Shown here: piece after piece, positions 1 through 64,000 of the stretch
How the letters are laid out: every line of letters begins with the position of its first letter
Position numbering within the stretch: position 1 is the stretch's first letter
Source: Octopus vulgaris
Lineage: Eukaryota
Length of the DNA: 64,000 nt
Assembly (NCBI GenBank): GCA_951406725.2
Contig: OX597820.1
Coordinates: 113,398,001-113,462,000 of the forward strand
Direction: 5' to 3'
Made by a program: the position numbers and the translations under genes
The notes under the pieces: generated by a model
The model's database searches: none
What the model was told of the DNA's origin: nothing
What the model saw: only the letters and a program-made list of their open reading frames with translations

Positions 1-327
1 CAACTACATGATTCCGGCTTCAATCTCACTGTGTGTCACATTGGGCAAATGTCTTCTACTATAGCCAAGGAACAATCAAAAACTTGAGTGGATTTGGTAG
101 ATGGAAACTGAAAGAAACCCGTCATGTGTGTTTGTGTGTGTGTGAGAGAGAGAGAGAGAGAAACCGATGTTGGTGTATTTACGTCCCTGTAACTTAGTGA
201 TTCGGCAAAAGAGACCGATAGAATAAGTACTAGGTTTAACAAAAAACAAACAAATAAGTATGGGACCGATTCATTCGACTAAAAATTCAAGGTAATGTCC
301 CATAACTGAAACAAGTAAAAGATAGAA
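1..327 (+). mobile_element. tRNA-derived SINE family A, degenerate copy with head cut by window edge
   Basis: Matches the copies at 15981 and 37400 (ttgggcaaatgtcttctactatagcc...gagtggatttggtagatggaaactgaaagaa...gagaccgatagaataagtact). Confidence 0.8.
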
Positions 328-562
328 GAAAAGCTTTACTAAATACGTAAATAGTATTCACTCTTCATAAGAATTATTTATTACTTCCCAATTAAGAAAG
401 AAACTATTATAGAACGGAAGTTTTTAATTGTAAATATACGACACAAGATAGATGGTCCCTAAACAGACTTCAAATGTTAATGGTGTAACAAGAAATATGC
501 TGTGATCGTCTTATACAAATATATAAGTTAATGAACATGTTGTGGGACAATGACCCTTCTTC

Positions 563-640
<78 letters not shown>

Positions 641-2011
641 GCCCAACAATTACAAACTGATTAACATATATATAGGATGCCTAAACACTGGGACAAGGAA
701 ATCAAGAAGTCTTCTTGAAATAGAAAATAATGTCCATAGTCTTATGTAAATTAAATTAACTGATGCTGGTCATTCGTGAAATTGTGAGATTATCATATTA
801 ACTTTAATCACATGACTGTTTCATCTCATATTGTTCAAAACGGAATTTCTGTTTGTTCTGTTTGAAGTCATTTAAAATGAATTTCATGCAAAGGATTTAT
901 AACTCGAAGTTTTAATTTGAAGGAAAAGGAAAGAAAAATTGCGTGTGAGAAAAAAATTTGTACTCTTGATTCAGTTTTAAACATCCTTAAATGAAGACCT
1001 TTGTTGAGGCTTAAATCTTATACTAACAACATTCATTGTTGGTTGCATGGTTAATACTACCTTATATGAAATTGCTCTTGGTATAAAAAAATGCTTTATT
1101 TCTAACTGTGGATGTTATCTTTCGTATGACGAGGAGTCTTGGGAATATATTTTTGCTTGTGATGAAGGCAAGCAATCCGAAACTTCGAAGTCACTACCAA
1201 ACTTTTTCCCTCTAAAAGTTTAATAAATATTTATTCGCCTAAAATATTGAGTTATCTTTCAGTTTCATGTTAAATTGTTTTCTATATACAACTTGATATA
1301 AAACCAAACATTTAGATAAATGGAGACGTGTGTGGATGGTGCGTAAAAGTGTGCGTATGAAAGGAGAGAAAATATATGTAAAAGACAGTCTATCTGCTCT
1401 CTAACCTTTCTCTGTTTCTCCTCTCCTTATAGTCTTTAGTTCTCTCTGGCAAACGACTTCTCCCTCGTTGCCGAACAGTCATTGTGTATTGCAAGAAGTT
1501 TTATTTGTACAGTTCTGGATGTTAAATTTTAGAACGAAGTGTTGCTTTCTAAGTCTTCCTTTCATTTCCCCGTCTTCCGGTATGTCCATTACGACGAATG
1601 TAACTTAGACCTTCGATAAATACGGAACGAGAAAATAAATACCAAACTAAATTAAGCACCGTTGTCAAATGATCGACTAAAACGTTTGGAAGTGATGCTC
1701 CAGTATTGCTGTAACCCTCCCCCTTTCTCTCTCTCTCTCTCTTCCTCTCTCTACATAACGCCAATAATACACTTGCTCCATTTTTATATATAAGCATTCA
1801 AACAGAAAGCAAATGCAATGTCACGCCCGTTTTCATCCAAGATACAAATAAATACATGGCATACATACAATATACAAACATGATCATCAAAGATAAAAAA
1901 ATAAAAACTTTACAAAATACCATTTATAAAATCCACACTTGGAACGATATTTAGTTTCTCCGTCACAAACGAACCACAACATACAGAAATACCCAAAATA
2001 AAACAAATATT

Positions 2012-2722
2012 CTTTTCTACTCTAGGCACAAGCCCGAAATTTGGGGGGAGGGGTCCAGTCGATTAGATCGACCTCTGTACGCAACTGTGGAGGCACATGG
2101 CCTAATGGTTAGAGCAGCGGACTCACGATCGAGGGATCGCGGGTTCGAATCTCAGACCTGGCGATGTGTGTGTTTAAGAGCGAAACACCTAAGCTCCACG
2201 CGGCTCCGGCAGAAGGTAATGGCGAAACTTCTGCTGACTCTTTCACCACAACTTTCTCCCACTCTTCTCTCCTGCATCTTGCAGCTCACCTGCGACGGAC
2301 CGGCGTCCCGTTCAGGTGGGGAACCTATACGCCAAGAAACCGGGAAACCGGCCCTTATGAGCCAGGCATGGCTCGAGAAGGAACAAACATTACGCAACTG
2401 GTACTTAATTTATTGACTCCGAAAGGATGAAAGGCAAAGTCGACCTCGACGGAATTTGAATTCGGAACATAAAGACAGACGAAATACCTATTTCTTTTAC
2501 TACCCACAAGGGGCTAAACACAGAGGGGACAAACAAGGACAGACAAACGGATTAAGTCGATTATATCGACCCCAGTGCGTAACTGGTACTTAATTTATCG
2601 ACCCCGAAAGGATGAAAGGCAAAGTCGGCTTCGGCGGAATTTGAACTCAGAACGTAGCGACAGACGAAATACCGCTAAGCATTTCGCCCGGCGTGCTAAC
2701 ATTTCTGCTTGCACGCCGCCTT
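2012..2722 (-). mobile_element. Composite SINE family B: a B1-tail unit (2489-2722) fused to a B2-tail unit, itself interrupted by SINE C
   Basis: Family B sequence on the minus strand; the whole composite is flanked by the 19-bp TSD ccaaaataaaacaaatatt (1993-2011 and 2723-2741). Confidence 0.9.
2088..2390 (+). mobile_element. tRNA-derived SINE family C nested in SINE B
   Basis: A box tggcctaatgg and B box ggttcgaatc; 10-bp TSD tacgcaactg at 2078-2087 and 2391-2400. Confidence 0.9.
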
Positions 2723-3722
2723 CCAAAATAAAACAAATATTAATCAACATGAGGCATTCTCACAGACTAATAGATAGGAACATAGACGAGTACTTCAAGA
2801 AAATTAACGGAAAACACACACCTATTAAAAATATGTGTATCGTATTAATCTAATGCATATATTAATCCTGAATTAATATTACACCGTTTATTGAGTACTC
2901 TCTTCATCTTTCAGTGACAAATAGTAACATTAGAACACACAAGCATACACGCGCACACAAACTTAACTCATATACATACATATATCACTATATTGTATTG
3001 AATACACGATTATCTTCTAGTTTTATCTTATTTATCAAAATATTTTCATAATTTTCACGGGAGTTTCTTGAAATATATTTCGAATAATAAATATTCTAAA
3101 TCCAACATTAATACTCTTAGATCTTCACAGTTTCGTCTTCAGTCTGAAGTGATATATTGCTGTCTTCAAAAAATATTAGAACCATCTTAACAATAACAAG
3201 CTACAAGCATGTAAATTTATGATTAAGCTACTAATAACCAATGTAAATTCGCTTGCAAACGTAGTAGTTGTAGTTTTCACAACTCCAACTGTTATATTGA
3301 TCATACAAACATTCACTGACCAGTCCACCAAGCTCACTAGCGGCAATGCACTATTTCATGCGACACAAAACAGGAAAATAGTAGACAACATGTCTACACA
3401 AAACCAGACTATTATGAAAGAAACACAATATGAATTAGTGAAAAAATGAAAATAACCATCTGACTGATGACGTATAAATGTAATAGTAAAAATTTAAATC
3501 CCCATGGAAACATATATATCTACTACATTGGTTCTGTCTACTATAAATGGACAGCAACCTACGTTGATATCACTCCTGAAGATAAGACTGTGAAGTTCTT
3601 AAAATATTAAGATTTTAAATGTTTACTCTTTGAAACAAATTTCAAGGAAATTATGTGAAGAGGTTTCGATGAAAAATAAAATTGGAGTAGTCTTGATATC
3701 AAACCAACATACAAACATGTGT

Positions 3723-3755
<33 letters not shown>

Positions 3756-4092
3756 CGTATGTGAGTGTGTGGGCGTATGTGAGTGTGTTCAAACGTTGCA
3801 ATTTTTTTTACCAAATAATGGAAAATGGTGTAGAGTATAAGTTTCGTTGAAATTGTGCTTTTTCTTGCACTTTTGGTATTCGGGCTTATTTTGTATACAT
3901 TGCAGGAAGGGGCATTCTTTTGTTTAGGGCTATCCATTTTATAGATTGCTTTCTGATATTGCTTTATTAGGGTGAATTCTATGTCGTCGTCTTTCATTGG
4001 CTAATTCATCGGTCGTCCTGTTTTTGCTTGTAGTTTTCTGTTTGAGTAATATTGGCACAATTGCGTATTTCAGATATTCGGTATACATACCG

Positions 4093-4326
4093 AGATGGCG
4101 GCGAACTGGTAGAATCGTTAGCGCGCCTGACGAAATGCTTAGCAGTATTTCGCCTGTCGCTACGTTCTGAGTTCAAATTCCGCCGAAGTTGACTTTGCCT
4201 TTCACCCTTCCGGGGTCGATTAAATAAATACCAGTTACGCACTGGGTCGATATGATCGACTTAATCCGTGAGTTTGCCCTTGTTTGTCCTCTCTGTGTTT
4301 AGCCCCTTGTGGGTAGTAAAGAAATA
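4093..4326 (+). mobile_element. SINE family B (B1 tail), full length
   Basis: ggcggcgaactggtagaatcgttag...gagttcaaattcc...gtagtaaagaaata; TSD ggtatacataccg at 4080-4092 and 4327-4339. Confidence 0.92.
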
Positions 4327-4459
4327 GGTATACATACCGCGTGGTTTCATGTGTCGATTTGATTGCGTAACACTTTGAACAAATCTATTTTACTATGGAT
4401 CAGATTACCCAAAGCCGAAGCCCACATGTGTGAATGTATACAGACACACACATGCATAC

Positions 4460-4890
4460 ACACGTGTGTGTGTGTGTGTGTGTATGTATGTTTGTATGTA
4501 TGTTGGGGTATGTATGTATGTGTGTGTATGTGTGTATATGTCTGTATTTATGTGTGTATATGTCTGTATTTATGTGTGTACATGTCTGTATTTATGTATG
4601 TGTGTGTCTGTGTATGTATATATGTATATATGTGTGTATGTATGCATGTATGTATGTATGCATGTATGTATGTATGCATGTATGTATGTATGTATGTATG
4701 TATGTATGTATGTATGTATGTATGTATGTATGTATGTATGAATATGTGTGCGTGTGTATGTATGTATGTATGCATGTATGTATGTATGTGTATGTATGTA
4801 TGTATGTATGTATGAATATGTGTGCGTGTGTATGCGTATGTATGTATGTATGTATGTATGTATGTGCGTGAGTGCGTATGTATGCATGTA
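4460..4890. repeat. Compound (GT)n/(GTAT)n microsatellite
   Basis: Direct reading. Confidence 0.95.
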
Positions 4891-5407
4891 AATATAAAAA
4901 CGTAAAGCACAAAATCGGGTTTTCGCGTTTCTGTTTCCTTTCCCGCAAATTGTAACCTAACGCTTATACACGAGGATGACTAAGAAAAGAAGATATTATA
5001 GGATGCGAGGAATAAAGTTAAGGCTTGAAGTGAAACAAAAATATAAAGGGAGAAGAAGCGAAAAGAGAAACTAGAGAGAAGCTTTTGATCTTTGGCACTC
5101 TAAAGATAGATCGTTATTCCTATTTTGTAGTCTTTTGGAAAGTAAAAAGGCAAGAGTTAGTCTGTCACTTGTAACAGATAAGCTTCATCTTTTTATCAGG
5201 ACACTGGCTTTGTTTCAATTAATTTCGAATTTAATGAATTTAGTAAAATGATTGTCATTATTAAGGTGGTACTAGGAACATAAAGAAGCATAAAATTTTG
5301 ATATAAAGTTTTCATTTAGCCCACTTGAAACCCCCTTTTTTTACCATAATAATATTGAAATACACTGCTTTTGTTTCAGTTAATTTTGAAAATGATGAGA
5401 AATTAAC

Positions 5408-5857
5408 GGATCTTTTCGGTTTGACCGGCAGTTTTTTCTAGCTGTGTCATATGAAATTGTCACCCATAATAATGACCCTAGTATCAATCTATTGCATTTC
5501 AATTTGTTTTAGGGTTAGCGTTAGCTAAGGTTAGTTAGGGTTAGGGTTAGGGTTAGGGATGGGGGGAAGGGTATCTTTTTTTCTTCAGAAATGTAAATAA
5601 ACACAATCTGTTTCTTAAACGAGGGACATATTCATACGGCACAGAATGTTTTCACCTCAATAGACGTCATTGATTGGTTGAAATATCAGAAATTGAAGAA
5701 AATAAAACAACAAATATCTTACAAACTATAGAATTTTCTCAATGAAGCCAAGAGAAAAAGATGTTTTATAAAAACATTCTACCAGTATTCGAAGTTTAAA
5801 GGTGTTTAGTTACGTGGTAATTATTTTAAAAAACTGCCGGTCAAACCGAAAAGATCC
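5408..5857. mobile_element. MITE with 30-bp perfect TIRs, possibly Merlin-like, with an internal TTAGGG tract
   Basis: TIR ggatcttttcggtttgaccggcagtttttt (5408-5437) and its reverse complement (5828-5857); 8-bp near-TSD aaattaac/aaatttac. Confidence 0.88.
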
Positions 5858-6128
5858 AAATTTACTATAATAACAGTCATTATTAAGCTGGGATTTGGAA
5901 AATAAATTAACATGAAAGATTGATGGAAGCCTTTAATTTATCTCACTTTAAAACAAGAAGTTTGTATCATGGATCCAAGTGCGGTCTTCGGTGAATTAGT
6001 GTGAGAAGGAAGACTACTAGATACCTTTCAAACAGTAGACGTCACACAGCTAGATTAATTGATTAATGCACAGAACGTTCTGAGAATGAAAATTCCCAGA
6101 TGATTTGACGCCTATGATTTGGCGACCA

Positions 6129-6506
6129 TACTCTTTTACTCTTTTACTGGCCATGCTGGAGCACCACCTTTAGTCGAGCAAACCGACCCCAGGACTTATT
6201 CTTTGTAAGCCTAGTACTTATTATATCGGTCTCCTTTTGCCGAACCGCTAAGTTACGGGGACGTAAACACACCAGCATCGGTTTTCAAGCGATGTTTGGT
6301 GGGGGGGCAAACACAGAAACACACATACATATATATACATATACGACGGGCTTCTTCCAGTTTCCGTCTACCTAATCCACTCACAAGGCTTTGGTCGGCC
6401 CGAGGCTATAGTAGAAGATACTTGCCCAAAGTGCCACGCAGTGGGACTGAACACGGAACCTTGTGGCTGGTAAGCAAGCTACTTACCACACAGCCACTCC
6501 TGCACC
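6129..6506 (-). mobile_element. SINE family A
   Basis: Reverse complement of the 15981 copy with a gtaaaagagtaaaagag tail. Confidence 0.92.
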
Positions 6507-6904
6507 ATGTAAATGTTTAGTGCACTGAAACTTACTCTAATTAATATAATCATTATTCCTGTCAGAAGCTGATCGAAGGTTAAACATTCGCATGGACCAG
6601 ATCATCTGATACTGATCCCTGACTGACAGCTTGTTGAACTGATTGATAAACTGCGCTTTGACACTTTACTGTATTGACCTGGTACTAACTTAATATCGGG
6701 GAAAGTGTTGTATCAATCCAATCGGTCATCTCAAATCTAGAAACTTGAAAGGACCGAAGGAGATATAACCAAGTTTTACTGATTACAACTCTATTTCACG
6801 CATATATATTTATCAATTAATAGTTAATTGAACATAAACATATCAAATGCAATGAACTTTAAATAATTTAATTCGGAATAGTTAAGCACCGAGGAAAAAA
6901 ATTT

Positions 6905-7553
6905 GAGTTTCAAATTTTGGCACAAAGCTAACAATGTCGAGAGGGTGGGGCTAAATCGATTATATCGACCCAGTTTTCGACTCGCAGTTATTTTATCGGC
7001 CCCAGTATTCAACTGGTGCTTATTTTATTGACCCTGAGAGGATAAAAGGCAAAGTCGACCTCAGCAGAATTTGAACTCAGAACATAAAGACGCGCGAAAT
7101 GTCGCTAAGCAATTTGTCCGGCGTGCTAACGTTTCTCATTTCTTTATTGCCCACAAGGGGCTAAACTCAGAGGGGACAAACAAGGACAGACAAACGGAGT
7201 AAGTCGATTACATCGACCCCAGTGCGTAACTGTTACTTATTTAATCGACCCCGAAAGGATGAAAGGCAGTGTCGACCTCGGTGGAATTTGAACTCAGAAC
7301 GTAGCGGCAGACGAAATACCTATTTCTTGACTACCCACAAGGGGCTAAACACAGAGAGGATAAACAAGGACAGACAAAAGGATTAAGTCGATTATATCGA
7401 CCCCAGTGCGTAACTGGTACTTATTTAATCGACCCCGAAAGGATGAAAGGCAAAGTCGACCTCGGTGGAATTTGAACTCAGGACGTGGCGGCAGACGAAA
7501 TACCGCTAAGCATTTCGCCCGGCGCGCTAACGTTTCTGCCAGCTCGCCGTCTT
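6905..7553 (-). mobile_element. SINE family B head-to-tail trimer (two B1 units plus an older B2-type unit)
   Basis: Three successive family B bodies with junctions at about 7320 and about 7137. Confidence 0.88.
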
Positions 7554-7878
7554 GATCTGAGAAAAATGTTAGTCAATGAATAATATTTTTTTTAAATCAC
7601 CATATGCACTATGAATAGCAAAACTCAAATTAATGACATGCGTATCTATTCTTAACATATTCCGGCGGATTCGAACAAGAGTCTACTGATTGCTGTTGCA
7701 TTTCGTCATTGGAGAACGACTCTTTCAGACAAATGTATGTTCAGAATACGCTCAATTCATTGGAGTGGGAACACGTTGAGAACAGGGGGTTTAATTTTGT
7801 TGCGCAATTTTTTCAATCCAAGCTAGACTAGACCAATGAATCTTATAAGTTATTGGTTCGATCTGGTATAGCTGTAGC

Positions 7879-8111
7879 AAGGCGGCGAGCTGGCAGAAAC
7901 GTTAGCGCGCCGGGCGAAATGCGTAGCCGTATTTCGTCTGCCGCTACGTTCTGAGTTCAAATTCCGCCGAGGTCGACTTTGCCTTTCATCCTTTCGGGGT
8001 CGATAAATTAAGTACCAGTTACGCACTGGAGTCGATGTAATCGACTTAATCCGCTTGTCTGTCCTTGTTTGTCCCCTCTGTGTTTAGCCCCTTGAGGGTA
8101 GTAAAGAAATA
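7879..8111 (+). mobile_element. SINE family B (B1 tail), full length
   Basis: TSD ggta(t/c)agctgtagc at 7865-7878 and 8112-8125. Confidence 0.92.
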
Positions 8112-9849
8112 GGTACAGCTGTAGCTGAGGAGATAGACAAGGAGAGAGGCAAGGATGAAACACTGGTGTTCCCCCACCAACAACAACAACGAATCGAGTG
8201 TGAAATGAACACACATTCGTCTGAAAGGAGATGTTACTCAACGAAATACACCAGCGATTAGTATACACACGTTCAAATCTGCTGGAAAGTATTAAGAATG
8301 AATACGTCTGTTTCGTAATGTTGTTTTAATTATTTCGACAAGCATAGGAAACATCACGAGCTTAGGTATAAGCTCCCCAAAGAAGTATAGACTTCATCAT
8401 ACTTGCAGAAGTTGTGATGAGAAAATTACTTAGTAAATGTACCGTAAATACAGGCGTGTCGCGTGACTTTTAGATGCCTTCTGCTACTTTTGTTTCGAGG
8501 ATCCATCCCCTCAGTCAAAATTTATAATCTACGCACCTTTTATTCATAGCTATATTTTACTTTATTCTGTCTGAAGTTCAATATTTCACCTTATCCTAAA
8601 GAGCATATTTAGATATGCTCTTTAGTGGTACAATGAAATATTTTTATAAGAACTTTTGCAGGTACAATGCATTACCATTTTATTTCTTGAAATTTTCAGT
8701 TAACAGAGTTTAATTATTGTTCAACATCTTAACCAAAGTAATAGATGACTCATCTACGTATTTTGATTTTAACATGGGGCACTGCAACCGCGGAGGTCAC
8801 CTGCAACCGTACGGGTTACAGGGGCTTAGCGATGGCCCTGCATAAATAACACTGGCTGATGGTGAAAATTATATTTTATAGAATGAATTAATCGGAGAAA
8901 TTAACCAATAAATTTCTTAGGAATAAAATAAAATTACGTTACGTTAAATTATTATTAGTTGCATTGTACCATGTCCATCGGCCAAGAGAATTGATTCTCA
9001 ACTGACATAGTCCACCTAGCTGAGAGAGAATGGAAAACTTACCGCTGGGTTGTAGAAATAGTAAAAGATATAGTGGTACTTGAAAATTGACTCTGCCTCC
9101 AGTGATTAGTGAAGATGAGTTCGATTACATGTGGGAGTCCGAAAAAGTTTGCTATTCATTGAACAGCTGATAAGAATATAGCCAAATGTCTTCGCCTCCG
9201 TCTGCCCATCTACTTGTCGGTTGAGAACTAATATTTCTTCTGATAAGTTCTGAGTTCTGCGTATACAGGCATCGATCACCGAGTGTATATACCACTCAGC
9301 TAACTTTGATATTTAAATGTGTGTGTCGATGGATGGATGGATGGATGGATGTGTATGTTTGTATTATTTATTTAAAGGTCACAATACTTGTATTAAAGCG
9401 CTACTAATAGTTTCATATGTTGAGAAAACTCAATCATATTCTTAAGAAATTGAATGATAGAAGAAACGCGAAAAACTGAGAAGGCAGCATATAAAAAACG
9501 CATACAGTAAACAACGGAAAACGGAAAATGTAAAAAGTAAAAAAGTAAAAGACCTTAAATGATAAGGCTAGAATGGTATCAGTTCAGTCAGGAATAGGCG
9601 GAATTTTCCAATTCTTCAAAATATATTTATACATATGCATGCAACCACTGAAAATTTCTTTTTCAGCGATCACATCTGCTTCACCTCCCAAGCTAACCAA
9701 TCATATCTATCGACTTTTCTTTCTTTCTTATCGCATACATTGTTGTCAGCTGAGCATGCTATATCTATGATCCAGCACCGTTTGCTTTCTTTCTCAACAC
9801 TATGTCTGGTTTCCTATTCTCTATCTCATGGTCGCACTGATTCATAAAA

Positions 9850-12290
9850 TCTCATAGGACCTTTGCATTATAATTTTCGATGATGCCTTCGAGTTTATGT
9901 TCGTACTACTTTTTTTCTCAGTCAAGTCCACAATTTTTGCAAAGTGTCCAATGGACAATCCTTACTATGTTGTCATGACGTCTCTTATATTCTTTCTGGG
10001 CGAGTGGTGTACATTGACTGGTAATATGCCATACGTCTTCATCATTTTGCACTTATCTCTTTTTGATGTGTTGTTTATTCTGTATTTGATGTAATTGTTT
10101 CTGAATGCTTGCTCTTGGGCAGCACAGATTAGAGCCTCTGTTTCTGATTTTAAATCACTTTTAGTCATCCATAGCCGTCTTTTTTCTCTGTCTGTCTTAT
10201 CTTCAACATCCCTATGAAATTGTCCATGCATTCCTTTCTTTATCCAACTATTTTCAGTTTCATTCATTCTCAAGTGCTTGTACAGTACTTTATCTTTACA
10301 ATCTTCCATCCTACATAAGTCTGACCTTACTTCCAATAATAGCGGTTTTGTGGCATTTTTACATACCATGCTATGTTGTTTTCTTCTGCTCTAGTCTCCA
10401 CCTTAAATTTTTCTGTCATTTCTTTCTCTATCAGTTTATCGATTTCCAATATCCCCAAGTACTTATAGCCCGTCTCTTCTATTTGCTTCAAAACATTCCC
10501 CGACGGTATCGCTAACCCGTCCATACATTTGATTTTGCCTCACTTCAAGATTAACATACCATACTTCTTCAGTTCTAACTCCATTATATCAGCACTGAAA
10601 GTATACAGCGTATCAACGAGGGAACTGACTTGAGATTCATCTTTATCATAAAGTTTGAAGTCATCCATGAATAACAAATGGTTGACTTTTTGTTGGCGGC
10701 TCTTGAATACATACACAGCCTTTGCTTTCCTCGGAATCAGTGTTAGTGGTATCATGCACAGTCCAAAGGTCCGTGGGGACAGGCAGTCCCCTTGGAAGAT
10801 GCCTCTCCTGATTTCTATTTTCCCTAAAATTCTTCCATAAGTTGTCAGTTCCGTCCTCCACTTCGCCATACTTTTTCCAAGCAATCACTCAACATTCTAT
10901 GCAATACCAAATAGGTTCATACATTCCATAATCCAAGAATGTGAGATAATATCGTATGCCTTACGATAATCGATTCATGACATGGCTAAGTTAGTTTTCT
11001 TCCTCTTGCAGTCTCTAAGTACAGTTTTGTCTACCAGGAGTTGACTCTTGTTACCTCTGCCCTTACGCTTGAACTCCTGCTCAAGTGGAAGGATTCCATG
11101 CTTTTCCAGATGTCCGTACATTGGCTTTGCGACTATTCCAGTCAATAATTTTTACATAAGTGTCAAACAGGATATCGGCCTGTAATTGTCTTCCGTATCG
11201 CCTTTTCCGATGTTTTCCGAGCAAAACACTGTCCCACCCATTGTCAACTACTCTGGTGTTAATTGGTCGGCATTTAACAAGGTGTTGAGTTGCACAGCTA
11301 TTCGTGCATGACATTCACCAAATCTTTTGATCCAGTAGTCTTGAAATCCATCTGGTCCCGGGGCCTTCCATTTGTCCATTTTTTGCTGATTTCCTTTACT
11401 TCCCTAACTGAAATGACTAGCTCTGGCCTGTTGTGGGCAAACTACTGTTTGTTTCAGTTCTTGCAGCCATTCAGCATCCTTCTTTCGCTCTTTGTCTTTG
11501 CTCCAGATGTCACTCCAAAATCTTTCACTTTCAATGTTATCTGGTATCAACTTTTCATCTGTACACCCTGCATTTATTTCTTTGTAGAATCTCTTCTGAT
11601 CTACCCTGAATAACCTATTCTGCTGCTATCCCTTCATTCTTTGGTCGTATCTTACCATCTTTCACTTGGCTCAATTTCCACCGATCAACCTTTTTATGGT
11701 TGCAAATAATGTCTCTATCGTTCTCCTGTAGCCTTGCCTTTATTCTATCGTAGATTGCCTTTTGTTCATCTGTCATGTTACCATTAATTTTATTATCTTC
11801 TTCCAGACCATCTATATGTCTCTCATCGCGCAAGCTAGCACTGTTCCTCTCCTGTGATTTATTAGAGATCTCACCTCTGTTTTCTGCCGTGAGATTACTT
11901 TTATCAGTAAGAACTGTATTTTCATCGTTTCCACTCCTACTTTCCAATATCCGTCTTTTGATAGCTTCGAGCTCTACTTCTGTGAACCAACGATTTTTTT
12001 CTTATTGCTGAAGCTTGATCACGTAATCTCTTTTCTGTGAGTTGAAACAATCCTCTTTCTCTCCATTGTTCATGCATACGTTGTCGGTATCCCCTAATAT
12101 AAGCACCATTTTCGTCTACAGGATTGCTCAAGTAGTAACACACCATGACCACAACATTGACTTGTTTGTCCCATCTACGCCGTGTGTGCTGGATAACGAC
12201 AGGCTGGAGCCGGACCAGTATCTTTGAGCCTGCCGGGTGCAACACTGTCACCATCAAGTTCTTCAGTTTCATTACCACCGTTATTCACTA
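9850..12290 (-). mobile_element. Decayed R4/Dong-clade non-LTR retrotransposon (N-terminus, RT and start of CCHC region)
   Basis: Frameshifted ORF pieces containing RRGIFQGDCLSP, NHLLFMDDFKLY, YKYLGILE, KGMHGQF and KSETEALICAAQEQ. Confidence 0.88.
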
Positions 12291-12898
12291 TATTTTGTTT
12301 TTTTCATTGTCACTCATATTAGGTAGCGATTATCGGGTTGCGCAATTACCAGTGATTTTATTGTGACACCATCACTCGATGTATCATCGATCTGGACATG
12401 AGGAGATTCCAACCGCTACCTTTCATCATTATTATTGCCATCACTGGTATTATTATTTTCATGTTTTTACTATTTGTCATTGTTAATATTTCCTCTGATC
12501 CGACATGAGTTTTGGCTAATTGTCATTAACACTTTCGTGCTAGTACTAGTTTCCGGGTCTTATCTGTTAGCGTAGACATTATTATTATTATTATCATTAG
12601 TAGTAGTAGTAGTAGTAGTAGTAGCTTTATCACTATTACTAGCGATAGTAGTAGTGGTGGTATCGGTTGTAATGGAGTTATTAATATTAGTATTAGTGGT
12701 GGTGCTATTATTATCAGTCGCCTCAGTTACACTCGTACCTTCATAGGAGGCGGGGGATGTTTCATACCCAGTGCATGGACATGCTAACCACTTAGGTCAT
12801 CCCAGAAACAGCTGTAAGACTTCAAATTAACGTTACCCTAATTAAATTATTCTAAATGACTTGAGATACTCGTTCTGCCATGGTTTTGATTTTCCTCT

Positions 12899-12961
<63 letters not shown>

Positions 12962-13060
12962 AGAAATAAGAGCTAAAATGCTCTAATGCTGTAGTCAAAG
13001 CACCTAATTATATACAAATATACAAACATGGACTATAATCGTCTGAAAACGCCGTTCGAG

Positions 13061-13117
13061 GATTCCTTATACTACATCCAGTTTCGGCAATTTCTGTTGC
13101 CTCATCGGTAAGAATTC
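13061..13117 (-). ncRNA. Type I hammerhead ribozyme (CCGATGA core variant)
   Basis: Minus strand reads gaattctta CCGATGA ggcaa cagaaa ttgcc GAAA ct ggatgt a GTA taaggaatc. Confidence 0.7.
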
Positions 13118-13296
13118 GCTCTACTTTAGTCGCACTCAGTGACAATTATAGTTTTCCTTTTCGGTAAAACATTGCAAACTGCTGTCTATTTTAATTTTAA
13201 GTATACACGTTAGCGATTCCCTAAATCATCCAAATATTACAATGATGAAAACATATACAGACGGAGAATTAAGTCCGAAATCTGCCGAAATAGGGT

Positions 13297-13354
13297 GAGT
13301 CCTTACTGATGAGGCAACCGGATTTGCCGAAACTGAATTAAGTATGAGGAATTC
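13297..13354 (+). ncRNA. Type I hammerhead ribozyme, intact core
   Basis: tcctta CTGATGA ggcaa ccggat ttgcc GAAA ct gaatta a GTA tgagga; stems I, II and III all pair; predicted cleavage after 13344. Confidence 0.85.
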
Positions 13355-13714
13355 TCGGGCGATTATAGTCTCTGTCAGTATATATGTATACAATTATGTG
13401 CTTTGACTACATTAGACCATTTTAGCTCTTATTTCTAGCAATGTATGTGTTTCTAATATCCTAGTCACATTTAGTGACAATTATAGCTTTCATTTTGGGT
13501 AAAAAAAATTGCAAACTATTGTCTATTTTGATTATATCTGTGTGTGTGTGTGTGTGTGTGTGTGTCTGTGTGTGTATCTATACACTTGTTGGCGATTTCT
13601 TTTCCTTCTTTGATTTATATATGTGCGTGTGCATGTGTGTTTGTGCGTGTGTGTGTATTTGTGTGTGTGTGTATGTGTGTGTGTGTGTGTGTGCGTTTGT
13701 GTGTTTGTGTGTTT

Positions 13715-13785
<71 letters not shown>

Positions 13786-14079
13786 TACAGATATGGCGCT
13801 GGCGTTGAGGTGTTTGCATCGCAGTCATATGGTTCCGATATACCGACTTATATAAACGAGTGATACGAGAGCTGTGACATCTTGCTTGTATTAATTTCAG
13901 CTCTCGTTAATAACTGCAAATTCAGAGACAGATAGAGAAAGGAAGGAAGGAAGGAAGGAAGGAAGGAAGGAAGGAAGAAAGAAAGAAAGAAGAGAGAGAG
14001 GCAAACAGACAGACGGACAGACATCTGACTGTTGAAGAAAGACTTCAAAAGTAACTAGTGGCGGCTTCTCTTGAAAATG

Positions 14080-14858
14080 GACGAATAGCGTTTTGCTATT
14101 ATCAAATACCTGCAGAATAGGGTAGAGTCCCTATTCTGCCATGGTTGCTACATTAGAAGATGATACTCCAGCTTTATCAACAAGGCAAAAGTGAGCAGCT
14201 GAATTTAGGATGGGAAGGGAGAGTCTTAAAATTGAACCAAGATCTGGAGGTCCTGCAACTTTTACAATTGAAGAAAAAGTTGATCGTGTTCACCACATGG
14301 TGATGGATGTTAGGCGATTGAGTATAAATCAAATATCCAATGCGATTTGCATATCCCGTGAGGAAGTTGAGAACATTTTGCTCAGTGGACTTGGCAAGAC
14401 GAAGGTTTCTGCGCAGTGGGTATCACATCTGACACCTTATCAAAAGCTCACTAGGCCTATTACATCACGAGAAAATCTGACAGCTGGTTTCCTTGAGCGT
14501 TTACTAACCCCAAATGAGTGATGGCTTCATAACTTTGAGCCAGAGACAAAAAGACAATCCATACAGTGAAAACAGCCCTCCTCACCTGCTCCAAAGATTG
14601 CCAAGGTCGTTCCATCTGCAGGAAAGGTGATGGCCTCTTTTTTGGTGGGATGTAAAAAGCATGGTGTTTATTGATTATCTTCAAAAGGACCACACCATCA
14701 ATGGAGAGTACTATGTCAAATTGCTCAGGCAGTTACGAAATGCTATTAAGAACAAACACCCTGGGAAATTGACGAAAGGGATCTTGTCTCATCAGGACAA
14801 TGCTCTAGCATGCAAGTCCTTGCTTTCAATGGTTGTTGTGCGTGATTGTCGCTTTTGA
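14080..14858 (+). mobile_element. Decayed mariner transposase
   Basis: EPRSGGP, KVSAQWVSHLT (WVPH-like motif), FIDYLQKDHTINGEYY and HQDNA, with stops and frameshifts. Confidence 0.9.
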
Positions 14859-14865
14859 GGCGACT

Positions 14866-14920
<55 letters not shown>

Positions 14921-14980
14921 GTAAAAACGGTAAGATAACAAAAGAAAGAGACCTCAATATTATGTAAATAGATGAAATTT

Positions 14981-15122
14981 ATCTGTAAATGTAATATGTG
15001 ACAATTATTCAATAGCCAAGATAAAAACTCTGAGTTTCGGATGCCGAGGTGGAAATTCACACCACCAACTCTTCGAGTTTTATCTTGGCTGCCGAATAAT
15101 TGTCACATATTATTTTACAGAT
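14981..15122 (-). repeat. Fold-back hairpin with arms of about 48 bp enclosing an HHR-like core
   Basis: atctgtaaa...gccaagataaaaactc pairs with gagttttatcttggc...tttacagat; the loop reads GAAGA...GAAActcagagt on the minus strand. Confidence 0.7.
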
Positions 15123-15147
15123 ATATATATATATATATGTATGTATG

Positions 15148-15183
<36 letters not shown>

Positions 15184-15585
15184 TGTATGTATGTATGTAT
15201 GTATGTATGTATGTATGTATGTATGTATGTATGCATGTATGTATGTATAGACACACACTCAAATATACAGATATATACATATATATACATATATATACAG
15301 ATATATACATACTATCTATTTTATTCAAATGTGTGAGCGTATATATATACATACATATGAAAATGAGATAGTTTTTCTTCAAAATCTGCTCGGTAAATAA
15401 TCGAAAATTAATCAAAGCTCTAGCAACTTCTATGTGAAAGAAATCGAATGGAATTGAGCAATCGTGAATCCATCGTGCTGAGTAGTTATGTATATATGTT
15501 ACTTTAATCCGGGACATCAAGTCATACATATAAATATATAGAGAGAGAAAAGGATAGGTAGAGTGGTAGATGTAAATTGTAAATA

Positions 15586-15970
15586 TCTCTCTATATATAA
15601 ACGGCAGTTTGTCTGTGTGTGTTTCTGTGTGTCTGTCAGGTTGTACCCTCACCCTGACCACGGCTTTCAACCGATTCTGATGAAAGTTGACACACACATA
15701 GCCCAATGTCATAATTCAAAACTAACGCAGGGAAAATTTTGAAAAGTTCCCCCAGTTCTGAAAAAAATCGATAAATTCGACATGGGGTCGACAATGAGAA
15801 ACACAAACCACAAACTGTCTAGGGGACGCAACTCCACCTTTTTTAAATCTCAAAAAAAAATTTACCATCATTTTTTTCCATTTTTTTGCTATTTTTTGGC
15901 TATAACTCTCTAAAAATGCTTTATAGTTATTTCCCTTACAAACCTGAGCAACGCCGGGCGATACTGCTAG
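15586..15970 (+). mobile_element. Non-autonomous Helitron
   Basis: A|TC start, subterminal GC-rich imperfect hairpin (cctgagcaacgccggg), CTAG|T end, no TSD. Confidence 0.75.
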
Positions 15971-15980
15971 TATGTATATA

Positions 15981-16399
15981 AGCGTAGGAGTGGCTGTGTG
16001 GTAAGTAGCTTGCTAACCAACCACATGGTTCCGGGTTCAGTCCCACTGCGTGGCATCTTGGGCAACTGTCTTCTGCTATAGCCCCGGGCCGACCAATGCC
16101 TTGTGAGTGGATTTGGTAGACGGAAACTGAAAGAAGCCTGTCGTATATATGTATATATGTATGTATGTGTGTGCGTGTGTGTGTGTTTGTGTGTCTGTGT
16201 TTGTCCTCCTAGCATTGCTTGACAACCGATGCTGGTGTGTTTACGTCCCCGTAACTTAGCGGTTCGGCAAAAAGAGACCGATAGAATAAGTACTGGGCTT
16301 ACAAAGAATAAGTCCCGTGGTCGATTTGCTCGACTAAAGGCGGTGCTCCAGCATGGCCGCAGTCAAATGACTGAAACAACTAAAAGAGTAAAAGAGTAA
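15981..16399 (+). mobile_element. SINE family A, full length
   Basis: tRNA-like head (tggctgtgtggt A box, ggttcagtcc B box), internal microsatellite and taaaagag tail. Confidence 0.93.
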
Positions 16400-16615
16400 G
16401 CGTGTGTGTGTGTGTATTATACACATACATATATATGCATAAGTATATATATATATACGCATATACATACATGCATACATACATACATACATTATATACA
16501 TAGATACATACATACATTATATACATAGATACATACATATATGCATACATACATATATATGCATACATACATACATACATACATACATACATACATACAT
16601 ACATACATACATACA

Positions 16616-16646
<31 letters not shown>

Positions 16647-16983
16647 CCAGTGTTTGTCATTCAGTAGTATTAGCCTTTTAGCAAGATCCAGTAAACGGCC
16701 TAGAAAAAGCCACGCCCTGCATTTCCCATTCGGGCATCACGTGCCACCTCAGTTCCATGCTTCTCCATCTCCATGGAGAAAAATCCTTGCCGAAGTTTCT
16801 CTCTCCCTCTCTGTCTCCCTCCCTTTCTCTCTTTTTCTTTCTTTCTCTCTCTCTCTCTCTGCTATGGTTCTAGCTTCCCTAAAACACAGTCTTCTTCTCG
16901 TTTCTTTTCTCACTCCTCCCCTCCTCTCTTCTTCCCTCCCTATCCCTTTTGCCATGTCTCATTTTCTCTCTCTCTCTCCCTCT

Positions 16984-17022
<39 letters not shown>

Positions 17023-17836
17023 CCATTCCTTTCTCAGTAATCCACCGTTTCTTTTGCGCCTTCTTTCTATTCTTCCCATCTTGACCAATTTCCTACTTTA
17101 CTCTCCTTTTTCTTCAGTTGAATCAAACATCGGCACACACACACACACATACACACACACATATACACACACACACACATACACACACACACACATAAAC
17201 ACACACACACACGCATACACATTCTCACACACACTCACACACACACGCTCACACATACACACACACTTTCCCCCTTCTCTCTTTGTGTCTCTCGCTGTAT
17301 CTCCCTTTCTCTTCCCCCCTCTCTCTCTACCCATCCTTCTCTCTCTCTTTCCACCTCCCTCTCTCTCTCTTTATCTCTTTTTTCCTCTCTCTGAATTTTC
17401 GGTCCATCATTTTTAGTCTGTTTATATTTCGTTTTGCTTCTTTTTACTACATTTTCACATACATTGCTTTCTCGTCCTCAAACACACACACTCACACACA
17501 CACACACACACACACTCACACACACACACACACACTCACACACACACACACGCACAAATATTTAAACTAGCTTCGCCTCCTCCCCGATTTTCTCTCTCTC
17601 TACTTCACCGAGTCACTCTCTTTCTCCTTATTCTCTCTTTCCTTCTCTCTCAGTTAATTTTCTTCCTTATCCAGGCTCCTTAAAGACGCAATCACACATG
17701 TACACACACACACACACACACACACATATAAACTCACTGGAAAACATATGTAATTACATATGAACACACACAAACTTTCTCTCTCTCTCTCTTCTTCTTC
17801 TTCTTCCTCTTCCTCTTCTCTTCTCTCTCTCTCTTC

Positions 17837-17926
<90 letters not shown>

Positions 17927-17983
17927 CTCTATCTATGTCTATGTCTATTTATCTATGTATCTATCTATAAATTTGTCTGTCTG

Positions 17984-18037
<54 letters not shown>

Positions 18038-18333
18038 CATCTATCTATCTATCTATCTATCCATCTATCTATCTATCTATCTATCTGTCTATCTATCGAA
18101 TTGTCTATTTGCTTATCTGTATATCTATTTATCTATCTGTCCATTTCCTACTATTTCTTCTTGTTGCCCCCTCCCCACAAACATTCTGATATTGCTTCAT
18201 ACTTCTCCCTCTACCTCTACCTCTACATACACATATATGTGTGTATACACATACTAAAACACACACATATGTGTACATGTATATATACCGTATATATTAC
18301 AACACCACCTCAGACATCGCGAAGGTCGTTGTC

Positions 18334-19035
<702 letters not shown>

Positions 19036-19036
<1 letters not shown>

Positions 19037-19248
19037 AGGCAGCGAGCTTGCAGAAACGTTAGCACGGCGGGCGAATCGCTTACCTGTATTTCGTCTATCT
19101 TCACATTCTGAGTTCAAATGCTAACGGGATCAATTTAGCCTTTCATCCTTTCAGGGTCGATAAATTAATTACCAGTTACACACTGGGGTCGATGTAATCG
19201 ACTAGTCCCCTCGTCCAAAATTTCAGGCCTTGTGCCTTTAATAGAAAA
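19036..19248 (+). mobile_element. SINE family B (B2 tail) within TTA arrays
   Basis: aaggcagcgagcttgcagaaacgttag...aaaatttcaggccttgtgcctttaatagaaaa. Confidence 0.85.
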
Positions 19249-19978
<730 letters not shown>

Positions 19979-19995
19979 GTTTATTATTATTATTA

Positions 19996-20030
<35 letters not shown>

Positions 20031-20033
20031 GTT

Positions 20034-20132
20034 AGTCAGCAGTTTTATTTTTATAGCGTGCTTTCACTTCACTAACGAGCGCAGCTCTGTGTGCCTTGGG
20101 TATGTGCTTTGATTTGTTGTGATGCTCTGATG
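20034..20132 (-). mobile_element. Second, very short R4/Dong 3'UTR insertion
   Basis: Homologous to 19350-19440 (gctctgtgtgccttgggtatgtgct) and flanked by TAA repeats. Confidence 0.8.
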
Positions 20133-20170
<38 letters not shown>

Positions 20171-21006
20171 CATTATCATTACTACATAGCCTCCGTTGCT
20201 ACGGATATTGTTGTTATTGTTCATGTCGTCATGTCAATGTTGTTACATCTCCTTTCCCATCCTCATCTTCTGCATCGCTGTTCACCACAACCATCACCAC
20301 CGCCACCATCACCTCCAGTGCTACCACCATCTCCCCACTTCCACCACGACCTACCACTACCCACCACCATTAAAATATAACCGTCACCTGTAAAGCATGA
20401 TAGCTTCCATGTTATCTCTCAAATTGCAAAATTCTGCGGCCAAAACGCCTTCAAAATATACCTTATTGTGTTAAAAAAAAGAGATGGCCACCTTAGATAG
20501 TGTCATCCGATGTACGCTAAGCTAGAAAGAAAGGCGTGATAGTCACGGATGTACTCTTTTAAACTTGAAACGAGTTAAGGTAGACCTGGGATTAAATAAC
20601 AATAACTTCATGGCTATCACCACACTATTACCACAACAACCAATGCCACCACCAGCACCACCATCAACAACATCAACACTACCATAATCACAACTACACT
20701 AACACCAAAACAACCACCTCCATACCACCACCACCATCACGTCTATCACCATTACCAACATTACCACCGTTATCACAATCATCAATACAACATGTCCACC
20801 AACATCACCACCACTACATAACATAAGCACCACCTTACGCTGAAAATAACACCAAATATCTCTTTCAAACCACTCCACATGGTCAGGTACAACATTGAAT
20901 TATATAGATTTGTATTCAATGCTCGACGAAGGTTGACCTGGGCCTGAACGATGCAGCACACTCATACACACACGCACGCACACATATATGTGTGTGTGTG
21001 AGTGTG

Positions 21007-21038
<32 letters not shown>

Positions 21039-21047
21039 CGTGCGCGC

Positions 21048-21615
<568 letters not shown>

Positions 21616-21750
21616 GGTGAAATTAATTGATTAATTAATTAATCAATCAATAAATAACTTTTCCAAGTAGTCAGTACGTTACAAAAAACCTTTTGTAAGT
21701 GAATTATACAAAATATTCTATAATTATGTATATAATTATAGAATATTGTG

Positions 21751-21818
<68 letters not shown>

Positions 21819-22284
21819 TATATAAATATACATATATATTTATATACATATGTGTATATGCGTATATATATATATGTGTGTGTGTGTGTATTATACACAT
21901 ACATACATACATTTACATACATACATACATATAGTTTTCTCAACGCTCGCTATTTTACCCTTCCATCTTTGTTTTCGTTCGGTTTCTTTGTATGTCTCCA
22001 CTGTCCTGTTTTTTGTTCCCAACCATGACCCTCCATAAATCTAAAATTTCATTTTGGTATTTATGGGAGTAACTATCTTCGAAGACTCAAACTGTCGCTG
22101 AAGACCCGAGGTGAGGATTAGATTGACAGCCAACAACCGATGAAGGATCGTTCTCTCTGTTACTTGTCCTGTTTTCCATTTTTCTCTTGTTCTTTGCGTT
22201 TAACTCATTTGTTTTCGTATTTCATGTTGTTTACTGTTGGTAATGTCCCGTACGTATATATGATATATATATATATATATACAT

Positions 22285-22359
<75 letters not shown>

Positions 22360-22386
22360 CACACACACATATATATATATATACAT

Positions 22387-22433
<47 letters not shown>

Positions 22434-22494
22434 TACACACACACACATATATATATATATACATACACACACACACACATATATATATATACAT

Positions 22495-22588
<94 letters not shown>

Positions 22589-22892
22589 ATAATATTTATA
22601 CATAAATAAATATGCATGTATATATACACACATATATGTACATACAAATACATATATATATATATACATATATAAGAAATACTAAATTTCTAAATATATC
22701 AGAGAGATATGAGCGGTGGTGGAACGATAGACCGGTTGTATACTGTTAACTTATCGTGACAGTCCCGTAAAGGGAATCACACCACCGCTATTTAGCTCCA
22801 AGAAGCATCGACGCTTCCTGTCAGCTTTGACACATTTCCTGTCTCCTTATGTTTACGAAGGGGAGACAAGCACCCCCAACAGCTAGGCCTGC

Positions 22893-22936
22893 AACCAGAC
22901 ACATGCATATTTCTGAATCTTGCTCATCATCAGTCA
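22893..22936 (-). ncRNA. HHR core with stem I truncated by (TA)n
   Basis: Minus strand reads CTGATGA tgag caaga ttca GAAA tatgcatgt GTC. Confidence 0.55.
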
Positions 22937-23042
22937 TATATATATATATATATATTGTGTGTGAAATTTGATTTAGTATTTCTAAATTGAATTTTTTCCC
23001 TGTAAGTTAGGATTAATATTCCCTCAAATAATTATAACTCAT

Positions 23043-23253
23043 TACTCTTTTACTCTTTTACTTGTTTCAGTCATTTGACTGCGGCCATGCTGGAGCACCG
23101 CCTTTAGTCGAGCAAATCGACCCCGGGACTTATTCTTTGTAAGCCCAGTACTTATTCTATCAGTCTCTTTTGCCGAACCGCTAGGTGACGGGGACGTAAA
23201 CACACCAGCATTGGTTGTCAAGCAATGCTAGGGGAACAAACACAGACACACAA

Positions 23254-23265
<12 letters not shown>
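23043..23265 (-). mobile_element. SINE family A, 3' half
   Basis: Near-identical to the tail of the 15981 copy. Confidence 0.9.
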
Positions 23266-23304
<39 letters not shown>

Positions 23305-23324
23305 ATATAATATATATATATAAT

Positions 23325-23403
<79 letters not shown>

Positions 23404-23437
23404 ATATATATATAATATATATATATAATATATATAT

Positions 23438-23507
<70 letters not shown>

Positions 23508-23783
23508 CGTTATAACCAAGTTAACGTGGTTTCATTGTTAGAGTGCCGCATATAATTATAGACATACAAACATACATACATACATAATATATGCATTGAC
23601 ATATATATTCATGTTTCCTATAACCTATATGGATTTCTGATGAACTCTCTACTTGACGTGTTTTTTGCTGTATATTTATTTAGCTATTGCTTTGTAAGTT
23701 ATATTTGCTTATTTGCAGCTTTAAGATACAATTGTTTAATAGTATGAAACAATTGTACTCCATTCCATTGTTGCTTTTTTTTC

Positions 23784-23848
<65 letters not shown>

Positions 23849-24102
23849 CATAATAATTTATATATGTGTGTGTGTACATATATACATAGATATTCCCTCT
23901 GAAATAGTTTTTGGCTCGTTTTTTTCTGACTGCACCTTCTAGTTTGTGTAGTTTCTTTGTAGGGTCTGCACTGTTTTTTTTTGTATCTAAATGTACCAAT
24001 TTTACACACGCATATATATATACTATATATCATTTATATATATATATATATATATATACTATCATGAATATGAATATATACTATCATGAATATGAATGAT
24101 AT

Positions 24103-24167
<65 letters not shown>

Positions 24168-24170
24168 ACA

Positions 24171-24252
<82 letters not shown>

Positions 24253-24393
24253 CATTCCTTTCTGATATATATATATATATAGACTTCATATTCCCGGAGC
24301 GTTATATATATATATATACATCTGTGTTGTTACACATACACACCCGTCGGCTTCGGCTTGTTGTTGTTGTTTTTTATATATATATATATATCA

Positions 24394-24530
<137 letters not shown>

Positions 24531-25141
24531 TGGTTTCTGTTTTAATTTTTTAAGACCACCACAGTGTTTTCCACACCACACAGAAACAAAAACACCATTA
24601 CAGCAGACTAACTTCGTCTTCTTCGTCAACACCACAACCACCACCATGACCAACACTACAACACTTACTCTCTTATAGACTACAAATACTGCGCACCAAT
24701 TCACTGTCATCACCATCACCACTACTATCAATACTAATGCAATAACCGCTGCTACTGCTGATACTACTACTACTACTACTACTACTGATGATGGTGATGT
24801 TGACCATCATCATCATCATGTTACAACTACTACTACAACCACTACTACTGCCACTATTACTGCTACTTCCAATACTCCACCTCATCCTGCCACCAATTCC
24901 TTCCTCTTTTAGTTCTGTCATGTATATTTCTTGAATGCAAAAAATAGTTTGTAACTGGTTACCAACGGCAACCACAACAGCAGCAGCATCAACAATAACT
25001 GCAACAGCACCAGCGGCTGCAGTAGCAGCAGTAGCAGCAAGAGAGGCAGCAACCGCGGCAGCAGTCTTAATGGCAGCCATTGCAACACCAGTGTCTACAC
25101 CATCAAATATGCGATGTCTATCAACGACTTTTCTTTTATGA

Positions 25142-25288
<147 letters not shown>

Positions 25289-25289
25289 C

Positions 25290-25441
<152 letters not shown>

Positions 25442-25606
25442 GTCTGTCTGTCTGTCTGTCTGCCTATATCTCTGTCTCTAAGTCATCTTGCTCAACCTGT
25501 GTGTGTGCATGAGTGTGCGTGCATAAGTACATATCACGTAAATAAGCATATAGATATATGTGTATTAATATGTGTCTGTATATATAAATATACCCATATA
25601 CACATC

Positions 25607-25659
<53 letters not shown>

Positions 25660-25717
25660 TATGCACATATACATAAATACATATATATATATATATATAA
25701 TATGCACATATACATAA

Positions 25718-25770
<53 letters not shown>

Positions 25771-25772
<2 letters not shown>

Positions 25773-27201
25773 GAAACAGTTTCTATCCCAGTCGGTCATC
25801 CCGGTTTTCAAACAGGGAAACAGATCCCTCGCAGTCAACTATCGCCCAATCTCACTCACCTCCCACATCATTAAAGTGTTTGAAAGAGTGTTAAGATCAA
25901 GGATAGCTGACTTCCTGGAGACCCACAAACTCCTAAATGCAAATCAGCATGGCTTTCGCTGTGGCAGGGACTGTCTAACACAGCTCTTACACCACATTGA
26001 AGATGTACTCAAAGCCTTGGGAACAGGTTCGAACTCTGACGTCATATATCTTGACTTCAGTAAAGCGTTCGACAGGGTAGACCATAACATCCTACTCTCA
26101 AAATTGGCAAATGTTGGAATCCGTGGAAAAGTTCTACACTGGATTAAGTATTTCCTGGCGAATAGAACACAACATGTTGTAGTTGATGGAGTCCACTCAA
26201 ACCCAGCAAAAGTCACCAGCGGTGTTCCCCAGGGAACTGTTTTGGGTCCGCTACTCTTCATAATTTACGTAAACGACCTTTCCAGCGTCGTACATTACTG
26301 CAAAGTGAAAATATTTGCTGATGACACTAAGCTCCAGCAAATCGTCAATGAAGAAGCAGACCGAACTCAACTCCAGTCTGATCTATATGCTGTGAGTCAA
26401 TGGGCAGACAGAAACAAAATGCAACTGAATGAGGGAAAATTTGAGCTGATGCATTTTGGAAGAAATTCCTCACTAAAACAACCATACTCTCTCCCTTCAG
26501 GGGAACCGCTCACAGCCTCTAACAATATCAGAGACCTGGGTGTAATTGTTGATGACGATCTCAGTTGGAGTGCACACATCAACAAGAAGGTCGATATAGC
26601 TCGTAGGATGAGTTCCTGGATCTTAAGAACTTTCCGGTCCAGAGAACAAGGTGTCATCATACCACTTTTTTCCTCCTTTGTACGGCCACACCTTGAATAC
26701 TGCTGCCCACTGTGGTCTCCTCACACAAGACAAAACATCTCCAGAATTGAGTCACCCCAGAGGGCACTCACTAAACAAATTGAAGGCATGGCTGCTCTCG
26801 ATTATTGGGATCGCCTTAAAGCCTTGAAACTTTACTCCCTCCAGCGTCGCCGTGAGCGGTACATCATTTGTACGATGTGGAAAATATACCGCCAACTTTG
26901 CCCAAACGACCTAAACATTAACTTCAAGGTTCATCCAAGACTTGGACCACGGGCTATACGTCCCCTGCCCAATTCAAGATCACAACATACATGTACACTG
27001 CAACATAATTTCTTTTCCTCAACAGGCCCTGCCCTATTTAACATTGTCCCGAGGGAGATCAAAGAGGAAAAGGATCCCATCAACTTTAAACAGAGTCTGG
27101 ATAGATTCCTTCAAAGAATACCAGATAAGCCACCCATAATTGGATACAACTCACCCAACAAGAACTCACTACTTGAACAAAACTGGATACAACTCACCTA
27201 A
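25771..27201 (+). CDS. Non-LTR reverse transcriptase, C-terminal part of ORF2 (about 476 aa, no true start codon)
   Basis: [47 protein letters not shown] and RDLGV motifs; the upstream IYIY residues are microsatellite. Confidence 0.93.
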
Positions 27202-27345
27202 CAAGAACTCACTACTTGAACAAAACTTGACTTAAACAAAACTTGACTTAAGCAGGATTCGAATAATCCTATCAGGTGGTGCTATTAAGTTAGACATGGC
27301 CTGGACCAATCTTTGGTCGAAACATATCTAAGTTTATCTAAGTTT
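25771..27345 (+). mobile_element. 5'-truncated CR1-group LINE inserted in (TA)n
   Basis: Uninterrupted RT ORF, 3'UTR and a (TATCTAAGTT)x2 tail at 27325-27344. Confidence 0.92.
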
Positions 27346-27487
27346 ATATATATGTGTGTATATTTTGCACATTACTTAATCATTGTTATATGTTTTATCT
27401 TATATTTAATCTTTCTATAATATATAATTTTTCTAAATGGTATAATTTAATTTTTCATTATTGAATTGATAAAAGGTGTTTTTTCTA

Positions 27488-27534
<47 letters not shown>

Positions 27535-27537
27535 TAT

Positions 27538-28437
27538 ATACAAGATAAGAAAATGGAGAAATACATCTAAATCAAATATCAATTACCAGATAATACTCAA
27601 TCACATACTTTATTAAACCACCACATAAGAGACTGTAGGGTTAAACATAAAAAAGTAGAACAAAACAGTGTACATAAAGGAATGTACATAAAAAAGTGTA
27701 CATAAAAGAGTAATGTTGTATAATAAGTAGAATATATATAAAAAAAGAGAATATAAATATAAGTAAATATAAATATAAGTAAATATAAATATAAGTATGG
27801 ATTACATCTTACAGCTGTTTCGGCCATGTAGATAAGTATGTCTCATTTTACCAATATTAGTCTTTTATGGTAGGTCAATATATAGATATAAATGAGACAT
27901 TTACAAAAATATCATAAGGCCTCTTCGGAGATATACATATACACATGAGTGCATATACTCACACTCCTATACACATAAAAATATACATATTCATAATGAT
28001 GTAAATAAATAATATAAATTAGTAAACATATATATGTTCCACATTCAATGTTTCAGTTTTTCAACTTAATATTGTGATAATAAACATACACATATTAGTA
28101 CCTAGATGCAAATATACATAGTCAATAGTACATTATATTACTTCCTACTAATTTCCAAAGTGTCATTAAAGTTAGCATCATTATCGTTGTCAATACCATT
28201 AATGCTACCATTATTATCATTCATAATATTATTAACAACGCTTACATTAGGATCCAAAGTGGCACATATGTATGTCCGGGTTCCAGTTAGTAATTTTCCT
28301 TATGACATAAATACACTATTGGATTTGAATTTAAATTATCATTGTCTTCCTCGGTGGTTTAATAAAGTATGTGATTGAGTATTATCTGGTAATTGATATT
28401 TGATTTAGATGTATTTCTCCATTTTCTTATCTTGTAT
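27538..28437 (-). mobile_element. Non-coding HHR element bounded by an inverted repeat of about 84 bp
   Basis: About 27538-27621 is the reverse complement of about 28354-28437. Confidence 0.75.
27803..27935 (-). ncRNA. Type I HHR with extended stem II and palindromic stem III
   Basis: Minus strand reads tatatct CCGAAGA ggcc...(about 90 nt with inner stem atgtctcattt/aaatgagacat)...ggcc GAAA cagct GTA agatgta. Confidence 0.75.
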
Positions 28438-28623
28438 TAGTAATTTGTGGTAAATCATTCTACCTTTGCCCATATAATACAGTAAATGAATTGATTGCAT
28501 CGCAATCCTTAACATCTATGTATTAACTTTGTTGGGTACTTCACTAGCAGTATATTGGATATATATTATCCCATGGAGGGTTGCATTTACAAGCGCTATC
28601 TCAATTTATAAATAAATGAATAT

Positions 28624-29366
28624 GATCTATGTACTTGTGATATTTTTCTGTATTTACCCCCAAACCTTCGTGAGCTGTCTAGAGTAAACATTATCTGAGA
28701 GAAATTTTCTTTAAGTAGTAGAAATGCTAAGAAAATTTTTTTTGGCTGCTATTTCTACTAAGTTCAGTATGTGGCAAAGTAATTTATTTTACTAAGCCCT
28801 AATTATATAATGTAATATTTTGAATTCGCCTTAAATGGTCCTTTTACATACTGAACACTTGGTGAAATTGATTAATTAATTAATTTTACCCTCAATTGTT
28901 GATATTATAATTCATATCTCTCGGTCATACTGCCTTGGTTCTCGCGGTTAAAATATAATGTTTGCTAGATAGACCACGTGGGTGGAATGGGGAGTGCAGA
29001 ATTTTACGCCTGCGCATTTTGAATTTGTTGACACTGTTAGTTGGAGTGGTTCATCTGAAGCGACAAGTCGCTGATAGGTAAAGTTCCTTCTTTTTAGTGT
29101 TTCCAAATCCAAATTAAGAAATTTTGAGCTGACGAAAGAAATGCTGATTTTATTTGGCTAATCTTGAAACGTTGACGTACTCAAACGATCTATGTACTTG
29201 TGATATTTTTCTGTATTTACCCCCAAACCTTCGTGAGCTGTCTAGAGTAAACATTATCTGAGAGAAATTTTCTTTAAGTAGTAGAAATGCTAAGAAAATT
29301 TTTTTTGGCTGCTATTTCTACTAAGTTCAGTATGTGGCAAAGTAATTTATTTTACTAAGCCCTAAT

Positions 29367-29374
<8 letters not shown>
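28624..29374 (+). mobile_element. Retrozyme-like element: 563-bp unit with 188-bp terminal redundancy
   Basis: 28624-28811 matches 29187-29374; an HHR immediately precedes the second copy. Confidence 0.85.
29123..29185 (+). ncRNA. Type I hammerhead ribozyme, intact
   Basis: tttgag CTGACGA aaga...tctt GAAA cg ttga c GTA ctcaaa; predicted cleavage after 29179. Confidence 0.88.
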
Positions 29375-29418
<44 letters not shown>

Positions 29419-30006
29419 GTATGTATATATATATATATGTATGTATGTATGTATGTATGCATGCATGCATGTATGTATGTATGTATGTATGTATGTAATA
29501 TTAATGATTCGAGAGAGAATCAGGTATTTAAATGGTAGGCTCCAAGTTGGGTCGAATTAACTTGTAGACATCACCTAGTAAATACCAGGTTGAGCTGGAG
29601 TCTAGTTGTGATCCCACTAGATTGTTCTTCGTTTGTTTGAAATGCAACGCATTCTCTGATGAAAACGGATTTTTGTTATGACGCAATGTACTCATTCATC
29701 TATTTAAGAAATACATTAGAAACAGTTGTAATGAACTGACATTTATCCATCGTTTATTTATTTATATATTTATTTGCTATGTGTGTCTGTGTTCTCGCGT
29801 GAAGGCACGTCAGTAAGTAGTTAGAACAAAGGGCTTATAATCGTGAGGTTGTGAGATCGATTCCCGGATCTGGCTGCGTGTTGTGCTCTTGGGCAAGACA
29901 TTATTTCACTTTGCTCCATTTCACTCAGCTGTAGAATTGTGTTGCGACGTCACTGGTGCCAAGCCGTATCGATCTTTGCTTTTCCCTTGGATACCATCGG
30001 TGGCTT

Positions 30007-30862
30007 TGATACCATCAGTTGATACCATCTCTGGTAAGGGCTTTGAAATAAAACCAAGAAGAAGTTCCAGACACCCAGCTGAGTACTTGACAGACACTGA
30101 CTTTGCTGACGACATCGCTCTTATCAGTGATTCTCTCTCCAATGCCCAGTCTCTTTTACAATCTCTTGAACAAGCCTCAAATTGTGTAGGTCTTTACCTT
30201 AATGAGACCAAAACTGAATACATAAACAAGTGCCTGTCCAACAGTGATTGCATCATCCACACTCTCAACAGTGCACCTTTAAATATGGTTTCTGATTATA
30301 AATATCTTGGGTCATACATATCATCATCTGGAAAAGACTTTCTAACTAGAAAGGGTATGGCCTGGTCAGCCTGTAATGACATGCATAAGATCTGGTCATC
30401 AAATCTAAGTAGAGACTTCAAACTTGAAATATTCAAAGCCACAGTCGAACCAATCCTACTATATGGCTCAGAAACCTGGACGTTATCAAAGAAGCTTGAG
30501 AGGCGGTTGGATGGAACCTACACTCGCCTCCTTATGAGAGCTCAAAATCTCTCGTGGAGGCGCCATCCAACTAAAATGCAAATATATGGGAAATTACCAC
30601 CTGTGTCATCTCTTGTGAAGGGTAGGAGAGTCCAGTTTGCTGGACATTGTTGTAGAGCTGAAAAAGAAGTAATTTCTACTCTTCTCCTCTGGAAGCCATC
30701 TACTCGCAACACCAGAGGGCGCACACTCTCCTACCCTGATGTAATCTCCAGGGATACAGGCATCCAGCAACAGGACCTCCGTAATGCTATGATGGACCGT
30801 GAAGTCTGGCGCAACATGGTAAATTCCATTGTCTCGACCACGGTCGAACAATGATGATGATG
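30007..30862 (+). mobile_element. 5'-truncated RTE-clade LINE
   Basis: 11-bp TSD atcggtggctt at 29996-30006 and 30863-30873; (TGA)n tail. Confidence 0.92.
30021..30854 (+). CDS. RTE RT C-terminus, open frame (partial)
   Basis: DTDFADDIAL, GLYLNETKT, YKYLGS, LLYGSETW and FAGHCCR motifs. Confidence 0.9.
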   Translation, partial: DTISGKGFEIKPRRSSRHPAEYLTDTDFADDIALISDSLSNAQSLLQSLEQASNCVGLYLNETKTEYINKCLSNSDCIIHTLNSAPLNMVSDYKYLGSYISSSGKDFLTRKGMAWSACNDMHKIWSSNLSRDFKLEIFKATVEPILLYGSETWTLSKKLERRLDGTYTRLLMRAQNLSWRRHPTKMQIYGKLPPVSSLVKGRRVQFAGHCCRAEKEVISTLLLWKPSTRNTRGRTLSYPDVISRDTGIQQQDLRNAMMDREVWRNMVNSIVSTTVEQ

Positions 30863-31026
30863 ATCGGTGGCTTGGGAGAGGAGACTGGTATCCATGGATG
30901 ACTGCTGGTCTTCTATAAAACAACCTTGCTTGGATTTTTGCCTTGGAGGGGAACTTGTAGGGGCAATCTCATGGTCATTCATGATCGAAAGGTGTCTTTA
31001 CCTTTTCCTCATATATATATATATAC

Positions 31027-31067
<41 letters not shown>

Positions 31068-31068
31068 C

Positions 31069-31102
<34 letters not shown>

Positions 31103-31131
31103 ATGTATATATATATGTATGTATGTATATG

Positions 31132-31201
<70 letters not shown>

Positions 31202-31568
31202 ACTAATGTTGGATAAAATTTTTTTCGAAAAAAGAAATTTTATCAATGGCCAGCATATCAAAAAATACCTTTAAAGGTTAAATTTATAAATAACTTATAA
31301 GTTCTATTAATCTGGGAATACATTAAAGCCCTTTTAGGGGCTACTTTATTTGAATTCTTACTATCGGGTAACTAATTTCATGTTATTATATAACTGACTT
31401 CACAATTTGGGTATAACGTATTGGGAATTCCTAAACACAAGATCCAAAGACAGTTCGGTATTCTCTGCAAATACACAAAAACCGTTTTAAGGGCTACATA
31501 CTTTGCATTGTTGTTATTGGATAAGTGAAACGATTATGAAAACAGAACCAAGGGATAAGCCTCACTTT

Positions 31569-31596
31569 CCCGGGAATTACCGGGTACGTCAGCTAG
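31569..31596 (+). mobile_element. Helitron 3' terminus (5' end not located)
   Basis: Hairpin cccgg-gaatta-ccggg, then CTAG|T 8 nt downstream. Confidence 0.65.
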
Positions 31597-31635
<39 letters not shown>

Positions 31636-32172
31636 AAGACGATGGCGTAATGCTAAGAGATGAGAAAGATTGGAGGTAGGTAGCAACCTGCCTCCACGTA
31701 AGTAGTCTTTGAAAAATATAAATTCGTTTCTTCATCAATCAGGAATCGCAGGTGTTAAAAAGTGTCTGAGCAGTTCGGTCCCTTGTTGGAGTTACCACTG
31801 CTCACCCTATTACTTACCTGATGACCTGTAAAATGCTTGTATTTCTTAACAATGCTCAGCCAGTTTGGTGTGGCTAGCAGATTACTACTGATCCTCTCGG
31901 TATTGGAAGAAAATTGCCAGAAAGCATTATTCGAAGCAAGCTAAACATATATTGTTGGAATATAGGACTTTTATTGAGTACTCATCAAAAAAATTATTAG
32001 ATTTTCTACGGAGAATAGCCATCGTTGTTCAAAAATTGGTTGTATTTTATACGCATATTGCTTACCTCTCTATCTCTCTCTCTCTTTCCCCCTCCTCTTT
32101 CTCACTCTCCCCTCGCCGTTGAAATGCTGACCAAATCGAAGAAATAGGAAGGGATCGCAGAGTTTCTTTTAT

Positions 32173-32281
<109 letters not shown>

Positions 32282-32648
32282 GTACGTGATAATTTGCTCA
32301 AGTGAACTTCTAACTTCATATCTGTCAGATGTTTTGGAATCAGTGGTTTTGTTTTTGTCGCAATAAAATCACAACTATAATCATTTCTCTTTCCTATTGT
32401 CTGTCCATATCAATGCCAGGTATTCATAAACCTGAATAACAACGATTGCTAAGCGAATGCTACGATGAAAAGTACGCGTATTGACAATGTAAAGGCAATG
32501 TAGATTCGACGGAGGGGGAGAGAGCTAACGTACAGAACAGACATTTAATCACTATAAACAAATCATTTGACCACGTCGTTCAGTAAGGAATTGCGGACCC
32601 TCAACTGTCGTTTACGGTAGGCGAGTTCACCATATATACATATATCTA

Positions 32649-32690
<42 letters not shown>

Positions 32691-32697
32691 TCTATAT

Positions 32698-33555
32698 AGG
32701 TGCAGGAGTGGATGTGTGGTAAGTAGCTTGTTTACCAACCACATGGTTCTGGGTTCAGTCCCACTGCTTGGCACTTTGGGCAAGTGTCTTCTACTGTAGC
32801 CTCGGGCCGACCAAAACCTTGTGAGTGGATTTGGTAGACGGAAACGTATATATGTATATATGTTTGAGTGTCTGTGTTTGTCCCCCTAGCATTGCTTGAC
32901 AACCGATGCTGGTGTGTTTATGTCCCCGTCACTTAGCGGTTCGGCAAAAGAGACCGATAGAATAAGTACTGGGCTTACAAAGAATAACTGACTGAAACAA
33001 GTAAAAGAGTAAAGTATATATATCTATCTATCTATCTATATATATATATATATATATATACGATATAGTGTATATTTAAACACATGAGGAATCCACTTAT
33101 AGGAATTCAACACGCTATAGAACCTAGCTGTTCTTTCTAGCGTGTTAAATTCCTATAAGTGGATTCCTCATGTGTTTAAATATACACTATATCGTATATA
33201 TATATATATATATATAGATAGATAGATAGATAGATAGATATATACTCTTTACTCTTTTACTTGTTTCAGTCAGTTATTCTTTGTAAGCCCAGTACTTATT
33301 CTATCGGTCTCTTTTGCCGAACCGCTAAGTGACGGGGACATAAACACACCTGCATCGGTTGTCAAGCAATGCTAGGGGGACAAACACAGACACTCAAACA
33401 TATATATATATATACATATATACGTTTCCGTCTACCAAATCCACTCACAAGGCTTTGGTCGGCCCGAGGCTATAGTAGAAGACACTTGCCCAAAGTGCCA
33501 CGCAGTGGGACTGAACCCGGAACCATGTGGTTGGTAAGCAAGCTACTTACCACAC
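32698..33555. repeat. Palindrome of about 850 bp with a SINE A copy in each arm
   Basis: About 32713-33117 is inverted against about 33138-33555; both SINE copies carry the same two internal deletions. Confidence 0.92.
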
Positions 33556-33819
33556 ATATCGTATGACTAATATATAGTCTTTTGGACTAATTTTTTACAC
33601 GTTAGATCACTGGAAATGTAAATTTTAATTAATTTCCATTTCCCTTTGATATGATTAAATATTGTAAGTTTTTAGGATAATTTTCGATTTTAAAAGTTGG
33701 CTTCTTTTATTGCCGGCGAAGGACTGCGGCTGCGCAGTAGATTTTGAAAGAGTTAGGACGTATAAATACGGGGAAGGTAGTTTTGATCGCCCCGTGTGTA
33801 TACGTTTAGCCCTCGGTGG

Positions 33820-33893
33820 TCCTGCTGAAGAAGATTACACCTGGCGAGTTCCTTGACTTGCTAAACTAAAATCAGAAACCAATTGGTCCAGGA
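33820..33893 (+). ncRNA. Type I HHR with palindromic stem III
   Basis: tcctg CTGAAGA agatt...aatca GAAA ccaattg GTC cagga; the basal stem II pair is mismatched. Confidence 0.75.
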
Positions 33894-33998
33894 ATATAGA
33901 TGGTAAAATGTTTTTTTTATTTTTCATTTTGTTCCCGTCGAATTTTATCCCTAATTTTTGTGGTTATAGAACCTAGCTGTTCTTTCTAGCGTGTTGAA

Positions 33999-34205
33999 TG
34001 GCCCAAAAGTAGGTTTACAGTTATTCAACTATCTCTTCCGCATTTGTATATTAACAGTTTAGATCTTAATTATAGAAAAATATGAAACCATTATTCTATG
34101 CTAATTTAGTTAATTGTAAAATAGAAATTTAAATGTAATACAATGTTTTAACAGAAATTTAAAGTGCCTACGTGATAACTGTAAACCTACTTTTGACCCA
34201 CCCTA
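33999..34205. mobile_element. Tc1/mariner-type MITE
   Basis: TIR tggcccaaaagtaggtttacagttat and ataactgtaaacctacttttgaccca, with TA at the right flank. Confidence 0.7.
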
Positions 34206-34519
34206 TATATTTTTTTACTTTTTTACCTGTTTCAGTCATTTTACAGCAGCCATACTGAAGCATCGCCTCAACGTTCTGCCTTGAATAATTTTTAGTCGAA
34301 TGAATCGATCCCAGTATTTGTCTTCTGCTTGTTTTTTGTTTTTTTTTTCAGCCTTGTACTTACCCAGTCGGTGACTATTGCCGAACCGCAAAGTTTCCGG
34401 GACCTAAACACACCATCAGCGTTGTCAAACGGTGGTGGAACATAAACAGAGAAGCAAAGACACACACAAACACACACACATACACACACGCGCGCGCAGA
34501 CGCAAATACTTATCTATCT

Positions 34520-34890
34520 ATCTATATTGTTTTCACTGTCCTGTTCTTGTTACCACTTTTACCCTCCGCAAAAAATCCCAAATTTTATTTAATTTGCTTT
34601 GCGGGAAGGACTGTTTCAATGAAGTCGCGTCTTGTCTTTACCTTCGGAGCGGAGTAGATGAAACAGGGACATTTGAAGAAGGGGAATATTCCTTATGTTG
34701 TATGTCTCGTTTCTCTGTTGTTGTTGTTTTTCGTTGTTTGAAAAAATGTTCGTTTCTATGATTTTGTTTTTATGTTTTCGTTTCTCATTGTGTTCAACGT
34801 TTTTTTATGTCCTGTACCCATATTTGCATGTATATATACATATATATGTAGGTATGTACATATATGTATGTATATACGCATATATTTATA
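34520..34890 (+). repeat. Dispersed repeat family, unclassified (related copies at about 21990-22260, 35550-35750 and 36140-36465)
   Basis: Shared actgtcct...aaattttattt...gaagg..ttc...tgtcc(t)gt.cccatat pattern ending in (TA)n. Confidence 0.65.
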
Positions 34891-34899
34891 AATTATTTA

Positions 34900-34995
<96 letters not shown>

Positions 34996-35028
34996 GAAAG
35001 AATGTAGTTGAATGACGATTTAACAAAA

Positions 35029-35127
35029 TTCCTTTATTCTCGACATATGTTTCGAAGACTGCATATTCCTAATTTCGAAGGAATAAGGGGTGTATTATGC
35101 CGCCTTCTCATCAGGAAAGACAAGGAA
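35029..35127 (-). ncRNA. Type I HHR (mirror copy)
   Basis: Reverse complement of 35250-35347 with an intact core. Confidence 0.85.
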
Positions 35128-35249
35128 CTTATGTCAGCATCATGATGAACAAAAACTTTTAGATTACTGCCCACACGGAGTTATTATCGCTATGGACTCC
35201 GTGTGGGCAGTCATCAAAAAGTTTTTGTTCATCATGATGCTGACATAAG

Positions 35250-35347
35250 TTCCTTGTCTTTCCTGATGAGAAGGCGGCATAATACACCCTTATTCCTTCG
35301 AAATTAGGAATATGCAGTCTTCGAAACATATGTCGAGAATAAAGGAA
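35250..35347 (+). ncRNA. Type I HHR, intact, with palindromic stem III (ACATATGT)
   Basis: ttccttgtctttc CTGATGA gaaggc...gtcttc GAAA catat GTC gagaataaaggaa; predicted cleavage after 35334. Confidence 0.88.
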
Positions 35348-37399
35348 TTTTGTTAAATCGTCGTTCAACTCCATTCTCTCATTTATTTGTACTAAAAAAA
35401 CACACAAATTTCCACACGAAAGCACGTGATCTCTGCCCTTGGCATGTAGCTTCAACCGTGTTTTTCTGACGTGAATTTGCTACCCGGGTATCGGTTAACC
35501 GAATTATCCATACTAGGATAATTCATTCAACTACTTATATATATATATCTATATTGTCTTGTTTTCCATTTGTTTCTTTCATTGTTGCAAAAAAGTTCAT
35601 ATTCCATGTATTCGTATTTCGTATCTCATGTTTTCGTTTTTTAATGTTGTTTTTGTTCCGTGACATCCTATGCCCACATATGCATATGTATATACGTATA
35701 GATGTAAGTATGTACATTTACGTATGTATATATGCATATATATATATATATTATTTATATCATTATATGATTGAACGCCACGAATTCCTTTTCCAAGTAG
35801 GTTTAATCTTAATAATTCTGATGCGACACTATTCTATCCTATTACTCTTTCGTTTTCTCTCTTCCTTTCTCTTATTCTTTTACCTCCCCTTCTTCCCCTC
35901 TCGCTTTTTTTCTCTTATCATTTCTCCAAATCTTTTCCTCTCCCCTTCACAGTTCTCTGCCTGTCACTCCCTCTCCCTCACTATTTTGCTTTCGAGGCTC
36001 ACACTAACTTTTCCTAACTTGTGCGTCTTTCTTTCTGTCTGTTGCAGCTGGAGGAATGAGACGCATTCTTGTCTGTCTCCTGTCCAAGCTTGTTTCTCCG
36101 TGTTAGCCATCTCACCTCGTTTAGGCTTAGCAGCCGTCGCTGTTTGTTTTTACTGTCCTCTTTTTGTTACCAATTTTGACCCTCCACAAAATGTCAAATT
36201 TTATTTAGTTTGTTTTGCGGAAGCAACTGTTTTATCGAAGGCGTATTTTGTCTTTGAATTGCTCGAAATACGGATTAGAAAGCAGCCGACTGATGAAGGG
36301 TCGTTCGTTATGTTACTTGTCTTGTTTCCCATTAGTTTCTTTCGTTATTGCAAAAAAAAAACAGTTCATATTCCATGTATTTGCATTTCGTATTTCATGT
36401 TTTCGTTTTTTATGTTGTTTACGTTTCGTGACGTCCTGTGCCCACATATACATATATATATATATATAAGGACCTAAATCCTTCAAAGGGATTTTTTATT
36501 ATAATACGTTCTAGTGGAGAGTATATTGGCTTTTTTTTTTTTTTTTAATTAGTTAACTCTATAATTCTTAGTATTAAATAGGGGTTTTTTTCATTAACTT
36601 ATCTGTTGGTTGATTGTCTATTTTCCTTTTTCTTTTGTATAGACGGTAATTGCAAATGTCGTTAACAAATATTTATATATTGTGTATTGTCATTTGAATT
36701 AATGCTTAAGTGGCTTTATATATTTTTCTGTTTTTGATCTATCTGGCGTTCGGTTAATTATTATTTAATTGTTTGCTCCTTTTCGGGATATTGTAAAGGT
36801 CTTCATATTTTTGTTGGCATAACTCATTCATTCCAATAATGAATTCCCAAACAAAACCTAATTTGTGATTTCAAAACGATAATATTTCGTTTTGTTTTGA
36901 ATTAATTAGACTTGGAAACAACTTGAAGAGTTTTTGTTGGACATATGCACCAACTTGGAATAAACTAACGTCTACGCTTCTATTTTACCTTTCTTTATTA
37001 TACTGTGTGTGTGTGTGTGCGTGTGTGTGTGTCTATGTGTGGGTGTATGCATGTATATATGTATGTAAGTATACGACAGACTTTTTTCAGTTTCCACCTA
37101 CGAAATCCACCCACAAGGTTATAGCAACAGACACTCGCTCCAGATGTAGAAGAACCCGAAATCATGCAGTTAGGAAACTTCTTACCACACAGCAATAACT
37201 GTGTCTGTAGGCTTGATGATGTCACAAGTATAGGACAGTGTATGAAGGGTCTCGCCACTTATTTCTGCCATTTGTCACTATATATGTGTGTCTGAGTGTA
37301 TGTGCGTGAGATGTTTTTTATGTATGTGTGTATATATATTTGTGTGAAAGTGCAAAATCCGATATATATATATGTGTGTGTATATATATATATATATAT

Positions 37400-37762
37400 G
37401 GGCGCAGGAGTGGCTGTGTGGTAAGTAGCTTGCTAATCAACCACATGGTTCCGGGTTCAGTCCCACTGCGTGGCATCTTGGGCAAGTGTCTTCTGCTATA
37501 GCCTCGGGCCGACCAATGCCTTGTGAGTGGATTTGGTAGACGGAAACTGAAAGAAGCCCGTCGTATATATATGTATATATATATGTGTGTGTATGTGTCT
37601 GTGTCTGTGTTTGTCCCCCTAGCATTGCTTGACAACCGATGCTGGTGTGTTTACGTCTCCGTCACTTAGCGGTTCGGCAAAAGAGACCGATAGAATAAGT
37701 ACTGGCGGTGTTCCAGCATGGCCGCAGTCAAATGACTGAAACAAGTAAAAGAGTAAAAGAGT
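37400..37762 (+). mobile_element. SINE family A
   Basis: Near-identical to the 15981 copy, with an internal deletion in the tail. Confidence 0.92.
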
Positions 37763-37773
37763 ATATATATATG

Positions 37774-37805
<32 letters not shown>

Positions 37806-38921
37806 CATTATGTAGGTGTGTCTCTGTGTCTGTAAGTGTAAGTGTGTATACATGCATATATTCATACTTATATAGACACATATCTAAGCATACATTTATA
37901 CCGAATACACGGAGATGCATCCGGTTCGACTAGCACACAATTGATCGCGAATATTCAGCACAAAATAAACTCGCTCGCATACACACATGTGTATATGCAA
38001 GCGCCCACACACCCACACTTATACACACTCATACAGATGCTCAAGTATAATTATGCACTTATGCATGTACACTCAGTTAAGCATGGATGCTAATGTATTT
38101 GTATATATATATATATATATATATATACCAAAGCTATATATGAAAGCTTTCATATATGTACACACACACTCATACATGCACACATTCACACACGCACATA
38201 CTCACACACACACATGCACTCAGACATACACACACACAGCCACAGTTTCAGGTAGAGAGATTATGTAAGACGCTCGATAGGAAATAAGCCCATAAGTGAT
38301 CCATACGTGAAAATAAAAATATATAGCGTCCATATTTATACAGCTTGTCTCCATGAAGTCTATCGCAATTTTTTGAACTTACTCTTTCTGAGTTATCATT
38401 TTTAGTAATTGCGGTATTTCGCTTCAGAAGACATGAAAAGCTAGGAAGAGGATGGTGGATGATGTCGGATGAGGGTGAATATATAAATAAGAGAAATAAC
38501 AATGCCATAAACCCCATAAAGTAATGATAATTGTAACAACAATAATAACAACAATGATAACAATTTATAAAATGAAGAAAGAAAAGCAATAGCAACGGTC
38601 AAGGACAACATCTATGGGAATGACAACGATAATAATAACTAAAATAACATCAACAGAAAATTACAAAATACAAAAACATCATAGAATAACGACAACCGTA
38701 ATAACGCCAACAATGAGAATAAAATTATAAAATCCTCAATTGTAGCGATGAAGAGCCACAACAGCAGCAAGTAAACAGGAATAAAAAGCAGAAAGAACAG
38801 TCATGAAAATAACAAGAAGTGGGATTCATAAGGCCAGAGTTTAATCCGGTTTCTATGGCGTATAAAGTGACTGACTTTACAACGCCCTCTCCTGCACAGG
38901 ACGCCGATACGTTGCAGGGTT

Positions 38922-39155
38922 TAAGGCGGCGAGCTGGCAGAAACGTTAGCACGCCGGGCGAAATGCGTAGCCGTATTTCGTCTGCCATTACGTTCTGAGT
39001 TCAAATTCCGCCGAGGTCGACTTTGCCTTTCATCCTTTCGGGGTCGATAAATTAAGTACCAGTTACGCACTGGCGTCGATATAATCGACTTAATCCGTTT
39101 GTCTGTCTTTGTTTGTCTTCTCTGTGTTTAGCCCCTTTTGGGTAGTAAAGAAATA
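38922..39155 (+). mobile_element. SINE family B (B1 tail)
   Basis: TSD gatacgttgcagggtt / ggtatgttgcagggtt at 38906-38921 and 39156-39171. Confidence 0.92.
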
Positions 39156-39189
39156 GGTATGTTGCAGGGTTAACTTCCCAGTTATTGTT

Positions 39190-40200
39190 TGAACTCATTT
39201 ACAGCCGAGTGGACTGGAGCGAGGTAAAAAACTTTTCTTAATTCAAGAATACGGTGCACCATTCGGTTTGGGAATCGAAACCACGATTTTACTATTGTCA
39301 GTTCCGTACTGTTACCGTGGCTGAGTGAACTGGAGCAGTGTGAAATGTGATGTTTTACTCATCAAGAACACAATGCACTGCCCATTCTGGGAATCGAAAC
39401 CACAATCTTATTATTGTGAATTCCACACTGTAACCACAAGGCCACGCACATTCACAGTAGCAAGAAATGAAAATAAAAAATAAGAGCGAGGAACAGTTAT
39501 TAAAATAATGACAGCAACAGCTTAAATCTGTCATGAGCCCAAAGACCGGAACTGAATTACCAGTGTAGTAGCAATAATAACAATACAACAGGTAATAACA
39601 ATAACATTGGTTTTCAAATGTTGGTACAAGGCCAGCAATTTTTGAGGGGAGGGTAAAAGTCGATTATATCGACCTCAGCACTTCACTGGTACGTATTTTA
39701 TCGACCCCGAAAGGATGAGAGGCAAAGTTGAACTTGAACTCAGAAGATAAGGACGGACGAAACACCGCTAAGCATTTTGTCCGGCTTCCATCAATTCGCT
39801 GTCTTTGTAATAACATTTCTACTTTAAGTACAAGGCCTGAAATTTTGGAGGAGGAGGAGAAGGAGGAGGTAAATCGATTACATCGACCCCCAGTTCTTGA
39901 TTGGCACTTATTTTATCGACCCTGAAAGAATGAACGGCAAAGTTGATCACGGTGGAATTTGAACTCGTAATGTAAAGACCGATGAAATGCAGCTAAGCAT
40001 TTTGTCCGGCATGGTAACGGTTCTACCAGCTAGCTACCCTTGTAATAACAATAATAATGGTTTCCAATTTTCTCACAAAGCCAGCAATTCTGAGGAAGGG
40101 TAAGTCGATCACGGTGATCAACTGTTACTTATTTTATCTAACTTGAAAGGCTGAAAGGCAAAATCAGCTTCGGTGGAAATCGAACTCAAAGTAAAAACGA
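39190..40200 (-). mobile_element. Cluster of old SINEs: two D-like fragments followed by three B2-type copies
   Basis: Repeated gggaatcgaaaccac and tcgaccc.gaaag.atgaa.ggcaaa motifs. Confidence 0.7.
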
Positions 40201-40379
40201 CAAACACACACACGCACACACAGACTCAAATATGGACACATACACACACAGGAATGCATATGAAAGATTTTCTTTCGGCTCTTCAACGCGTTATCGTTAT
40301 ACGATTAACGCATTTATTTTCACAATCCTATTCATTTTTACTGAATTCGCTGTAGGGTTGCGTATTTTAGGACAGACAA

Positions 40380-40900
40380 ATATGTGATCCGTAGTATGGC
40401 CTGTTTCTTCATATTCCTTTCTCTTAGTATCCGGTGGTTGGGCCGGTTTTATAGCTCCATCAAACTGTAGCAAGTGTCTATTGTCTCGTCCTCTTTCTCA
40501 GGCCATTGGGTGACTTCCACTGGTTTCACGATGCTTCTGAGCCAGTAGGGTGGACTTCAGCAGTGGGGGTTCGTATGTCATTTGGAGAAGTGTCGTTCTC
40601 AAGTTTTTCCATCCAGAGCTAGAGTTTGGTTTCTCCCTGAGATATTGTTAGGAACTGACAGAGCTGAGGAAGTTTCTCCTTGTCATTAGGCCAGGTATTG
40701 ACGTCTGTGGACATCGATATTCGACAAGTCACTTTCCGTGTGATATCAGCGAAGACAATGCCAGCGAAGAAGTGCAGGTTGTTTATGTTGGTGGATTTCG
40801 ATCAACCAGTGATCAGGCGGCCAGTGTTGTTCAATACTGGGTCAAGTTTCTTGATCCAGACAGAATATAAAGGGATCAAGGTAGAAGTACTCATGCCACG
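40380..40900 (-). mobile_element. Decayed Ingi/Vingi-like LINE 3' end
   Basis: Manual minus-strand translation gives KKLDPVLNNTGRLITG*SKSTNINNLHFFAGI and later QWKSPNGLR. Confidence 0.5.
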
Positions 40901-41659
40901 CTTCTTATCACGTAATAGTAGATATTACCTGCAAATTCTACCAAACGCTTCGAAGCTGAGTTGCAAAATTTGAAGGATGACAAATCTACTAGGAGTTACT
41001 TGCAGTATATCTGCAATACTCAAAATATACATAGACCCAGTAAAGGAATTAAAATTACACACAAACATACTGAGAGCAATCACAGGTACCATATCTGGCC
41101 AGCGGAAAACAGTAACATCAAAGGGATACAAACTGTTTCATTTGTTTGGATTTCCAGTTTCTTTACAATAATCTAGACAAACGGAAACAATTGTTTTTAA
41201 AAGGAAATTACTTTCAAACACCCAAATGTATTTACGACAAACGATGTTTGAAACAACAAACGTCCTTCCTGTGAAAAAGAAAAAAAAGTAAAGCGAAGGA
41301 TTAAGATAACTACTAAAGTGTAGGCTTGTGGAGGGAGAATAGTAGGAGAAATGAGGAACAAAAGCAAAGACCAGTGTGGTGGAAGGGCTTGGATGCAGTT
41401 AGCTGCATTCATGAGCAGAACTTCGTAGTTGCAATAGGAAAGACAGAGTAAAAAGATGGCGCATCTATGGGATAGAAGTATAAGTCAGTTAAAGAGTGAT
41501 TCTTTGATAATACGAGAGCTTTTTATTTTGGAAACGGATAGTGATAGCAGCAGCAGCAGCAGCAGTAGCAGGAGCAGCACTGTTCCATGTGAGGGAAAAG
41601 TATCCCATAATGCACTTGTTCTCCACGTATTTTATGAAATATGGAATATAATAATGATA

Positions 41660-41826
41660 ATCCTTTCTACTATAGGCATTGGTGGTGGGCTTAGTCGGTT
41701 ACATTGACTCCAGTGTGTAACTGGTACTTATTTCATCGACCCCGAAAATATGAAAGACAAAGTTAGGCGAAACGCCACTAAGCATTTTGCCTGGCGTACT
41801 AACGATTCTGCTAGCTCGACGCCTTA
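41660..41826 (-). mobile_element. Degenerate SINE family B (B2)
   Basis: aactggtacttatttcatcgaccccgaaa...ctagctcgacgcctt. Confidence 0.75.
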
Positions 41827-43393
41827 ATAATGACAATGATAATGAAAATTGTTGTATACAATGCTATGGTGTACTACAACTCATCAGAAAAAAAGGAGCC
41901 AAAAATCGCGTAAATAGTACATAGAATATAATAGAATAAGTCCTTAAAAAAGGTGAGAACATCACTGAAAAAAAGCAACTCTTCAAATATGTCAAAAAGA
42001 GTATGGTCAATATATTAAGAATTGGCTTGGCATTTCAGTTCAGTACAATTGTCGTGTACTATTCCCTGTCGTTGATCAATTTTAAATCGGTCCTCATTAA
42101 GCACATTTGAGACAAAGTTATAACCATCCTGTCTATTCCCATATCTAAAACTACACAACGTATCTTACTATTTTTTAAACAGAATACTGTGCGATTTGAA
42201 GGAAATTTAACGGTTTTTCTATTAACTGAAGCTATTATGTACCTTATGGTTTGCGTTGTGTCACGGAGTGATGAAGAAGAAAACGTTTCGAACAGGGTTG
42301 GCATATTTCTCCAGACGAAAGTTTAACTTCCTATCGATAGCGATACAAGGGTATCAGTCATTTAGCACCCGTTTTTACGAGCGGATACATGATGGTCTTA
42401 TTGTATTATGTTTAATCCTCGTTGGCTCCCGATGTTTAATCCGAAAAGGATTAGATATATTTATATCTTTATCACCCAGTGGAGGATCACAACGAAAAAG
42501 TATACATTGCTTTCTTGCATGGCGCAGTGGAGCTTTGGCATGGCCTTTTGTGACGCTAGAGATAGTAGCCAGATTACCCAAAAATCATATGCTAAAATCA
42601 TAACAAGTAAGAGTGTATTGTATAAGATTGTCATAGATTCACTATTTAGGGGAAAAACAGATGATCGAATCTGGAACGTCCTTTGACACAGTCTGCTTTA
42701 TCAACATTATTACCACCACCGCTACAACCAATGCTACCACTATGGTCACCACCTTCACCCTTACTACCAACCCCCGCCACCACCACCACCATCACTGTCA
42801 TCATCATCATCATCATTACCACCGTCGTCATCTTTACAATCATTACCAACAACAGCAACGCTACAAATACAAATCAACGGATGGGAGCCGTTACATAGCC
42901 GATTGGCCTTGAGAAATAGTACCCATCTCTCCCTCAAACAAAACCATCACATTTAAAAGACATAGGAAGCATCAGACAATGTAGTTCTTGATATGCTATG
43001 CCTGATTTAAAAAAAAAAAACGGAATCATTTTGGAGGAAATGATTTTATGATAATTCTACTCAATCAAAGATGACACATGATTAAAGAACAACAAAACGC
43101 ACCATCAAGGAGCCAATACATCAACTTATAAAAAAGGACACTCTGGATAAATTTGACGTTGTTACACTATATCTGGAAACTAAAAGATCGAACGTCTTCG
43201 ACAATAAGGTTTTATATTTGGTTAAACAAGAACTAGACCTAAAGGGATACCTCTAAGAATCCACTAGACCTGCTAGAAATATGGATCACATTTATTCACT
43301 ACACAGCATTTCATCAGAAAAGGGAAGAGATATATCTCTACGATAGCACAGTGTTTCTCCCTATCACTCTCCCTTTCTCTCCTCCATTCTCTC

Positions 43394-43432
<39 letters not shown>

Positions 43433-43532
43433 ATGCATATTTATGTATATATATATAGTTAATCCAAACATGAAAACACAGAGAAAACACAACAACGTGA
43501 GGACGTGGAACAAGTATAGTGTTTTTGGACGC

Positions 43533-43574
<42 letters not shown>

Positions 43575-43622
43575 CATATATTGGACGCTACATATATATA
43601 CATATATATGTAGCTATTTATC

Positions 43623-43676
<54 letters not shown>

Positions 43677-44193
43677 AGATTTCTACTCAGAACGCTAATG
43701 GTGTTTCTGTCAATCATCAATGTACTTAATTTTCCTACCAGCAAATATGCTGCTAGGCGGAAGTCCTTGACTCCACTCAAACGAATAAATGCAGTTGTAA
43801 ACATGAAGACATAGCAAACAAGAACAACAACAACAACACAGGAATAGCTCGGCGTCAGCACAAGATATTATTGCAATTTATTATCTTCTGTTAGAAGCAG
43901 TATATTATGTATAAAGTCCATGTAGTATTAATATGTGTTACTAATATATAGATATCAATATATCTATAGCTCTCTCTCTCTCTCTCTCTTTCCTTCTCTC
44001 TATTAATGTAGATATATATACAGATATGTATGTATGTATGTATGTATTTATGTATGTATGTATGTATGTATATATGTATGTATGTATGTATATGAATGTA
44101 AGTATATCTTTACGTTGTGTATCTGTGAATATGTTTGTGCGTATGTATGCATGTGTGTATATAGATACACATATATATATGTGTGTATATGTA

Positions 44194-44258
<65 letters not shown>

Positions 44259-44268
44259 GTATTTTATA

Positions 44269-44305
<37 letters not shown>

Positions 44306-46747
44306 CATTCCCTATGATATCAAACGATTCTGAAACACCTCAGATGATTAATGCTGTTTTGTTGGAACAAAGCCACAATATCCATGGCTCTCTAAATCTT
44401 GCTAATTATTCTCGGAACTCTTCGGTTTCGATAATATTTCGAGAATATCTCATGTTCGGAAACAGAAGACTTAAAAGAAAGAATAACGGAGATGCAAAGT
44501 AGGGAAGATATAATGTAGGCCTATATGATGGGTCCTTCGTCGGTTTTGACGATGAGCAATCATTGTTACAATGAACTAACCTCTCGACTCGTGAAATAAA
44601 CATATGTTAACTAGCTGAGTAGTTCAAAGATACGGGCAGCGCCCTCAACGTTATTCCCAAACAGAATCTCCGCGACACAACACGTGAGAAGGATGGACCT
44701 TTTAATTACGGGTACAATCCAACCGAAGGTCTTTCACAGAGTTTCTGTCTACCAGGTTTCAGCCACAAGGCTTGGGTTGACTCACTTCAACAGTAAAATG
44801 CTACTCGGTTTAGTTGCCATGGGGTGGAATCGAAACCATGATCTCATGATTGAGTAGCAAACTTCTTAGCCACTCATCCATGCCTGCTTCTGTTATACCC
44901 TATACCTGAAAAAATTATGAGACGGTCACGGTTGGACTACCTTTGAATACAGGTTTGCTCGATAAGGGCTGATATAGGGTTAAGCAGCAAACAATGAACA
45001 AAAAATATGAAATAACAAAAATGCAAACAACGAGAAAACAAGCAGGTAATTATTAAAAGTTCTTTAAATATAGAGTTATTCTGAGTTCAAATGACGAAGA
45101 TAACCCGAAACAAAATAGTATCCAAATTATAAGTTAATTAAAATCTTGAATTCCTGCAGAATGAATACCGATTAAAAGCTGAACTGAACAACACAAAAGA
45201 ATATACTATGCTGTATTATAACGGCATAAATAACAAAATAAAACAAAAGGGGACTTGCGTGTGGTCATTGCTGGACCGGGTTACACTAATTACTAAAATA
45301 TGATTGGTTAAGTAAAACAATAAGTAACAAGTAATCGTAGAATTAAAGAGAAGTAACTCAATACATTACATATATGAAAACAACGGTGGATATGGTAAAA
45401 TAGTTAGGAATAAACCATCTAAGAATGGAAATTTTGAATATATTAGAAAAATTTAGAAATAATTGAAACTCCATGGGTGATCTTCCCATTGAGCACTGGC
45501 AGAATTCTTCAAGGATGAAAAAAAACATGGGACAATAGTAAGAATTTTTAAAAGACGCAAACCTGGCCTTGGCAGGGTTAAGGAAAACAGATGTAAACAT
45601 CAATAATAGTTTTTGAGGAATGTACTTGAAGCAGATTTTATGACAAAAAATATCTGCTTCAGATATTGTAATCACGAAGGAAAGTGAATACTCCCTCAGA
45701 CCTAGCTACTTGTCCGGACATAGATAATCCAAGACAAAGAAAAAATCTTGGGAAACAAACATACAGAAATAAAGATAGAATATGAAAGAAAATATCTTTC
45801 AATACTTGATGACACCAATAAGAGAAGTACATTTTTTATTAAAAAGAGGAAAGGAAACAAATATTAGAGAATACAACATAAGGAAAAGAAAGGAAGTAAG
45901 CAACATCAATAAATGCTTAAAATAATTGATTCTCGATAAATGGTAAATAATATGACGTTGTGACACTGATTCTTTGAATAGTCGAAACGGTTCGACTTAA
46001 AAGTTAAATATCTTTTAGAATGAAGTTGGTAAAAACTTCTTGATAGAATCAACAACAAAAGAAGTAAATGAATTTTAAGGTTTGTTGTGACTGAATTGAT
46101 TGTCCTGGGTTAGAACGTTGAAAATATCAAATGCAGGACTCGTGGAAGGTAGTAACGAACACAAGAGGAAGCAGACCTAAATAATACAGAGAAATAGAAA
46201 TAAGCAGGAATATTTCTAACTTTCACAAGGAAACTGCCGTACCATTATTCTCTGACAAATCGCAGTATGTTGACTCAGAGAATTGATATTTGAATTCCTT
46301 GGACTGTGTCTCATGCATAATAGAGATAAGATATTGAAAATTTTTCAGCTTTTCATTATACAACAACTTATGACACACGGCAAGTTGAAAGAATTAAGAT
46401 AATCTTTTCAGTCTTCTGCATCTATCACAGTTTCTTGTTTTTTGACTTACTGTATTTTGTCAAAGAAGGGCAGTACGGAAAGTTAACAAAGATGTTTACT
46501 CTTTCACTGAAAGAGTTAGAAACACCACTGCATAGCTGAAATCAAAAGAAACAGAAATTACAACAATTAAACGCAGCATACAAAACCTCAACTTCAATAA
46601 TATCGCTGATGATAGATTGTTACTATACATATATAGTGAAAAGGTTAGAGGAAAAATTTCCATGCAATGAATTGTAGCAAACAATATCAAAAGAAGGAAA
46701 ATACACAGAAATTTAACGTTGGAATGTGTGTGTGTGTGTGTGTGTGC

Positions 46748-46786
<39 letters not shown>

Positions 46787-47155
46787 TGTGTGTTTATTTG
46801 TAAAATCAAATATTTACATAGTCAACCGGTTTTGTTTATGCTACCCATGACTAAATAGATAGTAATAATGCTATAATGCCATGCAGTCATAATGCTATAT
46901 TCCATGATAGTAGGAGAGCAGTTATATTGTGAACAAAGAAAAAATTAATAATAAATCTCTGAGCGAGATGTAAACAGTAAGCGCTCGACAACGTAAAGTA
47001 TACTAGCCATCTCAATATGGCTAACCACTAGGGGTGGGGAGTGTTACTGTAGCTTTTTAGCCCCAGGAGATCATCGTCTCCAGCTGGCTTTAGACACAAT
47101 CTTGTGCCCTTTAATGATATTCGCAAAGGGAGGTCATCCCCCCTCGAAAATCTAA

Positions 47156-47210
47156 GTGATACGCATGGACTGCAGTTTCGAGATTATTGTCTCTTGTCAA
47201 CGCTAATCAC
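47156..47210 (-). ncRNA. Decayed HHR in a PLE 3' repeat
   Basis: Minus strand reads gtgattagcg TTGACAA gaga caataa tctc GAAA ctgca GTC catgcgtatcac. Confidence 0.65.
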
Positions 47211-47229
47211 GGGTTTTCGATAAGAGTGA

Positions 47230-47485
47230 CCTGTTTGCGAATATCTATTTAATGTTTTTCCAGTAACCACTGGAAGAGAGTTGAGCCCATGTGGCGCAAA
47301 GTAGCGAAGAGAGATTAATCCCTGTTGACCCCTGTGCAAGGACAATCCGAACACAGACAGGTGTTGTAAAGAATCAACAGTAGAGCGGAAATGGCGCGAA
47401 ACCGGAGTGTCGTTGCCGAGTCTGATGTCTCGGAGGTGTTCTGCGAACCGGTCAGCCAAGCGGCGTCACGTTTGACCGTAAGGAC
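47230..47485 (-). mobile_element. Penelope-like GIY-YIG endonuclease remnant
   Basis: YGQT*RRLADRFAEHLRDIRLGNDTPVSRHF. Confidence 0.75.
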
Positions 47486-47587
47486 AGAGAGAGCTTAGAA
47501 TAAAACCTTTTCTGAGTTTATTTTTTAGATGGAATATTTTCGATGGCTATTTTTTCTTGACGATCTGAATGATGAAATAAAGAAATA

Positions 47588-48040
47588 ATGCGTGGCAACT
47601 TGAGCAAGTGTTTCTTACTATAGCCTCGAGTCAACCAAAGCCTTATGAGGGAATTTGGTTGACGGAAACTGAAAGAAGCCCATCGTATGTATTTCCTTTC
47701 CTGAGCGTCCAATAACACTATACTTGTTCCATGTCCTCGCGTTGTTGTGTTTTCTCTTTGTGTTTTCATGTTTGGATTAACTATATATATATATGTATGT
47801 GTGTGTGTGTGTGTGTGTGTGTACGTGTGTATGTGTGTGTGAGTGTATATATGAGTGTGTGTATGTGTCATTGTGACGCTGTTTGTCCTCCACCACTGCT
47901 TGACAACCGGTGGTGATGTGTATACGTCCCTATAATTTATCGGTTCGGCAAAATAGACCGATAGAATAAGTACCAAAAGGTAAGTACTTCAACGCGGTGC
48001 CCCAGTATAGCCGCAGCCTACTGACTGGACAAGTAAAAAT
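47588..48040 (+). mobile_element. SINE family A with a foreign insert of about 100 bp (insert also present inverted at about 43455-43533)
   Basis: Family A body interrupted at about 47688-47785. Confidence 0.75.
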
Positions 48041-48431
48041 TAAAATGTATTTATTTTCGGAACATTCGGAGATAAATTCTAGATTTATTTTGTAGTACTT
48101 CATAGAATACAAACAACAATGTCTGTATTTGTAATAAATGCTCTTGGAATAACAGCATCACATGTAATGCGTAGCTTTCAGCTATTTTGTGTCTCAATAA
48201 TGAACAGAAATTTGAAGTTGGTGTAAAGTATTATTTGTCCAGACAATATGTCCTGAAGTTTCTTTTAAAATGATATATGATTGTAGTTGTTATGATATTT
48301 ACATCACATACTTCAGTTATGTGAGACTTGTTCAGAAATACGTTGTTTTACAGAAAAGTTGTAAAATATGAGTGTAAGGTACGAATCGTAGTCTTTCATG
48401 CGATTAGCAATTCAAGAAATTAACTGCATCT

Positions 48432-48745
48432 AGCTGTGTGGTTAAGAAGATAGCTTTGCTGTTACATGCTTTTGGGTTCAATCCCAATGTGCAGCAACTT
48501 AGGAGTCTTTCTAAGCAATGGTTTGTGAGTGAATTCTGTTGGCGAAAACTATGTGAAAGCCCGTCATGTGTGTGTGTGTTTTTCTGACCGACTGACAACT
48601 AATGCTGGTTTGTTTTCATCTCCGTTCACCAAAAGCGATCAGTAGAACAAGTACCAAGCTCAAAAAATAAGTACTGGGCATCGATTTGATCGACTAAAAC
48701 TTTTGTAGGCGGAGCCCTAACAAGCAACAGATAAAAGATAAAAAT
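48432..48745 (+). mobile_element. Degenerate SINE family A
   Basis: gctgtgtggttaag...ggttcaatccca...aagtactggg. Confidence 0.7.
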
Positions 48746-49271
48746 ATAAGGTGTAGAAATATGACTATGAAATTCTCCCGAATTCCAAGAATTGAGTTTT
48801 ATTAAAATAAAATGGCGGTTTCACACTATGTGTTTTTGAACTTGGAAATTTTATTTTAACATTTCTCACTTAGTATGAATAATTAAATGTCTAACGCTGT
48901 GTTAAAACCCATCTATCGAGTGTGAAGGTTTCATTGTTAACATCAACGTCATCATCATCATCAACTGGTTGCATTCGTCGCTTCGTGTTTTCAGTTTGAG
49001 CTAACTATTGTTTTCACCACTTAATGACTTAAGGTTTTGTATCATCACGAGTCTGTTGAGTAATGATATAACAAATCTTTTGCAGGACCAGTGTCCGTGC
49101 TAATTTTTATCTGTTCTGTTGGGTGTATAGTTTAAGCACCGAGTTTATATTTTATATTATTTGTCTGAAATTTTGTTAAGATATTTTAATATTGGTCTTC
49201 CAAAGATTTCCTGCTTAAGTTTCCTATCTATCTGTTTGACAAGTGAGTGTGTGTGATAGAGACACACATAC

Positions 49272-49357
<86 letters not shown>

Positions 49358-50439
49358 TGTGCGATGCACAGAAATGATGGCATGATAAACAATGTCATTA
49401 TGCTGTAACTAGCAGAAGTTTTTTTCTGCTGCAACATCGAGATGATCCAAACATTTCGAAGAAAATTAGAGAAACTGAAAATTTCTTGAAGCACGTATTT
49501 CGCCTACTCCTGTAATTCAAAGGGCGTCCATTATCATACACAGTTTTATGCTAAAGTTGTCTTAAGATTACATCGAGGCAACAACAGCGGTGGAATAATC
49601 AGTCCTAAGCACTATTATCCCTTCTACTCTGGGTATAAGGCTTGAGATTTTAGGGGAGAAAGTAAGTTGATTTCATCGACCCCAGTGCTGAACAAGAACT
49701 TATTTCATCGAACCCGAAAGGATGAATGGCAAAGTCGACTTCGGCGGAATTTCAACTCAAAAGTCACACCATATAATACAACGAGTATTTTCTTTGTTCA
49801 AACAACTGGATTTTTCATTCGTCAAAAGTAATACTCTATGTTCAGCATAGGGATAAAATTATGGTTAGGGGATAGGGTGCAATTAGTAATATTTACTGAA
49901 TTTTTTACTTCGAAAAAAAAAAAATTTTTTACAAATGTTCACTGCCTTATATGATCTATATCAGCTAAGAAAATGGCTTCTAAATGCATTAAAACCGCTA
50001 TAACATTCAAAGCTCTATTTCAGAAAATTATCTTCGCTTTCTTTGGGTATATAAAGACAAATTTGGCCGGAGGAAATTGAGTAAGACAAATAAGTTAAAT
50101 TTGCCCCTTCAGTACTCCCGAATTACATTTGAGGAAAGGCTCTTACACATCAATACCCATCTTTAGACATTAGAAAGACAGAAATGCAACAAAAATTTAA
50201 AATATCTAGGTCAACGGAAAGATGAAAATGGTACATGATATAAAATGAACGAAACTTGGCTAAATCGAAAAACACAACAAAATATTCTCTGTAGTTTCTT
50301 GACGATCTGCTGGAGTGGTTTTCTTCATGAGATATTTACATTTTTTTTTACCAACGGCTATAATAGATCCTCTCGCGGACGAGGGCATGTCCTGACCTTT
50401 CCGCTATTCTTTGGGCTTCATATGAATCCACTGGTGTGA

Positions 50440-51320
50440 ACAGGAAGATGTCCAAGTACTGTTAGATCATGTGAACTCAAGAAAGCCATCCATACAGTTC
50501 ACAAAGGAAAAAGGAAAAAACAATCAACTAGCACTCCTGGATGTATTGATAACACGCACCAAGTATGGATTCAGGACATCTGTATACTGCAAGCCAACCT
50601 TCACTGGACGATACCTCAACTTCAACTCCCACCATCCATACAGTGTAAAGAGAGGGATTACTCAGTGCCTAAAACATCGAGCAAAGTAACGATCCTGATA
50701 CACAACACGAAGAAATGATCAAGCTAAGTAACAATCTATTAAGCAACACTTACCCCCAAAACATACTATCCACTCCAATTTATAAAGAGAAGGGAGGATG
50801 AAACCCATAAACTGACCACAGTCTGTCTACTCTATGTGAAAGGCCTCTCCGAAAAGATACGAAAGATATACGGCTCATATGACATCAGGACAGAATTCAA
50901 GAGTAATACAACTCTTCTCAAATATCTCCTTCGAGTAAAACCACCACTAGAAGAGAATCTGACCCAAAACTGCATGTACTCAATCCCATGCAGCTGTGGT
51001 GGGTTATACAAAGGCGAAACATGCCGCCCCCTCAAAATAAGGGTAGAGGAACATCGCAAAGTTGTGACACAGGGAGATATTGAAAAATCGGGTATAGCTG
51101 ATCATGTATGGAAAAATGGAGACCACCCCCTGTGGGATGAAGTTAAAATAACAGAGAATACCACTGGAAAATACGAAAACTAAGAGAGGCAGTACATATG
51201 CTAGGACATAATAACCTCCTAAGCTGACCGAGTGCAGATATGAGTAGAATACGGGAACCGGCATTAAGGAAGGATAGGAAAATATTAGATTAAGAAGGCC
51301 TGAAATTCACTCCATAATAG
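50440..51320 (+). mobile_element. Penelope-like element remnant (RT thumb and GIY-YIG)
   Basis: IQFTKE..LALLDVLITR..VYCKPT..YLNFNSHHP and MYSIPCSCGGLYKGETCRPLKIRVEEH. Confidence 0.9.
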
Positions 51321-51325
51321 CCTAC

Positions 51326-51400
51326 GAGCTTATGGCGTAGTGATTAAGAGCGCGGGCTACTAACCCCAAGATTCTGAGTTCGATTCCAGGCAGTAACCTG
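51326..51400 (+). promoter_or_regulatory. tRNA-like module with Pol III A and B boxes directly after the PLE ORF
   Basis: A box tggcgtagtga; anticodon-like arm gggctactaaccc; B box gagttcgattcc. Confidence 0.75.
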
Positions 51401-51676
51401 AATAATAATAATTTAAGACAAACATAACTTTCGTTTTTTTTTTAGACATTCACTAGTACAACACTAAATACAAAACCAAATATATGGCACACTAGGAATA
51501 ACAACAATACGAACTTCCAACCTGTTGCCTCTTGACGTCTCTGGGCGAGACTCTGGAGCCAACTTGTACAAATATAAAGCAAAAGTCAAACATAGAATAA
51601 TAATAATAATAATAACAACAACAACAACATCGGAAAAATACCTTAGGAATGAGAACCCGGGTTCGAAATTCCCCCA

Positions 51677-51722
51677 GGATACCCGATGAAGGCTGGAGAG
51701 TACATCAGTCGAAATGTGTGCT
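51677..51722 (+). ncRNA. Decayed minimal HHR
   Basis: ggatac CCGATGA a ggctg gagagtacat cagtc GAAA tgtgtgct. Confidence 0.55.
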
Positions 51723-52797
51723 AACAACAAGCAAGATGAGGACAAATATCCGTCAAATGTAAATAATGTACATAATTCCTCATCTCTCAAATATAGAAAT
51801 GGTATTGTCAGTAGCTTTATTTTGGGGTGTTTGATACATTAATATAATTTCTACTGTTTCTGCTACTGGAACATCAATGAAAAGACTTTCTACATCTAGG
51901 TTGGAGATGGTATCTATTTCATTTCTTTCTTCTGAAATGTTTGGACATTTTTCTGATAACCTTATACTGTATTCATCTGGTATGTATTTTTGATAATCTT
52001 ATCATTATAACGGTTTTATGCGTTGGTGTATTTATTTGGGATGTTGTAAGTTGGGCTGTGAAATGAAAGTGATCCCACTGAGCACGAGTTTGTCTCCTGA
52101 AGATTGAGCCCAAAGAACTTCTGACAAAACTAAATTCCTTATCTTTAATTCGGTTTCAATGCCAACTCTTACTTAGGATCAGGCATTTTGAGTTTTGACC
52201 AAGAGAGTACCAAAATGAATACAACAGCTGAAATGGACTTTCTCCGAAAGTCGCTGTCGTACAGTTACTTGATAGTGTGTTTAGTTTGGAGATCAGGGAG
52301 CTATGGATGTGATAGCTATCAGCGAGACAAGGATTTCCAGAATGTGCCTTGGTGCGCATTTTTGATGACCTTGAGAACTACGTATCTCTTAACCGACCTC
52401 GAGCCAAAGTACTGAATAACTATAAATTTCCAGTACTGTACCAATTTTAAAATTGTGATGGGTTGGCAAAATTCCTTATAGCATAAGGCAGAATAGATTC
52501 TATTAGTTTAACGTTCTAAGTTCAAATCGGCCGAGCTTGCTTTTCACCCTTCTACGGTCGCTGAAATAAGGTACCATTATCTGACAAGATATACTTTATT
52601 TGGCAGTTTATTCTCGTTTGATCCCTTACCTATTCACCACTTTCTGACTTTGTTGAAAAGGATTATTTAGAATATTGTCGTTAAACATCTGCGAAACGTT
52701 GTTTTTCATTGTAGAATTAACGTTAATACGAATTGTTTTATGATGTCTGCTGCAAGAATGAAATCATCCTCTCCATTCCTCCTTTCTTTCTATATGC

Positions 52798-52838
<41 letters not shown>

Positions 52839-52931
52839 CATGCGTAGAAACACATTTATAATGTATGTATGTATATATATATATTTATATGTATATGAGG
52901 TGTAAGCGTGAGAATGTATATGTATATGTTC

Positions 52932-52966
<35 letters not shown>

Positions 52967-53524
52967 GCTATGTGCGTGTAACCACTCATTTAGATTCCCT
53001 ATTTCAATTACAGAGACTTATCCGTGTTTTTCTCAAAGTCTGTGTTTAGGTGTAGGTGTGGGTGTCAGTCGCAGGAGGCGAGTGAATGTTTGTGCGAACA
53101 TTTTTTTTGCTTTTCTTTTTGTTATTTTCATGAAAGACAAAATGGCGCAGAGATATTGCAAGAGGTTCCCAGACATTTCTAGTTATCAATCGAAATAAAT
53201 TATGTATTTATACTGAATATTTTAGGATGCGTGTTTCTGACTAGACTAATTCCATTTATTAATTACATTGCTGTCGTTAACAACAACAACAACAACAGCA
53301 GCAGCAGCCACAATAACCGCAATAACAACGGCGCTGTAGACAAGGATCATAGAGATTCCAATACCAGCTTCGAAATCTGCCTTTTCTCGTATCATTGCCA
53401 TCATAATTACCAAACACCTCTGCCACTACCACTACCATCACCACATCTTCATCATCATCATCTTTATCTTCATCACCACTAACTCCACCATCACTATCAC
53501 CACCACCGTTACTACGGCAATATC

Positions 53525-53756
53525 TATTTCTTTACTGCACACAAGGGGCTAAACACAGCGGGGACAAACAAGGACAGACAAGCGGATTAAGTCGATTACA
53601 TCGACCCTAGTGCGTAACTGGTACTTAATTTATCGACCCCGAAAGGATGAAAGGCAATGTCGACCTCGGCGGAATTTAAACTCAGAACGTAGCGACAGAC
53701 GAAATACTGCTGAGCATTTCGCCCGGGGTGCTAACGTTTCTGCCAACTCGCCGCCT
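53525..53756 (-). mobile_element. SINE family B (B1 tail)
   Basis: Imperfect TSD ctacggcaatatc / ctacggcgaatatc at 53512-53524 and 53769-53782. Confidence 0.9.
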
Positions 53757-54282
53757 ATATCACAACCTCTACGGCGAATATCACAACCTCCCTTACCATC
53801 CCTGTAACCTAGCTACCACCAGCATCCACTTTCACCAATACTGCCACTATCACTACCAGCATAACACTCACAACCGCCATGGTTACGCACATCATCCCTC
53901 TTTCCACCTAAACAGCCTCTTTAGACATATCACGCAATAAATGGCGTGTATAGCTTCAAGATATCAGGTCACTGTTCACAAGTTTTATCTATGATATCAA
54001 TAGTGCGTTCTGTGAAGCTAACTCATTTGCTCTTTTACTAGTCGCAGTCATGTGGTAGAACTATATTGGCTTACTCCTTCAAAGCTTTTCGAATGGCCTA
54101 AATTGGTCAGTACCTTATAAACTACAGTACTTCAACTAATTTTCTCTCTGCGATATATTGCACATTGTGAACTGTAGGGAGACCGTATTTCGTTATGAAA
54201 CAATAATATGATACAAAGTATATAATGTTACATCGCTATATTTAGGGTCTGTTTAAGTAATGAGTTAGTAGATGGTTGAGTT

Positions 54283-54333
54283 GGATGAGTGCTGATGAGG
54301 GAGAAAAACTCCTGAAATATGGCATAGACATCC
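54283..54333 (+). ncRNA. Solo type I HHR with imperfect stem I
   Basis: ggatgagtg CTGATGA gggag aaaaa ctcct GAAA t atggc ATA gacatcc. Confidence 0.6.
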
Positions 54334-56766
54334 ATTTTCGTCTTCGATCTCATTGTTGTTTACATGAGACGTTCTTGTAACGAATCAGTGCTGGCTATAA
54401 TTCCTATAGAAAACCGATACCAATGACCTTAACAAATTACATTTTGTCACGAATAGATCTCTTTGGAATTATACAGGTTTGTGTGAGTTCAATAAGAGTA
54501 ATATGACAAAGCATCGAACTCTTCATTTGCACCTGAACTCAATTGTTTAACTCTGCATTTAGCAGAGTTATGAATCGAAAATTATCCTCTATCTCTTTTT
54601 GTTCACTCCTTAATTAGCATTGGGAACCGTTTCTACCTCATACGAATAGGTCAATTTTGTTTAGTTTGTAAGTAAAAAAAACAGCTGATCTTTGATGTTT
54701 TTTCCCTTCACACAGTTGTCCAGTATTGTTGCTGTTAGCGTCTCATACCAACATAACTCTTCTTGCTGAGTGGCCTGGCAAACTGTCGAAGTAGGCTTTA
54801 AACTCCACCGTCCGTTTCCAATGTCAACCACTCCATGCAAACAATTTCAGAAATTACCACTGTGAAAACGAATATATCTATTCCATTTCGAAAACACGAT
54901 CTCACTTTGTCCCGTCAAAACTCTCTGGTGTCTTGCCGATTCATTCTGAGATATGAACTGCAGTGACTTTGGAATATCCAACCACTTGCACGATAATTCA
55001 ATGAGCTCGATTGATTGAGCTGGTACTAACGAATATTTATTTACAAATTATTGTAGCCAGAAGACCACAAACTCCATGTTTAGCGTCATACAAATAACAG
55101 TGATGGTTTCTAACCGAGATACGATCCCGCACTTAATTTTATTTATTTTTATCTTTAAACGAAGGGGTAGAGAGGATAGTGGGGGTATTGTCAATCAAAT
55201 CAACCTCTGTAGATGACAGGTACTTACTTTATCGATCTCAGAAGTAAGAGAAGTAAAGTCATCAGAAGACAATTCTCTAACACTCTACCTATTCTGTTAA
55301 CAAACACAAAAAATAAACGTTACAAAATATATAAAGACCACAACGACAATAACAGCGATACGTTGAATACAATTCTACTGCCGTTCCTCAATGCATATGT
55401 CTGACGCTTCTGACGACGAATGATCGGCCAAGCTTATGAAAGAAAAGGAAACAAAAAGAAGAACAAAACAAAAACATAGCTAACTTGTTGAACATTTAAT
55501 AATGGACCATACACTAGCGGATATAGGGGCTGAAGTAAGATGGAGGTGTTTTCAATTATCTTCATAGAAAATGTAGTCCTATTGTGATGATGATTGCTTC
55601 TAACCTGCAGCTGATTGGAGAATCATATTGATGACTGAGTGGGAAGAAAGAAGCAAAAAAGAAATGACAGACTGTGCGAAGGAGGAGGGAAGATGTGGGC
55701 AGGAAAAAAACAAAATAAGATGAGAAGGATGTGTACTAAAGAGTAAGTACTTAACACATATAATAAGCATATATATATGTGTGTGTGTGTATGTATGTGT
55801 GTGTGTATATGTATGTATATGCATGTATATGTATGTATGTCTTCATATAATGTTTATATTCGTATATATACATGTATATGTATATTTATATATGTACTTG
55901 TGTATGTATATATATATATACCTATATATATACACATATATAATACATTATACCTATATATATAATACATATATACCTATATATACCTAGATATACCTAG
56001 ATACATATATATATATATACATACATACATATGTACATATATACATACATGCACACACACACACACATACATACATACATACATACATACATACATACAT
56101 ACATACATACATACATACATACATACAAGGGAGTGGACAAACGAAAGATATAGCACCCAAGCGACTGGTGGAGTTGGAATTATATGTATTAAATAGCAGT
56201 TTGAGTCAACTCCACATTTCTTAAAGATTCTTCGGCATAGAATACGACCACATCATCTGAGGCAAAGTAGAGAGATTTTAAAAGAAATTCAGGCACGCAC
56301 AAACATACACATACACAGGCAGACACGCATACACACACATGTATATACCTATGTGTATACATTAATATAGACTTGTGTACTCAAGGATACGCATATACAC
56401 ACATACTTAAGCCAAACGAATGCGATATATAAAAAATAATACAAATAAGTTATTTGTACTTTTACATTGCATTTCAAAACCTCGGGTTGGGAGACCTGTC
56501 GCAGAAAAACTTCAGAGATATGGCGTTGATATATATAGATCGTTAGACACTACACACATTTTTTTCTCTCCTTGTATATCTCCTCATCTTTTTCTCTCCT
56601 TTTTTTCTCTCCTTGTTTCTTTCCTTGTTTTTTCTGTGTCCTTTTCTGTAGAAGAGCGTAGGCTCGAAACGTAAAAGACGTTTTCTATTCCTGAGCGTTA
56701 TACTAATACATCTGTTTGTTTTGCACACCACCTGTCTTCGTCTTTTATTTTTTTCGTAAACTCTCC

Positions 56767-56844
<78 letters not shown>

Positions 56845-56976
56845 TTTGTTTACAGGAAACGTTTTGAATATTCAAATAAAACTCCAATTTTGGCCACAGT
56901 CTAATAATGCTCACTTGGGAACCAGTTCTTTGCGGTTGCATCGAGTTGTAATGATATAATATGGGGTGAATATAGT

Positions 56977-57381
56977 AATTATAACAATAATCCTTACATG
57001 AAATTTATAAACATTTAATGCATCGCTACGCGCGTTTCCACAGATCTCTTGAGATCACAGTCTGTATTCCTGGGATGATTACAGTGTAGTTCGTAGTATA
57101 CGTGGACATCGGTTTGATCATCTTCATGGATTCATTTCTTCAGTCGATGTAACATTGACCACTGGTCAAAAGGAATAAACATCCCTCTGTTAAACATCCA
57201 TTAATGTTATGTCGCTTGAAGAAATAAATCGATGAATATGATCAACCCGATGCCCACTGATACTACGAACCACACTAATCATCCCAAGAATACAGACTGT
57301 GATCTTAAGAGATTTGTGGAAACGCGCGTAGCGATGCATTAATCGTTTATAAATGCCATCCAAGGATTATTGTTATTATTA
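56977..57381. repeat. Diverged palindrome of about 400 bp with one long-stem-II HHR per arm
   Basis: Minus HHR at 57021-57149 (CTGAAGA...GAAA cgcgc GTA gcgatg); plus HHR at 57211-57335 (TTGAAGA...GAAA cgcgc GTA gcgat). Confidence 0.85.
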
Positions 57382-57382
57382 C

Positions 57383-57480
<98 letters not shown>

Positions 57481-57528
57481 CACATTCATATTTATGTATG
57501 TATAACGACTCCGAAAAACGACTAATAC

Positions 57529-57593
<65 letters not shown>

Positions 57594-57629
57594 CATCTTA
57601 ATGTGTTATATATATATATAATGAACTTC

Positions 57630-58080
57630 ATTCGGTTGTAAGAGCTTGACACCAAAGCCTCATATACGATCCCTTCAACCTCGCATCCTCGCCTCCCAGA
57701 CAGACCCTTAAGTTGTGTCTATTGAACAAATGCCTGTACCTGTGTGTCTGCGTGAAGCGTTTGTCTACTAACCTTAGGAGTATCCTTACCACACAAGTTT
57801 TAACGTTGAGGGTGAAGAGTGGAGTAAGGCAATCGACCTTCCAGTGGTGTCTCCTTTTGCGGGTACTAGGGCCCGGCAAATAGGAGATGCCTTCCTTAAA
57901 CTCATTGGCTCCAGTGCTTCGGTGTAATAGGGAGCCACGGCGTCGAAAAGTTTTTGATACGAAGACAGTTTCGAGATCTGGTTGCTGAGACCCTTCACTG
58001 AGTTCCTGAACACGATAGGTGGGTGGCAGGAAGCTGTGTTGATGTAGGGCAGCTTCTCGTTTGGGTTGCGATAGGGCTCC
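57630..58080 (-). mobile_element. Penelope-like RT C-terminal remnant
   Basis: PYRNPNEKLPYINTASCHPP, APYYTEAL and FTLNVKT motifs. Confidence 0.7.
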
Positions 58081-58340
58081 AGTTTGAAGAGTGGTTATAT
58101 GTTTGCGGTCGTCTATAAGGCTAACTGCTTTATGGATGCAAAGCTATTAATCACTCACTCTAATACCAGCCATATAATTGACCTCTCAGTCACTAGTTAA
58201 GTGCTTGCCCGTGGCTAAAAGTTGTTTTGACTCTTATTTCATGCAATGCTAATGCTGATTTGCGCCCTTAGTCACACTTTAGGGACGTTTGTACTCATGC
58301 CTTTTTGGTTTTGAATTGCGGATAGCCACCTTAACAGTTC

Positions 58341-58379
<39 letters not shown>

Positions 58380-59479
58380 CAATGGCTAGCACTCGTATCA
58401 CCACCTTTAAACAGAATGCTTCCGTACTAAACAGTCTTTCGCCCCACTCACCTCTACCCTGTGACCGTTTAACCGAAACCCTGCCACATTTTAATTTTAA
58501 ATTTTAGTCATGTGATCTTTTGAAGAATAAATAATTTGTCTCATAGAGACTAGCTATTAATCCTTTAAAATTTTATTTTGACATAAGTTGTGATATCTGT
58601 TCATCACTTCATTTCTATGTTAAACGTTGCTTAACACACCTTCGAATGTATTTAACAAAACTTAATCCAAAAATTAACTCATATTAATCCATTAGCCATT
58701 TTACGTCATGGTATTTGAAAGATAACGTATCTAGTCTTAATGATACAATATCTTTTTGTGTTCTTCCTAATAGTTGAAAATAATTGCTGCAGAATTCCCA
58801 CTTCTCAAATATTCTTATATTTACTCCCCATCTGCTACATCTTTTTTTTTTGTATTTTTGTAACCACAATTTAACATCCTGAATAGAGTTGGTTACATTA
58901 TTTAACGTATTTCCATAACTATGAGCTCCCATAACTTCTTTATAGACTGTTCTAACACACAGTGGAACCATAGCTTACGTTAGCCATTGAAGAAATTATT
59001 CAATGAATAAATTATTTAATGCTTCTTATGGAATGCCAAATTACCACATACTTCTCTTTTCCGGTATCAAGGAACCGCTTACTATTTACATATATTAATA
59101 ACTTGCTGATTTCATATTAACTAGAAAACAACATTTACCATCAAGCTGCTTACTTTAATACCATATTTCAATTAGATAACATGTTTCAAGGTCTTATGTC
59201 TTTATGACTTTCTTCCACGGTTCTCGACATATTTTCTGGAAATATATGCTGTCTGATCGATATTCCAAGATGCATCTAAGGAATATATTAAGGCCTAATG
59301 ATAATTATAGCTTCCACATTGGCACAAGACCAGATATTTATTGAGAAAATAGTTATTATCGACTGAAGTTACACTACTTCGTTAGTGGTACGTATTCGAC
59401 CGACCTTCGTCAGGTGTAAAGTGAGACGAATCCTAACGCAAAAGTACATAGTTGCCTCAAGACCTTTATGTTGATAATA

Positions 59480-59652
<173 letters not shown>

Positions 59653-60250
59653 TTCATTTATTTACGACAAGAGTGGAGGATGAGGAGGGACAATACAAAG
59701 ACAGACATAAAGTGTGGTTGTATGTCCTGATGTAGTACGAGGCAGTGGCTCTCATGTCTTATCACATATATTGTTTTGTCTTGGTATAAAAGATGGGTTA
59801 CAACAAATATTCTACTCAATACCACAGATTTGCTTGCCAGTTGTTTGACCTTAACGAGTTGAGCATGTTCTGTGGTAGCTGACGATATGTGCATTGGGGG
59901 AGCATCATAGTCATGTTTTGAGAGGGATTTGGTGGGGGTTTGAATAATTCACCTCTAGAAACACGGGCATTTCATTCATCATCCTTAAACAAACCTTATT
60001 CAGGGGCCTTCTGAGTGACATGGGCTGCTCCACCTGAAGAAAATTCTAACTGAGCACCAACAGCAAGTTCATGTACTGTTTATCTTGATATGAGATCACC
60101 ATGTCGCATACATATTGTTGTGATACAAGTGCCTAGTGTACCCTTATCAAATAAATAGTCATGATGGGTATAGTGGGCTTCGTATATTTCTACCCCAGTA
60201 TCACTTAGATGGCATGCACTGCACTCCCAATAATAATAATAATAATAATG

Positions 60251-60309
<59 letters not shown>

Positions 60310-60310
<1 letters not shown>

Positions 60311-60765
60311 CTCCTTGTCAGTGTCAATACTTGTCAGGAAAAGAAATGGAGAACTTAAGAATGAATGGAAATTCGAAAAAGTTAGGAAGAAGTATGGAGT
60401 AGATACAAAAGGCCTGAATGTTGTAATTGAAGAACTGAAGCAGTGAATACATGCAAAATAAACAAAGCTGACCAGGTTGGAACAACGGATTAAGCAATAC
60501 CAGTAAAACAAATTGTTTAGAACCGACCAAAAATGATTTTATCAAGAGATTAATGACGACAAAAACGTGAAAGATTAGTCCCTGATGCTGATGAAAGTCG
60601 ACTTTTGGGGGATAAGATATGGAGTAAGCAAGAAGCACATAATACAGCAGCTGAATGACTCTGCATCCTGAAGCTTACAGCTTCTTATCCCCAGAAAGAG
60701 GCTATCCACTTCACAGAAGACAGTATCAGAAGTATGAGTAAAAAGAGAAGCAACTGGAAAGCAGC
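60310..60765 (+). mobile_element. R4/Dong fragment (pre-RT region) after (TAA)n
   Basis: Manual translation VIEELKQ*IHAK..RIKQYQ*NKLFRTDQK*FYQEI..SNWKA; homologous to about 11350-11650. Confidence 0.65.
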
Positions 60766-60998
60766 AGTACTTTATTGGTATTAAATTTTATCGATGCCAG
60801 GTAAAATTGGCTTCGGCAGTATTTCAGCTCAGAAAGTAAAGGGTTGGAAGAAATGTTGCTAAGCTTTTTGTCCAACGCACTAAGGGTTCTGCTAGCTCAC
60901 CGCCTTTAGAACGCGAAATAATTATACAAATTATACATAGATTATAGTTTGTATAATTTAATGTACAAATTATAATAGATCTGTAAACTAAATATATA

Positions 60999-61195
60999 GT
61001 GTGAAGGCGTGTGGCTCAGTGGTTAGGGTATTCGGTTCACGATCGTAAGGTCATGAGTTCAATTCCCGGCGACGCCTTTTGTCCTTGAGCAAGATACTTT
61101 ATTTCACATTACTCCAGTACACTCAGCTGGCAAAAATGAGTAGTACCTGCATTTCAAAAGGCCAGCCTTGTTACAATCTGTGTCGTGCTGAATCA
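60999..61195 (+). mobile_element. SINE family D-like
   Basis: A box tggctcagtgg, B box gagttcaattcc, then tccttgagcaagatact. Confidence 0.8.
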
Positions 61196-61673
61196 CGCTG
61201 TGAACTGCGTTAAGAGTACAGGTGACCCGCAATCGCTCTCCAGCGAAGACCACCTAAAGTTAAAAAGAACAAAATATACCACTACAAACTATAAAAAAGT
61301 TCATATGCAAACCACATCCACAGATCGCCTACACAATTAAATAAAGATGACAAAAAGGACAAACTGTATGAATACCAGGAGCATAGTTGTTACGGAAGCA
61401 AGTTTGACCTCCTGCAGTCGCTGATCTTACATGGAAAGGCCATCTCGAAATAACCAGACACATCTGTACAACACTTACAACTACAACTCTCACGATAAAA
61501 ATAACACCAACAATAGCAACACTCGCAAAAACAGCAACATCATGAATCTTCACCGCAAAGAAACTAGTTTCTCGATTACAAAAATAAGAATGAAAATGTA
61601 AGAAGACAAATAACATTGTTTCCTTCAAATTTTGGAACCACAGTGTATATATATGTGTGTGTATGTACATGTA

Positions 61674-61706
<33 letters not shown>

Positions 61707-61876
61707 CACGTGACCGACCAGACAATCAGATGTTACTACACATCACTGGTCACAATGCGTTCGCATTGTTTTAGCCTTCGAATGACGCCACCCCGCTGGC
61801 TAAGCGAGCAGGCCAATATATATATGTATATATATATATATATATATATAAAAAATACAGAGAAGAGAGAGAAAAT

Positions 61877-61974
<98 letters not shown>

Positions 61975-62531
61975 TACATTACACACACACACACACATAC
62001 AAACATACAAACAAACCCATACATACATATTTATGTATGTATATATATCTTTATACACATAATGATGCATATATGTGTGTCTGTTTCCTGAAACAGAGGC
62101 AGCATTCGAAAGAGAGAGAGAGAGAGAGAGGGGGAAGGACAGAGAGAGATGTAGAAAGGGCAGGACTAAATACTAAATGTCTGCAAGACTTTCCAGACAA
62201 TCAACAAAAGTTTTCTCTCACAATGGAATTTCTTTGGAATAGTAAATCAGCATGAAGTGAAGTCCAACAAAAGACATGAACTCTTCGCACACGCACACAC
62301 ACACACACACACATATAAGCACATATAAGCTCATAGAAAGCACACTACTAGACATGAACACCCCATACGCATACTCACACACATCTCACACATTCCCATT
62401 TGCACAACCATACATAACAATGTATAGACACATTCGCCGTTAACACAGCGTCAGACTCACGAAATATACACACAAATACATACTCACACACGCACGCAGA
62501 TAAATCTGTACATGTATGTGCGCTTCTATGC

Positions 62532-63465
<934 letters not shown>

Positions 63466-64000
63466 CAGCAGCAACAATAAAAGTAACTTCTATATTTTTG
63501 CTACACATTACAAAGATTGTGTAGATTTGCAGAATCGAGTATGTTAAAAACAGCTACGAAAAACAACAACATAAACACAAAAGGAAGGAAAACGCATCGC
63601 ACTATGGCGACAACACCGTAGCTGACATTTAGCTCGAATGCAATGTATTTTCACCTGACTAAGTTCCCAGCCTTTTTGATGCATACTAATTGGAGGTGCA
63701 ATATTTTGTGTTATATCAGTGCTTCACCGAATTTCCGGCACCATTAATTCTAATGATTTATTAGATTTACCGTTTTGCCGAACCAGAAGCAGTCTTTTCC
63801 CTCAAAATGAACGTTATAAAATGCTGGAAACTTAAATTAGATCAATTTATTAATTCAATTAAGTAATTAAATGAAATATAAGATAGTTGTACATGAGTAT
63901 AAATGACAGACGTTTACTAACACAAAGTACTATACTGTGAAATGCAGTGTATTGTACTAGGCACTTTACTATGCAAAATATTCAAATGTATAAGGTACTC

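Follow-up and report, generated by a model that had tools for sequence, protein, structure and literature searches.

A decayed hammerhead-bearing insertion with a 335-nt repeat spacing in Octopus vulgaris, a likely short derivative of a Penelope-type retrotransposon

We studied a stretch of 64,000 nucleotides from Octopus vulgaris (contig OX597820.1, hereafter the window), an AT-rich DNA with many microsatellites and retroelement remnants. A decayed element of about 640 bases (12958-13597) carried a hammerhead motif, an inverted copy and a repeat at 335-base spacing. Next to a (TA)n tract (12901..12958), which was likely the insertion target and the primer of what follows, lay an inverted arm (12958..13126, negative strand) that mirrored the sense strand of 13288-13440, with 129 identities in 169 columns, 16 of them gap columns (E 1e-32); the arm had 13 nt and 3 nt absent from the sense copy. 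The remaining parts, all in the positive strand, were A1, the first copy of a terminal redundancy of about 92 nt (13127..13218); a single-copy spacer (13219..13287); the sense copy of the hammerhead-bearing segment (13288..13440); 21 nt (13441..13461) that, on the template, separate the arm's outer end from the start of A1; and A2, the second copy of the redundancy (13462..13597), interrupted by a (TG)n tract at 13539-13575. The arm did not overlap the first direct repeat and copied the template stretch directly upstream of A1.

Both repeat pairs stood far above background: local scores were 143 for the inverted pair and 82 for the direct pair, with a maximum of 32 for each in 500 dinucleotide shuffles, which confirmed the inverted hammerhead-bearing copy proposed in the preliminary description. 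The same description had the first 70 bp or so of the unit recurring at its end; this repeat was real (13462-13536 against 13127-13199, 62/75, E 8e-16), at a spacing of 335 nt from start to start that becomes 337 past a 2-nt indel, but its extent had been set too short. Beyond the (TG)n tract the direct repeat resumed, with 16 of 17 aligned bases identical between 13202-13218 and 13579-13597, a score reached in 1/20000 shuffles and in 2/6320 genomic windows; this extends the redundancy to about 92 nt and places the element's right end at about 13597. The sense part thus comprises about 1.27 periods, and the GC content of the 335-nt period was 35%. Counting substitutions only, divergence was the same in the inverted pair (23/150, 15.3%) and in the direct pair (11/71, 15.5%; Fisher p = 1.0), and an assembly artefact or assembly duplication was ruled out because the copies differ at about 15% of their sites. 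Note that the 335-nt period rests on the single junction 13218/13219, and that the arm ends 69 nt short of it.

A descriptor search for type I hammerheads located one motif in each orientation. The sense motif (13300..13350) had an intact core at 13306, helices I, II and III of 6, 5 and 3 pairs, and a GUA triplet as its predicted cleavage site (after 13344); that of the inverted arm (13064..13114, negative strand, core at 13108) had helices of 6, 5 and 4 pairs and one core change, U4C, with which it is likely impaired. Under the strict descriptor there were five matches in the 64-kb window and none in each of 20 shuffled windows. Rfam gave no hammerhead at its gathering threshold, the match being a sub-threshold Hammerhead_3 (21 bits, E 0.11). 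The predicted hammerhead fold was above the local energy minimum in both copies (-10.7 vs -13.7 and -8.0 vs -10.4 kcal/mol, a gap of 2.4-3.0), and helices I and II appeared in longer predicted folds with a probability of about 0.55 for the sense copy and 0.9 with the arm. Since the only other hammerhead is antisense, the locus itself cannot release a monomer or a circle by double self-cleavage.

The two hammerheads differed at nine positions, six of them among the 12 loop positions and three among the 39 in stems or core (post hoc p = 0.003); the two changes in helix I left the pairing intact. Judged from the pattern of substitutions, this loop bias with preserved pairing suggests that the two functional template units would already have been unlike each other. 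Part of the 15% divergence thus apparently predates the insertion, and 15% is an upper bound on its age.

Segments of the unit also showed pairing with each other. In the predicted fold, helix I is lengthened into a long stem by the spacer part 13245-13287 and its pairing partner 3' of the hammerhead; in the two copies the duplex energy was reached by 4/1000 and 7/1000 shuffles, in windows picked after the fold had been seen. The 13 nt present only in the arm found their best pairing partner at 13274-13290 (three overlapping windows of 320; 220/5000 shuffles). Together, these pairings make the spacer and the hammerhead segment one folded RNA domain. Segment A had no significant pairing with the rest of the unit, and a hairpin across its end (13171-13217), considered as support for a natural unit, was discarded as non-significant (215 to 1519 of 2000 shuffles). 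Retrozymes are highly self-paired as circles; folded in this form, the 335-nt period did no better than shuffles (z -0.8, 22/100), and z was -0.9, -1.0, -2.2 and -1.8 over the four copy combinations. Decay lowers the power of this test: random decay of 8.7% can erase a signal (z from -0.1 to -4.4 in eight simulations), and the background included z values below -4 in 3 of 21 arbitrary windows.

The absence of a coding body, as initially described, held in both searches made. Pfam, run on 10 of the 30 short frames at the locus, gave nothing below E 0.1; a nec1 match on an antisense frame (E 0.17), below the family's cut-off, was rejected. Because Pfam also missed a true Penelope-like element (PLE) remnant in the same window, we built a PLE profile, covering one PLE lineage, from RT/GIY-YIG proteins related to the remnant at 50743-51180 (25 of 26, with P0024 omitted). 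It detected the control remnant at 50426-51278 (E 7.5e-64) and nothing at the locus, where the best tblastn match within 12500-14000 had E 7.8; the single RT plus GIY-YIG ORF that is the hallmark of autonomous EN+ PLEs was accordingly not detected with this one-lineage profile. Searches for relatives returned none in phage records and, for the hammerhead pattern, none in GTDB genomes. A 55-aa frame in the negative strand had no candidate among proteins of 30-97 residues, and a 48-aa frame spanning the junction gave three matches (E 8e-6 to 6e-5, 38-44% identity, 4-10 stretches each) that look like summed repeat matches and were set aside. An 11-nt string had one match in the accessible portion of the Craig 2021 supplement, outside any hammerhead context, and was judged a chance hit. 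An intron-like stretch was seen by eye at 13373-13438. In the literature outside subscription papers, no octopus or cephalopod hammerhead or retrozyme family of this kind was found described.

The window held seven hammerhead motifs at five loci, i.e., four loci besides the one at 12958-13597; a further descriptor match at 30330 (negative strand) had a core mismatch, was lost under stricter settings and is excluded from these counts. At 28624-29377 (positive strand) lies a younger element in which a 191-nt repeat at 563-nt spacing (190/191 identical) encloses a hammerhead (core 29129, predicted cut after 29179) and which ends in (TA)n. Its first repeat begins 8 nt past the equivalent of the cut site, its longest stop-free frame has 69 aa, its circular fold has z -7.2 with helix I of the hammerhead free, and the repeat and the middle part pair strongly (0/2000 shuffles). 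It is a better retrozyme candidate than 12958-13597. The negative-strand hammerhead at 27538-28437 (core 27928 with one mismatch, predicted cut after 27810) lies in an 815-nt copy and has a 100-nt helix II region and a palindromic helix III; an 85-nt inverted arm, identical at 85/85 positions, abuts the copy and starts at the same 3' end. At 34990-35386, adjoining (TA)n, a head-to-head inverted pair with a short spacer has an intact hammerhead in each arm (cores 35114, negative, and 35263, positive; helix II regions of 53-54 nt), and a lone motif at 54287-54337 (positive strand, core 54292) has no local repeat. The differing geometries of these loci indicate that such layouts are common in this genome and vary by insertion.

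Other features of the window included the control remnant already mentioned (50426-51278, positive strand), a frameshifted C-terminal RT plus GIY-YIG part of a PLE with 69-74% identity to the best database protein, and a weaker GIY-YIG-like frame noted by eye at 47184-47465 (negative strand). RT fragments occurred at 25780-27198, 29847-30851 and 10543-10884. Just left of the element studied here, 12805-12819 is a 15-nt exact match (E 0.035) to helix III and the cut site of the hammerhead cut at 27810; it follows a predicted stem, has no clear core and is possibly a decayed half hammerhead. A dispersed repeat pair at 32712-33557 is inverted around an inner palindrome, with arms 94-95% identical, and 56971-57386 is a fold-back (82%); fold-back products seem frequent in this genome. 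To the right, the decayed frames at 14050-14860 resemble, by eye, a mariner-type transposase; 14195-14518 had no Pfam match. At 61006-61077 (positive strand) a tRNA-like motif just at the Rfam threshold (29.3 bits) is probably a SINE head.

We then considered the geometry of the insertion. The outer end of the arm corresponds to 13440 and the first base of the adjoining A1 to 13462, which makes them template neighbours separated by a gap of 21 nt; by rough arithmetic such closeness has a chance of 6-13% in a 335-nt unit, a support that is suggestive only. The first 10 nt of this gap (13441-13450, positive strand) may have been an internal priming site: they are an alternating purine-T tract whose whole length can pair with a DNA end made of (TA)n, and 13127-13536 has just one other such tract, at 13378-13390. 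The arm is joined to the (TA)n tract, and microsatellites flank the element, (TA)n on the left and (TG)n on the right. An extension of the arm past the (TA)n tract was looked for and none was found (about 510-540 of 1000 shuffles scored as well), and the flanks showed neither a target-site duplication nor any collinear duplication. In twin priming, the part that ends up inverted lies immediately upstream of the direct part on the template, and Ostertag and Kazazian reportedly described in 2001 the 5' inversions that it produces in L1. The adjacency of arm and A1 would fit twin priming, at a (TA)n target, on an RNA of 1.8 units: on a single template this needs about 600-620 nt, i.e., 1.8 units with two hammerheads 335 nt apart. 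The equal divergence of both repeat pairs is what is expected if the arm and A1 come from one unit and the remainder from another, and a monomeric circle as template would be disfavoured by the loop-biased differences between the hammerheads. In the available part of PMC11167929, a PLE protein in purified form cuts and elongates both strands of its target, initiates internally on RNA, prefers AT-rich DNA and uses uncleaved RNA. Within the accessible literature on 'twin priming' and 'Penelope', no application of twin priming to PLEs was found.

Taken together, the locus is likely a shortened Penelope-type retrotransposon derivative, of a kind that has been described before. We see an even chance that a short non-autonomous PLE or non-LTR retrozyme with a true unit of 335 nt inserted here long ago, and that this copy is now passive. 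The steps of such an insertion can be proposed. A source locus with at least two hammerhead-bearing units of 335 nt, either a dimeric non-LTR retrozyme or a PLE that had lost the ORF between its pLTRs, would be transcribed, and an RNA of about 1.8 head-to-tail units of about 335 nt would be used uncleaved by a PLE reverse transcriptase. The GIY-YIG endonuclease, acting in trans, would nick both strands of a simple-repeat target. One DNA end would prime at the position that is now 13597 and be extended leftwards through one unit plus 92 nt; the other end, (TA)n, would anneal to the purine-T tract of the upstream unit, from which about 169 nt would be copied in the opposite orientation. As in twin priming, the joining of the two cDNAs, at 13126/13127, would cost 11 to 21 nt, and the copy would afterwards decay and acquire the (TG)n tract. 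That the locus is in this full sense a fossil of retrozyme integration, i.e., a multimeric 335-nt hammerhead RNA inserted by PLE machinery that primed both target strands on one molecule, at the 3' start site and at the internal (TA)n-complementary tract, is a tentative proposal.

A single copy cannot show that 335 bases are a real replicating unit, because the same sequence results from copying a tandem template, from truncation followed by a template jump, and from deletion of an ORF at a later time. The period and the GC content fit the published retrozyme range and in this agree with the earlier suggestion of a 335-nt replicating unit. That 335 nt is the replicating unit is not shown: the junction was seen once, the arm falls short of it and the 64-kb window holds no second family member.

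The locus could instead derive from a longer, probably autonomous PLE that was truncated at its 5' end: reverse transcription would have stopped after about 335 nt (about one pLTR) and jumped to the 3' start of a second, twin-primed RNA, and the 335 nt would be accidental. We regard this as somewhat unlikely. The consulted sections of PMC8557442 present 5' truncation, partial tandems and adjoining truncated copies in inverted orientation as standard PLE features; single and opposite-strand hammerheads 100-700 bp apart are ascribed to truncated PLEs in those of PMC4209133; and rotifer Penelope pLTRs measure about 190-220 bp according to PMC3846280, as far as its accessible text goes. The loop-biased differences between the hammerheads also fit two separate RNA molecules, and a PLE coding remnant lies within the same window. 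Yet a jump after premature termination is an extra event, the spacer contains no coding remnant, and the element at 28624-29377 shares the repeat-hammerhead-repeat layout without a long ORF, in parts that pair strongly.

The short unit might also never have replicated at all, if a nearly full-length PLE with a 5' inversion later lost its ORF by one deletion at 13218/13219, which we consider improbable. In the available text of PMC11167929 and PMC3846280 the PLE tail after the 3' pLTR is the start of the body, as A1 and A2 would be, the latter source reports an internally deleted Penelope copy, and the locus is old, with 15% divergence between copies. However, neither side of the junction holds a coding remnant, and in both copies the frame starting from an ATG in the hammerhead core meets a stop within 13 codons. 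Finally, it is very improbable that segment A is host DNA and the element ends at about 13440-13461, with A1 as filler from the right flank or as part of a very long target duplication: the arm does stop at the equivalent of 13440, where the sense copy runs into a microsatellite-like tract, both arms end at the same base at 27538/28437, and the lack of significant pairing leaves A untied to the rest of the unit, but 92 nt far exceed the 8-10 bp Penelope duplications given in the accessible part of PMC3846280, the arm would fall outside such a duplication, and a 92-nt filler beside an exact priming site would be a coincidence.

The kind of element is already known, with hammerheads in PLE terminal repeats described in 2014, animal retrozymes of 170-400 nt in 2020 and their derivation from pLTRs in a 2026 preprint; the part of the finding worth following is the twin-priming reading. 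If many copies shared the 335-nt junction and PLE-type inversions, the anatomy of the insertions would test both the partner and the form of the template (circle or linear multimer) from genomes alone. Should the locus be the fossil of retrozyme integration proposed above, a family-wide survey of junctions would provide direct structural evidence that PLEs mobilise retrozymes, and equally that a linear, uncleaved multimer of unlike units, not a monomeric circle, serves as the template. If the 335-nt period is accidental, the locus is an ordinary truncated PLE fragment.

Animal non-LTR retrozymes are 170-400 nt long, with a GC content under 45%, and are proposed to be PLE-mobilised pLTR derivatives (PMC7229834; bioRxiv 10.64898/2026.07.22.740005; both, like the sources below, cited from their accessible portions). 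Those of 170-400 nt were described in coral, mussel and axolotl (PMC7229834), and Li, Clavereau and Pollet 2026 derive retrozymes from the pLTRs of PLEs (bioRxiv 10.64898/2026.07.22.740005); in the accessible portions of both sources the PLE partner is inferred from co-occurrence and similarity, and the mechanism is left unresolved. The locus resembles metazoan retrozymes in its type I hammerhead with a 6-bp helix I, in being non-coding as far as Pfam (10 of 30 frames) and the one-lineage PLE profile go, and in the presence of PLE coding sequence in the same genome; the core is intact, with a sub-threshold Rfam match. Its 335 nt compare with 350-390 nt in mussel and 330-350 nt in axolotl and, with a GC content of 35%, lie inside the retrozyme range, a placement that is valid only if the spacing is the true unit. 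In contrast to metazoan retrozymes, the locus has 1.27 sense units and a 5'-inverted arm, the word 'inverted' being absent from the main text of PMC7229834. An active retrozyme has two or more units in tandem whose hammerheads point the same way (bioRxiv 10.64898/2026.07.22.740005, available part); with one sense and one antisense hammerhead, the locus therefore falls outside that class. Whether the element nevertheless works like a PLE-mobilised retrozyme copy is evenly balanced in our judgement. Among the classes in the accessible text of PMC4209133, the hammerhead, with its 6-bp helix I and no extra base before helix II, is nearer to the 'canonical' than to the minimal PLE motifs. Similar helices occur in Hydra-clade PLEs, no more than about 200 nt from the 3' end (PMC8557442 supplement, available part), so hammerhead shape cannot separate retrozymes from autonomous PLEs.

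The layout was originally likened to the inverted-pLTR and partial-tandem arrangement of PLEs, a likeness that we found in the hammerhead, the partial tandem, the inverted 5'-truncated arm and the microsatellite flanks, but not in the geometry, which is not head to head. In a typical Penelope the inverted pLTR mirrors the adjoining direct pLTR, head to head (Arkhipova 2013, PMC3846280, accessible part), whereas the arm, an inverted 5'-truncated copy adjacent to a partial tandem as in PLEs, does not mirror the adjoining repeat. As in PLEs, the hammerhead lies in a terminal repeat near the 3' end, the cut site being 96 nt from one of the two 3' ends and 213 nt from the other; these ends are offset by about 113 nt, compared with the PLE tail of 30-40 bp. 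With EN+ PLEs (Craig 2021, PMC8557442; PMC3846280; accessible parts) the locus shares the direct terminal redundancy, the inverted truncated copy abutting the 5' end and the (TA)n flank; it differs from them in that no RT/GIY-YIG ORF was detected and no target-site duplication was found. Chlamys PLEs such as MRC1 are likewise non-coding PLE derivatives that form pLTRs and head-to-tail insertions; according to the available text of PMC8557442 they come from green algae and their family status is based on many copies. Compared with L1 twin priming (summarised in PMC2246262, accessible part), the locus has neither a poly(A) tail nor L1 sequence and its cargo is a hammerhead-bearing repeat, but both have the inverted segment just upstream on the template, a small loss at the breakpoint and complementarity between the flank and an internal site.

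Follow-up and report, generated by a model that had tools for sequence, protein, structure and literature searches.

A probable 563-nt non-LTR retrozyme family with a PLE footprint in the genome of Octopus vulgaris

Circular RNAs of animal retrozymes have been shown by Cervera and de la Pena (2020; PMC7229834), whose account names PLEs as the likely mobilisers, and Li, Clavereau and Pollet (2026; 10.64898/2026.07.22.740005) have linked vertebrate retrozymes to pLTRs, one of the nine elements tested there being found to cleave. In the text of both papers, mobilisation by a PLE enzyme and the use of the circle as its template are proposed rather than demonstrated. Insertions of PLEs themselves are described as partial tandems with inverted arms, one side of the insertion carrying a 30-40-bp tail (PMC8557442, PMC3846280), and palindromes at their junctions have been read as the result of self-priming (PMC3846280). 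For a lizard PLE, it is reported that both strands are cut, that two internal RT starts match the tail and that the hammerhead is dispensable in vitro (PMC11167929). The repeat described here, family A of Octopus vulgaris, probably adds a family with a 563-nt unit to the animal non-LTR retrozymes, and its insertions bear a clear PLE footprint.

The window that we analysed is a stretch of 64,000 nt (GCA_951406725.2, contig OX597820.1, positions 113,398,001 to 113,462,000 of the forward strand). Its copy of family A and the adjoining sequences are laid out as follows.

27538..28607, no strand: family B, a separate repeat with two head-to-head arms (inverted arms 27538-27635/28340-28437)
28608..28623, no strand: AT-rich linker of 16 nt, from the end of family B to the 5′ end of family A
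28624..29374, plus strand: family A insertion, single arm, 751 nt (1.33 units), 5′-truncated, 3′ end at E1
28624..29186, plus strand: one unit (q1-q563), 563 nt
28624..28811, plus strand: first copy of the 188-nt repeat, 28811 being the internal E1 position
28812..28905, plus strand: 94-nt 'tail' between E1 (q188) and E2 (q282 = 28905)
29123..29185, plus strand: predicted type I hammerhead (descriptor match), predicted cut after 29179; helix I 29123-29128/29180-29185, core 29129-29135, GAAA 29166-29169
29187..29374, plus strand: second copy of the 188-nt repeat, ending at the terminal E1
29375..29497, no strand: (TA)n/(TATG)n microsatellite target

The window copy has one hammerhead and no inverted arm, and begins 16 nt past the end of family B, the linker being likely a remnant of the TA tract. 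Since it holds a single hammerhead, release of a monomer from this copy is likely impossible. Family B has two TA-adjacent ends about 170 nt apart and lies beside family A copies at L009, L011, L052 and L066; no hammerhead was found in its window copy (27538-28607). The possibility that B and A form one composite insertion was rejected, because B ends at 28607 and the corresponding end is followed by TA at other loci. Unrelated 5′-truncated LINE-type RT frames flank the insertion (25780-27201 and 29847-30854; Pfam RVT_1), and on visual inspection a segment at 27440-27490 looks like the 3′ end of a further GIY-YIG PLE family (L238, L239, L245). The descriptor scan returned three more type I hammerhead-like motifs on the plus strand, at 13306-13344, which is compact and canonical-looking, 33825-33888 and 54292-54332, and a marginal tRNA match at 61006-61077 (29.3 bits) is probably the head of a SINE.

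A sequence-only reading of this stretch had singled out the 188-nt repeat, and its description holds: the copies at 28624-28811 and 29187-29374 are identical (188/188 nt) and 563 bp apart, the first without a hammerhead upstream and the second starting at 29187, 8 nt past the end of the GUA at 29179. A search of the 2.8-Gb genome with the 751-nt insertion gave 1727 candidate places, of which the best 40 were scored, and the two 3′ junction patterns were matched exactly at 232 + 33 and 432 places. With so many genomic copies and exact junction matches, a unique local duplication and an assembly artefact, both named as alternatives in that reading, are excluded. The same reading took the identity of the repeats as a sign of a recent event. 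The family is indeed young; zero differences, however, has a probability of 0.17 at the mean within-arm divergence of 0.94%, so that the identity itself tells little about age.

The unit is non-coding, all of its stop-to-stop frames being of 69 aa or less, and its G+C content of 34% lies under the 45% used to delimit retrozymes; it contains no RT and GIY-YIG ORF of an autonomous PLE. When circularly permuted, the 563-nt monomer has a predicted fold of -149 kcal/mol, as compared with -113 ± 6 for 40 shuffles (z -5.9). A type I hammerhead in each unit is indicated by the descriptor, by an alignment of 137 copies and by covariation with a second family, C. This agrees with the earlier claim of an intact hammerhead with its GUA cleavage site at 29179: the type I descriptor fits 29123-29185, with the GUA at 29177-29179, an interrupted helix II and a near-palindromic helix III. 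A scan for hammerheads with Rfam gave none at gathering and E-value thresholds, its matches on the TA tract being noise, and the minimum-energy fold of 29105-29200 is without the hammerhead and unremarkable (z -0.25); in the isolated 65-mer the hammerhead fold lies within 0.3 kcal/mol of the optimum. The motif is nearly invariant across the 137 aligned family A copies, one subfamily having GUU in place of GUA, by which helix III becomes a perfect palindrome. Helix III is predicted to be capable of forming a 10-bp homoduplex and in this respect resembles the dimer-type hammerheads described in PMC4209133.

Family C (L184:292-548, L203:1501-2056) has a non-coding unit of about 555 nt, about 60% identical to A, with a U3-A8 hammerhead. 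Between A and C, both members of five of the 15 named hammerhead pairs are changed, C3-G8 becoming U3-A8 among them; pairing is seen in 94.8% of the cells of the alignment, as compared with 28-41% when it is slid; this covariation set comprises nine sequences and is essentially one A-versus-C split. Families C and D share the E1-E2 segment with A, and over this segment the likewise non-coding family D (L165:2498-2803; 1799 candidates) is 71-75% identical to A. In 20 loci of family D the family hammerhead was not found. Family C keeps a hydrophobic frame of 80-120 codons across E1/E2, which may be the relic of a PLE N-terminus.

Across the genome, family A copies end at two fixed 3′ sites, E1 and E2, beside (TA)n. 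From the exact junction matches we sampled all 33 loci of the smaller set (33/33), 94 of the first 100 listed among the 232 and 32 of the first 100 listed among the 432. The six left out of the 232 set were the window itself, loci sampled earlier, or loci within or beside another stretch; the 432 sample comes from one contig only, with partners of loci sampled earlier skipped. Long arms were drawn from several queries, which returned the same loci repeatedly. The 3′ flank is TA-rich in 260 of 268 anchored arms, consistent with an AT-rich or microsatellite target, and in 127 E1-anchored arms we saw no continuation into a shared coding flank. Most copies are shorter than one unit and two-armed. 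Arrays reach 3.6 units, and tandem units as expected of a non-LTR retrozyme exist in the family; two hammerheads occur in 12 of the 268 anchored arms (43 such arms among all loci), though not in the window copy, and subfamilies 83-94% identical to A1 keep units of 562-563 nt. Of the features expected of mobilisation by a PLE, two fixed 3′ ends, 5′ truncation, partial tandems and an inverted head-to-head arm are present. Contigs from eight sequencing runs include some that bridge the cut site; the runs are not recorded as RNA, and ends, strand and RNA origin are unreadable from contigs.

The sequence-only reading went further and placed the 5′ boundary of the element at its own ribozyme cleavage site. 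In the window the two do not coincide, the boundary lying 7 nt past the predicted cut with the whole 3′ strand of helix I in the gap, and a histogram of 5′ ends of copies from across the genome shows scatter and does not support ends made by cleavage. For this histogram anchored arms were placed with four subfamily references, breakpoints being uncertain by several nucleotides owing to microhomology. Of 122 arms that reach the first cut site, four stop no more than 3 nt from it, as against an expectation of 3.0; for the range -10..+15 the count is 10 of 128, with 11.2 expected. At second or later sites, five of 65 arms stop within 3 nt (1.6-2.2 expected; p 0.02-0.07 depending on the background rate) and 13 of 70, the window copy included, within -10..+15; for this excess, over both ranges, p is 0.007-0.02 if the overall background is used and 0.04-0.13 if that of long arms, which is higher, is taken instead. 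The local stop rate at later sites is 0.83 per 100 nt as against 0.48-0.62 nearby. Every cut site is read through in more than 80% of arms. An apparent pile-up of stops among the best matches of the 751-nt search became smaller when long arms obtained with three other queries were included. Past 450 nt, the stop rate of anchored arms goes up from about 0.3 to about 0.5 per 100 nt; this length is near that at which a polymerase going round a circle would run into earlier cDNA.

A ribozyme-set 5′ end thus does not hold as a rule. What survives of the proposed footprint of reverse transcription on a longer-than-unit RNA is that the template exceeded one unit and that copying went across the ribozyme; the part that had cleavage make the 5′ end is not supported. 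Read-through is the rule, and run-offs at a cleaved end by a minority of arms are possible. The window copy cannot be assigned to the cleaved-end route, and its 5′ boundary is most likely an ordinary truncation at the point where the copying ended, not the mark of a ribozyme cut.

Among 154 distinct head-to-head pairs, 132 join E1 to E2, three combine two arms with the same end, and in 19 one of the arms ends elsewhere; E1 is accordingly joined to E2 in 132 of the 135 insertions ending at fixed sites. The arms of one insertion differ by 0.94%, as compared with a median of 4.5% to other arms (82 pairs), the partner being strictly the closest arm in 31 of the 82 and tied in 22. Neither arm is contained in the other in 58 of the 132 pairs (shuffled value 58.8), and such non-nested pairs need two primings, which rules out a simple fold-back for them. 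In 23 of the 132 pairs the two arms have stops no more than 10 nt apart in unit position, as against 5.7 by shuffling (maximum 15). Fifteen of these stop in the same turn and eight one turn apart; for six of the eight the point is at q182-259, on E1 or between it and E2, which is what a circle broken once would produce. Successive tandem passes within one arm differ by a mean of 0.94%, and alleles absent from other insertions comprise 21 common to both passes (17 of 96 arms) and 82 unshared, figures that were computed before self-pairs and cross-locus mis-pairs were removed from the pair set. The private alleles common to both passes point to re-copying of one monomer; later mutation explains the unshared ones, and linear multimer templates would do so too. 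Shared rare alleles are enriched in A>G and T>C (25/46 versus 35/161 unshared). RNA editing was considered as their source, A>G being enriched (13/46 versus 13/161), but T>C is as frequent (12); the enrichment is therefore not strand-specific, and editing was rejected.

These observations suggest that family A is probably a protein-free, high-copy non-LTR retrozyme mobilised by the RT/GIY-YIG enzyme of a PLE, with the window copy as a 5′-truncated single arm. It is likely that one RNA, probably a circle, is copied from both sides of a DNA break. The few two-hammerhead copies would be transcribed, and their RNA, once cleaved by the two ribozymes acting as a pair, would be closed by ligation to a circle of 563 nt; the enzyme would then, to judge from the fixed ends, nick both strands of (TA)n, one cDNA starting at E1 and the other at E2. 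The cDNAs would cross the ribozyme junction of the presumed circle, as the read-through in DNA indicates, and stop at about 0.3-0.5% per nt, after which the two ends may be joined head to head or one arm lost, as in the window copy. It is tempting to speculate, with rather less assurance, that a dimeric PLE enzyme holds one 563-nt circle and primes both (TA)n strands from two fixed start sites, one per strand. The 'tail' would then reflect an obligatory assignment of E1 and E2 to the strands, arrays would be rolling-circle cDNA, and stops at the same position would mark a break in the circle or halted enzymes. Against the PLE-retrozyme reading count the 94-nt tail, the weak excess of stops at later sites, the dependence of the covariation largely on the split between A and C, the preponderance of unshared over shared private alleles, and the fact that the 50 GIY-YIG loci checked yielded no autonomous PLE whose pLTR is homologous.

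Alternatively, as a less probable but still substantial option, a PLE could copy a linear RNA that reads through tandem source arrays and is never cut, the ribozyme being dispensable and no circle involved. Arrays of several units do exist and read-through of the cut site is equally expected; private alleles common to both tandem passes, however, require that one monomer served twice as template at some stage, long arrays and arms with two hammerheads are rare, and unit length is kept in the diverged subfamilies. It is improbable that the template was a linear RNA with a hammerhead-cleaved 5′ end, from which the window copy ran off with the loss of 7 nt. The nearness of the window boundary to the cut, the five of 65 stops at later sites (seven of 67 within -3..+8, window excluded) and three loci whose start lies 2 nt or less from the site (L264, L323, L351) would agree with it, but the first site has no excess, most arms read through, and the later-site excess was spotted post hoc, with p 0.07-0.13 against the long-arm background. 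Self-priming by fold-back, as PMC3846280 proposes for rotifer PLEs, in place of two target primings, is slightly more improbable still. It could account for the near-palindromic junctions of 23 of the 132 pairs, and a first count of 104 anchored pairs, some of its rows mis-paired, had pointed slightly the same way (47 non-nested versus 54.9); in the cleaned set non-nested pairs are at the shuffled value, and the nearly constant pairing of E1 with E2 would go unexplained.

As for a helper enzyme, matches to GIY-YIG are abundant in this genome (148 of the best 150 scored among 6136 candidates), many of them in 781-aa frames. At L244:3971-6316 lies an intact ORF of 781 aa with RT and GIY-YIG domains, one of many near-identical copies, whose linker carries a cysteine motif of Neptune type; the label Neptune-like follows the description in PMC8557442, no tree having been built. 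This PLE leaves the same footprint as family A: in its family the hammerhead is of the U3-A8 type, the targets are TA, an inverted arm occurs and the two ends are separated by 36 nt. No homology of the 781-aa family to the family A unit was detected, and it is therefore a helper candidate only. Likewise, no pLTR homology to the unit was seen in 50 GIY-YIG loci checked among the 6136 candidates, and no match to the family C frame lay in a frame above 229 aa among the 150 matches listed; neither nucleotide homology nor that reading frame led to a linked helper ORF, most tblastn matches in this search having come from non-coding flanks of the query.

Neither family A nor a counted E1-E2 pairing rule was found in a literature search of mainly openly readable main texts; supplementary lists of hammerheads could include the family. 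As described in PMC7229834 and 10.64898/2026.07.22.740005, metazoan non-LTR retrozymes have in common with family A tandem units that are non-coding and low in GC and carry a single type I hammerhead, a strongly self-paired predicted circle and co-occurrence with PLEs. The 563-nt unit is longer than the typical 170-400 nt and within the 51-972 nt of Li et al.; most family A copies, in contrast to typical retrozymes as described there, are under one unit and two-armed. Homology of pLTRs to a PLE is given for 21 Xenopus retrozyme cases, whereas for family A the search found none; cleavage and circles are predictions in the case of family A. Non-autonomous Chlamys PLEs such as MRC1 are likewise non-coding and multicopy head-to-tail with pseudo-LTRs, but according to PMC8557442 they resemble autonomous partners at the 3′ end and their clade is described without canonical hammerheads. 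Family A offers countable footprints in its E1-E2 pairing, same-template arms and cut-site read-through, together with a small, defined substrate and, in the same genome, an intact candidate enzyme. Its structural features are shared with the EN+ PLEs Neptune, Poseidon and Naiad, as portrayed in PMC8557442, PMC3846280 and PMC11167929: partial tandems, 5′ truncation, a head-to-head inverted arm, a tail on one side, two RT starts, AT or (TA)n targets and a hammerhead upstream of the starts. Family A differs from them in having no ORF, in a tail of 94 rather than 30-40 nt and in a one-tail rule that is nearly absolute.

Follow-up and report, generated by a model that had tools for sequence, protein, structure and literature searches.

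A non-coding element with a hammerhead motif occupies approximately positions 33058-33999 of the DNA analysed here, a stretch of 64,000 nucleotides from Octopus vulgaris (contig OX597820.1; hereafter the window). To its left lie, in order, a compound (TA)n/(TATC)n microsatellite (32632-32698), a SINE on the plus strand with an intact 5' head and two private deletions (32699-33014), and a (TATC)n(TA)n microsatellite (33015-33060), which is the putative insertion target and meets the element with a 3-nt microhomology at the left junction. The element begins with its inverted 5' segment, arm A (33058-33117, minus strand), which is the reverse complement of 33138-33197 with one mismatch (33108/33147). 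Arm A is joined head to head, via a 2-nt overlap at 33116-33117, to the first 82 nt of the unit (33116-33197, plus strand), which consist of a 20-nt loop (33118-33137) and arm A' and end in a 9-mer (33189-33197). The next block, 33198-33557 on the minus strand, is an inverted copy of the local flank (~32712-33057), containing the microsatellite and the SINE without its first 13 nt. The main body of the element (33556-33999, plus strand) starts with a second copy of the 9-mer (33556-33564), carries the type I hammerhead motif (33820-33893, plus strand) and ends in a 35-nt terminal repeat (33965-33999, plus strand), which matches the first copy of this repeat, around the loop, at 34 of 35 positions (33116-33150, plus strand). 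The host flank that follows (34000-34205) is a MITE-like element whose terminal inverted repeats match perfectly over 21 nt.

When the block is included, the inverted repeat has arms at 32712-33117 and 33138-33557 with the loop between them. The arms differ by seven substitutions (five transitions and two transversions) and by changes in microsatellite length, corresponding to a divergence of ~1.7%. The 9-mer occurs four times on both strands of the window, three of these occurrences being at the locus, and in-silico removal of the 367-nt block between its two copies reconstructs a unit of 482 nt. The coordinates that a first-pass annotation had given for the arms, the duplicated 9-mer, the 35-nt repeat, the 367-nt block and the 482-nt unit were all borne out. 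Two of its statements had to be revised: it had placed a whole SINE in the palindrome, whereas in the right-arm copy 13 nt of the 5' head are missing, and it had started the element at 32698, whereas the left SINE is host flank outside the element.

The hammerhead (33825-33888, conserved core from 33825-33831) is of type I, with three stems and the cleavage triplet, and cleavage is predicted after 33888. A pattern scan of the window found seven cores, whereas 50 shuffles averaged 0.02. The hammerhead fold was the minimum-energy fold of 33820-33893; a wider cut (33815-33900) gave a different fold that was no better than shuffles (z -0.27). Among eight short stretches folded freely, the palindrome centre alone was better than shuffles. 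Stem I comprises 5 bp and stem III is self-complementary, which suits the cleavage of dimers. The pair closing stem II is purine-pyrimidine in the type I hammerhead consensus; the first pair of stem II was A.A here (33832/33874), and with this mismatch the predicted ribozyme may be inactive. Rfam gave no hammerhead match at the gathering threshold in the window or in the E-value mode at 32600-35600. The 40 matches obtained in the latter mode were all below the gathering score, and the top ones were microRNA hairpin models that had matched palindromes or (TA)n.

With the block taken out, the element consists of an inverted arm of 60 nt next to (TA)n, joined head to head to the 482-nt unit with its hammerhead, and then the 35-nt terminal repeat. 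The direct repeat represents a partial-tandem terminal redundancy, in which the true tail could alternatively be the 44-47 nt between two putative priming sites (33151-33197), and 33058-33117 is an inverted 5'-truncated copy joined head to head. For Penelope-like elements, inverted 5'-truncated copies, a tail of 30-40 bp, a hammerhead and a bias towards (TA)n or microsatellite targets are described in PMC8557442, and head-to-head palindromes at inverted junctions together with microhomology junctions in PMC3846280. According to PMC11167929, a Poseidon protein cleaves AT-rich DNA on both strands and extends each of them, and a preprint (bioRxiv 10.64898/2026.07.22.740005) argues that animal retrozymes derive from Penelope and are non-autonomous. 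By its anatomy, the octopus element is likely to be a non-autonomous, non-coding Penelope-like retroelement. An ORF with reverse transcriptase (RT) and GIY-YIG domains, as in autonomous Penelope-like elements, was absent: the longest open stretch of the reconstructed unit was 62 codons, and the main body gave no convincing Pfam match. A search of 12 frames of two elements for a remnant of a GIY-YIG or Penelope protein returned a single weak, unrelated Pfam match (E 0.054). Because no coding remnant was found, membership of the family rests on anatomy. A second copy of the 482-nt unit was not found in the window, and exact patterns of the hammerhead core and a deletion junction gave no match in bacterial and archaeal genomes, which is expected for an animal repeat and carries no information. 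The fold-back noted in the first-pass annotation is thus real as a palindrome and not unusual as a feature, since it is ordinary Penelope-like anatomy; the odd part is the captured flank.

The SINE copies in the two arms, which may resemble the tRNA-derived SINEs of octopus, share the same two deletions, and within the window the deleted junctions were found in these two arms only. The site of deletion 1 was intact in five other SINE copies, and the junction of deletion 2 was intact in three others; a fourth copy (37401) had a different deletion there, and a motif match at 41932 was left out of this count because it is not a SINE. Two other copies carried different deletions in the same 3' region. 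This region is therefore deletion-prone, yet the breakpoints of the two arms are private within the window, where a common doubly deleted subfamily, which would allow two independent insertions, was not seen. The arms also share three clear private substitutions (32712, 32867, and 32921); three further called columns were set aside because they lay in the microsatellite, at a gap edge or at an end. That the arms share these deletions and substitutions supports the earlier proposal of one arm being a copy of the other, and implies that the SINE had been at its site for some time before the copying.

The direction of copying is given by the 5' head of the SINE. The left copy is full from 32699, whereas the right copy begins 13 nt in, in register; because the left copy has these extra head bases without a counterpart in the right one, the left SINE is the likely donor of the block. 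Furthermore, the left SINE is flanked on both sides by similar compound microsatellite, whereas four other SINE copies that were checked end in unrelated sequence or in plain (TA)n. The repeat inside the block is therefore local flank and not a fixed SINE tail. Derived changes numbered five in the left arm and two in the right arm (p = 0.45), a difference that carries no information on direction. Divergence was also compared between the element part and the SINE part of the arms: one substitution in 171 element bases and six clear ones in ~600 SINE-arm bases (p = 1.0) were not distinguishable, and divergence therefore does not separate copying at insertion from later copying.

The right flank locates the target. 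The MITE-like element, of which the window contains no other copy, finishes in a TA run at its right end and is short of ~3-5 outer bases at its left end. The clipped left repeat therefore places the target at the boundary between (TA)n and the MITE-like element, to the right of the left SINE. Judged from these sequences, the empty site would thus reconstruct as SINE, (TA)n and MITE, the insertion having deleted a little of the target without duplicating any of it. The left end of the element adjoins (TA)n, an AT-rich microsatellite target, and in five of the six hammerhead elements examined one end, as set by eye, lay within 8 nt of such a run, against a window background of 6.9%.

The census of six left out one pattern match (40090-40171), which has weak stems and lies inside another repeat family, and added a degenerate core at 27928 that was found by eye. 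Four of the six elements had an inverted segment, and only the present one had a near-identical copy of its own flank; two weaker downstream matches in the flank comparison were to a diverged SINE relative. The six elements had no convincing sequence in common (one 16-nt match). The element at 34990-35386, beside (TA)n, folds back with 192-bp arms and a 14-nt loop, has a hammerhead core in each arm (35263 on the plus strand and 35114 on the minus strand), and has no captured flank. An older element at 12958-13536 (core 13306) has the same layout, again without captured flank: (TA)n, a 169-nt inverted arm (76%) and a 73-nt terminal direct repeat (83%) with a period of ~335 nt. The element with the degenerate core (27538-28623, minus strand) adjoins (TA)n, has an 85-nt inverted repeat that is 100% identical (27538-27622 and 28353-28437), and gave no Pfam match in six frames. 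It is directly adjoined by a young element at 28624-29382 (core 29129), whose terminal direct repeats of 195 nt are 99% identical, have a period of 563 nt and end in (TA)n. A further hammerhead-pattern match at 54292-54332 had no repeat anatomy nearby. The ~9 kb from 27538 to 36468 hold four hammerhead elements together with SINEs, the MITE and a LINE-like fragment, several of them nested in (TA)n runs.

The rest of the window is repeat-rich animal DNA, with a GC content of 24-43% and 123 tandem-repeat rows. A Pfam scan of 14 of the 138 ORFs detected RT domains in two, both 5'-truncated (25771-27198, RVT_1, E 1e-31; 29847-30851, RVT_1, E 2e-5), and by inspection both look like LINE fragments. 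The former is uninterrupted over 476 codons and is followed by a short tandem duplication; its best named relative among the 120 matches listed was from the octopod Argonauta hians (60% identity). A second SINE-like family was observed at 6990-8115, where 184 nt are duplicated in tandem (7138-7504) and two inverted copies lie 324 nt apart (7317-7554 and 7878-8115; 93%), and nine degenerate TTAGGG units at 5509-5558 form a short interstitial telomere-like repeat. The sole Rfam match at the gathering threshold in the window was a weak tRNA match at 61006-61077 (29.3 bits), which is probably a SINE head; ARAGORN reported no genes in the window and missed this match.

Taken together, these findings make it very likely that the block arose by local copying of the flank, whichever route was taken. 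Regarding the route, the element probably inserted in (TA)n between the resident SINE and the MITE-like element, and its nascent top strand probably folded back and copied its own left flank. The first-pass annotation had offered template switching that copied flanking DNA into the element as one of two origins, and the longer left SINE and the clipped MITE end argue for it. The structure of the product, these two features and all five junctions are observed directly; the course of events would have been as follows. A Penelope-type enzyme acting in trans would have cleaved the AT-rich site and started synthesis at both ends, on the right from 33999 and on the left, at the (TA)n end, from unit position 80-82, the latter giving the 60-nt inverted arm. 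Second-strand synthesis from the left would then have passed the loop and produced arm A', which could pair with arm A on the same strand. Synthesis on that strand would have continued through the microsatellite and the SINE to 32712, over ~345 nt of flank. Finally, the 3' end would have re-annealed to the element cDNA 9 nt before the point of exit, which would duplicate the 9-mer, and finished the element.

The block exits at 33197, where arm A' stops matching arm A, and this exit point is explained by the A-loop-A' DNA hairpin, for which -63 kcal/mol is predicted. At the return, the exact microhomology is 2 nt. When the top strand was taken as the primer, the re-entry site scored 6 of 7 in a bulged match and was the sole such site of 497 in the unit, a figure that is optimistic and stands as support rather than proof because the scoring rule was set after the bulged match had been noticed. 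The microhomology would change if base 32712 came from a later conversion between the arms. The 9-mer is better read as a back-slip at re-entry than as a target-site duplication of the SINE, and the product is likely to be a one-off local inverted duplication with no SINE cargo.

Copying of the flank after the insertion is unlikely. In that case, an ordinary insertion with the 60-bp palindrome would have come first, and a template switch during replication or repair at the palindrome would later have copied the flank. Pre-existing inverted repeats are described as driving such switch-and-return events (PMC5453318), the two times are not separated by divergence, and the pairing at the junctions fits equally well. 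However, the return precedes the departure by 9 nt, a class not observed in the human-chimpanzee data as presented in PMC5453318, and captured flank was seen in none of the three other inverted hammerhead elements, including the one at 34990-35386, whose palindrome of 192 bp is longer.

Copying by the other strand during insertion is an improbable variant, in which the first-strand cDNA halted where the top strand had been primed and invaded the flank at 32712; the continuation that it demands, with the flank copied towards the break and synthesis proceeding through the 5' end of the RNA, is equally improbable. This route would directly explain, by analogy with L1 twin priming (PMC11702581), why no more than 9 nt separate the exit from the start of the arm, and R2 cDNA ends are reported to prime sometimes on nearby target DNA (PMC11371274). 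The junction provides only 2 nt of pairing on the side needed, however: with the bottom cDNA as the primer the site scored 2, and 87 of 980 flank sites scored higher. Moreover, the cDNA would have to invade duplex DNA and make a second jump that restored the left junction exactly. Top-strand snap-back at insertion, as set out above, is thus the reading that we retain.

The other origin offered in the first-pass annotation, a SINE that hitch-hiked in the ribozyme RNA, fared poorly. It requires a 5'-truncated SINE to have entered the source element in antisense orientation, generating a 9-bp target-site duplication, and then to have been carried in the RNA of that element, which is very improbable; that the left arm then arose when the fold-back copy annealed to another SINE at the target is no less so. 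The 9-nt duplication does bracket the SINE and its simple-repeat tail, as after target-primed insertion, though the back-slip also explains it, and Penelope repeats can mobilise unrelated sequence (PMC3846280). However, if the right arm had been the template, the left arm should contain nothing beyond it, and it continues in register for another 13 nt. The target would have to carry another SINE, alike in family and orientation, the microsatellite is local and not the fixed tail of the SINE, and the (TA)n run as the target agrees with the clipped MITE end. As a separate candidate, a simple RNA-to-RNA switch between transcripts of the element and the SINE was ruled out, the SINE being antisense to the hammerhead strand.

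An assembly artefact (a fold-back read or haplotypes in opposite orientation) or a pair of independent deleted-SINE insertions is scarcely credible, for although inverted Penelope structures trouble assemblies (PMC8557442) and the 1.7% divergence of the arms could be allelic, the differences are transition-biased (5/7) and mostly polarise against other SINE copies, the block is set between continuous element sequence with clean microhomology junctions, the window contains no N, and the deleted junctions are absent from all other SINE copies in the window.

The formation of inverted ends and the completion of the second strand in Penelope-like elements are described as unresolved in PMC8557442 and PMC11167929. 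The locus is a readable record of one such event, with its donor, direction, exit and re-entry, and, given about six hammerhead elements in 64 kb, many further events might be found in this genome. Taken singly, it amounts to a local rearrangement of a kind with precedents in R2 and L1, and there is no sign of a function. It is doubtful, on this one case, that Penelope-like insertions generally end by a top-strand snap-back able to run hundreds of bases into host DNA. If this were true, they would repeatedly give rise to local inverted duplications and long hairpins, and snap-back could be the route by which elements gain host spacers that later move along with them.

No report of a Penelope-like element with an inverted copy of its own flank was found among titles and abstract openings in the open-access literature, which is weak evidence of absence. 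The closest known systems resemble the locus in different parts. Non-autonomous Penelope-like or non-LTR retrozymes, as described, are also non-coding, with a type I hammerhead, terminal redundancy, an inverted 5' segment and a (TA)n target. By the definition in the preprint, an active non-LTR retrozyme contains two or more units in tandem, every one with a complete hammerhead, whereas the octopus element has one hammerhead in one unit extended by 35 nt and no tandem array, and it embeds inverted local host DNA; it is likened to them by anatomy and not by the sequence of an autonomous partner. The Penelope elements of Adineta vaga (PMC3846280) likewise have palindromic inverted junctions, microhomology without target-site duplication, and host DNA between repeats. 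The captured DNA there is a spacer or a gene whose origin that account does not state, whereas the donor at the octopus locus is the immediately adjacent flank, copied in inverted orientation and still in place.

The four-point template switch, as set out in PMC5453318, shares with the octopus locus the switch, the reverse-complement copy of nearby DNA and the return. The octopus event differs in that its return precedes its departure, the class not seen there, and in that it is tied to a retroelement junction. L1 twin priming (PMC11702581) is similar in its 5' inversion, its 1-10 bp overlap and its templated local insertions: breakpoint duplications of 1-10 bp are given for 10 of 32 cases, and three insertions with inverted reciprocal-end DNA and three with nearby templated DNA are described. 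In contrast to the octopus element, the inverted part of L1 is not duplicated as a palindrome, and target-site duplications are kept. For R2, PMC11371274 describes a class of junctions formed by snap-back onto target DNA nearby, and, as proposed here, the 3' end of a DNA strand starts additional synthesis on cDNA or nearby target before the junction closes. That system was engineered in human cells, the cDNA end is the primer, and priming on nearby target is less frequent than priming on cDNA, whereas the octopus junction favours the top strand as the primer, with synthesis that returns to the element.

Follow-up and report, generated by a model that had tools for sequence, protein, structure and literature searches.

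A decayed Penelope-like element with a tRNA-derived head and a hammerhead in its terminal repeat, and its probable SINE-like short form

The element at positions 50342–51803 of the 64,000-nt stretch of DNA analysed here (the window) is probably a decayed, 5′-truncated Penelope-like element (PLE) of the Penelope/Poseidon type. Its pseudo-LTR (pLTR) would comprise a tRNA-derived head with A and B boxes, an AAT tract, a minimal hammerhead ribozyme (HHR), and a tail, and this terminal module of ~300 nt would also multiply alone, in SINE-like fashion, as a predicted Pol III transcript copied by the PLE reverse transcriptase. We lean toward the stronger statement that one module serves both as the pLTR of an autonomous PLE, with a tRNA-type Pol III promoter at the promoter position, and as a tRNA-headed, hammerhead-bearing SINE in tens of thousands of copies, with the PLE as its partner. 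The arrangement of PLE, head, and HHR is family-wide and is no local accident; what appears new is a single family that joins a PLE pLTR and a tRNA-headed SINE-like element. The present copy is likely dead, and was likely split afterwards by another repeat.

The window is AT-rich, of animal type, and contains many microsatellites and retroelement remnants. A prior sequence-only reading had proposed the order PLE ORF, tRNA-like module, HHR, and this order is confirmed by tblastn blocks, A and B boxes, and the HHR core. That reading had overlooked an inverted N-terminal ORF piece (50342–50437) and a 183-bp repeat (51413–51595); the AAT tract that it reported is present, but is actually two tracts parted by this foreign repeat. 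The features are as follows, by window coordinates and strand.

50342–50437, minus strand: inverted piece of the N-terminal region of the PLE ORF (tblastn: relative P0047 residues 73–104, 59%, E 1.2e-6; relative P0036 residues 35–66, 62%, E 4.6e-7)
50441–51278, plus strand: decayed, 5′-truncated PLE ORF, comprising the C-terminal part of the reverse transcriptase (RT), thumb/linker, and C-terminal GIY-YIG-type endonuclease (tblastn blocks 50426–51278)
51279–51325, plus strand: short 3′ spacer common to other ORF-bearing copies (family letter at 51292–51319 in 94–105 contigs per DNA run)
51326–51400, plus strand: tRNA-derived head, decayed cloverleaf (box A 51333–51343, box B 51378–51386; depth step; loose 5′ ends at 51331)
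51401–51412, plus strand: AAT tract, first part (from the sequence)
51413–51595, plus strand: unrelated 183-bp repeat inserted in the AAT tract of the present copy (depth uncoupled from the head; AAT direct repeat on both sides)
51596–51628, plus strand: AAT/AAC tract, second part (from the sequence)
51649–51651, plus strand: ATG, predicted PLE ORF start in tandem copies (its frame would run into that of the tail where a copy has an extra base after 51716)
51677–51723, plus strand: decayed minimal type I hammerhead (cleavage predicted at 51717/51718)
51724–51803, plus strand: pLTR end and optional tail, probably the first ORF codons (3′ ends at ~51770–51776 and ~51803)

The family-wide evidence comes from reads and contigs with 80% likeness to the window in three DNA runs (X1, X5, and X9) and one raw, unstranded RNA run from organism E, together 4 of the 24 runs listed, and representing three related organisms (A, B, and E). 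Listed were 40 of the 355 variant rows, 15 of the 258 joints, 24 of the 2910 loose ends, and 24 of the 105,722 pieces. Positions 51587–51638 were omitted from the comparison, and 55 RNA joints located there were excluded.

The coding remnant and its junction to the head

Alignment of full-length relatives of 768 and 806 aa by tblastn yields four colinear plus-strand blocks over 50426–51278 (E 1e-93 to 6e-97), and the ORF copy is therefore 5′-truncated and broken by three frame changes and by stops. The match ends ~50 nt upstream of the tRNA-like head. At the other end, the inverted N-terminal piece adjoins the 5′ truncation point, and an inverted piece at a 5′ truncation is described as a PLE hallmark (PMC8557442). 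Pieces from other copies that begin at 50441 account for 5 of the 24 pieces listed among 105,722.

The ORF fits an EN+ PLE of the Penelope/Poseidon clade. In particular, 33 of 109 candidates are relatives of a 131-aa ORF piece, the best of them 71% identical, and RVT_1 is present in all four relatives scanned, above the cut-off in two. The columns Y-x-I-P-C-S-C, Y-x-G-x-T, R, H, and H are invariant in all six alignment rows; we take these columns to be the GIY-YIG and CCHH motifs, and Pfam returned no GIY-YIG match on the window pieces. A Cys cluster in the RT–endonuclease linker is absent from the alignment of the window piece and five relatives, and on this ground the ORF fits Penelope/Poseidon, since the lack of an extra zinc finger in this linker is described as separating Penelope/Poseidon from Neptune/Nematis (PMC8557442). 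No PLE relatives were found in viral contigs.

Other coding remnants lie elsewhere in the window: RVT_1 remnants of other retroelements at 25660–27198, 29847–30851, and 10543–10884, and an open frame at 57789–58094 on the minus strand without a Pfam match, which presumably resembles the thumb region of another PLE clade. Among the PLE ORF relatives, P0054 has an N-terminus that starts unlike those of its cluster-mates and then joins the PLE ORF; it may read from an inverted hammerhead-bearing end.

The head contains box A and box B at tRNA spacing, a pairing found twice in the window versus 0.035 times per shuffle (at least one pair in 6 of 200 shuffles), and we assume that it resembles an arginine tRNA. 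ARAGORN reported no tRNA genes and did not recognise the head, Rfam gave seven matches at E ≤ 10, none of them a tRNA or a hammerhead, and folding energies are no better than those of shuffles (z ~ −0.3). A weak hairpin or palindrome at 51312–51335 (−5.6 kcal/mol), present here and in free copies, is centred just before the tRNA +1. The best candidate for a target-site duplication (TSD) around the head is a trivial 6-bp ATAATA, expected from any AAT tract, and the view that the tRNA module lacks an evident TSD is thus borne out. Exact matches to a 19-mer of the head were absent from GTDB and viral contigs, and plasmid sequences gave no match. Other tRNA-like SINE heads, at 2082–2200 and 61000–61100, differ in sequence from this head.

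The head is integral to the PLE on the ORF side, because the ORF-to-head junction recurs in other copies that are ~84% alike. Specifically, two of the 24 pieces listed are contigs that bridge ORF and head (X1, 51035–51365; X5, 51130–51372; none listed for X9), and their identity of 84% means that they derive from other copies, not from the present locus. At 51319, seven bases short of the head, 94–105 contigs per DNA run have the family letter, RNA depth remains level from the ORF end into the spacer (664, 706, 623, 665, and 570 from 51225 to 51319), and none of the 24 loose ends listed of 2910 leaves the spacer. The bridging of diverged copies and the unbroken RNA depth from ORF end to head uphold, on the ORF side, the possibility raised in the earlier reading that the head belongs to the element: the head, rather than being absent from other copies of this PLE, follows the ORF in diverged copies.

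Hammerhead and tail

The HHR has a core with one C for U, a helix II with five of five pairs behind one bulged base, a helix I of three contiguous pairs, and a helix III reduced to almost none; a minimal hammerhead form is described for PLEs (PMC4209133). A descriptor of core and helix II finds 7 sites in the window versus 0.14 per shuffle (100 shuffles), and Rfam does not recognise the HHR at 51677–51723. The HHR is more intact in other copies: 200–220 contigs per run and 1598 reads break at 51717, and the consensus of the sequences that break there shows a perfect helix II and a conserved core end. An extra T after 51716 is present in 679 of 1477 RNA reads and at only ~4–5% of depth in DNA contigs, the low DNA depth arising because most alignments break there. 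Five contigs, among the 15 joints listed of 258, step back 46 nt to exactly 51718, a position that coincides, suggestively only, with the predicted cut site. HHR cleavage is described as dispensable in vitro (PMC11167929).

Further hammerhead-like cores are present in the window, as inverted pairs at 13108(−)/13306(+) and 35114(−)/35263(+), probably fold-back ends of other PLE families, and singly at 29129, 54292, and 22933. An HDV-like ribozyme match to the Rfam CPEB3 model at 40860–40942 (33.3 bits, gathering threshold 35, E 5e-5) is possibly the 5′ end of a LINE, and a long near-perfect palindrome between TA-rich ends at 33055–33200 may be a fold-back insertion.

HHR and tail are likely the pLTR of the present PLE, because they end at either of two 3′ points separated by ~30 nt, are fused in inverted orientation to truncated ORFs, and may overlap the ORF start. 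In particular, loose ends lie behind 51769, 51770, 51776, and 51798, forming clusters at 51769–51776 and at 51798 plus ~5 shared letters, ~30 nt apart, and these 3′ ends, at positions typical of PLEs, pass directly into heterogeneous flanks; they match an optional tail of ~30–40 nt that has been attributed to two sites within the ORF start at which RT begins (PMC11167929). Opposite-strand joints between tail and truncated ORF occur in other copies at 51067/51722 and 51151/51735, in one or two contigs each.

HHR and tail may overlap the PLE ORF start, as the HHR is described to overlap the start codon in PAc (PMC11167929). Specifically, the tail frame of extra-T copies ends in NSSSLKYR, and residues 14–21 of P0047 read NTSSQKYR, a weak match to one relative with six of eight residues identical (p = 0.026 versus the first 40 residues, best of six frames; p = 0.19 versus the whole protein). 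A search for further PLE N-termini gave 0 of 218 candidates, and spurious ORFs read across tail or head gave 0 of 25 candidates in one search and no matches in another. A 20-mer of the tail had no exact matches in viral and GTDB contigs and one in metagenomes; the latter falls within what looks like bacterial coding sequence, shows no further likeness, and was set aside as chance.

The free short form and its probable mode of copying

In other copies the tract runs on as AAT past 51412, in all four runs. The 183-bp repeat present here has a depth relative to the head of 0.38, 0.37, and 0.03 in the three DNA runs and 0.02 in the RNA run, is flanked by a 13–14 bp AAT direct repeat with one mismatch, and is best read as a later insertion. 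By analogy it is likely the 3′ end of a microsatellite-targeting (TAA) LINE: Dong elements are described to target (TAA)n in molluscs (PMC7998251), and Dong-R4 to have been recently active in Octopus vulgaris (PMC13282606). We rejected the idea that head and middle piece together make up a LINE-tailed SINE, since their depths are uncoupled. The inserted repeat contains a T10 run at 51434, and the present copy is therefore unable to yield a head-to-HHR Pol III RNA.

A free unit of ~300 nt, comprising tRNA head, AAT tract, hammerhead, and tail, likely exists, because depth steps up sharply at the head, the upstream flanks are unrelated, and the ratio of tail to head depth is near 2.1 in all four runs; the head–tail link rests on this indirect evidence and a few joints. 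Specifically, depth at the 5′ end of the head rises to 14–17 times that at 51292, and the head stands at 11–15 times, and the tail at 23–32 times, the ORF median. Scaled to the single-locus flank, this gives, as orders of magnitude, 10^4 for heads and tails and 10^3 for ORF pieces, summed depth being no true copy number. In the DNA runs 229, 280, and 215 contigs, and in the RNA run 391 reads, leave the window at 51331 and enter heterogeneous AT-rich flanks, sharing only ~11–15 letters, a short palindrome around the tRNA +1. At least ~6 letters upstream from the predicted +1 are common to the free copies; a clean Pol III start would account for these only with fold-back.

The tail/head depth ratio is 2.13, 2.15, 2.11, and 2.00 in the four runs, while the insert ratio varies from 0.38 to 0.02; the three sampled species are closely related, and constant ratios may come from shared history. 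Direct joints from 51399 to 51692 occur in one contig each in X1 and X5, with a short side of only 23 letters, and an opposite-strand joint of head start to inverted tail (51331/51725) occurs in X5, X9, and two RNA reads. None of the 24 pieces listed of 105,722 spans head to HHR, as contigs break at the AAT tract, and DNA depth over 51620–51729 is only 0.15–0.35 of that of the head, which we tentatively ascribe to alignment breaks.

The free unit works like a SINE, and we do not class it as a canonical tRNA-derived SINE. In all four runs it is short, non-coding, and high-copy, with a defined 5′ end, and it has a tRNA head with box A and box B; it has no LINE-derived or poly(A)/simple-repeat tail accompanied by a TSD, and no TSD above 5–6 bp surrounds the unit in the present copy. 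Of retrozyme-type tandem monomers the 64-kb window holds a single unit. The proposal of a SINE-like form is supported by the sharp depth step and the heterogeneous flanks at the 5′ end of the head, and fails as regards the present copy, whose head-to-HHR Pol III RNA is barred by the T10 run.

The RNA run, of which ~6% was read, gave 12,360 matching reads, unstranded, 74% of which continue into other sequence. These reads are copies inside longer transcripts, reflecting read-through rather than a discrete Pol III start; a start peak at the head is not among the features listed for this unstranded cDNA of a related species.

The embedding of most RNA reads in longer transcripts also suits the reading that the head is integral to the pLTR and that the abundant short copies are 5′-truncated PLE insertions, arising where the hairpin and the tRNA-like fold in a long Pol II transcript halt the RT, with no Pol III SINE. 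PLEs are described as heavily 5′-truncated (PMC8557442), depth rises toward the 3′ end, and the free copies begin inside the hairpin at 51312–51335. We nevertheless consider this explanation unlikely, if worth keeping in view: the 14–17-fold step occurs at one place, coincides with the tRNA +1 and intact A and B boxes, and is far sharper than the gradient across the ORF.

The loose ends behind 51412, which show only AAT runs (agreement 0.62–0.65), raise another reading, in which head and AAT run form a regular tRNA SINE in its own right, tailed by a microsatellite; one such copy would have been captured long ago in the UTR of an ancestral PLE, and most free heads would be unrelated to the HHR tail. 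The trivial ATAATA repeat flanks the head, and tRNA SINEs are described as abundant in octopus genomes (PMC8967140). This reading is improbable, given that the tail/head depth is constant in all four runs and that head-to-HHR joints occur in both direct and inverted form.

For a chance co-occurrence here of a fragment of a PLE, a SINE, the end of a LINE, and an independent HHR repeat, one could cite the dense repeats of the window, the lack of a second copy of any part (self-BLAST and nhmmer find none of head, insert, or tail in the 64 kb), and the 183-bp middle piece, which is indeed foreign. This explanation is very improbable: bridging contigs and continuous RNA depth largely refute it, the ORF–head junction recurs in diverged copies and across species, and ORF and tail are joined in other copies.

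On the preferred reading, that of a pLTR that doubles as a SINE-like unit, a tRNA-derived module would have become part of the pLTR of a Poseidon-type PLE, and each pLTR would be a potential Pol III unit carrying the region where RT binds and starts. The predicted Pol III RNA would start at the head and, in uninterrupted copies, meet no T4 run before the tail. T4 runs are absent from head and tail; they are absent also from the 900-nt ORF plus spacer, where an estimated ~1.2 are expected, a deficit that is not significant and that we do not count toward Pol III transcription of the ORF. The PLE protein would bind the tail stretch, and reverse transcription would start from either of two sites. 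The resulting copies would lack poly(A) and a clear TSD, and many would have an inverted piece 5′-terminally; trans copying of the short RNAs would far outnumber copying of the full element. In a tandem, the head would be situated within the 5′ UTR of the ORF that follows, ~60–70 nt before the ATG; PLE promoters have been reported in the 5′ UTR. That the A and B boxes should also serve as promoter for the autonomous element's coding RNA strikes us as distinctly unlikely.

Comparison with known systems

By definition SINEs are parasites of LINEs, and the case for mobilisation by PLEs of short elements with a hammerhead has relied mostly on pLTR similarity and co-occurrence. If the preferred reading is true, the same tRNA head, hammerhead, and RT-start tail in an autonomous and a short form would constitute a direct partner pair, would offer a model for the orphan Sm-alpha SINEs, and would suggest that PLE derivatives have been misfiled among the unclassified SINEs of this host group. 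The partnership had been called unusual. This holds in part: Pol III hammerhead SINE-like elements (Sm-alpha) and PLE-derived non-autonomous elements are in print, but no ORF-bearing PLE was found described as having a tRNA promoter in its pLTR in the available portions of the literature; Repbase, Dfam, or SINEBase may already list the family.

The element resembles Penelope/Poseidon EN+ PLEs with pLTR hammerheads (PMC4209133; PAc, PMC11167929), as far as these are described, in having RT followed by a GIY-YIG-type domain, no Cys motif in the linker, a 5′ truncation with an inverted piece, a minimal type I HHR, and an optional tail of ~30 nt. Overlap of HHR and ORF start is a feature of PAc (PMC11167929) and may occur in the present family. 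Unlike Penelope/Poseidon PLEs as described, the present pLTR contains a tRNA-derived A/B-box head and an AAT tract; in the available text, the word tRNA occurs 0 times in PMC4209133 and once, in an unrelated context, in PMC8557442.

Sm-alpha and Sj-alpha of schistosomes are described as SINE-like elements, tens of thousands of copies strong, in which a hammerhead follows a tRNA-related Pol III promoter (PMC6765202, PMC2770079). Compared by description, the order of Pol III-type promoter and hammerhead is the same. Sm-alpha and Sj-alpha are often tandem and self-cleave in vitro, and the excerpts name no autonomous partner that shares their sequence; unlike Sm-alpha, the present module is the physical end repeat of an ORF-bearing PLE, and its HHR is of the minimal type.

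The short non-coding unit related to a PLE pLTR recalls two further groups, as these are described: animal non-LTR retrozymes, proposed as PLE derivatives or PLE-mobilised short non-coding elements (PMC7229834, PMC7761336, bioRxiv 10.64898/2026.07.22.740005), and the non-autonomous Chlamys elements, which are short, non-coding, and related to PLE pLTRs (PMC8557442). Non-LTR retrozymes form tandem arrays and circular RNAs, with no tRNA-type promoter described in the excerpts, whereas the present unit appears to be dispersed and has a tRNA head at its start.

Among octopus tRNA SINEs, OK, OR1, and OR2 were reportedly described by Ohshima and Okada in 1994 as having tRNA-derived heads. OR1 and OR2, set beside the present unit by description only, are cited as CORE-SINEs (PMC4758252, PMC4824008); nothing resembling a CORE body is apparent in the present unit. 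The available portions of octopus SINE surveys mention tRNA-CORE and tRNA-Deu families and not the present family (PMC4758252, PMC4824008, PMC8967140).

Finally, Helenus, Ajax, and Cassandra (TRIMp3) are described as having a small-RNA-derived Pol III promoter inside the terminal repeat, proposed to have arisen via SINE insertion, with Helenus carrying tRNA-derived sequence in the LTRs of non-autonomous LTR elements (PMC10886601). These are non-autonomous LTR elements with a PBS, a PPT, and TSDs, for which no long LTR shared with an autonomous partner is expected in the text available (PMC10886601); unlike them, the present ORF-bearing element itself carries the Pol III-type module.
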